From NCBI GenBank assembly GCA_964427515.1, contig CAYRUX010000096.1, positions 1-56,513 on the forward strand: a stretch of 56,513 nt of DNA, given 5' to 3'. Position numbers and translations under genes: made by a program. This document shows, in pieces, positions 1-56,513 of the stretch (within the stretch, counting starts at the first letter, position 1; the number at the start of each line of letters is the position of its first letter). The notes beneath the pieces are model-generated. The model had not been told where the DNA came from. It worked only from the letters and a program-made list of their open reading frames with translations, and did not search any database. The stretch is from an uncultured Rhizobiaceae bacterium (lineage in GTDB: Bacteria > Pseudomonadota > Alphaproteobacteria > UBA828).

Positions 1-1
1 A

Positions 2-802
2 TATGCTGCAACTGGTGTGAGTATGATTATCGCGCACGCAAGTGGTTATAACAGTGCCGCCGCTGAAATAGCGAAAGAGTTTAGAGTGCCGGTAGCTGTA
101 ACAGAATTGCCGAACTCGTCTACTCCTGGATTAGTCACTAACTATGAACTCAGTGGCGCACCAGGGGCGTATTTAGCTGGGGTTCTTGCCGCTAACATGA
201 CACGGACTGGCTCTCTCGGTATTGTGGTCAGTTCTGAAGTTATAACCTGGAATCTACAGGCCGGTGGATTTGTTCAGGGTGCCCGCTCGGTTAATCCCAA
301 AATCAATATTCATTATGCTGTTATAGGTCATATGGCCTACGAAGACGTTGCAGGCGCTAATCGAGTTACTAAGTCAGTCATAGGTGCGGGGGCAGATATT
401 ATATACGGTATGGGTAATGGAGCTACTTTTGGAATGCTTCAAGCCACCGAAACCACCAAAGCAAAGGATGGGGGCAAAGTCTGGTTTATTGATGTAATTG
501 GTGACAAGAGACAAATAGATAAGGGTCACTTACTTTCCTCAACAGCTTGGAACCTGGCACCAATTTGGACCGCAATGATTAAAGACATTAAGAGCGGCAG
601 TTTCGGTACAAATAGTTATGATCTGAGCCTCAGCGATAATTCCGTAAACCTGCTGAAAACCAAATATATTCCTGAAGATATTTGGCAAAAAGTTGTAACC
701 GCCCGTGATGGCATTTTAAGTGGAAAAATAACGGTCGCTGAAGTAGCAGAGATCGAAGAACTGAAATCTATGATGTCTACCGTGGATAACCCTCAAAATT
801 AG
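2..802 (+). CDS. BMP-family (Med/PnrA-like) ABC transporter substrate-binding protein, C-terminal part; 5' end lies outside the window
   Basis: The frame of ORF 17..802 is open back to the window edge and ends at TAG 800-802. The sequence resembles basic-membrane-protein/nucleoside-binding lipoproteins and is followed by a matching double-ATPase and two permeases. Confidence 0.7.
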   Translation, partial: YAATGVSMIIAHASGYNSAAAEIAKEFRVPVAVTELPNSSTPGLVTNYELSGAPGAYLAGVLAANMTRTGSLGIVVSSEVITWNLQAGGFVQGARSVNPKINIHYAVIGHMAYEDVAGANRVTKSVIGAGADIIYGMGNGATFGMLQATETTKAKDGGKVWFIDVIGDKRQIDKGHLLSSTAWNLAPIWTAMIKDIKSGSFGTNSYDLSLSDNSVNLLKTKYIPEDIWQKVVTARDGILSGKITVAEVAEIEELKSMMSTVDNPQN

Positions 803-948
803 AAATAAAACCGCCTTCCGGCATAACTAGATTTGCATTGAGAAGTGAACTCGTATTTTTAGGTTTAAATCATCCAAGTTAGCTATAAACTAGGTGTTTA
901 GAGCTTGTTCCATGGGATGTAACTTTGAGAATGAAGGGATGTAGGTAA

Positions 949-2538
949 GTGGCAACACCTTGCAATGCTCCCATCGCTGCACTTGTTGAACTTCAGGCGA
1001 TAACCAAGAGTTTTCCTGGAGTAATAGCCAATAAACATATAGATTTGGAAATTTACCCCGGACAAGTCCACGTTTTGCTCGGCGAAAACGGAGCAGGGAA
1101 ATCAACATTAGTTGGTATATTATCAGGGTTGTATCAACCTGATTCGGGCAAAATATTAATTAACGGTAATACTGTTAAAATTACCTCACCGAGAAAAGCT
1201 ATCGAGTTAGGAATTGGAACCGTTCAGCAGCATTCGACCCTTGTGCCAACACTCACAACAATAGAAAATTTAATGTTGGGCCAAGCTTGGCATCAGGGTA
1301 AGAACGCAAATGGCATTAAAACCAAGTTGAAAGCTTTGTGTGCAAAACTTGGCATTTCGATTGACCCTGATATTCCGACTGGAAAATTGGCCTTAGGCCA
1401 ACAACAGCAGGTGGAAATACTCAAAGCTCTTTGGAGGGGTGAGAGGGTCTTGGTCTTAGATGAACCCACCTCTATGCTTACTACAACAGGCATTGACAAT
1501 CTAGGAGCAGTTATACGCCGTTTAGCACAAGACGGAATAACTATTATTTTCATCACACACAAATTGCAAGAAGCTTATGATTTCGGAGACAATATTACTA
1601 TGCTTCGTCGTGGCAAAGTGGTTGGAAGCATAACTTCTGATACATTAAAAAACCTCTCTTTTGAAAAAGCCAGAGATGATATTGTTGAGTTACTATTTAA
1701 CAAATACAGATCTGACAGTATCAATGTAAACAAATTAGACTCTGCTTTCGTTTCAAATAAATTAATTTCTATGAAGGGCTTGGCGAGCCAAACCCTAATG
1801 GTAACAAATTTATCAACGATTGCAGAAAAATCACTACCCTCCCTATCACGCATTACCTTTTCTGTTGAACCAGGAAAAATTTTTGGAATTGCTGGTGTTG
1901 ACGGAAATGGTCAAAAACAACTGGCAGAGACCCTCTCAGGACAACGGCGATCTAGTGCAGGAAGAGTTATGCTAGGTGAAAAAGATATTACTAACCTGAA
2001 TGTCAGCGAACGTCTTGCAATTGGTCTTACATATATAACAGATGATCGGTATGAAGAAGCTACCGTTTCCTCTCTCAACATATCGGCCAATGCTTTAATA
2101 AAACGGATAGGCGAGAAGCCTTTTTGGCGTTGGCATGTGAATCAACACATTGAAATTACTGATTTTACTAATTCATTAATCAAGTTATTTGATGTACGCA
2201 GCACGGGTAGCAATCAACTTTTAGGAACCCTTTCTGGCGGAAACATTCAGAAGGTAGTGTTAGGTAGAGAACTAGTCACAGAGCCCAAGGTAATTATATA
2301 TAACAAACCCACATATGGCCTAGATCTAAGTAATACACAGGAGATCAGAAGACTAATTCGGAAACAGGCGTATGAGGGTGTGGCGACCGTAGTAATATCT
2401 ACTGAATTAGATGAATTATTAGAATTGTGTGATCACATAGGCGTTATGTCCCGTGGAAGTTTAGCTGGAATCATAAAAAATGGTGAGGGTGCAGAAGTCC
2501 AGATCGGAAAACTTATTTTGGACACAGATCTAGAATGA
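949..2538 (+). CDS. ABC transporter ATP-binding protein with two fused ATPase domains (sugar/nucleoside uptake type)
   Basis: Walker A GENGAGKST, Walker B VLVLDEPT, second-domain signature LSGGNIQK. GTG start at 949; about 529 aa, typical of RbsA/RnsB-like proteins. Confidence 0.9.
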   Translation: MATPCNAPIAALVELQAITKSFPGVIANKHIDLEIYPGQVHVLLGENGAGKSTLVGILSGLYQPDSGKILINGNTVKITSPRKAIELGIGTVQQHSTLVPTLTTIENLMLGQAWHQGKNANGIKTKLKALCAKLGISIDPDIPTGKLALGQQQQVEILKALWRGERVLVLDEPTSMLTTTGIDNLGAVIRRLAQDGITIIFITHKLQEAYDFGDNITMLRRGKVVGSITSDTLKNLSFEKARDDIVELLFNKYRSDSINVNKLDSAFVSNKLISMKGLASQTLMVTNLSTIAEKSLPSLSRITFSVEPGKIFGIAGVDGNGQKQLAETLSGQRRSSAGRVMLGEKDITNLNVSERLAIGLTYITDDRYEEATVSSLNISANALIKRIGEKPFWRWHVNQHIEITDFTNSLIKLFDVRSTGSNQLLGTLSGGNIQKVVLGRELVTEPKVIIYNKPTYGLDLSNTQEIRRLIRKQAYEGVATVVISTELDELLELCDHIGVMSRGSLAGIIKNGEGAEVQIGKLILDTDLE

Positions 2539-2607
2539 ACACGCAAAAGCAAATGTGGCGGTCAATCAAAATAGTCTGCTATCTTTGTAATAAAAAGGGC
2601 TATTTCT

Positions 2608-3639
2608 GTGCATAGACCACTTACCATACCCTATTGGATCCGGGCACTTATTCCAATTTTATTGGCTCTATTTTTTACCGGAATCATTCTCCTATGTCTC
2701 GGCAAAGATCCATTCACCTTCTACTGGAATATAATTGACCGTAGCCTCGTAAATTCTTGGGGACTTCAAGACTCCTTAAACCGTATGACACCATTGTTAT
2801 TAATCGGCTCCGCCCTGATTGTATCGTTTAGAGCAGGTATGTGGAATATTGGCCTCGACGGACAGTTCGTTCTATCTGCAGTTTTTACATCCGCAATCGC
2901 ACCCCTAGCATTAAACGTAATGCCTTCACCCTTAGCAATGTTCTGCCTCGTATCTTTGGGAATATTGGTAGCTTTGATATGGTCGATAGGCCCCGCACTT
3001 TTAAAAGCTTACTATCAAATTAATGAAATCATTACGACTTTAATGATGACTTTCCTAGGGGTGCTGCTAAGCGCTCTTTTGGTTAAGACAGTATTCAACG
3101 ATCCAGGGAATCATGTGCATCAAACCATAGGATTCTCTACAGAGGATCGATGGCCATTATTGTTTGGATCTTCAGTACACATCGGATTGATTTTTGCTTT
3201 TATATCAATTTTTGCGATACATTTTATCGTGAGTAAAACCTCCGTTGGGAATAAACTGAGGGTTGTTGGGATTAATCCGAAAGCCGCAGCCCATGCCGGA
3301 CTTTCTGTCCCAAAACTTACAATAGCAGCTTTCACCATTAGTGCTGCTCTTGCCGGGCTTGCAGGAACTATAGAAGTTGCAGGTCGCATTGGCCATGTGA
3401 GAGCTGGCTGGGATCCTCATTACGGCCTTTACATGATCCCTTTCGTTTTTCTAGCAAGATTCAACGGCATCGCCCTGATAGGATTTACTGCATTTTTTGC
3501 AGCATTTTCAATTGGTGGAGAATATGCCGCACGCAAAGCTGGTCTGCCCTCCGTATTCGTTCTAATAATTATAGGTTTAATACTCGTGTTTCTCGCGATA
3601 ACAGAGTATTTAAACCAGAAATTTGAAAATCGACCTTAG
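2608..3639 (+). CDS. ABC transporter permease (BMP/ribose-type, first of two)
   Basis: 343-aa polytopic hydrophobic protein directly after the ATPase. GTG start. Confidence 0.85.
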   Translation: MHRPLTIPYWIRALIPILLALFFTGIILLCLGKDPFTFYWNIIDRSLVNSWGLQDSLNRMTPLLLIGSALIVSFRAGMWNIGLDGQFVLSAVFTSAIAPLALNVMPSPLAMFCLVSLGILVALIWSIGPALLKAYYQINEIITTLMMTFLGVLLSALLVKTVFNDPGNHVHQTIGFSTEDRWPLLFGSSVHIGLIFAFISIFAIHFIVSKTSVGNKLRVVGINPKAAAHAGLSVPKLTIAAFTISAALAGLAGTIEVAGRIGHVRAGWDPHYGLYMIPFVFLARFNGIALIGFTAFFAAFSIGGEYAARKAGLPSVFVLIIIGLILVFLAITEYLNQKFENRP

Positions 3640-3692
3640 CAAACATGCCAAAGATTATTTTATTTGCTCAATTCAATGAAAGATGAACTAAA

Positions 3693-4631
3693 ATGGATGC
3701 TTTGCTGACATCAAGTTTTCTGACAGCCTTTTTAAGCGGTATCTTGATGGTTTGTATTCCGCTTTTATTAGCTAGTTTAGGCGAACAAATATCCGAGAAA
3801 GCAGGGGTTCTCAATTTGGGGCTCGAGGGTATGATGCTGGGAGGAGCCTACACCGGATTCGTATGCACGTTTTACACTGGATCAGTATGGCTAGGTTTTC
3901 TTAGTAGCATTGCCGCCGGATGTTTAATTTCGCTTCTAATGGCTATTCTGTGTATTTATTTATGTCTTAATCAAGTTGTAATAGGAATAGCTATTTTATT
4001 CGCCTTTCAAGGTCTCACAGCATTGCTTTTTTATGCAGATTTTCGAACTACGTATCCTAGACTTGAAGGCGCGAACACAATCGAGATCCCAGTTCTGGCC
4101 GAACTACCGATCGTGGGGCAAAGTTTATTTAACCAACAACCGTTGGTTTACGTGGCATTTATCCTAGTTCCCTGCTTTGCCTGGCTATATGCTAAAACAA
4201 ATATTGGCATTAACCTCCAGGCTGCTGGAGACCGGCCGGCTGCATTGGACGCTAGTGGCGTCAGCGTCCATTTGACAAGAACTTATGCCCTTCTAACTAC
4301 TGGTGCCTTGGCAGGACTAGGTGGCGCATTTATGGCCGAGATCAGTGCTGGGACATTCGTGCCTTTCATGACAAAGGGTCTTGGCTTCATTGCAATAGTA
4401 CTAGCAATGCTGGCAAGAGGTCGACCCGTCTGGATTCTAATTGGAGCGCTCTTTTTTGGATTTGCACTCTCTTTATCAACGGCTTTCCAAGTCGCGGGAA
4501 TTCCGGTGCCGACTGATGCAGCTGAAATGCTACCATTTATTGTCGTATTAATGGTTTTGGTTCTTTTCTGCCGTAGATCGTATTTACCGACTATGTTAGC
4601 GCAGCCGTACCGACGAGGTACATTTGCATAG
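3693..4631 (+). CDS. ABC transporter permease (second of two)
   Basis: 312-aa polytopic membrane protein, last gene of the BMP-ABC operon. Confidence 0.85.
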   Translation: MDALLTSSFLTAFLSGILMVCIPLLLASLGEQISEKAGVLNLGLEGMMLGGAYTGFVCTFYTGSVWLGFLSSIAAGCLISLLMAILCIYLCLNQVVIGIAILFAFQGLTALLFYADFRTTYPRLEGANTIEIPVLAELPIVGQSLFNQQPLVYVAFILVPCFAWLYAKTNIGINLQAAGDRPAALDASGVSVHLTRTYALLTTGALAGLGGAFMAEISAGTFVPFMTKGLGFIAIVLAMLARGRPVWILIGALFFGFALSLSTAFQVAGIPVPTDAAEMLPFIVVLMVLVLFCRRSYLPTMLAQPYRRGTFA

Positions 4632-4634
4632 TTT

Positions 4635-5084
4635 TTAGTTAGTTATGATTAATTTGCCAACATCAGCCTCTGAACAATGAAGTTTATCAGCCAATACACA
4701 GCTTAAGATGAAAACTTCGCCATCCCGTCTCAATTTATCGGCTGCAGTCCAATATTCTAAAAACTCGCCACCTGAGTCATAGGACCGGCAGTGGATTCCC
4801 GATATTGCCATATCAACATTTTTATCATTTTTTATTGTCAAGAGATGATCGGAACCATGAACAGTCAGATGCAACATTTTAAAATTCCCAGCTTTCAATT
4901 TACCAATCTCGTATGAAAACCAGTGCGCTAGATGTAGTTCACAAGTTATAGAATTCCTGACAGAATTGTTCTCAACGAGAAGAATTAAGGATCGTGATTT
5001 ATCCAGTGCAAGGGATATTGTACCCATACAGACTAAACCAATCACAAAGAAAATGATGATAAAACTCGTTAGCACTACTATCAC
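4635..5084 (-). CDS. Hypothetical protein with an N-terminal membrane anchor
   Basis: 149-aa ORF with a GTG start and one N-terminal hydrophobic helix (VVLTSFIIIFFVIGLVCMGTI). No recognisable motif. Its stop lies 3 nt from the convergent permease stop. Confidence 0.4.
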   Translation of the reverse strand: MIVVLTSFIIIFFVIGLVCMGTISLALDKSRSLILLVENNSVRNSITCELHLAHWFSYEIGKLKAGNFKMLHLTVHGSDHLLTIKNDKNVDMAISGIHCRSYDSGGEFLEYWTAADKLRRDGEVFILSCVLADKLHCSEADVGKLIITN

Positions 5085-5193
5085 CAGTCACTAAGTATTA
5101 TCAATACCTCTTGGAGTACCATTGATTTACCTAACACATGGCTGCGTTTAAACAATAGTCGGTATTGTAAATGTAATTAAAAAACGGTCAGAA

Positions 5194-6252
5194 CTAAATC
5201 CCCTGAGCATCTACACCAGAAACCTGCATATCCTTCGGTATAACAATACCTCGTTCCACGATCAGCTCGCCATCCAACCATAGAGAGCATCCCTTAAGGG
5301 GTATATCAAGGTGACACGGCGTATTATTTGTTCCTCCTAGTTCAACATTTGGACCAGTGGAAAACAATACATTTCCATAATAAGCCCGGGCATCCATCCC
5401 CCACCCGCGAATTTCGGGCTCCGCCTTATCCAAATAATCCCATCGCGCCAGCTCATTTAGGCCCCAACCTATATGAGAGATGGCATAGGCATCGGGGTCA
5501 TTAAAACTTGCAATATAATCACTAATTCGTTTAGCACTGTCGCCTGGGCCTTGGATATTTTTTATATAGCCATCTTTAATAGTTAACGTAATTGGATCCT
5601 GCATATACTCCATAAATGGCTGGGCAATGATGTCTCCTTTATCAATCACTACCACCCCATTAACACCATCCTCGAACGCTGATGTGGCCAAAAAACCGGA
5701 AGGCCAGTGATCCCACCTACCAGGTTTGTCCGTATATCCATACTCTGTTAATACTGGAAATTTTCCAAGCTTATACGTAACATCTGTTCCTGCTTCAGAT
5801 GTTATTCGCATTTCCTTAGCTTTTTCCAATCGACGTTCACCTGCTTCCACTCTAGATCTTTGATCTTCATTGGGCAGCAATCGTTTAAGAACGTCAAAAG
5901 GCTCCATTACCAGAAGCATGCGGGTTCCACTATCAGTAATTTCAATCTGCTCTTTTGAAAATAGGAGAAACATCAAGTCGATAACAATATTCGCCTCTTT
6001 TAATTTTTCAATGGCAGGCCTATCTGCTGCTAACGAGGTTTGTCCTGCGTTTTCAAGACCACCTTCTGTCGCCTTTGCTACATCAACTCGGAATGCCGTC
6101 GCTCCGATTTCTTCCGCAGCCGCAAGAAAGGCATTTGCGAATTCACTCCGCTCCCCTCCTTCCGTCAACACTGCCAGAATCTCTTCAGGTCTTAACTTGC
6201 AAAGTTCTAATTCGTGCCTAAACAACGAGATCATTTCTTGATTTTGGCTCAT
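5194..6252 (-). CDS. NicX-like protein (2,5-dihydroxypyridine 5,6-dioxygenase / M29 aminopeptidase-fold family)
   Basis: 352 aa, matching the family size. SHIGWG and TPCHLDIP resemble the His...His-x-Asp iron ligands described for NicX. No other nic genes are nearby. Confidence 0.55.
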   Translation of the reverse strand: MSQNQEMISLFRHELELCKLRPEEILAVLTEGGERSEFANAFLAAAEEIGATAFRVDVAKATEGGLENAGQTSLAADRPAIEKLKEANIVIDLMFLLFSKEQIEITDSGTRMLLVMEPFDVLKRLLPNEDQRSRVEAGERRLEKAKEMRITSEAGTDVTYKLGKFPVLTEYGYTDKPGRWDHWPSGFLATSAFEDGVNGVVVIDKGDIIAQPFMEYMQDPITLTIKDGYIKNIQGPGDSAKRISDYIASFNDPDAYAISHIGWGLNELARWDYLDKAEPEIRGWGMDARAYYGNVLFSTGPNVELGGTNNTPCHLDIPLKGCSLWLDGELIVERGIVIPKDMQVSGVDAQGI

Positions 6253-6472
6253 GTCCTCTCCTTTTCACGCATATCCTTTAGCTAAACCGATATAAATATT
6301 TAATACTCTTAGTCCCACCCCATCAATTGTACGGTAGCTTATATTTGATTAACACTAACTAAAAAGTTCGCCGCATTCCAAGAAAAATAAGCTCCTTAAT
6401 CGACGGTTGATAATATTTAATTGTGTGGAATAAATAATAGACATTTCCTATTTTTCTATTCACGGTTCACCC

Positions 6473-7009
6473 TTAATAAATATTAAATACCTTTAAGCTC
6501 ACTGCGAGCATCAAAACCGCAAGATGTAGTGCGTGATTAAACTCCCCACAGTTTACTGATTTCTGGAGTTCAACGGGAGACATTATTACAGGTTCAACAC
6601 CTGTTTCAGGCTGCCAATCTGCCAATTTTTCATTACACGAGGCAAGGTAACACCAGAGCCGATTCTCTAGCCGCCCGGTATCGGGATCAAGTTTGCCGAG
6701 CGGGGACAATGGCTGGTCTGAATCCCAACCCGTTTCTTCAATAAGTTCTCTACGGGCACCAACAATTGGGTCTAATCCATCATCTAATAACCCTGCCGGA
6801 AGTTCAAGTGTGGTACGTTCCAAAATCGGTCTATATTGACGTACCATAATGATATTACCGTCAGATGTAAGAGGCAAAATGCAAACATAATCACGTGGCT
6901 TTAACGAATGGTAGAAACTTGGTGCAGCACTCGAATCAATCACAATCTTGCGTGTAACAAGTGACACATATGGTGACAATTTATTTTCTGACCGATCAAT
7001 TATTCTCAT
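6473..7009 (-). CDS. NUDIX hydrolase (ADP-ribose pyrophosphatase-like)
   Basis: Nudix box GLLDDGLDPIVGARRELIEETGW. I prefer the ATG at 7009 (MRIIDRSE...) over the longer ORF-track start at 7081. Confidence 0.8.
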   Translation of the reverse strand: MRIIDRSENKLSPYVSLVTRKIVIDSSAAPSFYHSLKPRDYVCILPLTSDGNIIMVRQYRPILERTTLELPAGLLDDGLDPIVGARRELIEETGWDSDQPLSPLGKLDPDTGRLENRLWCYLASCNEKLADWQPETGVEPVIMSPVELQKSVNCGEFNHALHLAVLMLAVSLKVFNIY

Positions 7010-7276
7010 CAAAACAAAGCCTTCTAATAATATTTCAACATTCTTAGCTACAAAGTAGCTATGTTTTTGGCAGATAAACATTAAAACAATTGTTAACTAT
7101 ATAAGTGGAAAATCAGCTCAATAAATTAACTAAACTTAACAATCTATTTAAGGTAATAAACATTTTCTATACATATCAACATGATAGCATAATTTAAGTT
7201 CCTATATTTATTGCAATTCAAACTACCAATAGATATACGGATATTCTGCACAATAAGAAACTGGGAAGCTTCTATA

Positions 7277-8344
7277 ATGAACGCTCTTGATTTACCCACA
7301 GAAGATGGAAAGACAGTCGGTGAAATTGCTCTCCAACCCATACTAGATCAAAACATCAATCTGACGGTTGTAGACGTCGGCGCCAGAGGAGGGATGTATG
7401 ATTTACCTGAAGGCTACACTAAACATGCTCATTGGATCGGATTTGAACCTAACCCTGTCGAACATGAAAAGATCCTTTCCAATAAAACAGACGCTGAAGA
7501 AGCTGGTATACCCCCCCCCAAATGGAAGAGTAAAACGGTGAAACAGGTTGCCCTCTGGAGTGAACCAGAAATTAGAAAACTCTACATTACAAAAAATGTG
7601 GCGCAAAGCTCTCTAATGGGAAACATAAAACCTGAAATGGCTGATCGAATGTTTCTCGATTATGGTGGAAGACTGGGCAAAGGCTTTTCTCCTATTGGCA
7701 TTGCCCCTATGGGCAGCACAGCAATGCAAGTTGTTTCTGAAGAAAACGTAAATTGTGACCGTCTAGACAACATCTTAGATGATAAGGTTACGCTAGATTA
7801 TCTAAAGGTGGATGTTGAAGGTGCAGAAACTAAAGTATTTGAGGGCGGTAAAAATATTTTGAGTTCTGGAAGGGTGCTATTCATTAGAACTGAGTTCTTC
7901 TGTGTGCCATTTTATGACGCGCACCCTTTATTTGGTCATCAGCATGTACTACTGCACAACCATGGTTTTCGGTTGTTAAATTTAGATTTAGGGCCATCTC
8001 GATATACACGATGCAAATCAAAAATACCAAAACTAGTGGACAAGGGTCTCCCGTTTGTAGGCAATGCTTTGTATGCCCTTGACCCAGATCAAAATCAATT
8101 ATCCAACTACAATCTCCAAAGGATAGGATTAGTTGCACTGACCTTTGGTTTAAGATCCTTTGCCTTAAGCGTCTTCCGAGACGCGGGTTTATTGTCCATA
8201 AGTCAACTCGAAAGTGTTGAAAAGTCGTTGTCCCATGTGCCTCTAAGAAGAAAGATACGCAGACATTGGGAAAACTTTCCAGCTTTGTTCGCAGAATTCT
8301 TATACACAGGAAAAATTACCTACCGGGGTCACCATTGGCGCTAA
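7277..8344 (+). CDS. FkbM-family SAM-dependent methyltransferase
   Basis: VVDVGARGG (SAM-binding glycine loop) and LDYLKVDVEGAETKVFEGG, both typical of FkbM/TIGR01444. I prefer the ATG at 7277; the ORF-track start at 7211 is a TTG. Confidence 0.8.
   Translation: MNALDLPTEDGKTVGEIALQPILDQNINLTVVDVGARGGMYDLPEGYTKHAHWIGFEPNPVEHEKILSNKTDAEEAGIPPPKWKSKTVKQVALWSEPEIRKLYITKNVAQSSLMGNIKPEMADRMFLDYGGRLGKGFSPIGIAPMGSTAMQVVSEENVNCDRLDNILDDKVTLDYLKVDVEGAETKVFEGGKNILSSGRVLFIRTEFFCVPFYDAHPLFGHQHVLLHNHGFRLLNLDLGPSRYTRCKSKIPKLVDKGLPFVGNALYALDPDQNQLSNYNLQRIGLVALTFGLRSFALSVFRDAGLLSISQLESVEKSLSHVPLRRKIRRHWENFPALFAEFLYTGKITYRGHHWR
7511..7519 (+). repeat. Homopolymeric C9 tract inside the FkbM methyltransferase coding sequence
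   Basis: Read directly: ata ccc ccc ccc aaa encodes I-P-P-P-K. It is the longest G/C run I found in the window. Confidence 0.9.
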
Positions 8345-8370
8345 AATTCATAACTAAAAACTAGCACACA

Positions 8371-9639
8371 TCATACCCTTATACTCTCTAATTTCTCTAA
8401 TATAACATCTACCACATGATCAACCCTGAATTCTTTTTCCATTGTTTCATAACCTGCAAGACCAATACGGTGCCTAAGCTCTGGGTTTTTCTTTGCTCTC
8501 AAAATCATTTGGGCAATCTCAAAAGGATTTCTCCCTAGAAGGGCATTCTGTTCATGCTTCATTTCAGGCATCGAAAACACAGCATCACTGGCTGCTACAA
8601 CGCAGCAACCAAGAGACCAGGCATGAAGAAAACGTGTATGTGCAGTTTTGTAGCTGCTCATATTGTTAACACACAAAAATACATCGGATTCCATCATTTC
8701 TTTGTCAATATCTACCACGAAACCTCTTATATTTATTTCCGGCTGTCTCAGCAGTTTGTCAACGTGCGGCAAAGGTTTATGACGACCAAAAATATCTATT
8801 TCAAACGAATCTTCCGGTAGCAACTTCCTTAGCTCTGGCACCACATCACGGGCTAAAATTTCCAGCCCCATCGTATTAGCAGATGCAGCCAGACTTCCTA
8901 TGTTTCCAACAATTCGAAATTTTCTTTTCTCCGAGCATAAACTTCGGCGTTTTTTCCATGAATCTCCATAGCGATTGATCCATATATTATTCAGATAAAA
9001 AGCTTTTTTACCTATCTTATCCTTATAATACTCAGCAAAATTTAGACCAATTACGCCTATATAATCCCATTTGTTCATCTCTTGGAGGTGGAAACGTTCG
9101 AGCTGTTTCATTTTCAAATTACGCAGAATTTTCCTTACAACCTGCTCTTGAGAAATGTTAATATACTCTGTCCAAGTCTTGTGAATAATAGGATCTGCAT
9201 TTCCATAGTATGTAAATTTTTTTGCGGGGTATTCAGCATATAAGTGTGTAGTTTGTTCACACCATTGTGTCATGATTGCAGTGGGATTAAATTTTTTTGC
9301 AGCATTGTATGCAATACTCCGATGTTGAGTAATAGGATAGTAGTCCGATAACTTGGGCCTCAATAGGCGCATTATTTTTGTTCTACGATCTCTAAACTTT
9401 GGCAATTTTAGTGGTGCTAAATAGGTTACTCCAATCGACTCTAAATTATTTTGTGCATCTTTCTGAATATCATTCATTTTTTCTGATTCGCCAGACAAAC
9501 TCACCTTTAGATATCCTATTCTTAAACCCTCTCGTTTCGCCAATTCGCTGATAAGCTGATAATTAACAAGAGTTGCTGCTTGAACCGGGCATGCCTCTTC
9601 AGGCCACTGGGTGTTAATGACTAAAATTTTCTCCTTCAT
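8371..9639 (-). CDS. Putative glycosyltransferase (GT-B / group-1-like)
   Basis: 422-aa soluble protein inside the glycan locus with a two-lobed GT-B-like layout. The canonical E-x7-E region is not clearly recognisable, so the assignment is tentative. Confidence 0.5.
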   Translation of the reverse strand: MKEKILVINTQWPEEACPVQAATLVNYQLISELAKREGLRIGYLKVSLSGESEKMNDIQKDAQNNLESIGVTYLAPLKLPKFRDRRTKIMRLLRPKLSDYYPITQHRSIAYNAAKKFNPTAIMTQWCEQTTHLYAEYPAKKFTYYGNADPIIHKTWTEYINISQEQVVRKILRNLKMKQLERFHLQEMNKWDYIGVIGLNFAEYYKDKIGKKAFYLNNIWINRYGDSWKKRRSLCSEKRKFRIVGNIGSLAASANTMGLEILARDVVPELRKLLPEDSFEIDIFGRHKPLPHVDKLLRQPEINIRGFVVDIDKEMMESDVFLCVNNMSSYKTAHTRFLHAWSLGCCVVAASDAVFSMPEMKHEQNALLGRNPFEIAQMILRAKKNPELRHRIGLAGYETMEKEFRVDHVVDVILEKLESIRV

Positions 9640-9662
9640 TATTTTAAGAACCCACTACCTGC

Positions 9663-10934
9663 TTACTGGTGAAGATTAATGAATTGTGAAATTATATCGC
9701 CCATATATTCTATATTTTGAAAGCCTACGCCTGGATGAATTCCAACAAACACCATATTATCTCGAAGATAGCGGGCATTTTCTAGATTTCCAACGTTACG
9801 CCCTGGAGAACTCCTGAATGCTGGTTGATCCGGGAGACAACCAGCAAATAGTGGCCTCGTCTCGATATTATGTTTTTCAAGAAATTCAGCAAATTCACGA
9901 CGAGAAAATGGTGCTGATTCCTCTAATAATATAGGAAAAGTGTAATAGGTATGATAATAACCTTCAGCCTCAATAGTCGAAGACAAAAAACCATTAGACT
10001 TATTTTCCAAGACCTGAATTAACTTTGACGCATTTTCTCTCCGAGTATCGTTCATCTTATCAAGTTTTTTAAGCTGTTCGATTCCAAAAGCAGCTGCTAC
10101 GTCTGTCATACGCATGTTATAACCGAGGCGATCAAACACGTATCTTACGTCATATTCCTTCAGTACTTCATCAGAGTAATAACGAGCAGACCCCGCATCC
10201 GTATTTTTGTGCCGACCAAATTCCCTATAAGAGCGACAAAGAAGATCAAGTTCACCATCATTCGTAACGATCATCCCTCCCTCACCGGTGGTCATATTGT
10301 GAGCCACAAAAAAGCTAAACGTTGCAATATTACCAAAACTTCCGGTTTTTTTACCATGCAATGTAGAACCATGAGATTCACAACAATCCTCTATAACAGC
10401 TAGATCGTGCTGGAATGCAATTTCCATTAACTGGGTCATATCTGCTGGATATCCAAGTGTATGGACAGGCATTAATATTTTTGTTCGCTCAGATATAGCT
10501 CGCTGGGCTTCAACTGGGCAAATGTTCAAACTTTTCATATCAACATCAACGTATACTGGTGTTAAACCTGCCTGTATCACTGGCATTGATACCGTTGCGA
10601 ACGTCGTTGCCGGAAGAATCACTTCCGCACCGTCCTCAATACCGAAATGCTCTTTCAAAGCAAGTAACGCAATGAGATTAGAAGAAGACCCTGAATTCGT
10701 AGCAATTCCATTACTAGTACCAAAATACTGAGCCGCGTTTTCCTCAAACTCCTTAACGTTTGCTCCCTGCGAAATCATACCACTTAAGATAGTCGAGATT
10801 GCTCGCATCGCCTCACGTTCATCAAATGCTGGTGCACTTAATCGGACACCACTTGTCAAACCCCCACTTCGTGACGAAAGCCTGTCGTAGTAATCTTTTA
10901 CTATGGGAGCAATCTCCGAAATACACTTATCCAC
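9663..10934 (-). CDS. DegT/DnrJ/EryC1/StrS-family PLP/PMP enzyme with the sugar 3-dehydratase (E1/RfbH/ColD-like) signature
   Basis: NSGSSSNL and FSFFVAHNMTTGEGG. His212 (codon 10299-10301, cac on the minus strand) sits where aminotransferases have the Schiff-base Lys (compare FSFHAIKNIT-AEGG). Confidence 0.8.
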   Translation of the reverse strand: MDKCISEIAPIVKDYYDRLSSRSGGLTSGVRLSAPAFDEREAMRAISTILSGMISQGANVKEFEENAAQYFGTSNGIATNSGSSSNLIALLALKEHFGIEDGAEVILPATTFATVSMPVIQAGLTPVYVDVDMKSLNICPVEAQRAISERTKILMPVHTLGYPADMTQLMEIAFQHDLAVIEDCCESHGSTLHGKKTGSFGNIATFSFFVAHNMTTGEGGMIVTNDGELDLLCRSYREFGRHKNTDAGSARYYSDEVLKEYDVRYVFDRLGYNMRMTDVAAAFGIEQLKKLDKMNDTRRENASKLIQVLENKSNGFLSSTIEAEGYYHTYYTFPILLEESAPFSRREFAEFLEKHNIETRPLFAGCLPDQPAFRSSPGRNVGNLENARYLRDNMVFVGIHPGVGFQNIEYMGDIISQFINLHQ

Positions 10935-10958
10935 TGCTAACTCTCCTCACACGATATT

Positions 10959-11909
10959 TTACTCGTCATTTAGACCACAAACTAATTTTTTTAACCCCAT
11001 TTCCAGACTTACTTTTGGTTCCCAAGCTAAAAATTGACGAATATTAGTTAAGTCTGCCTCGTGACAATTATCGCCACTACGAACAGAAATAGCATCATCT
11101 TCAAATTGTATTGGCTTAGTTGCTTTTAAAACGCTAGCTAGTAACTTTACAGCGTCGCCAATGCTAGTTGCCTTTCCAGAACCAATATTTAATGCGTGAA
11201 CATCATTGGGGGAAAATTCGTTGTGCCCTATTTGAAGGCTTTTCAATACAGCGTCCACCACATCATCTATGTATATGAAATCACGCCTTATCTCAGGATT
11301 TCTAAATATAGCGGTAGGGGTATTATCAAGCAGTTTTTTTCTAGCAATTGAAATAAATTGATCTGCACCCGCGCCCACACCATAAGTTGTAAATATGCGA
11401 AATGCTGTGCTTTGAAAATCCCCAACACATGAGCGCGCATGAAGAACAGATTCAGCGCATAACTTTGACATACCAAGATTTTCAGAAGGAAATTTAGCCA
11501 TTTTTTCCTGAAATGGAGTGTTGGTGCATCCAGAATATACATAAACGCTACTAGCAAACAGAAATCGGGATGCCTTAGCTAGTAACGCAAAGTCAGCTAG
11601 CTCAGATGTGATTAGCACGTTTGACCTAAACTGATTGGTTCTATCGACAGACGCGACAAAGCTTCGACGATCTCCCGCAAAATGCAATATTGCTTCGACA
11701 GTACCAGGTAATCGCTTTTGAAGATTTCCGGCAAGAAGATCTAAGGTTATAAAATCAAAGTTTTTCAGGCTCTTTAGACTCTCTGGACATGCACTTCTCC
11801 CTACCCCGATTATAGTGTAATTGGGGTAATTTTTACAAAGTCCTTTAATCAGATTACCCCCGATAAAACCGCTCGCGCCAGTGACTATAAATGTTTTCGC
11901 AGTTGTCAT
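10959..11909 (-). CDS. Extended-SDR NAD-dependent epimerase/dehydratase-family protein with a non-canonical active site
   Basis: Rossmann motif TGASGFIGGNL and ASSVYVY. The expected YxxxK reads LGMSK (L145...K149). Confidence 0.75.
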   Translation of the reverse strand: MTTAKTFIVTGASGFIGGNLIKGLCKNYPNYTIIGVGRSACPESLKSLKNFDFITLDLLAGNLQKRLPGTVEAILHFAGDRRSFVASVDRTNQFRSNVLITSELADFALLAKASRFLFASSVYVYSGCTNTPFQEKMAKFPSENLGMSKLCAESVLHARSCVGDFQSTAFRIFTTYGVGAGADQFISIARKKLLDNTPTAIFRNPEIRRDFIYIDDVVDAVLKSLQIGHNEFSPNDVHALNIGSGKATSIGDAVKLLASVLKATKPIQFEDDAISVRSGDNCHEADLTNIRQFLAWEPKVSLEMGLKKLVCGLNDE

Positions 11910-12133
11910 GCTAACTCGTTATAATCTGCAAGGGGTTTGTTGGCCTTTGTAAACTTATATGGAACAATGTAGTTGGTTGAGAATCATACGAGACTTATTG
12001 GATCTCTGAATACTTTTTAATTTACTAATTTTTTTAATGAAAATCCTATCCCTACGAAAAGTTGATGGACTGTTCTACCATAGATAAAACAATAAAAGTT
12101 TCTTAAACTTAATGAAGTTATTGCACAATATCC

Positions 12134-13108
12134 TCAAGATGCAAGATGGCTATTATCAACATACCAATTAATTAAGCCCGGAAGCCCCTGCTCTAAGGTT
12201 ATACTTGGTGCGTAACCAAGATTTTGCAACTTTGAAATATCTGGGCACCTTTTTGAAGTAGCTCCAATTGGTTCTGAGGAAGGGATAAGGTGACCCTCAC
12301 GTTTAAAATATGCGAATATAAGATTAGCTATTTGTGAAATTTTTACTTCTTCAGTATTGCCAATATTATAAATCTCCCGGTGCAAACCCCTCTTAAGAAC
12401 AGTCTTCAGGCCATCTATAAAATCATTTATGTGCACAAAAGCCCGAGTTTGATTTCCATCACCCTGAATTTTAAATTGGATTGGACCATTAGGAGTTTTT
12501 CGAATTTCTTTTAGCGCTCTCAAGGAAAACTGCGGCAATACATGCTCCCAACCCATATCGGGGCCATATACATTGTGCGGTCTAAATATAGTTATACGGT
12601 CAAAATTTGTTAATTCATAATTGAGACAAATTAATTCGCTAATAATTTTTGACCCACCATATGAATAACGAGGGTTTTTGACATCAGGTACAACTAAGGG
12701 TACAGACTCACCTGTCGGAATTGAAGGTGGTGATTGATATACTTCAGAACTAGAGGCTAAAATCAAATCACCAATATTGTTTGAACGGCAAGCATCTACT
12801 ACATTTAGCATCCCCCTCACCCCAACATCTAATACAACCTCTGGTCTAGCATAAAAATGCTCGGTTCCATTAATAGCAGCAAGATGGATTACACTCTCAA
12901 CACCCTCAGAGGCCTGAGTAACAGCATCAAGGTCACGAATATCAGCATGCGTAAATTTAAAAGAGTCACTGAGGTCAGCTAAACGTCTCAGCGCCCCACG
13001 GGAATTGTTATCTAGAACACGAACGTCATGACCTTCCGTTACGAGCCGACGAACAAGAGCTGCACCAATAAAGCCCGTACCACCAGTTACTAAATATTTT
13101 TTTCCCAA
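12134..13108 (-). CDS. NAD-dependent nucleotide-sugar epimerase/dehydratase (extended SDR)
   Basis: TGGTGFIGAAL, SSSEVY and a canonical YGGSK (YxxxK). TTG start directly before the glycine motif. Confidence 0.85.
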   Translation of the reverse strand: MGKKYLVTGGTGFIGAALVRRLVTEGHDVRVLDNNSRGALRRLADLSDSFKFTHADIRDLDAVTQASEGVESVIHLAAINGTEHFYARPEVVLDVGVRGMLNVVDACRSNNIGDLILASSSEVYQSPPSIPTGESVPLVVPDVKNPRYSYGGSKIISELICLNYELTNFDRITIFRPHNVYGPDMGWEHVLPQFSLRALKEIRKTPNGPIQFKIQGDGNQTRAFVHINDFIDGLKTVLKRGLHREIYNIGNTEEVKISQIANLIFAYFKREGHLIPSSEPIGATSKRCPDISKLQNLGYAPSITLEQGLPGLINWYVDNSHLAS

Positions 13109-13119
13109 TTTTTACTTTC

Positions 13120-14460
13120 CTAAACCTCAGACAAACTGTGTGCACCTAGTGAAATATATCGTACTCTAGATGCTAGAGATAATTTTCTATCAGAAAAATT
13201 ATTCCAAAAATCATAAATTAGTCCTGGCTTTTGCATTCTTGCCGATAACCTACCTATCGCCATAGAAGAGAAAATAGGATGATTGTTAGCTATAAGCACT
13301 ATATCAGCCGTATCAAATGCTTTTTCTATGTTTTCAATAGGTTGTAATCCAAACTCCTTGATGTCATTAGATGATACTACATCATCAAAACCATAAAATT
13401 CTGCTTTGGGGTACATACCTTCAAGAGCCTCAAAGATTGGCTGAGCCATTGTTCCTCTTAAATCATTTGTTATAGGTCGCCCTTTGAAAGCTAGACCCAT
13501 TATTGTAACTTTTCTTACTCTAATATTTTCTGAATATGCAACTTCTGCAACATAGTTAACGCACTCGAGAGGTAATCGTTCATTCACACCACGGGCGGCC
13601 ATGGAAATGTGGGGCTCCACTCCGAGTTCCCGCATTGTTTCAGCTAATATGTGTGGATCTTTTTCTAGGCAGGGGCCGCCGACTGGCCCTGGGACTGCTA
13701 AGTTTGTTCTAGGATAACCAAGTTTACCCGCTTTAATCACCTCAAAAGCATTAACTCCAATTGCATCACACATGTGAGCCACCTCATTTGCAAAAGCAAA
13801 TTGAACATCCCGTAATGTGTTGTCTACTAATTTAATCATTTCAGCAGTTTCCAAATTTGCAACCTGAACAACAGTTGGGGTCAAAAACTGAAAAAGTTCT
13901 GCCGCTCTTATATTGCTGGACATGTCAATCCCACTTACGATTTGAGGTAAGTTATGTATTTCCTCTAGAGCTTTACCTTCCAATGTACGTTCCGGACAAA
14001 AAGCAAGATTAAAATTAACCCCCACCTTTTTTAAAATAGGAAGAACAATTTTTTGTGTACTACCAACCTTAACTGTTGACCTCAAGATTACTAGATCATT
14101 TTCTTTTAAGCTTTTCGCGACATCAGCAGCTACTCGTTCAACCATATCAAAACGAGCACGGCCTTTTTCACTTAACGGTGTGCCAACTGTAATAATATAT
14201 ACGGTAGATCCATTTTCAGGTGGTATTTTACTAGATATATTAAGGCTTCCGTCCTCAATTACCCGTAATAATGTTTCGTCCAAATTCGGCTCATAAAAAT
14301 GAGCCCTACCGGTCGCTAAATTTTTTAGTATATCTTTTCGGATTTCAATACCCGTAACTTGAAAACCAGCTTCAGCCATAGCAACAGCCAGAGTTAAGCC
14401 GACAAAACCCAACCCTATTATGCATACTGACCGGTCATGAAAATTTTCAGGAACTAACAA
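13120..14460 (-). CDS. Nucleotide-sugar dehydrogenase (UDP-glucose/GDP-mannose dehydrogenase family)
   Basis: N-terminal IIGLGFVGLTLA Rossmann motif and GGPCLEKD (catalytic Cys region). 446 aa. TTG start. Confidence 0.85.
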   Translation of the reverse strand: MLVPENFHDRSVCIIGLGFVGLTLAVAMAEAGFQVTGIEIRKDILKNLATGRAHFYEPNLDETLLRVIEDGSLNISSKIPPENGSTVYIITVGTPLSEKGRARFDMVERVAADVAKSLKENDLVILRSTVKVGSTQKIVLPILKKVGVNFNLAFCPERTLEGKALEEIHNLPQIVSGIDMSSNIRAAELFQFLTPTVVQVANLETAEMIKLVDNTLRDVQFAFANEVAHMCDAIGVNAFEVIKAGKLGYPRTNLAVPGPVGGPCLEKDPHILAETMRELGVEPHISMAARGVNERLPLECVNYVAEVAYSENIRVRKVTIMGLAFKGRPITNDLRGTMAQPIFEALEGMYPKAEFYGFDDVVSSNDIKEFGLQPIENIEKAFDTADIVLIANNHPIFSSMAIGRLSARMQKPGLIYDFWNNFSDRKLSLASRVRYISLGAHSLSEV

Positions 14461-14708
14461 TATATTTATCAGCCTCCAAAAGCTATTTACTAATCCTTAT
14501 CTCTAAGGTTCTAACCAAAAGTGTTAAAGAATTCTCATATAAAGAAAATCTCAGATTACAAAAAACACCATATTCATAAACTAATGACAACTACAATGAC
14601 ATTGCCGACTTTGTTTCGATAAAATGGTTACACAATTACTTAGTATCTGAAATCACAATCAAATATTATTAATTCGACCTAACAGCATAAACACCTACCT
14701 CACTAAAA

Positions 14709-14784
<76 letters not shown>

Positions 14785-14981
14785 ATATAGTATTTCTACA
14801 AACAGTACATGCTAAGGCGGCGGATAATGTGATTGCTCTACGGTGCTGTCAATAGTGGCTCTAAATATTAATTAATTACCATTAAAAACGAATAAACTAG
14901 AAAAGCTAGCTCTCGTGTATGTTTTAGATATAATGGAAGATACCTCTAGTGATACATTCCAACCAAAAGAATGTTTGCCAT

Positions 14982-15260
14982 ATGAATGCACTTGCCAACC
15001 TAATTGATACTATTTTAACCTTATATATTATTGTTTTACTGGCCTCGGTAATTATGAGCTGGCTGGTTTCATTTAGGGTTTTAAATACACAGAATCAATT
15101 TGTTTTTACCTTAATTCGGTTTTTATACCGGATTACTGAACCTCCACTGAGACCAATTCGGAAGATCATACCTAATTTAGGTGGTTTAGATATTTCTCCC
15201 GTTATTTTGGTCATTATTTTATATTTTATTAGGGATATTATAGTGGATAATATCCGTTAG
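14982..15260 (+). CDS. yggT: YggT-family membrane protein
   Basis: Small two-helix membrane protein with YGGT-like LLASVIMSWLV...FRVLN and GGLDISPV segments. I prefer the ATG at 14982 over the GTG at 14949. Confidence 0.7.
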   Translation: MNALANLIDTILTLYIIVLLASVIMSWLVSFRVLNTQNQFVFTLIRFLYRITEPPLRPIRKIIPNLGGLDISPVILVIILYFIRDIIVDNIR

Positions 15261-15561
15261 GTCGTGAGTTAAGAAATATAAAAATCAAACCTTTCGCTGC
15301 CCCCCTTACCTAATCGGAACGAAATCTAATGTGGCCAATTAAAAAATGGGCTCGCAATTCATTAAAAACTAAAATTGTATGCGCTAACTGGAACCAAAAA
15401 ATGCCATAACGCGGAATATTGATCTATTCACTAGCCTAGGATCATCAATTATTTCTTTGATCTCGCTATCTCACTTTCTTGGGTTAAATTGAAGACTGTA
15501 CAAATGCTGCACAAAATAATAGTTCTAATACTAACCATTACAAATCAGTCGGTGAATATAA

Positions 15562-16452
15562 ATGAATGAAACAACAATTATTTCGGGTAAAGATTTTGCA
15601 AAGAACCTGAGAAAAGATATTGGACGCAAGGTATCAATCCTAAAAGAGAGCCATGGTATAACGCCAAGCTTGTCCGTCATTCTTGTCGGCAAGGATCCTG
15701 CAAGTGAGGTATATGTTCGCAATAAAGGTAAGGCTACGATTGAGGCTGGAATGAAGTCAGATACCTATAATCTCCCAGAAACTACTAGTCATGACGTAGT
15801 ACTAGAAAAGGTAGCATTACTAAATAATGATCCGACTGTTCATGGAATACTTGTTCAATTACCTCTTCCCGAGCAAATTTTTACAGACGAGATTATAAAT
15901 TCTATAAACCCAGATAAGGATGTTGATGGCTTTCATACCTTGAATGTTGGACGTCTCAATAGTGGACAGAACGCAATGGTACCGTGCACCCCTGTCGGGT
16001 GCATGCTTATGCTTAAGGATTTAATTGGTGATCTCTCCGGGAAACAAGCCATTGTAGTTGGTCGTTCGAATATTGTTGGAAAACCTATGGCAGCGCTTTT
16101 ATTGCGTGAAAACTGTACAGTCACTATAGCTCACTCCCGCACAAAAGATTTAGAAGCCGAATGCAGAAGGGCAGATATAGTTATTGCGGCCGTTGGTCGT
16201 GCGAGAATGGTGCGGGGAAGTTGGATAAAGCCGGGAGCAGTAGTTATTGATGTGGGTATTAACAGAATAGACGACAATACTACCAAATCAGGAACACGAT
16301 TAGTTGGAGATGTTCACTTTGAGGAAGCTGCCATTGTAGCAAGTGCAATCACTCCTGTGCCTGGGGGTGTTGGCCCAATGACAATTGCTTGTTTACTTAA
16401 AAATACTTTAACTGCTGCCTGTCGGCAGGCAGGAATTTCCGAGCCGGATTAA
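15562..16452 (+). CDS. folD: Bifunctional methylenetetrahydrofolate dehydrogenase / methenyltetrahydrofolate cyclohydrolase
   Basis: [36 protein letters not shown] and PGGVGPMT are hallmark FolD motifs. Confidence 0.95.
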
Positions 16453-16549
16453 TGAAATGAAGCAATTAAAAGTTTACGTAGCGGCTATTTCGTCTAACTT
16501 TCTTTTAGAAGGACAACTCTTTAGAATCTAAAATCAATAAGTATGTACC

Positions 16550-17779
16550 TCATAAGTTATCTTCCAAAACTTTTGCCCTAAGTCTAAGTCGCAATGCATT
16601 CAGTTTTATAAAACCTTCAGCATCGCGTTGATCATATACCGAGTCTGATTCGAATGTAGCAAAGTCTGCATCGTAAAGGCTATTTTTTGAACTTCGGCCC
16701 TCTATATATATCGCACCTTTGTAAAGTTTTAATCTAACAACTCCATTAACCAATTTCTGACTTTCATCTATCGCAGCCTGAATCATTTCCCGTTCCGGAG
16801 AAAACCAAAGTCCATTATATATTAACTCTGCGTATTTTGGCATCAACTCATCCTTAAAATGAGAAGCACCTCGGTCAAGACAAAGTGACTCAATAGCTTT
16901 ACGAGCCTTTAATAAAACGGTACCGCCAGGTGTTTCATACACTCCCCTAGATTTCATTCCAACAAACCTATTTTCAACAATGTCTACCCTGCCAATACCA
17001 TGCACGCCCGCAAACTCATTAAGTTGCTCTAAAAGTTTTGCTGGAGAACGTTTCATACCATCGATAGATATTGGATCACCACCTTTAAATTCTATTTCAA
17101 TTACCTGTGGTTTATCCGGAGCAGATTCTGGAGATACTGTTCGGGTAAATATGTCGTCATCAGGAGCAACCCATGGATCCTCTAATGCCTTACCTTCATA
17201 TGAAATATGCAATAAATTTGAATCCGTCGAATACGGGGGTTCGCCTCTTTTGTCTCTTGGAATCGGTATTTGGTATTTCTCAGCATAATTAACTAAATCC
17301 TCCCGAGAAGAAAGTTTCCACTCCCGCCAAGGCGCAATAATTTGCATATTTGGATCACAAGCATAGTACCCTAATTCAAATCGAACCTGATCATTACCTT
17401 TGCCTGTAGCGCCATGACAAACGGCATCAGCTCCAACTTCATGAGCGATTTCAATTTGCCGTTTAGCAATTAGAGGGCGAGCAATTGAAGTTCCTAAAAG
17501 ATATTCACCCTCGTAAATTGCATTGCCTCGAAACATAGGGAATACATAATCTTTAACAAATTCTTCTTGCAAATCCTCAATATAAATTTGGGAAACTCCC
17601 ATTGCTACAGCCTTGGTACGTACTGGTTCTAATTCTTCCCCCTGACCGAGATCAGCCGTGAAGGTTATTACCTCACAATCATAATGTTCTTGAAGCCAGC
17701 GCAAAATAATGGATGTATCAAGACCTCCAGAATAAGCAAGCACTACTTTTTTAATTGATTTTTTATAGGGTCTAGTCAT
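16550..17779 (-). CDS. argG: Argininosuccinate synthase
   Basis: [12 protein letters not shown]-binding motif and [13 protein letters not shown]. 409 aa. Confidence 0.95.
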
Positions 17780-17862
17780 AACGATTTACCAAATATTGAT
17801 CAGATAACCTACAATATAAGGGAACTCACTTATGCTTCAAGCAAAGCATTTTAAACGAAACA

Positions 17863-18177
17863 CTAATTAAATTTTTCTTCGCTCTTTTCCCGGTTTTTCG
17901 ATGACTTTATGTTTCTACTTTTACCATCAGTGCTTTCAACCTCAAAACTTGGCCATGGTATAAATGCGAATACCCAAATCATAATTGCCGGAACGATATA
18001 TGGCACGAGTAATAAATATGGGATTCGGAGTATGCTAGCAAAAATTGTTCCTGCCAAGGAAAGTAGTAGAAGAAAGGCCCACCAATTATTAATTCCAGAT
18101 TTTCCTAGAATTCTCCAATAACACCAGATAGTTATTCCAAGGGTAATTAACATTAACATATTTTGGACTGACAACAT
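17863..18177 (-). CDS. Small membrane protein, paralog of the upstream 63-aa ORF, with a charged C-terminal tail
   Basis: 104 aa with multiple hydrophobic helices. Shares the pattern [YW]-x-RI-x3-G-x3-WW ... WP with ORF 18190..18381. Confidence 0.45.
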   Translation of the reverse strand: MLSVQNMLMLITLGITIWCYWRILGKSGINNWWAFLLLLSLAGTIFASILRIPYLLLVPYIVPAIMIWVFAFIPWPSFEVESTDGKSRNIKSSKNREKSEEKFN

Positions 18178-18189
18178 AAGATAATGACC

Positions 18190-18381
18190 TTAACGACCAA
18201 ATGGATGTTTGGGCCAACGGCATATTGCTAAAATGTAGGCAGTTATGGGCAATCCAATAATTGGGATAAACACTATTACTGCTGGCCACCAAGGCAACCC
18301 CGTCCGCCGACATATTCGTAAAATTGGATAAAATACTACAATTGCAAAAAGAATGGAAAAAACTATTGAGGGTGGTAACAT
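18190..18381 (-). CDS. Small membrane protein (DUF5684-like pattern)
   Basis: 63 aa with two hydrophobic helices (FYPILRICRRTGLPWWPAVIVFIPIIG...CRWP). Sits 8 nt downstream of the rlmN stop on the same strand. Confidence 0.45.
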   Translation of the reverse strand: MLPPSIVFSILFAIVVFYPILRICRRTGLPWWPAVIVFIPIIGLPITAYILAICRWPKHPFGR

Positions 18382-18388
18382 TGGTTGT

Positions 18389-19543
18389 TCAAACCACTTC
18401 GTTAGTTACTGATGCATTGAATAAAGTAGAGCGACCCAAGTAGGATCTCTTTATTTTAATACTTTCTGACCGCAGTTGGCCACAGGCAGCTAATATGTCA
18501 CGTCCTCGTGGTGTTCGAACCGGTGAAGAATAACCGGCCGAATTAATTATCTCAGAAAATTTCTTAATTCTTTCCGGTGTTGAGCACTCATAACCAGCGT
18601 TTGGCCAAGTATTAAAAGGAATGAGATTTACCTTAGATGGAATACCTGCAATTAACCGAACCAAAGATTTCGCATCGGCATTCGTATCATTAATCCCTTT
18701 AAGCATAACATACTCAAAGGTAATGCGCCTAGCGTTAGAGGATCGCGGGTATTGTCTACACGCCTCAATCAACTCCTCAAGCGGATATTTTCGATTAATG
18801 GGCATTAACTTATCTCGCAATTCATTAGTTGTTGCATGTAAGGAAATTGCTAAATTTACCCCCAATTCCTTACCACAACGCTCAATAAAAGGCACCACGC
18901 CCGCCGTGGAAAGAGTATTCTTTCTCCTGGAAATAGAAAACCCTTCCGGATCCATAGCAATTTGAATTGCCTTGTTAACATTTTCATAATTGAATAGTGG
19001 CTCGCCCATTCCCATCATAACAATATTAGAAATGAGCCTCACATTTTTTTCTGCTGGCCAATCTTTACAAACATCCTTAGCTATCAAAAACTGTGAAACT
19101 ATTTCGCGGGCGCTCAAATTTCTAACTAACCTCTGTGTACCAGTATGGCAAAAACCACATGTTAATGTGCATCCTACTTGGGAAGACATGCATATCGCTC
19201 CCCGATCTTTCTCTGGAATAAACACGCTTTCGGCCTCTTGACCATCATCAAATCTGATCAACCATTTAAATGTACCATCTTCGGAAATTTGTTCGTTTAA
19301 GATCTCAGGTCTCTTCAGTGAATAATGTGTAGCCAGCGCGTCTTGTAGAGGAACATTCAATGTCGACATTTTAGAAAAGTCTGTAACACCATGATGGTAT
19401 ACCCAATGCCATAATTGCTTAGCGCGTAACTTGGAGCTCTTTGCAGACTCACCTAATCCTTGAAAAATAGTCGCCAATTCAGAGCGATCCATACCTATCA
19501 GGTTTTGAGTTTCTTTTGGTTTTTTATTAACGGTATTGGTCAT
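18389..19543 (-). CDS. rlmN: 23S rRNA/tRNA adenine-C2 methyltransferase, radical SAM
   Basis: CxxxCxxC cluster motif (GCTLTCGFCHTG), MGMGEPL, and the C-terminal catalytic Cys region (AACGQL). The ATG at 19543 or the TTG at 19564 are both possible starts. Confidence 0.9.
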   Translation of the reverse strand: MTNTVNKKPKETQNLIGMDRSELATIFQGLGESAKSSKLRAKQLWHWVYHHGVTDFSKMSTLNVPLQDALATHYSLKRPEILNEQISEDGTFKWLIRFDDGQEAESVFIPEKDRGAICMSSQVGCTLTCGFCHTGTQRLVRNLSAREIVSQFLIAKDVCKDWPAEKNVRLISNIVMMGMGEPLFNYENVNKAIQIAMDPEGFSISRRKNTLSTAGVVPFIERCGKELGVNLAISLHATTNELRDKLMPINRKYPLEELIEACRQYPRSSNARRITFEYVMLKGINDTNADAKSLVRLIAGIPSKVNLIPFNTWPNAGYECSTPERIKKFSEIINSAGYSSPVRTPRGRDILAACGQLRSESIKIKRSYLGRSTLFNASVTNEVV

Positions 19544-19619
19544 ATAACTAGCATATAAGTACAATTGCTAAAATACTGGTAAACACACTCTGATTTATTC
19601 ATTGCACTTAATTCTTAAT

Positions 19620-20144
19620 TCAGGAGCAGGCCTTAACGATAGACTTATAGGTAGCAGTGAACCCCTGTAATGAATACGTATCCAAAGAGAAAGTACCTTT
19701 TTGGGATACTCCCTTTACTGTTAATTTATTGCCTTTTATCATGGCTTTAATTACCGCTTTGTCCTTACCGTCATTAACCCATGCGTGTTCCTTCTCAACA
19801 ACATCAAAACTTATAGTTTTGCCATCTACAGTCACCTTTATCGCAATACCCTTTTTGTATGGATAACCGGAAGTAACACTAACCTCTTCAGTTATCTTAG
19901 TATTCTTACGGCGTGTAACCATAATATTAGGTTCACTACGTTTTTTAAAATTACCAGTTGAAGCCTTTGGGAGGCTAAACATATAACAAATTGATGTGCC
20001 ATTTTCCTTGTATTTATAGGATTCCCAATCATTCTTTTTGAAGATCTGTTGCTGTGCACCAGCATTTCCATTCAAAACGACAACTAAAGCAAATACAGCT
20101 ACAAAAAAAAGTGAGTTTAGTTTCCAGTTATATAAGAAGATCAT
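19620..20144 (-). CDS. Invasion-associated locus B (IalB)-like secreted protein
   Basis: Signal-peptide-like N-terminus (LFFVAVFALVVVLNGNAGA), size near 170 aa, and W..Y...NG.SICYM resembling the IalB family. Confidence 0.55.
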   Translation of the reverse strand: MIFLYNWKLNSLFFVAVFALVVVLNGNAGAQQQIFKKNDWESYKYKENGTSICYMFSLPKASTGNFKKRSEPNIMVTRRKNTKITEEVSVTSGYPYKKGIAIKVTVDGKTISFDVVEKEHAWVNDGKDKAVIKAMIKGNKLTVKGVSQKGTFSLDTYSLQGFTATYKSIVKACS

Positions 20145-20244
20145 AAACGAGCTTTATCAAGTTCTTGAACATAATGTAAAGATAAATCTTTATTCCACTC
20201 TACGCTAGGGTGTTTTCATACACCAGATATATATCAAATAACCT

Positions 20245-20772
20245 TTATTTTGGCCTGACACCCCTTTTTACTGGGCTACCATAAACGTGCTGTGGCCTTG
20301 TAGTGATTGGAGCTCTTGAATTAAGGGGTCGCTCTCCAAACCGTCCTAAAGCTAACATTCGATCGTAAAGAACGATAGCTCCAGCGATACCTAAATTTAC
20401 TGAAAATTTTGTCGGTATTCTAACCACAAAATCACACCGGCCAAGCATATCCGGGGACAAAGAACCTCTCTCAGGCCCAAGCACATATGCAGCATTAACG
20501 GGATGAAAAAATGAAGGCAGGTCTGTCGCCTCATCCATAAGTTCAACACCTACTAATGAACATTTTTCTGGTAGAACCATATCAACAACATTTCCAAATT
20601 GGTAAAATGGTACTTGTTCGTGAGTTTTAGCCGTATCCGATGCAACTCCAGAATATTCCGCTGAAACCGTAAATATAAATTGTGCCCCAAATGCATGTCC
20701 TGAACGCATCAAATTACCAACATTAAACGGTTTACTGACACCCTCAACACCTATGCCAAAATAACCACGCAT
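20245..20772 (-). CDS. TrmH/SpoU-family RNA 2'-O-methyltransferase
   Basis: GNLMRSGHAFG, YVLGPERGSL and SVNLGIAGAIVLYD match SPOUT motifs 1-3. I prefer the ATG at 20772 over the GTG at 20826. Confidence 0.8.
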   Translation of the reverse strand: MRGYFGIGVEGVSKPFNVGNLMRSGHAFGAQFIFTVSAEYSGVASDTAKTHEQVPFYQFGNVVDMVLPEKCSLVGVELMDEATDLPSFFHPVNAAYVLGPERGSLSPDMLGRCDFVVRIPTKFSVNLGIAGAIVLYDRMLALGRFGERPLNSRAPITTRPQHVYGSPVKRGVRPK

Positions 20773-21058
20773 TATATTAATCACACCTTTAACTTTTGGC
20801 GAACCTTCTTGCAACGCAAGTAACACAATTTAGGAATCTACATTACATCCCAAATATTAACTAAAGTAAAACTTCCCATATACTCAATATGAGAAGAAAT
20901 GGAAGTGCGATAACCTTTTACGTTTACCTGGGTATACGATATTACGAGAGACTACGAGATAAGTTAACTGATCTAGCAAACCATTTAATGAGGTTTAATT
21001 TTTAACTTCCTATTACTTTCTTATCCTTCACAAGGATTTATCAAGTATAACCTAGATA

Positions 21059-22597
21059 TTGAACGCTCCTAATTTTGATCATAAGTTAGCAAAGGTTATG
21101 TCTTTAGATATTTCACCCACAACAATACTTGATAAATCTGCGCTGCAAGCAAATCTTCGTAAAGCTACTTCACCTGTTACTCACAATAACAATCGAGGCG
21201 ACGCTTTAGCAATATATAAAAAATTTCTAACTAAAGGGCGACTAACACTCCAGCGTTCTATGAATGAAGGGGCTTCAGGTGCATCGCTTGTCTTGGGTTA
21301 CTCTTTTCTTGTAGATGAAATTCTACAAACAATATGTAATCAGGCTTCTCTAGTATTATATACTGAACCCAACCCTACTGTAGGCGCAAAACTGACTCTT
21401 GTAGCCACAGGTGGTTACGGAAGAGCTGAACTTGCCCCTTGGTCCGACATTGATCTTTTGTTTCTCCATCCCTGGAAGTTAACGGCGAGAAATGAACAGG
21501 TCGTGGAATATGTTCTATATACTCTATGGGATTTAGGGCTTAAAGTTGGTCACGCAACTCGATCAGTAACAGACTGTCTATCACGTGCTAAGAAGGATAT
21601 CACCATACGTACCTCTTTACTGGAATCTCGTTTCCTTTGGGGGCACCAAGGTCTGTATAAAGATTTTAGTCTTCGATTTTGGAACGAAGTTGTTACTGGA
21701 ACTGAATCTCTGTTTGTTAGTTCAAAATTGGCTGAGAGGGATGCGCGTCATCATCGCACAGGAGATTCCAGATACCTTTTGGAACCAAATATAAAGGATG
21801 GTAAAGGCGGTTTGCGTGACCTACATACGTTATTTTGGATTGCAAAGTATCTTTATAACGTCGATCAATTTTCTGATTTAGTTGGATTAGGACTTATAAG
21901 CCCTAGAGAACAGACCAAGTTTTCAAACGCTGAGAATTTCCTCTGGAAGGTCAGAGCACATTTACACATTTTGAGTGGAAGACCTGAGGATAGGTTGTCA
22001 TTTGATGTACAACCAGAAATTGCCTGCCACATAGGCTATGCTGATCGTAACGGTAATTTAGCTGTTGAAAGATTCATGAAACATTACTTTTTAATTGCTA
22101 AATCGGTAGGTGAATTGACACGCGTATTATGTGCTTCTCTTGAAGCAGACAGTATTGAAGTTGCCCCCCGTCGAGTTGGCGCATTTGGCCCGTCTCCTAC
22201 AATAGACTGTATTAAAACAGACAAGGGGAGGCTCGCTGTAGTTCACGACCTAGCTTTTGACGAAAAACCTGCCCGTCTATTAAGATTATTTAGGCTCGCT
22301 CAAACTTCTGGTTTAGATATTCATCCTCGGACACTTCGTTTAGTGCATCAGTGCTTACGTCTAATCAACCAAAATTTACGAGACAACGTTGAAGCTAACG
22401 AGATATTTTTTCAGATTTTAACTTATCATCAGGAACCCGACATAACACTCCGTCAAATGAGTGAATCTGGGGTTCTCGGCCGTTTTATTCCGGAGTTCGG
22501 TCAAATTATTGGTCAAGTCCAATTTGATATGTATCATGTTTACACCGTTGATAAACACACGATTCAAGCTATTAGTATATTGTCTCAAATAGAATGA
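21059..22597 (+). CDS. glnD: glnD N-terminal fragment (nucleotidyltransferase half)
   Basis: GGYGRAELAPWSDIDLLFL NTase motif. Ends ...YTVDKHTIQAISILSQIE-TGA. Start is TTG 21059 or ATG 21098. Confidence 0.85.
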   Translation: MNAPNFDHKLAKVMSLDISPTTILDKSALQANLRKATSPVTHNNNRGDALAIYKKFLTKGRLTLQRSMNEGASGASLVLGYSFLVDEILQTICNQASLVLYTEPNPTVGAKLTLVATGGYGRAELAPWSDIDLLFLHPWKLTARNEQVVEYVLYTLWDLGLKVGHATRSVTDCLSRAKKDITIRTSLLESRFLWGHQGLYKDFSLRFWNEVVTGTESLFVSSKLAERDARHHRTGDSRYLLEPNIKDGKGGLRDLHTLFWIAKYLYNVDQFSDLVGLGLISPREQTKFSNAENFLWKVRAHLHILSGRPEDRLSFDVQPEIACHIGYADRNGNLAVERFMKHYFLIAKSVGELTRVLCASLEADSIEVAPRRVGAFGPSPTIDCIKTDKGRLAVVHDLAFDEKPARLLRLFRLAQTSGLDIHPRTLRLVHQCLRLINQNLRDNVEANEIFFQILTYHQEPDITLRQMSESGVLGRFIPEFGQIIGQVQFDMYHVYTVDKHTIQAISILSQIE

Positions 22598-22615
22598 GGA
22601 GAATTAAGATATGAG

Positions 22616-23875
22616 TTGCCATTAGCAACTGAGATAATATCGAATGTCATATCACGCCAAGTACTCTATTTATCTTTGTTCTGCCACGACCTCGCGAAAG
22701 GAAAGACTAACAATCACTCGGAAACAGGAGCAATAATTGCTAAAAACCTTGGATTGCGACTCGGATTATCAGATGAACAGTCTGAACAAACAGCATGGCT
22801 CGTGCGTAATCATCTCATTTTAAGCAAGTCAGCGTTCAAGCGAGACATTAACGACCCCCAAACTCTTACAGACTTTATAACTAAAGTGACTTCTTTAGAA
22901 CGGCTAAAGTTACTTTTCATATTTACTTTAACCGATATAAAGGCTGTCGGCCCAGGGCGTTTGAACGGTTGGAAAAATACACTTTTAACGAAGTTATATC
23001 ATAGAGCCGAGGAAATTCTCTCTGGTGGACATCAAGCCCACGACATGAATGAACGCGTAATAATCTCCAAGACCTTATTACGTAGAAACCTTAAGACCTG
23101 GTCCGAAAAAAATATTACAGAATATACCGATAAACTTTCGAACCCTTATTGGCTTGCTTTTGATAACAATACACATTTACAACACGCAAAACTAATCAGA
23201 AACTCCTGTAACAACAGTGCAACTTTTGAGATTCAAATGCAAAACAATCAATTGCACGCGGCAACTGAAATTACAGTTTTTACAAAGGATAAACCTGGTT
23301 TAATTGCCTCTATGGCTGGAGCCATAGCATCTGCTGGAGCCGATATTGTTGATGCAAAAGCATTTACAACTAACGATGGAATGGCTCTGGACAGCTTTTG
23401 GGTTCAAGATGCTAAAGGCGACCCATTTGACGAACACGAAAGATTAATAATTGCTCTCAATTACGTGAGAAAAGGATTTCATAATAAAATCGTACAGGAC
23501 TTAACCAGTCGACAGGCACGCTTGGTTTCAAAGCGCGAAGACTACATTAATATTGTACCAGAAGTTATAATTAATAATAGAGCTAGCAACCAACATACTC
23601 TTATAGAAGTTAATGGTAGAGATCGGCCTGGTCTTCTCTTCAATATATGCCAAACATTAACTGATCTTGGTATATCAATTGTTACAGCTCACATATCAAC
23701 CTATGGCATCCAAGCAGTGGATGTATTTTATGTGAAGAATAAATATGGAATGCAATTAACTAAAAAGGCTGAAATTTTAAAGGTAAGAACGTGTCTCCTC
23801 GAAGCTTTAAACAAAAATACGAAAATAAATTTAATTATAAAATATGCACAAAAAAAGTTAGAAGAGATTTCGTAA
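22616..23875 (+). CDS. glnD: glnD C-terminal fragment (HD domain plus two ACT domains)
   Basis: LFCHDLAKG HD motif, DIKAVGPGRLNGWK, and two ACT-like segments (ITVFTKDKPGL..., IEVNGRDRPGLL...). The open frame actually begins straight after the TGA at 22598; the first in-frame start is TTG 22616. Confidence 0.8.
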   Translation: MPLATEIISNVISRQVLYLSLFCHDLAKGKTNNHSETGAIIAKNLGLRLGLSDEQSEQTAWLVRNHLILSKSAFKRDINDPQTLTDFITKVTSLERLKLLFIFTLTDIKAVGPGRLNGWKNTLLTKLYHRAEEILSGGHQAHDMNERVIISKTLLRRNLKTWSEKNITEYTDKLSNPYWLAFDNNTHLQHAKLIRNSCNNSATFEIQMQNNQLHAATEITVFTKDKPGLIASMAGAIASAGADIVDAKAFTTNDGMALDSFWVQDAKGDPFDEHERLIIALNYVRKGFHNKIVQDLTSRQARLVSKREDYINIVPEVIINNRASNQHTLIEVNGRDRPGLLFNICQTLTDLGISIVTAHISTYGIQAVDVFYVKNKYGMQLTKKAEILKVRTCLLEALNKNTKINLIIKYAQKKLEEIS

Positions 23876-24035
23876 ATAACTCTTCGAGAATCTAATTTTT
23901 AAGGAAAATGCATATGGTTCGCATTGAGGATTTTACTTTTAAGATGAAGGTTAATAATTTTTGTTGTCAGAAAATAAGCTAATATTTATCTCGTTAAGCA
24001 AAATTTACGACTCCTTTGAATAAGGATTCATAGTC

Positions 24036-25583
24036 ATGGCACTTGGTCGCTGGGTAACAACTATAGGTGGTTATACACTTGCGTCTCGTTTGCTGGGATT
24101 TATAAGAGATATCTTAATTGCAGCCATCCTTGGAACTGGACCAATTTCTGACGCGTTTTTTGTAGCTTTTAAAATTCCAAATTTTTTTCGCCGCTTATTT
24201 GCGGAAGGCGCTTTCAGTGCTGCGTTCATACCACTGTTTTCCGGTGAATTAGAGAAAAACGGTCTTAAGGCAGCCAAAGAATTTGCTGAAGAGGTCCTAG
24301 CTGTACTTCTATGCGTACTATTACTGCTAGTCATTGCGGCGGAAATCTCAATGCCATGGCTTATGCATGGTCTTGCACCTGGGTTTGCAACTGACCTAGC
24401 CAAGTTTGATCTTGCAGTTCAACTCACTCGTGTCACATTTCCATACATTTTATTTATTTCTCTAGTCTCACTTTTGGGGGGTATGTTAAATTCCCTATAT
24501 CGCTTTGCAGCGGCTGCCTCCGCACCAATTATCTTAAATCTTTGCTTGATTAGTGCTTTACTAGGCCTATCTCAATGGACAGACACACCAGGGCATGCCT
24601 TAGCAATCGGCGTCTCAGGCGCCGGCGTTATCCAATTTGCTTGGCTTGTAATCGCTTTGCGCCGTGCTGGCATAGCACTACGTCTTCCATGGCCTAGGCT
24701 TACACCGAGGGTAAAACATATGCTTATTATAATAGCACCCGCAGCATTAGGCGCCGGCATTGCGCAGGTAAACCTTGTTGTTGATGTTATAATTGCGTCA
24801 ATGTTACCAGAAGGTGCCGTATCTTTTCTATATTATGCTGATAGGGTAAATCAACTTCCTCTTGGTGTCATTGGAGTTGCTGTTGGAACCGCACTTCTAC
24901 CTCTTCTTTCCCGTCAAGTTCAAACAGACAATGAAGCAGCGGCAATACAAAGCCAAAATCGTGCGATAGAGGGAGCCTTGTTATTAACTCTACCTGCTGC
25001 AGCAGCTTTAATAATAATGGCTGAACCAACTATTTATGTACTATTTGAAAGGGGCGCTTTTACCACCACTGCTACAAACGCATCAGCAAATGCATTAGTG
25101 GCCTATGCAGCAGGGCTGCCTTCTTTTGTACTTATCAAAGTTCTAGTTCCTGGTTATTTTGCCCGACAGAACACCAAATCCCCTGTATATATTGCTATTG
25201 TTTGTTTAGCTGTAAATGTTGGCCTAAACCTAATATTAATGGGGCCGCTCGGGCACGTAGGCATAGCCCTTGCTACTAGTTTATCCGGTTGGTTAAATGC
25301 TACAATGCTAGCAATAGGATTAAGTCGTCGTGGCTTCTTTTCTGCAGATCAAAGATTGAAAAATCGCCTGCTTCGAATGGCAGTGGCGACTATTATCATG
25401 ACCCTAGCATTGTGGGGAGTTAGTAATTTACTTAGCAAGACCTTAACCGGTTCTTTGGGAATAAGCTTCGGAAGCTTACTTGCTTTAATATTTACTGGCA
25501 TTAGTGTTTACGGTGTTAGTGCCCGACTTTTAGGCGCCGTATACCTTTCTGACTTAAAAGGATTTTGGCGATCTGAAAAATAA
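24036..25583 (+). CDS. murJ: Lipid II flippase MurJ (MviN)
   Basis: SRLLGFIRDILIAAILG, FFVAFKIPNFFRRLFAEGAFSAAFIPLF. 515-aa polytopic protein. Confidence 0.95.
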   Translation: MALGRWVTTIGGYTLASRLLGFIRDILIAAILGTGPISDAFFVAFKIPNFFRRLFAEGAFSAAFIPLFSGELEKNGLKAAKEFAEEVLAVLLCVLLLLVIAAEISMPWLMHGLAPGFATDLAKFDLAVQLTRVTFPYILFISLVSLLGGMLNSLYRFAAAASAPIILNLCLISALLGLSQWTDTPGHALAIGVSGAGVIQFAWLVIALRRAGIALRLPWPRLTPRVKHMLIIIAPAALGAGIAQVNLVVDVIIASMLPEGAVSFLYYADRVNQLPLGVIGVAVGTALLPLLSRQVQTDNEAAAIQSQNRAIEGALLLTLPAAAALIIMAEPTIYVLFERGAFTTTATNASANALVAYAAGLPSFVLIKVLVPGYFARQNTKSPVYIAIVCLAVNVGLNLILMGPLGHVGIALATSLSGWLNATMLAIGLSRRGFFSADQRLKNRLLRMAVATIIMTLALWGVSNLLSKTLTGSLGISFGSLLALIFTGISVYGVSARLLGAVYLSDLKGFWRSEK

Positions 25584-25754
25584 CAGATTAAGTTATACTG
25601 GAATTTTAATATAGTGTTTACTAAGTTCATGCCTTGACCCGGCAGTATAGTCACGCCATAAATTTAAACCCCTGTAATTTTTCTAAAGTTTCATAAAGTT
25701 ATTTGGCACCTATAAAAATTTGGATACGGCTTTTCGCCGTTTGGAGCACAAAAA

Positions 25755-26747
25755 ATGGATCGAGTTTTCTCAGGCGTTCAGCCAACTGGGAATTTGCATC
25801 TGGGAAATTATCTGGGAGCAATAAAAAATTGGGTCAATATTCAAGACAACTTTGACTGCATTTATTGTATTGTTGATCTACATGCCTTAACCGTTCAGCA
25901 AGACCCATCAAAATTATTAGCTAATACCCGAGAGGTAACAGCCGGCTTAATCGCCGCAGGCATTGATCCTAAACGCTCCATCATCTTTAACCAGAGTCAG
26001 GTGTCTGGACATGCCGAGTTATCATGGCTATTATATTGTCAAACACCTCTAGGTTGGCTTAATCGCATGACGCTGTTTAAAGAAATAGCCGGAAAAAAGC
26101 GTGATAATGCGGTGCTAGGACTTTACGCCTATCCAGTACTAATGGCTGCTGATATACTCCTGTACCAAGCTACACATGTTCCTGTTGGCGAAGACCAGAA
26201 ACAGCACTTGGAGCTAACTCGAGACATTGCAGGAGCTTTTAACAGAGCATACGGTCAAAAATACTTTCCAATACCTGAACCAATGATCTTGAAGGAAGCT
26301 GCTCGGGTCATGAGCCTACGTGACGGTCGTGCAAAAATGAGTAAATCCGACTCTTCAGATAACTCCCGTATAAACCTTACTGACGATACTGACACTATTA
26401 TACGAAAAATCCAACGAGCGAAAACGGATTCTTTTAATGGCGTGACCTTTGATGAAATAAATCGCCCTGAAGCTTCTAATTTGCTTGGAATCTATGCAGC
26501 ACTGAGCGATCAAAGCATTAAAAACGTGTCAAACCAATTTTCTGGGGATGGTTTTTCCCAATTTAAAATTGAGTTGGCTGAGTTGGCTGCCGTTAAGTTA
26601 AAACCGATAGCTACAGAGATGCAACGCCTAATGGCCTCTACTGGTTACATTGATGAAATATTAAAAAATGGTGCTGTGCGGGCATCGGAAATAGCGGAAC
26701 ATAATTTAAAAAATATCAAAAACATTATGGGTTTCCTCATTTCGTGA
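25755..26747 (+). CDS. trpS: Tryptophan--tRNA ligase
   Basis: [16 protein letters not shown] (HIGH-type motif) and KMSKS. Confidence 0.95.
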
Positions 26748-26827
26748 GACCACAATCCAACGAATCTTGTTAACGTCTTGAAACGCAAAAGCACCGGAAG
26801 ATAATATAACTTCAAAGAGGTGACTTA

Positions 26828-27742
26828 GTGGAAATTTATTTACCGATCGCGGAACTTTCAACGAACATATTTTTATTGCTCGGTCTTGGAACCGCAATTG
26901 GTTTTTTATCAGGAATGTTTGGCGTAGGTGGTGGGTTCCTTATGACGCCTCTACTGATTTTTCTAGGAATTCCACCGACCGTTGCTGTCGGAACTGGAAC
27001 TACTCTAATTGTTGCTTCATCTGTTTCTGGAATGATGGCACATTGGCAGCGCAAAAATGTTGATTTTCGAATGGGCGCACTTTTATTTGGAGGCGGGATT
27101 GGAGGTTCGTGGCTTGGTGTATGGCTCTTCAGAGAATTGCACGAGGTAGGCCAGATCGATTTGGTAATATCAATCTCTTACGTAGTCTTTTTAACAATTG
27201 TCGGTGGTTTAATGGGTTTTGAAGGCGTTGTGGCAACTTTCCGGCATGGCGACAAAAACAACCGGAAAGCACACCAGCATAATTGGTTGCATGGACTTCC
27301 TTTGAAAATGCGATTTAGACAGTCAAAATTATATGTTAGCGCAGTCCCTCCAGTAATCGTTGGTTTTCTTATGGGATTGCTAGCCTCGTTCATGGGTGTG
27401 GGTGGTGGATTTTTAATGATACCAGTAATGATTTATCTTATTGGAATGCCCACAAACGGATTAATTGGAACATCCCTATTTGGAATTGTAGTTGTAAGCA
27501 CCGTATCATCCTTTGCGCATGCCACGCAAAATCATAATGTAGATATAGTTTTAGCACTTTTACTAGCTATCGGGGCTGTAATTGGAGCTCAGTATGGGTC
27601 TCGTGTCGGGGTAAAATTGAAAGGAGAATATTTACGCACCTTACTCGCAGCCATGGTTTTAGCGGTAGGCGGAAGACTCTTGTATGATTTGGTAATTCAG
27701 CCCGATGATCTATTTAATACTACAATGATGGTAATCCCATAA
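26828..27742 (+). CDS. TauE/SafE (TSUP) family sulfite/anion exporter
   Basis: Duplicated GVGGGFLM(T/I)P motifs in a 304-aa polytopic protein. GTG start preceded by AAGAGG. Confidence 0.85.
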   Translation: MEIYLPIAELSTNIFLLLGLGTAIGFLSGMFGVGGGFLMTPLLIFLGIPPTVAVGTGTTLIVASSVSGMMAHWQRKNVDFRMGALLFGGGIGGSWLGVWLFRELHEVGQIDLVISISYVVFLTIVGGLMGFEGVVATFRHGDKNNRKAHQHNWLHGLPLKMRFRQSKLYVSAVPPVIVGFLMGLLASFMGVGGGFLMIPVMIYLIGMPTNGLIGTSLFGIVVVSTVSSFAHATQNHNVDIVLALLLAIGAVIGAQYGSRVGVKLKGEYLRTLLAAMVLAVGGRLLYDLVIQPDDLFNTTMMVIP

Positions 27743-28506
27743 TGTTTCGCTGCATATTGTTATACGCATGCTACTGCATCCTGATAGCAAGTATTTGGAT
27801 TGGAATAACTATATCCACAAAAGCTGAAGAGTTACCTTTTATGATCGACTTTCTACCAAAATCAATTGCTGTAGACTCCAGTTTTAGCGGAACTAAAATT
27901 ATGGTATTTGGTATGAAGACCGTACCTGGTGAGATAATTGTGTCCATTCGAGGGCCCGAGCGTACCACTGTAGTCCGTCAAAAAAAACGCGTTGCAGGGT
28001 TATGGATAAATCGTGATTCTGTAGCATTTAGTGACGTCCCGCAATTTTATGCCCTAGCATCAACAAAACCATTAAATAATATTATAAAACCAGACCAACA
28101 AATTAGTTACCAAATTGGCACAGAACACATTGTTCTAAATCCTATTCGAATCCAGACTTCCGACGAAGTGAATAAATTTCGGGAGGCTCTAAGGCGGTCG
28201 CACACTAATTCACAATTATATTCCCCGTTCACTGAAAAGATTGTGTTACTTAGAGATAGTCTTTTTAGGGTAACACTTGATGTGCCAGCAAATATTCCCA
28301 CAGGGAATTATATGTTAGAAGCATTATTAATTGATAACTTTAGAATAATTGACCGACGAAAGGAATATATCGAAATAAAAAAATCAGGTTTGGCTGCTGA
28401 CATCTTTGATTACGCCAAGAATAATGGAGCGTTATATGGAACCATTGCGGTTTTTGCTGCATTAGTGGCCGGGTGGCTTGGAGGCGTTGCATTCCGACAA
28501 AGCTAA
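27742..28506 (+). CDS. TIGR02186 / Alph_Pro_TM-type membrane protein
   Basis: About 254 aa with an N-terminal signal/anchor and a C-terminal TM helix. It directly follows a TauE gene with start/stop overlap, the arrangement known for this alphaproteobacteria-restricted family. Confidence 0.6.
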   Translation: MFRCILLYACYCILIASIWIGITISTKAEELPFMIDFLPKSIAVDSSFSGTKIMVFGMKTVPGEIIVSIRGPERTTVVRQKKRVAGLWINRDSVAFSDVPQFYALASTKPLNNIIKPDQQISYQIGTEHIVLNPIRIQTSDEVNKFREALRRSHTNSQLYSPFTEKIVLLRDSLFRVTLDVPANIPTGNYMLEALLIDNFRIIDRRKEYIEIKKSGLAADIFDYAKNNGALYGTIAVFAALVAGWLGGVAFRQS

Positions 28507-28525
28507 CATTATTGCGAGATTAATT

Positions 28526-29029
28526 ATGAGTAATTCTGCAACTTCGAACCAGAAACAACATGTTGCCGGACAAATATCATTCTTGGTATGTATTTCCCGT
28601 GACAATCCTTCAACTGTCGCTGCTCGTTTTGCTGCTCTTAGAGCACAAAACTCTGGCGGTAAAGTAGCTTTACTTCATGTAACTCAACCCCCCGAGTTTC
28701 AGCACTGGGCAGCTGTAGGGAAGCGAATGCGAGAAGAAATGCGAGCCGATGCCGAAGTATTATTGAGTGGGGTGAAAGACGACATAAGGGATATGCTAAA
28801 TACCAGACCTTCAATGCACATACGTGAGGGACGAATCGGGGAAGAAATTATAAATCATGTAAATGAAAATGATTCTATTGATCTATTAGTAGTGGGAGCC
28901 ACCCAACCAAATGAAGGACGAGGTTCACTGATATCTTGGCTTGCAGGCCAGTTGACTGGTCGACTTAAAATCCCTCTGGTCATAGTCCCCGGAAATCTTA
29001 CCGATAAACAACTTCGCAATCTGACCTAA
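28526..29029 (+). CDS. Universal stress protein (UspA family)
   Basis: Usp-like layout ending in DLLVVGATQPNEGRGSL...PLVIVPG (ATP-binding G-x2-G-x9-G-S/T region). I prefer the ATG at 28526. Confidence 0.7.
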   Translation: MSNSATSNQKQHVAGQISFLVCISRDNPSTVAARFAALRAQNSGGKVALLHVTQPPEFQHWAAVGKRMREEMRADAEVLLSGVKDDIRDMLNTRPSMHIREGRIGEEIINHVNENDSIDLLVVGATQPNEGRGSLISWLAGQLTGRLKIPLVIVPGNLTDKQLRNLT

Positions 29030-29166
29030 ACGTATTCACCACCATCGACCCGCCTAAGTGTATATAGTCAAAAATGCTTAATTCATAAATTCTATACTTG
29101 ATTTATATATGCTCATATTACACATTCTAGCGTTAAACTTGCGATAACACATTTAGGTAGGGTAAC

Positions 29167-29742
29167 TTGTTTATTCAAACTGAGCAGACTCCCAATCCAG
29201 CTACTCTGAAATTTTTTCCTGGTGAGACAGTGTCTCCGTCTGGAACATTCGAAATTAGGAACCCTGAAGAGGCAGAAAAATTTCCTCTTGCGGCTAGACT
29301 CTTCCGAATTGAAGAAGTTTCAGGAGTATTTTTAGGCAAAGATTTTATTTCCGTTACCAAAACAGATTCAGCCGACTGGCAAACATTAAAGCCCGTTATT
29401 TTAGGATCAATTATGGAACATCTTGTCTCCGGACAGCCCATAATATTAGAATCTCTAACTCAAACTGACGAAGCGGCCACTCATGTTGATGGAAGTACTG
29501 AAGATAATTCTGATATGGAAATAATTAATCAAATTAAGGAATTACTTGAAACAAAAGTCCGCCCAGCGGTGGCTATGGATGGGGGAGATATTGTCTATAG
29601 GGGCTTCGAAAAGGGCGTGGTTATGGTTCAGCTGCAGGGTGCATGCCAAGGCTGTCCAAGTTCTACCGCAACCCTCAAAATGGGAATAGAAAACATGTTA
29701 CGACACTATATTCCTGAAGTTGTCGAGGTTCGGGCTATATAG
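29167..29742 (+). CDS. NifU/Nfu-type Fe-S cluster assembly protein (Nfu_N plus NifU C-terminal domains)
   Basis: The conserved N-terminus FIQTEQTPNPATLKFFPG begins at a TTG. CQGCPSS CxxC motif. Confidence 0.85.
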   Translation: MFIQTEQTPNPATLKFFPGETVSPSGTFEIRNPEEAEKFPLAARLFRIEEVSGVFLGKDFISVTKTDSADWQTLKPVILGSIMEHLVSGQPIILESLTQTDEAATHVDGSTEDNSDMEIINQIKELLETKVRPAVAMDGGDIVYRGFEKGVVMVQLQGACQGCPSSTATLKMGIENMLRHYIPEVVEVRAI

Positions 29743-29851
29743 AATCTAATAGCTTAAACATAAACCTCCGTCGTCTTGAAATCATATTGAAGATCTTTTA
29801 AAGATATTATCTGGAATATGTAATTGGATAGGTTAATTAAGGGCACGTTTT

Positions 29852-30802
29852 ATGCCACATACCGGTCGCATTAAATTGTTTATACCAGCTCTAGCTCTGT
29901 TAGTTGCCATATTCATTACGGTAGCTATTTCTACGCTTTTATTCCCCAATCAGACTCTATGGGCAAATTATAAAGCAACAAATTCTATTGGGTCTAACTT
30001 TGTCACAAATCCAAATAAAGTAGCTGTACTATCGGCTTATTTTGAACAAATTGATTATAATCTCGAAGATGTGCAAAAACGCAAGAATGATGTACCCCGC
30101 TTTTTTCTTAAACGACTTCCAGAAGACATATCAAAAATCAAATCTGCAAAAGAAAGGAAAAAAATCTTTGTTAAATCCATATTGCCACTAATACTTTTAG
30201 TCAATGAGGATATAACAGAAAGTCGGGTAGCAATTATAGAAATGCAGAACCAGATCAGAAACGGCGTTGAGTTGTCAAAAAACCAACTAAAATGGCTTCA
30301 GAATGCAGAGTATCGTTACGAAACAAAACCTCTAGATTGGCAAGAGCTTCTTAACCGTGTTGACATTATTCCTCCCTCCCTTGCCATCGCTCAGGCTGCT
30401 GAGGAGTCGGGGTGGGGAACTTCTCGCTTTGCAAAAGAAGGAAATGCTCTGTTCGGACAATATACATTCGGTGATTCAAACGGAATGCTACCTAAAGAAA
30501 GGGAAATGGGGGATCAACATTTAATCAGAATTTATTCAAATTTAGCTGAAGGTATCCGTTCCTATATGCACAACCTTAATTACCATTACGCCTATAAGGA
30601 TTTCCGAGACGCTAGAAATAAAATGCGATCGAACCATAAATTAGTCGATGGTCACGTGTTGGCTAGTACATTAGTAAATTATTCTGAACGTGGCTTTAAA
30701 TATGTTAAGACTATTCAAGATATCATTTCATCAAATAAACTTAGGCGGCTTGATAATACACAATTAGCCAAAGATAGTTACGTATTGAGTAGTTTAAGAT
30801 AA
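29852..30802 (+). CDS. Bax-like glucosaminidase-domain protein
   Basis: AQAAEESGWGTSRFAKEGNALFG matches the mannosyl-glycoprotein endo-beta-N-acetylglucosaminidase/Bax motif. N-terminal membrane anchor. Confidence 0.7.
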   Translation: MPHTGRIKLFIPALALLVAIFITVAISTLLFPNQTLWANYKATNSIGSNFVTNPNKVAVLSAYFEQIDYNLEDVQKRKNDVPRFFLKRLPEDISKIKSAKERKKIFVKSILPLILLVNEDITESRVAIIEMQNQIRNGVELSKNQLKWLQNAEYRYETKPLDWQELLNRVDIIPPSLAIAQAAEESGWGTSRFAKEGNALFGQYTFGDSNGMLPKEREMGDQHLIRIYSNLAEGIRSYMHNLNYHYAYKDFRDARNKMRSNHKLVDGHVLASTLVNYSERGFKYVKTIQDIISSNKLRRLDNTQLAKDSYVLSSLR

Positions 30803-30909
30803 AGATTGCCCTATAAATTTTATCCGAATACGAAAACTAAAACATTATTTTTAGGAAATTTAACGCCTTTATATCTCGAAATTGCAAAATATTTTGAATA
30901 TATGTTTAA

Positions 30910-31959
30910 TCATGGCACGATATATTGCAAGCCGAGCCACCGCCAACGATTGTCTGGTCCAGGAAGTGTACAATTGATCCTGTTTCTACCCGCATTTAAT
31001 TCTTGTGACATTCTAAGCTCCACACGACTCGCTCCCAAAAGTTCAATCTGAACTGAGCCCTGATTAGAAGCATAACAAGCGACCTTTTCTACATCCTCGA
31101 TCGTCTCATCTATTGTAAAGCCAATATTAGGCGGATTCCTAACCAGTATAGGATCTGCCGGCGTAATATCACGAACCGGAAGTGGCAAGGTATTAATAAT
31201 CAGTTTAAAGCGCACTAAACTTCCATAATGTTCATTAAGCGCAAATCTTGGAAGTGTAAGAAAATCACCTTGCGTGCTCACCGATCCGGAGTTCTGTCCA
31301 AATGCAGCGTCAAAATTCAGATCTTCTAACAAATCACGTAATTCCGTGTTGTACTCACCAAACGGATAAGCAAAAATTTGAGGTTTAAACCCTAATTCCT
31401 GCTCAAAACGATTTTGCGCTTCCTCTATATCGTTATGGGCGTCGGTTATATCCTTTAACCATAAATGTCCATGTGAGCTACTGTGATTTCCTATTGTAAC
31501 TCCACCATCTACTAGAATTCTAATTTGATCCCAGCTCATGGTACGCTTATAACGACCATCCACTGCTTGCGTCGCAACAAAAACTGTAAACGGAAACCCG
31601 GCAGCACTTAATCGGGGCCATGCTTCTTTAAATACCGAAACAGCCGCGTCATCTATAGTAATACCCACTGCGTTATCAGGACGAGATGTGCCAGAACGCA
31701 ACGCCGCAATAATATGAGGTACCGGTAAAACAGTATAGCCACCAGATATAAGATAATCTAAATGCTCGTCAAATTGCTCCAATGACACATTGGTAGACGG
31801 CATATCTGATTCACCAAAACGATGATACTGAAGAATAACTGCCGAGTCGGCAGCTAAGCACAAACTAGGCAACCAAACAACCACACTCCCAATCAGGCAA
31901 TATGAAAGAAGCTTCAATTTAAGTTTTCTAAGTCGGTTAGTGAATTTACTCAACACCAT
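30910..31959 (-). CDS. Polysaccharide deacetylase (NodB-fold) family protein, secreted
   Basis: Signal peptide, ITIDDA..., MSWDQI..., GNHSSSHGHL (NodB motifs). Confidence 0.75.
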   Translation of the reverse strand: MVLSKFTNRLRKLKLKLLSYCLIGSVVVWLPSLCLAADSAVILQYHRFGESDMPSTNVSLEQFDEHLDYLISGGYTVLPVPHIIAALRSGTSRPDNAVGITIDDAAVSVFKEAWPRLSAAGFPFTVFVATQAVDGRYKRTMSWDQIRILVDGGVTIGNHSSSHGHLWLKDITDAHNDIEEAQNRFEQELGFKPQIFAYPFGEYNTELRDLLEDLNFDAAFGQNSGSVSTQGDFLTLPRFALNEHYGSLVRFKLIINTLPLPVRDITPADPILVRNPPNIGFTIDETIEDVEKVACYASNQGSVQIELLGASRVELRMSQELNAGRNRINCTLPGPDNRWRWLGLQYIVP

Positions 31960-32518
31960 TTTCCTTCATTAACCCTGTACCAGCATCACTATCAGACAAC
32001 AACTCATAGTTTTTTGAATTGAATAACTGATAATGCCACCACTCGTTAAGATAGTAATCCCATCCAGCGCTAACCATCAATCCCAATAAAGTATATCGAT
32101 TTTGCCTGACTTCAGGGGTAATGAACTGTGAATTATGAAAAGCCTTTTCACTAAAATTGTCAAAGTCTGTGCCCATGTTAAGAAAATTATTACCATCACG
32201 CTTTAGGAGCGTAAGATCTATAGCAATTCCACGAGAATGTGGAGACCCTTTTCTTGGATGAACAAGAAAATTGGGGTTTGGGCTATGATTCCAAAGTTTC
32301 CATTGTGCTTCTACCGGTCTAAACGCATCAAATATACAGAATTTCAACCCCAAATCGTTAGCATAGCCAATTGCTATCAAAAGTGCGTTTGCCGCATCCT
32401 CATGAAGCCAACAGCCTGAGTTACAATATATTTTTTTTCCTGTAACGTTGTTAGAGGTTGCATAAGCTATAGCCAGTTCAACATCGAATTCGGGAGGTAT
32501 GATTCTAATTAAAGCCAT
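31946..32518 (-). CDS. D-alanyl-D-alanine dipeptidase (VanX/DdpX, peptidase M15D)
   Basis: FDAFRP, SPHSRGIAIDLTL (S-x-H-x2-G-x-A-x-D zinc motif) and EWWHY. Overlaps the deacetylase gene by 14 nt. Confidence 0.75.
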   Translation of the reverse strand: MALIRIIPPEFDVELAIAYATSNNVTGKKIYCNSGCWLHEDAANALLIAIGYANDLGLKFCIFDAFRPVEAQWKLWNHSPNPNFLVHPRKGSPHSRGIAIDLTLLKRDGNNFLNMGTDFDNFSEKAFHNSQFITPEVRQNRYTLLGLMVSAGWDYYLNEWWHYQLFNSKNYELLSDSDAGTGLMKENGVE

Positions 32519-32696
32519 ATTTTCAACATTCTATACATTGTAAATACTATAAAACTATCTTCGGAGTACCCCCAGTGAACACAATTACAAGAACAACGCA
32601 ATTTAGTTTGTCATCTATATCAGAAATCACCACGCAATTTGTCTTAGTGTCGAATTCGCTATTATATTATAATCAAACAAAAATCTGGAAATTACT

Positions 32697-33392
32697 ATGA
32701 ATCTTCTCGCTTTTGATGCAGCTACAACATCTTGCTCGGTAGCATGCTGGTCAGATGGTATCATTACTGAAGAATATATCGACTGCAGCAAAAAACAGCA
32801 GGCAGAAATTTTAATTCCAATGATTCTGAGAACTATGGAAAAAGCTAAATTTAATTTCTCTTCACTTAACGGTATTGCCGTCACGGTCGGCCCCGGATCC
32901 TTTACCGGTGTTCGGATTGGCCTTGCAACTGCCCGGGGTCTAGCATTGGCTTCCGAATTACCCCTAATAGGCGTCACTACACTCCAAACACTTGCAGCAG
33001 CTGTATCAAAACCAAAGTCCGATGAAATAATTGCTGCAACATTAGATGCTCGCCGGAACCAGCTATATATACAAATTTTCTGGAATGCGGAAAAACCTTT
33101 ATCTGATCCATTCGTTATCAGCTTGGATAACCTACCTACATATTTATCTAGTAAATTTCCTGAAAAACCACGTATTACATTGGTTGGTAGTGGCTCAACT
33201 ATAATAGCGGAATTTCTTTATAAACTGGACTGGAGATTTACTATTCCTGATGTACCACATTATCCACAGGCAAACCTTATTACTAAGATTGTTGCAAAAC
33301 GAGGACGTAATTTGCGCGAACAAACGACGGTAAGACCCCTATATCTTCGAAACCCTAGTATTGGACGAGAACACAAAACTGTTAAACCCTGA
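32697..33392 (+). CDS. tsaB: tRNA threonylcarbamoyladenosine (t6A) biosynthesis protein TsaB
   Basis: LAFDAATTSCSVA and VTVGPGSFTGVRIGLATARGLALA. Confidence 0.85.
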   Translation: MNLLAFDAATTSCSVACWSDGIITEEYIDCSKKQQAEILIPMILRTMEKAKFNFSSLNGIAVTVGPGSFTGVRIGLATARGLALASELPLIGVTTLQTLAAAVSKPKSDEIIAATLDARRNQLYIQIFWNAEKPLSDPFVISLDNLPTYLSSKFPEKPRITLVGSGSTIIAEFLYKLDWRFTIPDVPHYPQANLITKIVAKRGRNLREQTTVRPLYLRNPSIGREHKTVKP

Positions 33393-33399
33393 TCTAGAA

Positions 33400-33900
33400 A
33401 TGCGTCATTCTACGTCCTTTACACTTGAACCCATTACGCAAAATATGTGTTCAGTTATTGCTCCCCTCCATGCGCTCTGTTTTGATGATTCTTGGACCGT
33501 TGATGTATTAAAAAACTTAATATCATCGCCCGGTGTATTTGGATATTTAATTCCAATTAATAGTAATGTTCTAGGGTTTATAATTTGTCGCAGTATTAGT
33601 GCTGAAGGGGAGATTCTTTCGCTTGCTGTTGCGCCACACACCCGGCGCAATGGACTGGGATTATGCCTTATTAACGAGGCAAAATCTTATGCCATCAAAA
33701 ATGGTCTAAATGCTCTATTTCTTGAAGTAGCGGAAGATAATTATCCAGCCAAGCAACTTTATTTAAAGGCAGGTTTTTGGAAAGTAGGCCGACGATCAAA
33801 ATATTATCGTAGGAAAAACGGTTTAAATGTAGATGCCAATATCTTCAAGTGTGGTTTGACACAAGATACCAAGTTTTCCTCTGCAAAAGGTAGATTATAG
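33400..33900 (+). CDS. rimI: Ribosomal-protein-alanine N-acetyltransferase (GNAT)
   Basis: GNAT motif A (RRNGLGLCLI) and position directly after tsaB. I prefer the ATG at 33400 over the TTG at 33361, which overlaps tsaB. Confidence 0.8.
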   Translation: MRHSTSFTLEPITQNMCSVIAPLHALCFDDSWTVDVLKNLISSPGVFGYLIPINSNVLGFIICRSISAEGEILSLAVAPHTRRNGLGLCLINEAKSYAIKNGLNALFLEVAEDNYPAKQLYLKAGFWKVGRRSKYYRRKNGLNVDANIFKCGLTQDTKFSSAKGRL

Positions 33901-34017
33901 ACTCGAAAAAGTGTTACAATGTGAAAAGTAAGAGATGCTGGAATTATTTAGCGATTAACCTGGATAGTTTGGCGTATCTATATAATAAATCGGCGAGTGC
34001 AAGGACAATTGGATTCT

Positions 34018-34470
34018 ATGGCATCTAAGCTAAAACCTAGCGGGCAAGACTTGGAACTAAGATGTATTGAACTTGGCCTAAAAATGACTGAGCAAAGGCG
34101 TATAATTGCTAGAGTTCTATCAAATGCTAGCGACCATCCTAATGTAGAAAACGTACATAGTCGCGCTAATGCAATTGATAATAATATTAGTTTGGCAACT
34201 GTATATCGAACAGTTCGATTGTTGGAAGAAGCTGGCATAATAGAAAAACATGATTTTGGTGGTGGACGTTCGCGTTACGAGAAAGCTGATAGCGAACATC
34301 ACGATCACTTAATTGATGTGGAAAGTGGTAAAGTAATAGAATTCCAGAATAACGAGATTGAGAAACTTCAAGCAAAAATCGCTAAAGAGAACGGTTACGA
34401 GTTAGTTGACCATCGTTTGGAACTATATGTAGTTCCAATTAGCTCAAAAAAACGAAAAAAGAATAGATAA
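34018..34470 (+). CDS. fur: Fur-family metalloregulator
   Basis: Winged-helix LATVYRTVRLLEEAGII and metal-site HHDHLID. I prefer the ATG at 34018. The subtype (Fur/Mur/Irr/Zur) cannot be decided from sequence alone. Confidence 0.75.
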   Translation: MASKLKPSGQDLELRCIELGLKMTEQRRIIARVLSNASDHPNVENVHSRANAIDNNISLATVYRTVRLLEEAGIIEKHDFGGGRSRYEKADSEHHDHLIDVESGKVIEFQNNEIEKLQAKIAKENGYELVDHRLELYVVPISSKKRKKNR

Positions 34471-34474
34471 CTTC

Positions 34475-35257
34475 GTGCCAACTGGTAACTTCATGTCGGG
34501 TATAACTGCTGGTAGCCTTGAAGTTCGTTTAGCTCAAAGTGACGATGAAATTCGTGCTGCACAATCTCTTCGCTATAGAGTTTTTTATGAAGAAATGGCG
34601 GCTCGCCCTAGTGGTGAAATGGCAGAAGCAAAACTCGATTTTGACCGATTTGACGAGTATTGCGACCATTTAATGGTGGTGGATCATGGCCGACCAACAA
34701 CGGAACCACAGGTAGTAGGCACCTACAGGTTATTAAGACGTTCTATTGCCGAAAATCATTGTGGGTTTTATTCTTCCTGGGAATATAATATAGAAAGTGT
34801 TTTAGACCATCCCGGAGAACTTCTTGAGTTAGGTCGATCCTGCGTAGAAGCTCCATACCGCAACAGGGCTACTATGACTCTATTGTGGCGAGGTATCGCT
34901 GCGTATGTTTTACATTATGAAGTTCCACTAATGTTTGGGTGTGCAAGTTTTGAAGGTACGGATCCATCCGAATATGCTATGATTCTCTCGTATTTGCATC
35001 ATTTTCATCTAGCACCAAAAGAAATGCGTCCGGTAGCTCAACCAGAGCACTTTATAAAAATGAATTATCTAACGAAAGACAAACTAGACCAAAAAGTAGC
35101 CATTCGTGCTATTCCACCTTTAATTAAGGGTTATTTAAGACTAAATGGTTTTGTTGGAGATGGCGCTGTTATTGATCGACAGTGGAACAGCGTAGATGTA
35201 AGCATTGTCGTAAAGACCGACTTAGTTACACAAAAGTACCGAAACAAATTGACATGA
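34475..35257 (+). CDS. olsB: GNAT-fold N-acyltransferase, OlsB-like (ornithine lipid synthesis, first step)
   Basis: LEVRLAQSDDEIRAAQSLRYRVFYEEM is typical of the OlsB/hemolysin-like acyltransferase family. It is followed by an overlapping LPLAT gene. Start is GTG 34475 or ATG 34493. Confidence 0.65.
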   Translation: MPTGNFMSGITAGSLEVRLAQSDDEIRAAQSLRYRVFYEEMAARPSGEMAEAKLDFDRFDEYCDHLMVVDHGRPTTEPQVVGTYRLLRRSIAENHCGFYSSWEYNIESVLDHPGELLELGRSCVEAPYRNRATMTLLWRGIAAYVLHYEVPLMFGCASFEGTDPSEYAMILSYLHHFHLAPKEMRPVAQPEHFIKMNYLTKDKLDQKVAIRAIPPLIKGYLRLNGFVGDGAVIDRQWNSVDVSIVVKTDLVTQKYRNKLT

Positions 35258-36093
35258 TGGCTTTGTTTACAGCGATTAGATTTGTCGCGTGGACAGCTGC
35301 GCTTCTTCCACTTCAAGTTGTGCTAACAAGCTTAAAGTTACCTCTCGCAGAACGCATCCCCATGATTTGGCATCGTGGCGTATGCCAAATATTAGCTTTT
35401 CGCATCGAACAGTATGGTAAGTTATCTGAACATAAACCGACACTCTTCGTGTGCAATCATACATCCTATTTGGATATTTGTTTGTTGGGCTCTGTGATCC
35501 AGGGTTCATTTATTGCTAAAGCAGAAGTACGAAGCTGGCCGGTTTTTGGGTTGTTGGCGAAACTTCAAAGAAGTGTATTTATTGAAAGAAGAATAAGCCG
35601 TACTGCAAAACATCGCGATGAAATTCATAAACGCCTCCTAGATGGGGACAACCTTATCCTTTTCCCTGAAGGAACTAGTAATGATGGGAATAGAGTTTTA
35701 CCTTTTAAAAGCGCGTTTTTTGGTGTTGCAGAAAAGCAAATTAACGATGCAGCTATCATGGTACAACCTATCTCAATTGCATATGTTAAACTAGATGGCA
35801 TACCAGTTGGCCGGAATTATCGACCAAATTTTGCTTGGTACGGAGACATGGAACTGGCTGGCCATCTATGGAATGTTTTTGGACTGGGCCACACAACTAT
35901 AGCAATAGAGTTTCATAAACCTGTTACAATTGAACAATTTTCCTCAAGAAAAGACATGGCTATGCATTGCGAAGCAGAAATAGCGGATGGTGTGTCACGA
36001 GCGATCCACGGTCGATTGCACCCTTCAAATAAGCAAAAATGGTGGATATCCAAAAATTCCCACAAAAAAAGCTATGTATCTGACACGGCTTGA
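35254..36093 (+). CDS. olsA: Lysophospholipid acyltransferase (PlsC family), OlsA-like
   Basis: NHTSYLD (H-x4-D) and FPEGTS motifs. The ATG at 35254 overlaps the olsB stop (ATGA). Confidence 0.7.
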   Translation: MMALFTAIRFVAWTAALLPLQVVLTSLKLPLAERIPMIWHRGVCQILAFRIEQYGKLSEHKPTLFVCNHTSYLDICLLGSVIQGSFIAKAEVRSWPVFGLLAKLQRSVFIERRISRTAKHRDEIHKRLLDGDNLILFPEGTSNDGNRVLPFKSAFFGVAEKQINDAAIMVQPISIAYVKLDGIPVGRNYRPNFAWYGDMELAGHLWNVFGLGHTTIAIEFHKPVTIEQFSSRKDMAMHCEAEIADGVSRAIHGRLHPSNKQKWWISKNSHKKSYVSDTA

Positions 36094-36189
36094 CACCAAA
36101 TAGACCGGTGGTAAGTTTACGTCAGAACACACTTGAATGTTGACAACAAAGTGCCTGTCAGTGTTATGACGCACGACGAATAGTCGGGC

Positions 36190-37608
36190 ATGAAGCATTG
36201 GCAGAGGAAAGTCGTGGCAAAAAAACTCTACTTGAAAACATACGGTTGCCAAATGAATGTCTATGATTCCGCTCGCATGTCGGATGTCCTAGCAACATGT
36301 GGCTATATAAATACTACAAATCCCAAAGAAGCTGATCTTATTGTCCTAAATACTTGCCACATTAGAGAAAAAGCTTCTGAAAAAATGTATTCGGAATTAG
36401 GTAGATTAAACAAGATAAAAATTGCTAGACGGGAAAATGGCAAACAAATGCTTCTAGCAATAGGTGGGTGCGTTGGTCAGGCAGAAGGAAAAGAAATACT
36501 CCGCCGAGCACCGTATGTAGATCTAGTTATGGGACCACAAAATTATCACCGGCTTCCTAGTTTAATACATGAGGCACAATCTCATTCATTAGTTGACATT
36601 GAATTTCCTAAAAAGAGTAAATTCGATTATTTACCTGAAGAAACGATAAAAACTAATGGGGAAAATAACATTAGTGTGTTTCTAACTATACAAGAGGGTT
36701 GTGATCGATTTTGTACTTTCTGCGTTGTACCTTACACTCGAGGCAGTGAATATTCTCGGCCAGTAGTAGATATTGATTCGGAAGCTCGGCGGCTTGTTGA
36801 TAAAGGGGCTAGAGAAATCACGTTACTGGGACAAAACGTCAACTCTTACCATGGCCAATCAAACGTTAATGGAGGGAAAGAATTTACCCTAGCCGATTTG
36901 ATATATCAATTAGCCGATATCGAGGGTCTTGATAGAATTCGTTATACAACGTCCCATCCTCGAGATTTAACCGCTGATTTGATAGGTGCGCACCGTAATA
37001 TATCAATTTTAATGCCCTTTCTGCATCTTCCCGTACAAACTGGATCTGACCGGATTTTAAAGGCAATGAACAGACGTCACACAGTAGGGTATTATCAACG
37101 ACAAATTCAATCCTTACGAAAAGCAAGACCAGATATTGCTATTTCTAGCGATTTTATTGTCGGTTATCCAGGTGAAACTGACACCGATTTTGAACAGACA
37201 CTGAAGTTAGTGAAGAATATAGGTTTTGCCCAATCATTTTCATTTAAGTACAGTCGACGGCCAGGAACACCGGCAGCAGAAGCTAAAGAGTCCGTACCTG
37301 AAGCAGTAAAGGACATACGACTCAAGGTATTACAGAAAGCACTTAATAAATACCAAACTAAATATAATTCCTCAACCGTTGGCCTAACTCTGCCAGTGAT
37401 GTTTGAGCGCTCCTCCAGACGCAATATAAATCAATTGGTTGGAAAAACACCATATGCCCAATGGATAAATGCTAATCTGCCAAACACCTATCTCGGTCAA
37501 ACCGTAGATATCACGGTAACCAAAGCAAATAATAGTCGCTTAGAAGGGGAATCTACAGAGTATAGAAATCTCACTCGGTCAAATATCATGTCAACTACTA
37601 GTAGGTGA
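36190..37608 (+). CDS. miaB: tRNA-2-methylthio-N6-dimethylallyladenosine synthase
   Basis: YLKTYGCQMN (UPF0004 cluster), radical-SAM CDRFCTFC and a C-terminal TRAM region. Confidence 0.95.
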   Translation: MKHWQRKVVAKKLYLKTYGCQMNVYDSARMSDVLATCGYINTTNPKEADLIVLNTCHIREKASEKMYSELGRLNKIKIARRENGKQMLLAIGGCVGQAEGKEILRRAPYVDLVMGPQNYHRLPSLIHEAQSHSLVDIEFPKKSKFDYLPEETIKTNGENNISVFLTIQEGCDRFCTFCVVPYTRGSEYSRPVVDIDSEARRLVDKGAREITLLGQNVNSYHGQSNVNGGKEFTLADLIYQLADIEGLDRIRYTTSHPRDLTADLIGAHRNISILMPFLHLPVQTGSDRILKAMNRRHTVGYYQRQIQSLRKARPDIAISSDFIVGYPGETDTDFEQTLKLVKNIGFAQSFSFKYSRRPGTPAAEAKESVPEAVKDIRLKVLQKALNKYQTKYNSSTVGLTLPVMFERSSRRNINQLVGKTPYAQWINANLPNTYLGQTVDITVTKANNSRLEGESTEYRNLTRSNIMSTTSR

Positions 37609-38636
37609 TCTGGTTGAAGCAGCTTCCAATTAGGGATGAAAATTACGTTAAAGTGAGGACGCAGCTAAACTTTGACAACAATAGCATTTTACCGCTGCTA
37701 TTCGGAGAACACGATAGGTTTTTGGCTCAGATTGAGCATGCTTTAAACGTAACAATAAGCTCTAGAGGCACCAAACTGGAAATTATTGGATCCTTGGAGC
37801 AGGTCAACCTAGCAAAATTAATCCTAAAAGAGTTGTACAAGAAACTTCATAAAAACAAAAATATTAATTCTAGTGATGTGGATGCCGTGATTCGAATGAC
37901 GCCAAAACTGACGGAGGAAGAAGGATCGGAAAACGATTTTCAAGTATCTCCAATTCAAACGAGAAAGCGCCCGGTTTCTCCACGTGCTCCTAGACAAGCA
38001 AAGTATATTGAAGCGATGCAAAAACATGAGCTCGTATTTGGGCTGGGCCCGGCAGGAACTGGAAAAACCTATATTGCAGTTGCCTTTGCTGTTTCCATGT
38101 ACCTGTCAGGCCAAGTAGAAAGAATTATTCTTTCTCGACCAGCAGTTGAGGCCGGGGAACGTCTTGGCTTTCTTCCAGGTGATATAAAAGAAAAAGTGGA
38201 TCCTTATCTTAGACCACTTTACGATGCTCTAAATGACATGATACCTACAGATACAGTTTTAAAACGGTTGGCAACTGGAGAAATTGAAATTGCTCCACTA
38301 GCATTTATGAGAGGTCGAACACTTGCGAACGCCATCGTAATTCTAGACGAAGCACAGAACACGACCCCCGTCCAAATGAAAATGTTCTTAACACGACTTG
38401 GGGAACATTCTCGTATGGTAATAACCGGCGATCTTTCACAAATTGATTTACCTCCCGGTTCAGTGTCTGGTTTGGGAGAGGCCGTAAAAACACTGGAAGG
38501 CATGAAAGGAGCGTCATTCGTAAGATTTTCTAACAATGACGTCGTTAGAAATCCCCTAGTTACTCGTATCGTACAAGCCTACGAGAACAGGGAAAAGAGA
38601 GCTCACGTTTCGAATGCTCCCGAGAAGCGTCAATGA
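37605..38636 (+). CDS. ybeZ: PhoH-like ATPase (YbeZ)
   Basis: Walker A GPAGTGKTY and ILDEAQN. The GTG start overlaps the miaB stop (GTGA). Confidence 0.9.
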   Translation: MIWLKQLPIRDENYVKVRTQLNFDNNSILPLLFGEHDRFLAQIEHALNVTISSRGTKLEIIGSLEQVNLAKLILKELYKKLHKNKNINSSDVDAVIRMTPKLTEEEGSENDFQVSPIQTRKRPVSPRAPRQAKYIEAMQKHELVFGLGPAGTGKTYIAVAFAVSMYLSGQVERIILSRPAVEAGERLGFLPGDIKEKVDPYLRPLYDALNDMIPTDTVLKRLATGEIEIAPLAFMRGRTLANAIVILDEAQNTTPVQMKMFLTRLGEHSRMVITGDLSQIDLPPGSVSGLGEAVKTLEGMKGASFVRFSNNDVVRNPLVTRIVQAYENREKRAHVSNAPEKRQ

Positions 38637-40993
38637 CTAAAGATACTAGCTCACTTTTTGACCGGAGTCTTCAGGCGGAGCGCAAGCTATTGTCCTCCTC
38701 AGCGATTCGAGCCCTTGCAGAGGAACGTTGGAATATTTCTCGACCTTTATTAGACTGGCCATTATTAATTCTGTTTGTAGTTGCAATGACAGCACTCTTT
38801 GCTCCACTAGGCTCATCCAGCCTGCCAATTCCACATCTAAATAGCATTGCATCAGAAACTATTAGGGCAGACAGAAATCTAGAAGTATCTGACCCAGAAG
38901 AAACAGCATTACGTGAAAAACAGGCCATAGATTCTGTCCGACCGCAGTTTGTTTATGATCCTGAATTGCTTTTCGAAATTAGAAATCGCTCTGTCACAGC
39001 AATTGAAAACGTGGCTCTCCGTAAAAGCCAAGATAAACTTAACGTGCCACAACGTATAGTCGCATTTGAAGCAGAATTAGGGCTTCCTGTTAACGCCGGT
39101 GTTTTTCAATTATTGGAGGGACTGGACGAAATCGAAGATGCTGGCGAAGCTTTAGGTTATTTTTTATCTCTCCCAGCTGAAAGAATGGTGATGCACGACC
39201 TGGCTCTACTGCCAGAACGGGGTGCTATTGAACTTCGTAGTGTTAAAAGCCAGGACAGCACAACGTTATTTCATTTTGATACTATAACGGACGTATCCGG
39301 TGCTTGGCGAATAATGAGAGCAAAGGCTCGAGAAGCACCTTATGGCTCGGCTCGAAGCTTACGAACCTGGATTTTAGAAACTGCCCTTTCACTTATGGAG
39401 CACAACGTTATCTATAGTACTGAGGCCACTCGAATCGCCACAAACATAGCATTAACATCTATAGAACCCGCAACAATGCATATAAGTCGGGGTGAAGTTA
39501 TTATAAGGGAAGGCGACAGAGTAACACAAAGAACTCTATCTCGTATAATCGCACTGAACGATGCCAGAGAGGGTGGGCTTGGTTGGGTTGATAGTTTAGC
39601 TTTCGCCGTATTTTTGACTGGCTTGGTTGGATTGGGCGCCTTCTTTTTCCGAAGCGGAAAACAGCCCATACATTTTTCTAGAAAAAGTGGATATATTATA
39701 ATCGCCACTATAATCACTACTGGTCTTATTTGTCTTGGTGCTCTTTATGCGGGTCATGGTATTTCTGAGGGTATTGGCATAAACCCAGATGCAGCTGCAT
39801 TTCTGAGTCCTGTTGCATTATCAGCTGTCATAATAACTATCTTCGTAAATGCTAGAGTAAGTTTGATGGTAGGCGTAGTACTATCACTCCTCGTTACCTA
39901 CCATGCAGATGGCGACATTTGGTTAGCAGCATATTATCTTATTGGTGTTTTAGTAGCTGGAATAGCAGCAAGACGCTGCAGGCATCGCCAAGATTTACTT
40001 AAAGTGGGTGCAGCGTTAGCCGTCGTCCAAGCAATAGCAGTACCCCTTGTGTTGGTTCTGGCGAGTAGTACAGTGTTTTCCGATATTCCGATTATAGTTG
40101 CTTTTGGTTTGGTATCAGGTGGTATTGTTGCCGCCCTAGCCATGGGATTGTTGCCATTATTTGAGTTTGCTTTTGATGAAACTACAGATGTTCGTCTCAT
40201 GGAGCTTGCATCTGGAGACCATCCATTACTTAAATCATTGGCGCTTCAGTCACCAGGAACCTATCATCACTCATTTATGGTTGCCAATCTATCTGAAGCA
40301 GCAGCTGAATCAATTGGAGCCAACGCGCTTCAGTGCCGTGTTATGGCTCTGTACCATGATGTCGGAAAATCAGTTCGACCAGTATACTTTGCTGAAAATC
40401 AACGCAAAGGAAATATTCATGATGGTCTTCCGCCGGAATTGTCTGCACGAATAATTTTTGCCCATATAACAGAAGGTATTAAAATTGCTCGTGCGCATCG
40501 AATGGGACGTCCGGTAATTGAAGCAATTACACAGCATCAAGGAACTACTCTTTTGCGAATATTTTATCAGCGTGCTTTAGAAAATGCGCATGATACTGGC
40601 ACGAAAGTAAACGAACTCGATTACCGATATCCTGGGCCGAAACCAAACACTCGAGAGTCTGGCATCATCATGCTCGGTGATTCAGTAGAGGCAGCCACAC
40701 GAGCACTAAATAATCCAAGTCCCTTTGAGTTAAAAGAACGAGTTGGGAAAGTCATAGCTCAAAAAATGACAGACGGCCAGTTATCAGATTGTCCATTAAC
40801 CATAGATGATCTTACACGAATTGAAGAAGCTTTTACCCGTGTTTTGACTATGGGAGTCTATCATAGTCGGATCGAGTATCCTGCAAACAACTTAAAAGAT
40901 AACTTTACTAATCATCCAGGAAATGATTCTAAAGATTCAAATGGTGATAGAAATATCCATAAAGCACGAAGCTTGGCGGACAACGCTTCCTAA
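38633..40993 (+). CDS. 7TM-receptor/HD-domain (7TMR-HDED, PgpH/YqfF-like) membrane phosphohydrolase
   Basis: 786 aa. Large N-terminal extracytoplasmic region, about 7 TM helices (residues 330-520), then HHSFMVANL...LYHDVGK HD motifs. ATGA overlap with phoH. Confidence 0.8.
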   Translation: MTKDTSSLFDRSLQAERKLLSSSAIRALAEERWNISRPLLDWPLLILFVVAMTALFAPLGSSSLPIPHLNSIASETIRADRNLEVSDPEETALREKQAIDSVRPQFVYDPELLFEIRNRSVTAIENVALRKSQDKLNVPQRIVAFEAELGLPVNAGVFQLLEGLDEIEDAGEALGYFLSLPAERMVMHDLALLPERGAIELRSVKSQDSTTLFHFDTITDVSGAWRIMRAKAREAPYGSARSLRTWILETALSLMEHNVIYSTEATRIATNIALTSIEPATMHISRGEVIIREGDRVTQRTLSRIIALNDAREGGLGWVDSLAFAVFLTGLVGLGAFFFRSGKQPIHFSRKSGYIIIATIITTGLICLGALYAGHGISEGIGINPDAAAFLSPVALSAVIITIFVNARVSLMVGVVLSLLVTYHADGDIWLAAYYLIGVLVAGIAARRCRHRQDLLKVGAALAVVQAIAVPLVLVLASSTVFSDIPIIVAFGLVSGGIVAALAMGLLPLFEFAFDETTDVRLMELASGDHPLLKSLALQSPGTYHHSFMVANLSEAAAESIGANALQCRVMALYHDVGKSVRPVYFAENQRKGNIHDGLPPELSARIIFAHITEGIKIARAHRMGRPVIEAITQHQGTTLLRIFYQRALENAHDTGTKVNELDYRYPGPKPNTRESGIIMLGDSVEAATRALNNPSPFELKERVGKVIAQKMTDGQLSDCPLTIDDLTRIEEAFTRVLTMGVYHSRIEYPANNLKDNFTNHPGNDSKDSNGDRNIHKARSLADNAS

Positions 40994-41411
40994 AGCATCA
41001 CATATTATAAGACGAGCGGTGCATTCTGCTTTGGCCGTGACTTCTCAGCCTGAAGCCGACGAACTTGCGGTTATCCTAGCAAATGACGCACTTTTAAAGT
41101 CCCTGAACAAAGAATTTCGGGGTATCAATAAAGCAACCAATGTTCTTTCATTTAGTTATACAGAAACAAAAAGCGTGAACGCAAGTAACTTGTCGAGGAT
41201 ACTAGGTGATATAATAATTTCCCTCGACACGGCGTGCTCCGAAGCTAATAACTCAAATATCGGTTTAAATGCACATGTAAGTCATCTTGTAATTCACGGC
41301 GTGCTGCACCTTATAGGCTATGACCACGAACTAGACAGTGATGCTTCAATAATGGAAAATCTAGAAATACTGGCTCTAGAAAAAATAGGATTTAAAAATC
41401 CATATGATTAA
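40941..41411 (+). CDS. ybeY: rRNA maturation endoribonuclease YbeY
   Basis: HGVLHLIGYDHE zinc motif. I prefer the ATG at 40941 (MVIEISIKHEAW); ATG 40923 is also possible. Either start overlaps the end of the upstream HD gene. Confidence 0.9.
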   Translation: MVIEISIKHEAWRTTLPKASHIIRRAVHSALAVTSQPEADELAVILANDALLKSLNKEFRGINKATNVLSFSYTETKSVNASNLSRILGDIIISLDTACSEANNSNIGLNAHVSHLVIHGVLHLIGYDHELDSDASIMENLEILALEKIGFKNPYD

Positions 41412-41431
41412 TACGACAAAGTATAAAATCT

Positions 41432-42358
41432 ATGAACGACAAGGATAAGTCACTAGACATTCAATCGGTGAATTCAACGAAAGAAGAGCGCTCTAATTCT
41501 TTTTTCTTTCGTTCCATTAGCACGTGGATATTGCATATTTTTGGGCGCAATGTTGATACAACATGGCAAGAGTCATTAGAAGAATTAATTGAAGAAGAAG
41601 AAGATATTTCTGAGCAGATTACACCTAAAGAAAGAGATTTATTAATGAATCTCATTCACTTTGGTCGAATAAAAGCCGAGGAAGCCATGGTTCCACGACC
41701 AGATATTGTTGCCGTTGAAGAGTCCTCAGCATTGGATGAGATCGTATCATTAATAAAGAAAAACGGGCACTCAAGAATGCCTGTATATCGCGATACCCTG
41801 GATGAAGTGGTAGGGATGGTACATATTAGAGACGTTATGGCTTTTTGGGGTAGTTCTAAAAATTTTAACTTGCCTAATATCACCCGCCCACTGCTTTTTG
41901 CACCACAATCCATGCCTATAATTGATTTGCTTGCTAAAATGCGAACAAGTCGGCTACACATGGCGATAATAGTAGATGAATATGGTGGAACTGACGGACT
42001 CGTCACAATTGAAAATTTAGTTGAAGAGATCGTCGGTGAAATTGAAGATGAACATGATGCATTACCGTCTCCTACACTTAAAATTACAGTTAACGGTATT
42101 GTAGAGGCTGATGCCCGAACCCCAATCAGAGAACTAGAAGCACATTTTGATGTAGTACTTAGATCAAGTGAAATTGATGAAGAAGTTGAAACCGTTGGTG
42201 GTCTAGTCTCACGTTTAGCAGGTAAGGTACCACTTTTACACGATCGCCTGAATCATCCGGCTGGGTTATCTTTTGAGATAATTGATGCAGACCCAAGACG
42301 AGTTAAGCAAGTCAGAGTGAGCAACACTGCATCAGCAACTAAGTATAATAAAAGGTGA
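41432..42358 (+). CDS. corC: CBS-pair / CorC_HlyC-domain protein (CorC/TlyC family)
   Basis: Two CBS-like repeats followed by a transporter-associated domain, in the standard position between ybeY and lnt. Confidence 0.85.
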   Translation: MNDKDKSLDIQSVNSTKEERSNSFFFRSISTWILHIFGRNVDTTWQESLEELIEEEEDISEQITPKERDLLMNLIHFGRIKAEEAMVPRPDIVAVEESSALDEIVSLIKKNGHSRMPVYRDTLDEVVGMVHIRDVMAFWGSSKNFNLPNITRPLLFAPQSMPIIDLLAKMRTSRLHMAIIVDEYGGTDGLVTIENLVEEIVGEIEDEHDALPSPTLKITVNGIVEADARTPIRELEAHFDVVLRSSEIDEEVETVGGLVSRLAGKVPLLHDRLNHPAGLSFEIIDADPRRVKQVRVSNTASATKYNKR

Positions 42359-43959
42359 TTACTCAATATACCACCAACAACCTATTGTGCGCCCTTAATG
42401 AGTACGCCTTAAAGATTCGATACTTTATCGAAACCTCCAAAGGTTGGAAGCGCTCTGGATTTAGCTTTTTATTTGGCATCTGTGCCGCCTTTTCTCTTCC
42501 TCCTGCAAATATTCTACCTCTGCTTATACCGGCATTCACCGGTCTAATTTGGTTGATTGCTTCTTCATCATCTGTCCGCCAGACAATTTCTGCAGGTTGG
42601 TACTTTGGCTTTGGATATTTTATTTTTTCCTGTTACTGGGTTGGGTCAGCCTTGTTATTGGATACAAATAAGTTTGCATGGTTAGCTATTCCCGCTGTAT
42701 TAGCCTTATGTGCGGGGTTAGCGATATTTCCCGCCCTTGTAGCTTTGTTTGTATTTTTATCTGGTAGAACTGGATTATCACGAATAATACTATTCAGCGT
42801 ATCATGGGCTTTTACTGAGTGGCTTCGTGGCGAAATATTAACGGGCTTTCCAATGAACCCCATTGGAAGCGCTTGGAGTGTAACGGATGGCATGCTCCAA
42901 AGTGTGGCCTTATTTGGTACATATGGATTAAGCTTTTTTACTGTTCTTGGTGCATCAGTGGCTGCGCTTGTTGGAAAAAAGAAAAGAAGTCATGAAAAAG
43001 TAAAGTGCCTTGGCCCAATTATTATAATATTTTTAATTTTGTTAATTGCTATTAGCGGAAATGCGAGACTTTGGCTTCATGGTGTACCCAGTTCGACAAA
43101 CATACAGGTAATGATTGTTCAAGCAAACATAGAGCAAGAATTAAAATGGGATCCTTTAACCAGAAAAAAAGCTCTTGAAAAACATGTTTCAATGACAATC
43201 GAGGCACGCCCCCCCGAAAGTACTTACATAATTTGGCCAGAAACAGCCGTACCCTACGACATTAGCAATAACAACGATCTGGCTGAATGGCTCGCTACAG
43301 TGATACCTCATAATGGAATCTTAATTACAGGCGCATTGAGGAAAGCTACTACCCAAACTAATGGGCAAAAAGAAAAAATTTGGAATAGTCTCTATGCTTT
43401 AGATTCCGACAGTAAAATAGTTGCGTCCTACGATAAACACCATCTTGTACCATTCGGGGAGTATATGCCAATCAGAAGTGTTATGAGTTTTGCAAAACTT
43501 ACGTATGGAGATATAGACTTTTCTTCAGGAACTGGACCAAAAACACTTTACGTTCCTAATTTACCACCATTTAGCCCTTTGATATGCTATGAGGCTATTT
43601 TTCCTGGTGAAGTTACGGAAATTAACGATCGGCCGGCCTGGCTTCTTAATATTACTAATGATGGCTGGTTTGGTCGTACAGCTGGACCCTATCAACATTT
43701 ACAAGCTGCACGTTTTCGTGCTGTAGAGGAGGGACTGCCCATAATACGTGCCGCAAATACTGGTATTTCAGCTGCCTTCGATCCTTTTGGTCGACGCATT
43801 GCATATCTTCCACTAGGTCACGCCGGAATCCTAAATATTGTGCTGCCGAAAGAAACGGCTCCTACACCATACGCAATATTGGGAAATTGGTTTTTAGTAA
43901 TCATTTCTTTGATTTCTTTAGCCGTGATAGCTCTAAGGACAATCTTAAAACTGGACTAA
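42355..43959 (+). CDS. lnt: Apolipoprotein N-acyltransferase
   Basis: N-terminal polytopic region plus a C-terminal nitrilase-fold domain with WPE, K (YDKHHLVPFGEY) and ICYE catalytic-triad segments. GTGA overlap with corC. Confidence 0.9.
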   Translation: MITQYTTNNLLCALNEYALKIRYFIETSKGWKRSGFSFLFGICAAFSLPPANILPLLIPAFTGLIWLIASSSSVRQTISAGWYFGFGYFIFSCYWVGSALLLDTNKFAWLAIPAVLALCAGLAIFPALVALFVFLSGRTGLSRIILFSVSWAFTEWLRGEILTGFPMNPIGSAWSVTDGMLQSVALFGTYGLSFFTVLGASVAALVGKKKRSHEKVKCLGPIIIIFLILLIAISGNARLWLHGVPSSTNIQVMIVQANIEQELKWDPLTRKKALEKHVSMTIEARPPESTYIIWPETAVPYDISNNNDLAEWLATVIPHNGILITGALRKATTQTNGQKEKIWNSLYALDSDSKIVASYDKHHLVPFGEYMPIRSVMSFAKLTYGDIDFSSGTGPKTLYVPNLPPFSPLICYEAIFPGEVTEINDRPAWLLNITNDGWFGRTAGPYQHLQAARFRAVEEGLPIIRAANTGISAAFDPFGRRIAYLPLGHAGILNIVLPKETAPTPYAILGNWFLVIISLISLAVIALRTILKLD

Positions 43960-44205
43960 TAAATATATTAGTCTCGCTTCTAACCTATATTTGGGCCACA
44001 AATCGTTGTTTCTTGGACGTATAAAGTTTGAGCAAGCTTGCTTAAAAACATTTCTTATTTAAACTATTATTGACTCCAAAACTCTGGCAAATAGCTTGAC
44101 CACAACGATAAAAATTGACACAAAACGTCCAGAGAACGATTAGCACACCATACTTTCTCTTGGCTTATCAAATTTAATAAAGTTTTCTGCATAAAGGGAG
44201 TTATT
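43960..44205 (+). promoter_or_regulatory. 246-nt lnt-metK intergenic region / metK leader; function unresolved
   Basis: Contains a perfect TTGACA (44116-44121) with a weak -10-like GATTAG 17 nt downstream, a 12-nt perfect palindrome AGCAAGCTTGCT (44022-44033), and AAGGGAG before the TTG start. I could not confirm any riboswitch class by eye. Confidence 0.25.
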
Positions 44206-45375
44206 TTGTCGATATTTAATCATTTGTTTACCAGTGAGTCTGTTTCTGAAGGACATCCGGATAAAGTTTGCGATCGAATATCAGATGCGATTGTAGATTT
44301 ATATATTGGGCTAGAACCAGAAGCCCGTGTAGCTTGCGAAACAATGGTTACAACTAATCGTATTGTCCTAGCAGGTGAAGTAAGAGGCCCAGACTCAATA
44401 ACTAATAAGATAATCGAAGAGACTGCTCGTGAGGCCGTTAGGGATATTGGGTATGAACAAGATGGATTTCACTGGGAGAATGCTAATGTAGAAGTTCATA
44501 TTCATTCTCAATCGAGCGATATTGCAATGGGCGTGGATGGGCTTGGTAATAAAGACGAAGGTGCGGGTGATCAAGGAATAATGTTCGGATACGCGTGCTG
44601 CGATACACCTGTACTTATGCCAGCAGCAATCTATTATTCTCATTCCATCTTATATTCTATGGCTAAAGCACGACATTCTGGAGTGGAACCAGGCCTCCTT
44701 CCAGACTCAAAAAGTCAAGTAACATTAAGATACGAAAACGGAAAACCTATTGGAGCTTCATCTGTTGTAGTCTCTACGCAGCATTTAGCATCTTTAACAC
44801 AAGAAGAGGTAAGAGAGATCGTACGTCCATATGTAATAAAATCATTGCCGAATGATTGGATGTGCCCTGATGACAAATTTTATGTTAACCCAACGGGTCG
44901 GTTTGTAATCGGAGGGCCTGACGGTGATACAGGATTAACAGGTCGAAAAATTATAGTCGATACTTATGGTGGTTCCGCCCCACATGGTGGCGGGGCTTTT
45001 TCAGGAAAAGACCCCTCGAAAGTTGATCGGTCAGCAGCATACGCTGCTAGATATTTAGCCAAAAATATTGTTGCCGCTGGGCTCGCTGAGCGATGCACCA
45101 TACAACTGGGTTACGCAATTGGAATTGCTAAACCACTATCAATTTATATTGACAGTCATGGTACTGGAACTGTCGATGAGTCTGATCTTTCTAAAACCTT
45201 AGACGAAATTATGGATCTTACCCCGCGAGGTATAAGGAAACATCTAGGTCTTAATAAACCTATATATTCTCGAACCGCTGCTTATGGTCACTTTGGTAGA
45301 GAACCCGACCCTGATGGTGGCTTTTCATGGGAAAAAACTGATTTGGTTTCAGAATTAATGGGTCGCTTTTCTTAA
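44206..45375 (+). CDS. metK: S-adenosylmethionine synthase
   Basis: [31 protein letters not shown]. The TTG start is supported by the conserved N-terminus and an AAGGGAG Shine-Dalgarno. Confidence 0.95.
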
Positions 45376-45386
45376 GACAATCGACT

Positions 45387-45809
45387 ATGTCAGGCGACAA
45401 TCAAACTAATAGTGGTAGGGTATTTGGTCGGCGCAAAGGTCATAAACTTAGAACCAAACAAAAAATCCTAATGGAAGACTTATTACCTCGTTTAAAAATC
45501 GATCTAGAAATATTTGAAGAAACGATTGAGCCGCATAGCTTTTTTGCATGCAATATCAAGGAAGTATGGTTAGAAATTGGATTCGGCGCTGGAGAACATA
45601 CTGCTTGGCAAGCAAAACAAAACCCAAATGTAGGTTTTATTGCTTGTGAACCGTTCCTTAACGGAGTAGCCAGCTTACTAAAACACATTTCGACCGACAA
45701 TTTGTGCAATATTCGTATTTTTACCGATGATGCGCTTCCACTAATAAGGCGTTTACCTGAAGGTACAATTAACCGACTTTTTATACTTTTTCCTGATCCT
45801 TGGCCTTAA
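45387..45809 (+). CDS. trmB: trmB N-terminal fragment (SAM-binding half)
   Basis: FGRRKGHKLR N-terminal box, EIGFGAGEH SAM motif; ends FPDPWP-TAA. Confidence 0.85.
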   Translation: MSGDNQTNSGRVFGRRKGHKLRTKQKILMEDLLPRLKIDLEIFEETIEPHSFFACNIKEVWLEIGFGAGEHTAWQAKQNPNVGFIACEPFLNGVASLLKHISTDNLCNIRIFTDDALPLIRRLPEGTINRLFILFPDPWP

Positions 45810-45821
45810 TCTCGCCATAAG

Positions 45822-46133
45822 ATGAGACGCATTATTACGAATGAAATCGTGACATGTTTTGCTAATATTTTGGCAGACAATGGCGAACTTCGGTTTTCAA
45901 CAGATCATTTAGAGTACGCAAGGTGGGCACTACTGATCATGTTGAAACATCAATGGTTCTATTGGACAGCTGAAAAATCTAGCGATTGGCATAATCGCCC
46001 CGTGGACTGGCCACTAACAAGATACGAAGATAAAGCAGTTAAAGACAGTAAAAAGCCCATATTTTTGCAATTTAAACGCGTTCCTCGTAAAGTTAAAAAC
46101 AGTAAATTATTGAAAAAAATAGAAATTACTTGA
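45822..46133 (+). CDS. trmB: trmB C-terminal fragment
   Basis: Same frame as the N-terminal fragment. The open frame begins at 45810 (SRHK) and the first ATG is at 45822. ELRFSTDHLEYARW and TRYEDKA match the TrmB C-terminal half. Confidence 0.75.
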   Translation: MRRIITNEIVTCFANILADNGELRFSTDHLEYARWALLIMLKHQWFYWTAEKSSDWHNRPVDWPLTRYEDKAVKDSKKPIFLQFKRVPRKVKNSKLLKKIEIT

Positions 46134-46263
46134 AGGGAGGGGATAAACAGAGATAGTTTATGCTTAGATTAATATGAGGCTAGAACTTAATATAACTAAA
46201 AAGGCAGTAGCAGTGTTTTGTTTATTTCTTATACCCTCGGCACGTTGACCATGAGTTTCAAGC

Positions 46264-46758
46264 ATGGAAAAAATGCGCCGCGTAAAGGAATTAGTTGCTC
46301 CATCCCTTAAGGGTCTCGGCCTTGAGGTTGTTCGGGTACGATATGGAGGATCTGGACGCCCAACTCTTCAGATTATGATTGAACGAAGTGACTATGGGGC
46401 ATTATCAATAGATGAGTGTGCAATTGCTAGTAGACTGGTATCTGCACTGCTAGATATCAACGATCCAATAGACGGAAATTATAATTTGGAAATTAGTTCC
46501 CCAGGACTCGATCGACCATTGACACGTTTAAATGATTTTGAACGGTTTGCCGGTTTCGAAGCGAAAATCGAACTATTTGAACCAAAAAATGGTCGAAAAA
46601 GATTTCATGGCCGATTGTTAGGATTGGAAAATGATAATGTTGGTATTTGTCATAACGGTGACCCAGCGAGTATACCTTTCTCTAATATTGAAAAAGCAAA
46701 ATTAATACCATCAGATAATCTTATTTTGGAAGCAAAAGAAAAAAACGGATGTAATTAA
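46264..46758 (+). CDS. rimP: Ribosome maturation factor RimP
   Basis: LEISSPGLDRPL motif and position directly upstream of nusA. Confidence 0.9.
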   Translation: MEKMRRVKELVAPSLKGLGLEVVRVRYGGSGRPTLQIMIERSDYGALSIDECAIASRLVSALLDINDPIDGNYNLEISSPGLDRPLTRLNDFERFAGFEAKIELFEPKNGRKRFHGRLLGLENDNVGICHNGDPASIPFSNIEKAKLIPSDNLILEAKEKNGCN

Positions 46759-46759
46759 A

Positions 46760-48130
46760 ATGGAAACGGAAACAATTGGTCTTGCTCGATTAGAACTTCT
46801 CCAAGTTGCCGACGCAGTTGCGCGTGAAAAAAGCATTGAACGTGATCTAGTTTTAGAAGCTATGGAGCAAGCTATTACTCATGCAGGAAAACGTAAATAT
46901 GGCCAGGAACACGATATTCGAACAGAAATAGATAGAAGTACTGGAGAGATTCGACTTATGCGTTACTTGGAGGTAGTTGATCCAATAGAAAATAGTGCCA
47001 CTCAAATCAGCATTTCGGAGGCTCAAGAACGTAACCCAGCTGCGCAAGTAGGAGATTATCTTGCTGACGCTCTACCTCCTATAGATTTTGGTAGGATTGC
47101 TGCCCAAACCGCAAAACAAGTGATAGTACAAAAAGTTCGTGAAGCAGAGCGCGCTCGACAATATGAAGAATATAAGGATCGAGTAGGTGAAATTGCAAGT
47201 GGCCTAGTAAAGAGGGCAGATTTTGGTGGCGTTACAGTTGATCTTGGCCGAGGTGAAGGCGTTATTCGACGAGAGGATTTGCTGCCACGCGAATCTTTCC
47301 GTAACGGCGACAGGGTTCGAGGATACATATTTGACGTGAGGAGGGAGCAACGAGGGCCACAAATATTTATTTCCCGTACACACCCTAATTTTATGGCTAA
47401 ATTATTTTCTCAGGAAGTACCGGAAATATATGATGGAATTATAGAAATTAAGTCGGTAGCAAGAGATCCAGGAAGCCGAGCTAAAATTTCCGTATTTTCA
47501 AATGATACCAGTATAGACCCAGTGGGCGCTTGCGTAGGAATGCGCGGTTCACGCGTTCAAGCTGTGGTGGGAGAACTACAAGGTGAGAAAATTGATATTA
47601 TACAGTGGTCTCCAGATCCCGCAGCATCAATTGTAAATGCGTTAGCACCCGCCGAAGTATCTAAAGTAGTGCTTGATGAAGATGCCAAACGCATAGAAGT
47701 TGTTGTGCCTGATGAACAACTAAGTCTAGCTATCGGGCGTCGGGGGCAGAATGTACGTTTAGCTTCGCAACTATCTGGATGGGACATAGATATACTAACG
47801 GATGCTGAAGAGTCTGACCGTCGCCAAGAAGAAGTTCGTTCCAGAACTGAATTGTTTATGAATGCATTAGACGTTGATGATGTAATCGCGCATCTACTAG
47901 TTACAGAAGGGTTTGCAAGCATTGAAGAGGTGGCTTTCGTTGCTTCTGAAGAGCTCTCTTCAGTTGAGAGTTTCGATGAGGAAATAGCTGAGGAGCTAAT
48001 ACAACGAGCAGCAAGTTACGTAGAAAAGAAAAATATTGAACTCGCAAATACACGAGTAGAACTAGGGGGACAGGACGCTTTAGCATCCTTAGCTATATTA
48101 ACTCCAGGTGCACAGGTCGCCCTTGGGTAA
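46760..48130 (+). CDS. nusA: Transcription termination/antitermination factor NusA (as terminated by TAA 48128-48130; lacks the last 74 codons of the family-typical C-terminus)
   Basis: N-terminal domain, S1 (GDRVRGYIFDV), KH1/KH2 (GACVGMRGSRVQAV, AIGRRGQNVRLASQL) and the start of the acidic HhH region. Confidence 0.95.
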   Translation: METETIGLARLELLQVADAVAREKSIERDLVLEAMEQAITHAGKRKYGQEHDIRTEIDRSTGEIRLMRYLEVVDPIENSATQISISEAQERNPAAQVGDYLADALPPIDFGRIAAQTAKQVIVQKVREAERARQYEEYKDRVGEIASGLVKRADFGGVTVDLGRGEGVIRREDLLPRESFRNGDRVRGYIFDVRREQRGPQIFISRTHPNFMAKLFSQEVPEIYDGIIEIKSVARDPGSRAKISVFSNDTSIDPVGACVGMRGSRVQAVVGELQGEKIDIIQWSPDPAASIVNALAPAEVSKVVLDEDAKRIEVVVPDEQLSLAIGRRGQNVRLASQLSGWDIDILTDAEESDRRQEEVRSRTELFMNALDVDDVIAHLLVTEGFASIEEVAFVASEELSSVESFDEEIAEELIQRAASYVEKKNIELANTRVELGGQDALASLAILTPGAQVALG

Positions 48131-48355
48131 GCTGGAATCAAATCTCTCGATAACCTGGCTGATTTAGCTGGGGATGAATTAATGGAAATTTTGGGCGAGT
48201 TTATTCCAAATCTCGAAAAAGCTAATGAAATTATAATGTCAGCACGAGCTCATTGGTTTGAAGATGACAATTTGGAAACTGAAAAAATAGAACCAAATGA
48301 GCAACAGTCTGCAGAAAATGAAAATTCTGTTGATACTAGGGAGGATGCTCCGTGA
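48131..48355 (+). other. nusA: In-frame continuation of nusA beyond the TAA: 74 sense codons encoding a NusA C-terminal HhH/AR-like segment, ending at TGA 48353-48355
   Basis: Translates as AGIKSLDNLADLAGDELMEILGEFIPNLEKANEIIMSARAHWFEDDN.... The IIMSARAHWF segment resembles the conserved LIMAAR..WF end of NusA. It has no ATG yielding 60 aa or more, so it is absent from the ORF track. Confidence 0.7.
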
Positions 48356-48483
48356 GTAAGTTGAGCCACAACAAGGGAAGTATTTTACACACTGTTTGGC
48401 AAAGTTGTGCGAAATGAACCTAGTAAATTTGTAAACGTTAGATCTCTTCTCCACATAGTTAAATTGAATTGAGCAGGAATTAA

Positions 48484-51129
48484 ATGAGCGATAAGGACGA
48501 AAACGGTTCTCAAAAAGCCAAAAAACCTCTTTCCTTGAAATCACAGGGTGGTAGCAAGACTGGCAGAACAAGTGACACAGGTCAGGTTCGCCAAAGCTTT
48601 TCTCACGGTAGAAGCAGATCAGTAGCTGTGGAGGTTCGGAGAAAACGAAGTATAAAGGGGGGAGGGACGTCAGCACCAAGTTCAGCAAATATTAGTATTG
48701 ATGTTGATAATGCAATCACAGCAAAACTTGACCCAACTTCAACTCCCGATGCTAAGAAAAATAATGAAAATTTGACTAAGAATACTCCAAAATCTCGTGT
48801 TGTTCTCCGAACTTTGACGCAGGAAGAAAAAGCTACCCGAGCGAAGGCCGTAGAGGTTGCAGTTAAGGAAGAAGATAGGAAACGAAAAGAAGCTGAGAGT
48901 GAAGCGGCTCGTCTAAGAGAAGAAGAGGTCGTTCGGGCGGCTGAAAGAGCACTTGCAGAACGCCGCGCAGCAGAGGAAACATCTCGTCGGAAAGAAGAAG
49001 AAAGTAAAAGAAAAGAAGCCGAAGCTGAAGCAGCTCGACGGCTAGCGGAACCTGTGGAAACGAAGGAAACACAACCAACTACTGGTGCCAGCTCTAACCC
49101 CAAGAAAGTTGATGACGAAAGCTATTTGGAAGATGAAGATCTTCCCCGCAAAGGCAGGCGTAAATCAGATCAGCGCCGGGCTGTACTCGCCGGCAAGCGA
49201 GATCGTGACTCCAACCGTCGAAGTCGTAAACTTACCGTTTCTGCTGCTTTAGAAACTGAGGAGAATGAAGAACGTAGCAGGAGCTTGGCATCGCTAAAGC
49301 GTCAGCGTGAGCGGGAACGTCGTGCAACCGAAGATAACACCGGTGCTGAAGATGCAGCACCGGTTGTTCGGGAAGTTGTCGTACCAGAAACTATTACTGT
49401 GCAAGAACTAGCAAACCGGATGGCAATCCGTGGCATCGAAGTCGTTAAAAAACTATTGCAATTGGGTATTACAGCAAGCATGACTCAGGTGGTTGAGGGT
49501 GACACAGCTGAACTCGTCGTTCACGAGTTTGGGCATAAAGTAAAACGCGTCAGCGCTTCAGATGTTGAAATTGGCCTTGAGGGGGAAGCAGATGAACCTT
49601 CTACACTCATATCACGACCACCCATCGTAACAATTATGGGTCATGTGGACCACGGGAAAACTTCTTTATTAGATGTTTTGAGGACTACTGATATTGCGGC
49701 TGGAGAAATGGGAGGCATAACCCAGCATATAGGGGCGTATCAAGTTGAATTAGAAAATGGTTCAAGAATAACTTTTATCGACACACCTGGCCACGCAGCT
49801 TTTACCAAAATGCGTTCTCGAGGAGCAAAAATAACAGATATTGTAATTTTAGTGGTTGCAGCAGACGATGGTGTAATGCCTCAAACGATAGAAGCAATAA
49901 ATCACGCCCGCGCGGCCAAGGTACCTATAATTGTAGCTATCAACAAGATAGATCGTCCAGATGCTAAAGCTGACAAAGTTAGACAAGAGCTTTTACAACA
50001 CGAAGTTGTTACTGAAGAAATGGGGGGAGATGTATTATCTGTAGAAGTTTCAGCAGTGGAGAAGCTAAACTTGGACAGACTGGAAGAGGCCGTTATCCTC
50101 CAGGCTGAATTATTAGAGCTAAAAGCCAATCCTAATCGGTCTGCCGACGGTGTGGTAATCGAGTCTAGAATAGACAAGGGGCGGGGTGTTGTAGCCACAA
50201 TATTAGTTCAGCGTGGAACCTTAAACGTTGGCGATATAGTTGTTGCAGGCTCCGATTGGGGCAGAGTTAAAGCTATGATGGATGAACGCGGAAAACCGAG
50301 GAAAATTGCTACTCCATCATGCCCCGTGGAAGTACTAGGTCTCGGCACGCCACCGAATGCTGGTGACGATCTTGTTGTAGTACCAAATGAACGAAGAGCC
50401 AGAGAGATCAGCGAATTTCGCAGCACTCGTTTACAGGAAATTAGATCCGCCAAAAGCGCCGCTCCCATGAATGTAGAACAAATGTTTGCAAATACAGGAA
50501 AAGATGGATTGCAAATTTTACCGTTAGTAATCAAAACGGACGTCCATGGGTCGACTGAAGCATTAAAAATGGCTTTAGAAAATTTATCTAATGATGAAGT
50601 TTCAGTCCATATTCTCAACATTGGCGTCTTAGGAATTACTGAATCAGATGTAGTTTTAGCCCAAGCGTCTAATGCTCAAATTATTGGCTTCAATGTTCGT
50701 GCCAATCCTCATGCTCGAAGACTAGCTCAACAAGATGAAATAAATATATCTTACTATTCTATTATTTATGAGGTCGTTGATGCTACAAAAGGAATGTTAG
50801 AAGGTTTACTAAAACCCACCCTCAATGAGCAAGTTTTAGGGAATGCACAAATTCTACAAATCTTTAGTGTGGGCAAGGTAGGAAAAATAGCAGGTTGTCG
50901 CGTAACAGACGGCTTAGTAAAACGAGGGGCAAAAATGCGTCTATTGCGCGATGATATCGTAATCCATAACGGCTCTCTAAAAACATTAAGGCGTTTCAAA
51001 GATGATGTTCGGGAAGTAAAAGAAGGGTTTGAATGCGGAATGGCCTTTGAGAATTATTCTGATATTCGCGAAGGAGATTTATTAGAAATATATGAAGTTC
51101 AGGAAATTGCAAGATCTCTCGATTCTTAA
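48484..51129 (+). CDS. infB: Translation initiation factor IF-2
   Basis: Charged low-complexity N-terminal region, G domain ([21 protein letters not shown]) and C-terminal domains. 881 aa. Confidence 0.97.
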
Positions 51130-51176
51130 CAAGAAAGCTATAGCTATAATCTATTCCGTTTATGGAATGTTGATTT

Positions 51177-51569
51177 ATGGGACACAAACATACGAAAATA
51201 TCGGGCGCTCCAAGCCAGCGTCAACTGCGAGTTGGCGAGCTTTTGCGTGAGGTGCTGACAGATACATTTATAAATGCGCCAATAAGAGATCCTTTTCTAG
51301 CTAATTTGAACATTACTATTACTCAAGTATTAGCAAGTCGGGATCTCAAGCAAGCAAAAATATTTTTCGTACCTTTCGGCCGAGATAGTACTAATAGCTC
51401 ACAAATTATCGAAGCTTTAGATCGAGCGACGCCATTTTTACGTGGTCAAGTCGCTAAACGAGTAAAATTAAGATATGCGCCCATACTTAAGTTTGAATTA
51501 GATCGCTCTTTGGAGAATGCAAGCCGTATTGACGCATTGTTAGAAAAAACTTCTGCAAAAAATGAGTAG
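51177..51569 (+). CDS. rbfA: Ribosome-binding factor A
   Basis: QRQLRVGELLREVL and KRVKLRYAPILKFELD motifs, in position after infB. Confidence 0.9.
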   Translation: MGHKHTKISGAPSQRQLRVGELLREVLTDTFINAPIRDPFLANLNITITQVLASRDLKQAKIFFVPFGRDSTNSSQIIEALDRATPFLRGQVAKRVKLRYAPILKFELDRSLENASRIDALLEKTSAKNE

Positions 51570-52461
51570 CGTTTGTAAGGCTAGCAGTGACTACGTAAAT
51601 GGTTGGCTCATAATTGACAAACCCAAGGGATTATCGTCAGCCCGTGTTGTTGGACGTATAAAGCATTTGTTAGGTGGAGTAAAAGTTGGACATGCTGGCA
51701 CTCTCGACCCTCTAGCTACAGGAGTATTAGCAATTGCACTAGGCGAAGCAACTAAGACCGTATCCTATGTCTTGAATGGAAATAAAGACTATAATTTCAC
51801 ACTCAAGTGGGGCGAAGCACGTAATACCGATGACGCTGAGGGAAAGATAATAAAAACATGCAGCAAACGCCCTACTTCATCGGAAATTACAAATATTATC
51901 GAGAAGTTTATTGGGGAAGTTTGGCAGATTCCACCCGCCTTCTCCGCATTAAAAGTTTCAGGTCAACGAGCATATACATTAGCCCGCTCAGATGTTGATT
52001 TTTGTTTGCCTCCCCGTTTGGTGCAAATTCAAAACCTTAAATTACTTCAAAGTGACCGTAACACTGCAACTTTATATGTCCGTTGTAGTAAAGGTACTTA
52101 TATCAGGGCACTTGCAAGAGATTTGGGAGAATGCCTTGGTACTGTCAGTCATATAATAGAGTTACGTCGTACGATTGCTGGTCCTTTTGATGTAAACGTT
52201 GCGATTTCGCTGGATAAATTGGAAACACTGGTGCATAGTGCGCGCCTTGCAGCTTACGTTCAACCAGTTGAGGCACCGCTGGCCGACATCCCGGCACTAG
52301 AACTTGATGAGTCGGACGCAAAGCGACTTAGTCATGGGCAAACGATCTCTGGATTTAACACTGATATACCAACAGTACGTGTCAAATCTGGGAAAAGGCT
52401 CATTGCTTTGGCAAAAATTTATATGGGCGAGCTTTGCCCAGTACGCGTTTTTAACCTTTAA
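51562..52461 (+). CDS. truB: tRNA pseudouridine(55) synthase
   Basis: GHAGTLDPLATGVL catalytic-Asp motif. Overlaps the rbfA end by 8 nt. Confidence 0.95.
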   Translation: MSSVCKASSDYVNGWLIIDKPKGLSSARVVGRIKHLLGGVKVGHAGTLDPLATGVLAIALGEATKTVSYVLNGNKDYNFTLKWGEARNTDDAEGKIIKTCSKRPTSSEITNIIEKFIGEVWQIPPAFSALKVSGQRAYTLARSDVDFCLPPRLVQIQNLKLLQSDRNTATLYVRCSKGTYIRALARDLGECLGTVSHIIELRRTIAGPFDVNVAISLDKLETLVHSARLAAYVQPVEAPLADIPALELDESDAKRLSHGQTISGFNTDIPTVRVKSGKRLIALAKIYMGELCPVRVFNL

Positions 52462-52477
52462 AAATCGGAGATATTAG

Positions 52478-52747
52478 ATGTCGATTACTGCCGCAAAAAA
52501 ATCGGAGCTAATGAGTGAGTTTGGCAAATCTACTAATGATACCGGCTCGCCAGAAGTGCAGGTCGCTATACTTACTGAGCGAATAAATAATCTTACTGAC
52601 CATTTTCGCACTCACACTAAGGATCAACATTCAAGACGCGGTTTGCTAAAGATGGTTAGTCGCCGTCGGCGTCTTTTAGATTATCTCAAACAAGAGGATG
52701 ATAAATGTTATTCAGATATTATCCAGCGATTGGGACTACGTAAGTAG
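52478..52747 (+). CDS. rpsO: 30S ribosomal protein S15
   Basis: [31 protein letters not shown]. 89 aa. Confidence 0.97.
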
Positions 52748-52950
52748 ATTTAGGATAAACATACAAAACTCATCCAGACAATTAATAACACTTGGGATAT
52801 ATTTGTTAGATATCAGTGGCGCAAGAAATGGCGTTATAGTCTCTGACTACTTGTTGCGATAAGGGATGCAATTGTCTTAGAAATATATCGGTAATTACCA
52901 AGAATAAAGTACATGGGGTACTTTGTTTATAGGCTTAAGGGAAATAAAAT

Positions 52951-55068
52951 ATGTTCAATATCACTAGAAAAGAAACCACTTGGGGTGGTCGTCCCCTAAT
53001 TTTCGAAACAGGTAAATTGGCACGACAAGCTGATGGTGCAGTGTTAGTTACCTATGGGCAAACCACCGTATTGTGCACAGTAGTTGCTGAAAAAGAAGCT
53101 CGAGAGGGTGCAGACTTTTTCCCGCTTACAGTGAATTATGAGGAAAAAGCATTTGCTAATGGTAAAATTCCGGGCGGATTTTTTAAACGTGAAGGAAGAC
53201 CTGGGGAAAAAGAAACACTTGTATGTAGATTAATAGATCGACCAATCCGCCCTTTATTTGCTGACGGTTTTAAAAACGAGACACAAGTCATCTGTACGGT
53301 TCTTTCGCATGACATGCAAAATGACCCAGACATGGTTGCTATGGTTGGCGCCTCTGCTGCACTCACAATTTCTGGTATTCCATTTATGGGCCCTATTGCT
53401 GGCTGTAGAGTCGGGTATATTAACGAGGAATATGTTGTTAATACTACTCTTGAGCAACGTTCCGATAGCCAATTAGACCTTGTTGTCGCGGGAACTCAAA
53501 ATGGTGTTCTGATGGTAGAGTCAGAAGCAAATGAACTCAATGAAGAAATTATGTTAGGTGCAGTAACCTTCGGACATAAGGCAATGCAACCTGTTTTCGA
53601 TGTCATAATTGAACTTGCAGAAGCCTGCGCTAAAGATCCTTGGAATATGCCTGTCTTAGAAAAGAATACAGACCTAATTTCTAAAGTTGTTAAACTTTCA
53701 GAAAGCGACCTCCGAGAAGCCTATTCAATTAAATCCAAAACTGAGAGACAAAATCGTATATCTGAAATTAAAAATTCTGTAACAGTAAGTTTAGTGGACG
53801 AGGACGGCAATGTACCAAACGAAATACCTTCTATCCTTAAAGATATTGAACGCGATATAGTACGTACTCAAATTTTAGAAACGGGTGATCGGATTGATGG
53901 TCGCGATACGCGAGAGGTGCGCCAGATAGTTAGTGAGGTGGGAATTCTGCCCCGCAGTCATGGATCAGCACTTTTTACACGCGGAGAAACACAAGCCTTA
54001 GTAGTAACGACCTTAGGTACGGGTCAAGATGCTCAGATTATGGATGTATTGGAGGGAGAATACCGCGAAGGCTTTATGCTACATTATAATTTTCCACCCT
54101 ACTCAGTTGGAGAGGCCCGTTTCTTAAGAGGGCCAGGAAGACGAGAAATTGGACACGGAAAGCTAGCCTGGCGGGCGATTCATCCATTGCTGCCACCTAA
54201 TGAAGAATTTCCCTATACTATCAGGGTGGTATCGGAAATTACAGAATCAAACGGCTCGTCTTCAATGGCAACCGTGTGTGGATCTTCACTTGCTCTTATG
54301 GATGCAGGTGTTCCACTGGCTCGACCTGTCGCTGGCATTGCTATGGGTCTGATCAAGGAAGACGAAAAATATGCCGTATTAAGTGATAGTCTGGGAGATG
54401 AAGATCATTTAGGAGATATGGACTTTAAAGTTGCAGGTTCTGAAAAAGGCATCACCTCACTACAAATGGATATAAAAATTACTAGCATTACTGAGGAAAT
54501 AATGCGAGTAGCTCTTGAACAAGCAAATGAGGGGAGAAACCATATTCTCAAAGAGATGTCAAAAGCAATTGACACATCCAGAGATACTGTAAGTGATACT
54601 GCACCACGCATCACAACCATCTCTGTGCCCAAAGATCGAATAAGAGAAATCATTGGGCCTGGTGGTAAAATGATCCGTGAGATCTGTGAAACCACTGGAA
54701 CCAAAATTGACATTGAGGATGATGGAACCATTCAAGTTGCTGCCGTGGAGGCCGAAGCTGGAGAGGCTGCTTTAAAAATGATTAATGACATTATTGCAGA
54801 ACCAGAGGTCGGAGAAATCTATGCTGGCAAAGTAGTAAAGATCATGGATTTCGGTGCATTTGTTAATTTTATTGGTAAACGTGATGGACTTGTTCATATC
54901 AGTGAAATAGCAACTACACGAATTAAAACTGTAGCTGACGTGTTAAACGAAGGTGATAAAGTCAACGTTAAAGTATTGGCAATTGATGACCGTGGTAAAA
55001 TAAAATTAAGCATGAAGGTTGTTGATCAGGAAACAGGTGAAGAAATTGCACCACAAGAAGAAAATTAA
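52951..55068 (+). CDS. pnp: Polyribonucleotide nucleotidyltransferase (PNPase)
   Basis: Two RNase PH domains, then KH ([15 protein letters not shown]) and S1 ([18 protein letters not shown]) domains. 705 aa. Confidence 0.97.
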
Positions 55069-55236
55069 GCGAATGAACAATGCTCCCATAATTGTTCGTA
55101 GTATTGCAAAAATGTGTTTATGTTATTAGCTAAACATTTTGTTCATGCTATATTAGGTGATGCTCAGTTATTGGTTTTTAGTTAAATATTTTTGTCGGTG
55201 ATAACGGCATACATTGTGAATAGGTCTAGAGAAGCT

Positions 55237-56513
55237 ATGAAGGCACTCAAGCCATTGGTTATATCTGGAAAGGAAGTTCTGCCACTAGTTGAAGGAGGCA
55301 AAGGCATCGGCGTGACAAATGGCCTTTCATCAGGCGCGTGGGCTGCTGCTGGAGCCGTAGGGACTTTTTCGGGGGTCAATGCTGACTCATATGACAGCGC
55401 TGGCAAACCTATACTTCAATCATATCACGGACGAACACGAAAAGAACGCCATGAAGAATTAGTTAAATACGCTGTAGAAGGAGGCGTAACTCAAGCACAG
55501 ATAGCGCATGAAACCTCTGGAGGAAATGGGCGCTTACACATGAACATCCTTTGGGAGATGGCAGCGAGCGAGAGGATACTGAGGGCAATATTAGATCGAA
55601 CCAAAGGAATGGTTCACGGTGTTACTTGCGGAGCTGGGATGCCCTATCGAATTGCTGAAATTGCCAATCAATATCAAGTACATTACTATCCCATAGTTTC
55701 TTCAGCTCGGGCATTTCGTGCCCTTTGGAAACGTTCTTATCATAAATTTTCTGACTGGTTAGGTGGCGTGGTTTATGAAGACCCATGGCGTGCCGGTGGC
55801 CACAATGGCCTCTCCAATAATGAGAACCCTCTTAATCCTGAGGATCCATATCCACGAGTACGTGATCTAAGAGATCTGATGAAGGGTTTCGGCTTAACTA
55901 CCGTACCAATTATTATGGCTGGTGGTGTGTGGTATTTACGCGACTGGGAGCATTGGTTGGATAATAACGAGATTGGCCCAATTGCCTTCCAGCTAGGAAC
56001 TCGCCCGTTGGTTACAAAAGAAAGCCCAATATCTGATCATTGGAAAAGACGCCTTTTGAAATTAAAGAAAGGTGATGTAAATCTAAATAAGTTCAGTCCA
56101 ACAGGATTTTATTCATCAGCCGTACGTAACAAGTTTATTAACGAACTTGAAGAGCGCGAAAACCGACAGCTAGCTTTTACATCTGAACCTCTAGGTGATC
56201 ACAATCAAAAATTTACACCTGGACCTAGAGGACGCTCTTTTTATTTAACCAAAGGTGATTTTAAAAGAGCTCAGGAATGGCTGCGTAAAGGCTTCAATAG
56301 AGCAATGAAAACTCCCGACTCCACCTTAATTTTTGTAACGGATAAAAAAGCGCGTCAGATTCGTAATGACCAAGCTAACTGCATGGGTTGTTTATCGGCG
56401 TGTCGTTTCAGTAACTGGGCAACAAACCCAAACGGCACCACAGGAAAAAAAGCCGATCCACGAAGCTTTTGCATTCAAAAAACTTTGAAAGATATAATCC
56501 ACGGTAATGATGT
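55237..56513 (+). CDS. Nitronate monooxygenase / 2-nitropropane dioxygenase-family flavoprotein (NMO), 3' end outside the window
   Basis: The frame is open from 55186 to the window end, so it is not in the ORF track. Translates as MKALKPLVISGKEVLPLVEGGKGIGVTNG...GVTCGAGMP...PWRAGGHNG...IIMAGGV, an NMO/TIM-barrel FMN pattern. I chose ATG 55237; GTG 55216 is an alternative. Confidence 0.7.
   Translation, partial: MKALKPLVISGKEVLPLVEGGKGIGVTNGLSSGAWAAAGAVGTFSGVNADSYDSAGKPILQSYHGRTRKERHEELVKYAVEGGVTQAQIAHETSGGNGRLHMNILWEMAASERILRAILDRTKGMVHGVTCGAGMPYRIAEIANQYQVHYYPIVSSARAFRALWKRSYHKFSDWLGGVVYEDPWRAGGHNGLSNNENPLNPEDPYPRVRDLRDLMKGFGLTTVPIIMAGGVWYLRDWEHWLDNNEIGPIAFQLGTRPLVTKESPISDHWKRRLLKLKKGDVNLNKFSPTGFYSSAVRNKFINELEERENRQLAFTSEPLGDHNQKFTPGPRGRSFYLTKGDFKRAQEWLRKGFNRAMKTPDSTLIFVTDKKARQIRNDQANCMGCLSACRFSNWATNPNGTTGKKADPRSFCIQKTLKDIIHGND

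What the first reader, a model, noticed from the sequence alone, without database searches (positions are those of the whole stretch)
48100..48355. In-frame TAA removes the last 74 codons (HhH/acidic-repeat end) of nusA
The frame reads ...LTPGAQVALG-TAA-AGIKSLDNLADLAGDELMEILGEF...EIIMSARAHWFEDD... and ends at TGA 48353-48355, which is 531 codons from the start and in phase. Homologs I recall read ...VALGE.GIKT(L/V)EDLA... across this point, so the stop plausibly replaces Glu (GAA to TAA). In E. coli the terminal acidic repeat (AR2) autoinhibits NusA RNA binding and contacts the RNA polymerase alpha C-terminal domain. A truncated protein would therefore be viable but altered in regulation. The conserved tail argues the stop is either very recent or bypassed. 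Once the tail is counted, only 128 nt remain before infB, which leaves no room for the ylxR/DUF448 gene often found between nusA and infB.
Basis: partly seen in the sequence, partly recalled or inferred. Interest (0 to 1): 0.6.

Follow-up and report, generated by a model that had tools for sequence, protein, structure and literature searches.

The report
nusA stop codon: probable assembly error
The stop codon that seems to cut off the end of the nusA gene occurs only in this draft metagenome assembly, inside a small cluster of error-like base changes, while every other assembly of the same bacterium has an intact gene, so it is most likely a sequencing or assembly artefact.

Summary
nusA (46760-48355) carries an in-frame TAA at 48128-48130 where 18 of 19 relatives have Glu. 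The frame then runs 74 more codons through the second C-terminal repeat (AR2) to TGA.

The stop is private to this assembly, a 256-contig, 2.63-Mb MAG. Three independent contigs of the same species (99.6-100% identical, three other samples) read GAA or match the consensus bases in the part they cover. A 190-kb JGI contig encodes an intact 531-aa NusA, and a sister species an intact 532-aa NusA.

The TAA is the last of 8 private substitutions packed into 78 nt. All 8 are transversions, all change the protein, and 4 follow a G. The rest of the gene is otherwise identical. Similar private patches surround the TAA in trmB and lie in infB.

All 6 in-frame stops of this MAG that I could check are intact in other assemblies. 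The error types (A>C, G>T, A>T) are the commonest Illumina miscalls.

Verdict: a base-calling or low-coverage assembly artefact (about 0.85), not a truncated or recoded NusA.

The absence of ylxR between nusA and infB is real and shared by the lineage.

The parts
46760..48355 (+). nusA, 531 codons plus TGA, interrupted in this assembly by one in-frame TAA
   Evidence: ORF list and translation. TIGR01953 NusA scores 442 bits and Pfam finds NusA_N, S1 and KH_5. Residues 10-503 align with full-length E. coli and Xanthomonas NusA structures.
48128..48130 (+). in-frame TAA at codon 457; GAA (Glu) in all other assemblies of the species and in the sister species
   Evidence: Window T versus G at 48128 in L151 and L155. 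E457 in P0001 and P0122. GAA in L149.
48051..48128 (+). patch of 8 substitutions private to this assembly (48051 C, 48069 G, 48078 C, 48093 C, 48096 T, 48102 C, 48114 A, 48128 T; other assemblies read A, T, A, A, A, A, T, G)
   Evidence: L156 covers only the first three sites and differs from the window at those three and nowhere else in 2005 nt. Clustering P < 5e-7 by simulation; 8 of 8 transversions P about 8e-5.
47873..48019 (+). first C-terminal HhH repeat (AR1-like), codons 372-420, retained in the 456-aa ORF
   Evidence: TIGR01954 stretch at 372-420; Pfam HHH_5 at 372-417.
48080..48283 (+). second C-terminal repeat (AR2-like), about codons 441-508, split by the TAA
   Evidence: The second TIGR01954 stretch appears only in the read-through protein. 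Alignment with relatives. dN/dS of 0.05-0.07 against the sister species.
48284..48352 (+). variable acidic C-terminal tail, codons 509-531
   Evidence: Alignment; dN/dS of 0.22 against the sister species.
48356..48483 (+). 128-nt nusA-infB spacer with no ylxR (DUF448) gene; the same short spacer occurs in conspecific and sister contigs
   Evidence: PF04296 gives no match in G000 and matches in 25 of 30 relatives, next to nusA wherever both were found.
45800..45847 (+). second private patch: 5 A-to-T changes (45800, 45806, 45807, 45823, 45847), including the in-frame TAA 45807-45809 of trmB
   Evidence: L151, L152 and L153 all read A at the five sites and are otherwise identical over 1.7-2.5 kb. 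Intact 248-aa TrmB P0124.
22595..22597 (+). in-frame TGA in glnD, also private to this assembly (CGA Arg elsewhere)
   Evidence: L163 and L164 read C at 22595. Intact 925/926-aa GlnD P0127, P0128 and P0129.
50602..50630 (+). private patch in infB (G>T x4, C>A x1) that changes AVHILHSGVGG to [11 protein letters not shown]
   Evidence: JGI, ENA and sister-species IF2 all agree against the window.
48914..48966 (+). private changes in infB: R144L (48914) and E156A (48950), plus a third-position difference at 48966 seen only against L151 and not attributable to either sequence

Best explanation
The TAA at 48128-48130 is a sequencing or assembly error in this draft MAG, not a property of the organism. 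The organism's nusA is an ordinary intact 531-codon gene with GAA (Glu) at codon 457. It encodes NTD, S1, two KH domains and two C-terminal HhH repeats (AR1 and AR2). Shown: the stop and seven neighbouring substitutions exist only in this assembly, they are packed into 78 nt, and comparable private patches with nonsense codons occur in other genes of the same MAG. Inferred: each patch is the imprint of one poor-quality read, or read pair, or damaged template, that became the consensus where coverage of this low-abundance marine alphaproteobacterium was very thin. The patches are shorter than one read, and their substitution types are those that Illumina base calling most often gets wrong.
For: (1) Independent assemblies of the same species read GAA or match the consensus: L151 (ENA ERZ23495408), L155 (ERZ23495243) and L156 (ERZ23495038, which covers only the first three patch sites). 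They are 99.6-100% identical to the window outside the patch. A JGI 190,782-nt contig encodes an intact 531-aa NusA, P0001, identical to the window's read-through at 522 of 531 residues; 8 of the 9 differences fall in codons 431-457.
(2) Sister species L149/L150 (84% nt identity, 42% GC) has GAA and an intact 532-aa NusA.
(3) The 8 private changes lie within 78 nt, P < 5e-7. All 8 are transversions, whereas natural differences to the sister species run 146 transitions to 65 transversions, P about 8e-5. All 8 are non-synonymous, and there is no change in the 74 codons downstream.
(4) The same signature occurs elsewhere in the MAG. The trmB TAA lies among 5 private A>T changes in 48 nt, against three independent contigs. 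infB has a private patch of G>T x4 and C>A that alters a conserved motif. A gene at the very edge of contig C74 has 9 private residue changes, including a stop, in 33 codons.
(5) All 6 in-frame stops of the MAG that could be checked are intact in other assemblies: nusA, trmB, glnD, the 730-aa gene on C255, metH on C50 and the 438-aa gene on C74.
(6) Of about 22 validated private substitutions, about 19 are A>C, G>T or A>T. Dohm et al. 2008 (PMC2532726) report these as the three commonest Illumina substitution errors in an AT-rich genome, concentrated at read ends and often after G. Four of the 8 nusA patch sites follow a G.
(7) AR2 is under purifying selection in this lineage: dN/dS is 0.05 for codons 458-508 between the species consensus and the sister species.
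(8) Other assemblies of this organism carry their own different defects. L151 has a 96-nt deletion in nusA and a split metK, and L163 has a patch in rlmN. This suggests thin and uneven coverage of this organism in these data sets.
Against: The other assemblies come from other samples, so a clone carrying the patch could in principle exist in the MAG's own sample. Seven of the 8 changes fall on codon position 2 (P about 0.003 under uniform phase), which errors should ignore; the preference of errors for positions after G, which is enriched at codon position 1, explains this only partly. The glnD stop is a lone C>T transition with no dense patch around it and looks more like an ordinary mutation than the others. 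The sequencing platform and assembler of the MAG are unknown.
Confidence: 0.85

Rival explanations
1. The TAA and its neighbouring substitutions are real in the strain sampled by this MAG. A very recent, localised burst of mutations, for example one error-prone repair-synthesis tract, truncated NusA after codon 456. The result would be a viable protein that lacks AR2 and hence its autoinhibition and its contact with the RNA polymerase alpha C-terminal domain.
For: The sequence as deposited carries the changes. Many bacteria live with NusA lacking both acidic repeats, as in the Thermotoga and Mycobacterium structures that end near residue 350, so the truncation need not be lethal. The untranslated tail is identical to intact alleles, which fits an extremely recent event. 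The bias to codon position 2 is odd for random errors.
Against: None of 4 other assemblies of the species shares any of the 8 changes. The all-transversion spectrum is unlike natural variation in this lineage. The MAG would need many such bursts, because about 8-11 of 205 orthologues carry internal stops, including hits to conserved motifs of essential IF2. One burst sits exactly at a contig end. All 6 checked stops are private to the MAG.
Confidence: 0.12
2. The TAA is decoded (programmed readthrough, a suppressor tRNA or a changed genetic code), so a full-length NusA is made from the sequence as written.
For: The downstream frame is open and conserved. trmB also has an in-frame TAA.
Against: Conspecific genomes have GAA at this site, AAA at the trmB site and CGA at the glnD TGA site, so there is no conserved recoding site and no single amino-acid meaning. 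No tRNA with anticodon UUA, CUA or UCA was found among 34 tRNAs. TAA terminates rimP one base before the nusA start.
Confidence: 0.01
3. NusA naturally ends here in this lineage, and the downstream 74 codons are a decaying remnant.
For: None beyond the deposited stop.
Against: No relative ends at this point, across 19 aligned relatives plus G027 and G030. Conspecific and sister genes are full length. Tail dN/dS is 0.05.
Confidence: 0.01

Closest known systems
Alphaproteobacterial / E. coli-type NusA with two C-terminal acidic HhH repeats (TIGR01953 + 2 x TIGR01954; PDB 5ms0, 6flq, 6j9e)
   Same: The read-through protein has the full architecture: NusA_N, S1, KH x2 and two C-terminal repeats. 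It aligns over residues 10-503 with full-length solved NusA. It is 87-90% identical to NusA of the nearest marine alphaproteobacterial MAGs.
   Different: In this assembly only, codon 457 reads TAA and seven residues just upstream differ from every other copy. The lineage's spacer to infB lacks ylxR.
Consensus errors in low-coverage short-read metagenome assemblies (Illumina substitution-error profile, Dohm et al. 2008, PMC2532726)
   Same: The changes are substitutions only, with no indels. They come in clusters shorter than a read and are dominated by A>C, G>T and A>T. They often follow G, and one cluster lies at a contig end.
   Different: This could not be confirmed at read level. The strong bias to codon position 2 in the nusA patch is not a known property of such errors.
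NusA naturally lacking AR1/AR2 (e.g. Thermotoga maritima 1hh2/1l2f, Mycobacterium tuberculosis 1k0r)
   Same: A 456-aa product would resemble these shorter NusA proteins in lacking a functional AR2.
   Different: Those proteins end after KH2. Here AR1 and a fragment of AR2 would remain, and the lineage's real gene is full length.

Membership tests
NusA (TIGR01953 equivalog domain) | N-terminal RNAP-binding domain, S1 and two KH domains scoring above the curated cut-off | tested here: met
   TIGR01953 scores 442 bits against a cut-off of 253. Pfam NusA_N scores 138 bits and KH_5 99 bits, with S1 also found.
NusA with C-terminal duplication (TIGR01954 x2, AR1 + AR2) | Two copies of the ~50-residue HhH repeat after KH2 | tested here: met
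   There are two stretches (74.6 bits) in the read-through protein and in intact conspecific P0001. Only one (53.9 bits) is found in the 456-aa ORF as deposited.
Genuine nonsense mutation / truncated allele | The stop is reproducible in independent sequence data of the same organism | tested here: not met
   GAA in L151 and L155, Glu in P0001 and P0122, and GAA in L149. The MAG's own reads could not be tested.
Genuine nonsense mutation / truncated allele | Surrounding sequence shows a natural mutation spectrum (mostly transitions and synonymous sites) | tested here: not met
   8 of 8 are transversions and 8 of 8 are non-synonymous, within 78 nt. The natural ts:tv ratio is 146:65, and 178 of 211 natural differences are at codon position 3.
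Stop-codon recoding / programmed readthrough | The stop is conserved at the site in close relatives | tested here: not met
   Conspecific and sister sequences have a sense codon there.
Stop-codon recoding / programmed readthrough | A suppressor tRNA or a reassigned code in the genome | tested here: not met
   ARAGORN found 34 tRNAs, none with anticodon UUA, CUA or UCA (the genome is 94% complete). TAA also ends rimP.
Sequencing/assembly artefact | The variant is private to one assembly and clustered within one read length | tested here: met
Sequencing/assembly artefact | Low coverage, and low base quality of the supporting reads at the site | not testable with these tools

The most novel reading that the evidence does not exclude
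The 78-nt patch is real. A single localised hypermutation event, an error-prone polymerase tract, in a natural clone of a low-GC pelagic alphaproteobacterium produced seven missense changes and a stop. That would remove NusA AR2 in a lineage that has already lost ylxR, and similar tracts would be scattered through the genome.
Probability: 0.07. Interest if true: 0.45.

Novelty: not a real feature. Interest (0 to 1): 0.08.

Why it matters
As biology it does not matter much: the organism almost certainly has a normal, full-length NusA.

As a quality flag it matters. This MAG carries patches of substitution errors that create in-frame stops in roughly 4-5% of the genes sampled, with no frameshifts. 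Nonsense codons, apparent pseudogenes, odd residues in conserved motifs and apparent recoding elsewhere in this genome should therefore be checked against other assemblies before they are interpreted. At least two other first-stage findings on this window, trmB and glnD, have the same explanation.

The real features nearby are of modest interest. The lineage has lost ylxR between nusA and infB. Its genome has fallen to about 41% GC, while its nearest relatives have 60-70% GC and a NusA that is 87-90% identical in amino acids.

Tried and rejected

Exact-pattern scan: a scan of metagenome contigs across the stop found nothing. In hindsight the pattern contained patch-specific bases. A tail-peptide scan returned only distant relatives, because near-identical records are withheld. 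P0001's 190-kb contig could not be fetched.

Genome-wide ORF-pair screen: a screen for stops using a codon-usage score was too noisy, since shadow ORFs passed the filter. It was replaced by tblastn of ORFs from 400 kb of the nearest genus against the MAG.

Genetic-code change or suppressor tRNA: rejected.

Diversity-generating retroelement: considered for the patch because most changes are at A. Rejected on the sequence pattern alone: 3 of 8 changes are not at A and the target is a housekeeping gene. A nearby reverse transcriptase was not searched for.

Recombination from a divergent allele: rejected because all 8 changes are non-synonymous transversions and match no relative.

Relaxed selection after a real stop: rejected because the untranslated 74 codons downstream carry no change, while the 26 translated codons upstream carry 7.

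Full report
The ORF that starts at ATG 46760 stops at TAA 48128-48130 after 456 codons. The same frame then runs 74 more sense codons to TGA 48353-48355, 531 codons in all. The protein is NusA:
- TIGR01953 scores 442 bits, and Pfam finds NusA_N, S1 and KH_5.
- Residues 10-503 of the intact conspecific NusA P0001, which differs from the window's read-through at 9 residues, align with full-length solved NusA of E. coli and Xanthomonas.
- The NusA C-terminal duplication model TIGR01954 matches twice in the read-through protein and once in the 456-aa ORF, so the stop would remove the second repeat, AR2.
- In an alignment with 19 relatives the stop column is Glu in 18 and Gln in 1, and the downstream block is conserved.
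- No relative ends there. The two relatives flagged with an internal TAA only have their natural stop.

**2. Context.** The window is the longest contig of a 2.63-Mb, 256-contig, 94%-complete assembly with 41% GC. Its nearest relatives are marine alphaproteobacterial MAGs, such as MarineAlpha10 and 'Rhodospirillaceae' bins. They have 60-70% GC, and their NusA is 87-90% identical. An earlier first-stage note listed two more in-frame stops in this window: TGA in glnD and TAA in trmB. That led me to ask whether the stops are a property of the organism or of the assembly.

**3. Other assemblies of the same species are intact.**
- The protein database holds a 531-aa NusA, P0001, from a 190,782-nt JGI contig. 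It sits in the same 90% cluster as the window's 456-aa ORF. It is identical to the window's read-through at 522 of 531 positions, and 8 of the 9 differences lie in codons 431-457.
- Contig L151 (ENA ERZ23495408) is 99.3-99.6% identical to the window over 11.5 kb. It reads the consensus bases at all eight patch sites, including G at 48128.
- L155 (ERZ23495243, 2.3 kb) differs from the window at exactly the same eight sites, plus two private ones.
- L156 (ERZ23495038, 2.0 kb) ends at 48090. It differs from the window only at the three patch sites it covers.
- L157 and L160 cover nusA upstream of the patch and are 100% identical to the window.
- A sister species (L149/L150, 84% nt identity, 42% GC) has GAA and an intact 532-aa NusA.

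**4. The patch.** The window-private bases are 48051 C, 48069 G, 48078 C, 48093 C, 48096 T, 48102 C, 48114 A and 48128 T. The consensus reads A, T, A, A, A, A, T and G.
- The changes are A>C x4, T>G, A>T, T>A and G>T. All eight are transversions and all change the protein: K431T, V437G, D440A, D445A, K446I, N448T, L452Q and E457stop.
- Eight of ten differences falling within 78 nt of a 2.3-kb comparison never occurred in 2 million simulations.
- Natural differences between this species and its sister run 146 transitions to 65 transversions, and 178 of 211 are at codon position 3. Eight transversions out of eight therefore has P of about 8e-5.
- The 74 codons after the stop, untranslated if the stop were real, carry no change, while the 26 translated codons before it carry seven. 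That is the opposite of what decay after a real truncation would give.
- Four of the eight sites follow a G.

**5. The same signature elsewhere in this MAG.**
- trmB: five private A>T changes in 48 nt (45800, 45806, 45807, 45823, 45847), against three independent contigs that are otherwise identical. One of the five makes the TAA. An intact 248-aa TrmB exists in JGI, ENA and Logan assemblies.
- glnD: T against C at 22595, checked in two contigs and three intact 925/926-aa proteins.
- infB: a private patch at 50602-50630 (G>T x4, C>A) turns AVHILHSGVGG into [11 protein letters not shown], against JGI, ENA and sister-species IF2. R144L and E156A are also private.
- Other contigs: tblastn of ORFs from 400 kb of the nearest genus found internal stops in about 8-11 of 205 orthologues, with no sign that one stop codon is special.
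- Three of those could be looked up, and all are intact elsewhere: a 730-aa gene on C255 (K284stop), metH on C50 (C498stop with Y499N next to it), and a 438-aa gene at the very edge of contig C74 (9 private residue changes including a stop in 33 codons).
- So 6 of 6 testable stops are private to the MAG.

**6. Spectrum.** Of about 22 validated private substitutions, about 19 are A>C, G>T or A>T, and one is a transition. Dohm et al. 2008 (PMC2532726) found exactly these three transversions to be the commonest Illumina substitution errors in an AT-rich bacterial genome. They were concentrated at read 3' ends and often followed G, and the authors attributed A/C and G/T confusion to shared lasers. 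Each patch is shorter than one read.

Other assemblies of this organism have their own, different defects. L151 has a 96-nt deletion in nusA and a split metK. L163 has a patch in rlmN, where the window agrees with the outgroup at four of the differing residues and L163 at two. This suggests coverage of this organism is thin and uneven in these data sets.

**7. Recoding is excluded.**
- The three stops in the window replace three different amino acids (Glu, Lys, Arg), and conspecifics have sense codons at each.
- No suppressor tRNA was found.
- TAA ends rimP one base before the nusA start.
- AR2 is under purifying selection in the lineage. dN/dS between the species consensus and the sister species is 0.05 for codons 458-508, 0.005 for the core and 0.22 for the acidic tail.

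**8. What is real nearby.** The 128-nt nusA-infB spacer without ylxR is shared by conspecific contig L151 (128 nt) and sister contig L149 (130 nt).
- tblastn with three relatives' YlxR proteins and a PF04296 search find nothing in the MAG.
- By contrast, 25 of 30 relatives have the gene, including every same-family genome in which nusA was found, and it lies directly after nusA.
It describes a lineage-level gene loss.

**9. Limits.** A real clone carrying the patch cannot be strictly excluded.
- The bias of 7 of 8 changes to codon position 2 is only partly explained by the tendency of errors to follow G.
- The glnD stop is a lone transition.
- I put the artefact at about 0.85, a real private allele at about 0.12, and recoding or a natural short NusA at about 0.01 each.

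Noticed in passing
window 45800-45847 (trmB): The in-frame TAA 45807-45809 of trmB is one of five A>T changes in 48 nt that are private to this assembly. Three independent contigs read A at all five sites and encode an intact 248-aa TrmB.
   Followed up: yes
window 22595-22597 (glnD): The in-frame TGA in glnD is also private to this assembly. Two ENA contigs read CGA, and JGI and ENA proteins of 925/926 aa are intact. Unlike the other stops it is a lone C>T transition. The nearby E486K difference (22553) is shared with one ENA contig and may be a real polymorphism.
   Followed up: yes
window 50602-50630 and 48914-48950 (infB): Private G>T and C>A changes alter six IF2 residues, including a conserved GVGG motif. 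All other copies, including the sister species, agree against the window.
   Followed up: yes
whole genome G000 (e.g. C255:11427, C50:2916, C74:28, C194:3982-4012, C226:4317-4323): About 8-11 of 205 orthologues compared with the nearest genus carry internal stops in this MAG. The three that could be looked up are intact in other assemblies. Multi-stop cases on C194 and C226 were not examined further.
   Followed up: partly
whole genome G000 versus relatives (L002-L048, G016 tiles): This lineage has 41-42% GC and a genome of about 2.6 Mb. Its nearest relatives have 60-70% GC and 3.3-5 Mb, with NusA 87-90% identical. That is a large, apparently rapid shift in base composition together with genome reduction, in a pelagic marine alphaproteobacterium.
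   Followed up: no
window 48356-48483: ylxR (DUF448, PF04296) is missing between nusA and infB, and was not found anywhere in the MAG. It is also missing from conspecific and sister contigs, but present directly after nusA in all same-family genomes where nusA was found.
   Followed up: yes
L151:6900-6911 (= window 47505-47610) and L151:4574: The ENA scaffold of the same species has its own defects. It carries an in-frame 96-nt deletion in nusA (called as 499 aa) that L155 and L157 do not share. A G>T change splits metK into 324 + 54 aa. It also has 1-nt and 13-nt gaps upstream, one of them in lnt.
   Followed up: partly
L158 versus window 46853-46938: One ENA contig differs from the window and from five other contigs by 11 changes in 86 nt of the nusA 5' part. 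These are mostly transitions, which looks like real strain variation or a recombination tract rather than error.
   Followed up: no
window 18777-18918 (rlmN, minus strand) versus L163: This is a cluster of 9 A/C and G/T-type differences. At four of the differing residues the window agrees with the outgroup and L163 is the odd one, at two it is the reverse, and four are unresolved. Error patches therefore also occur in the ENA assembly.
   Followed up: partly
G000, ARAGORN scan: A permuted (two-piece) tmRNA with tag ANDNEVALAA was detected.
   Followed up: no
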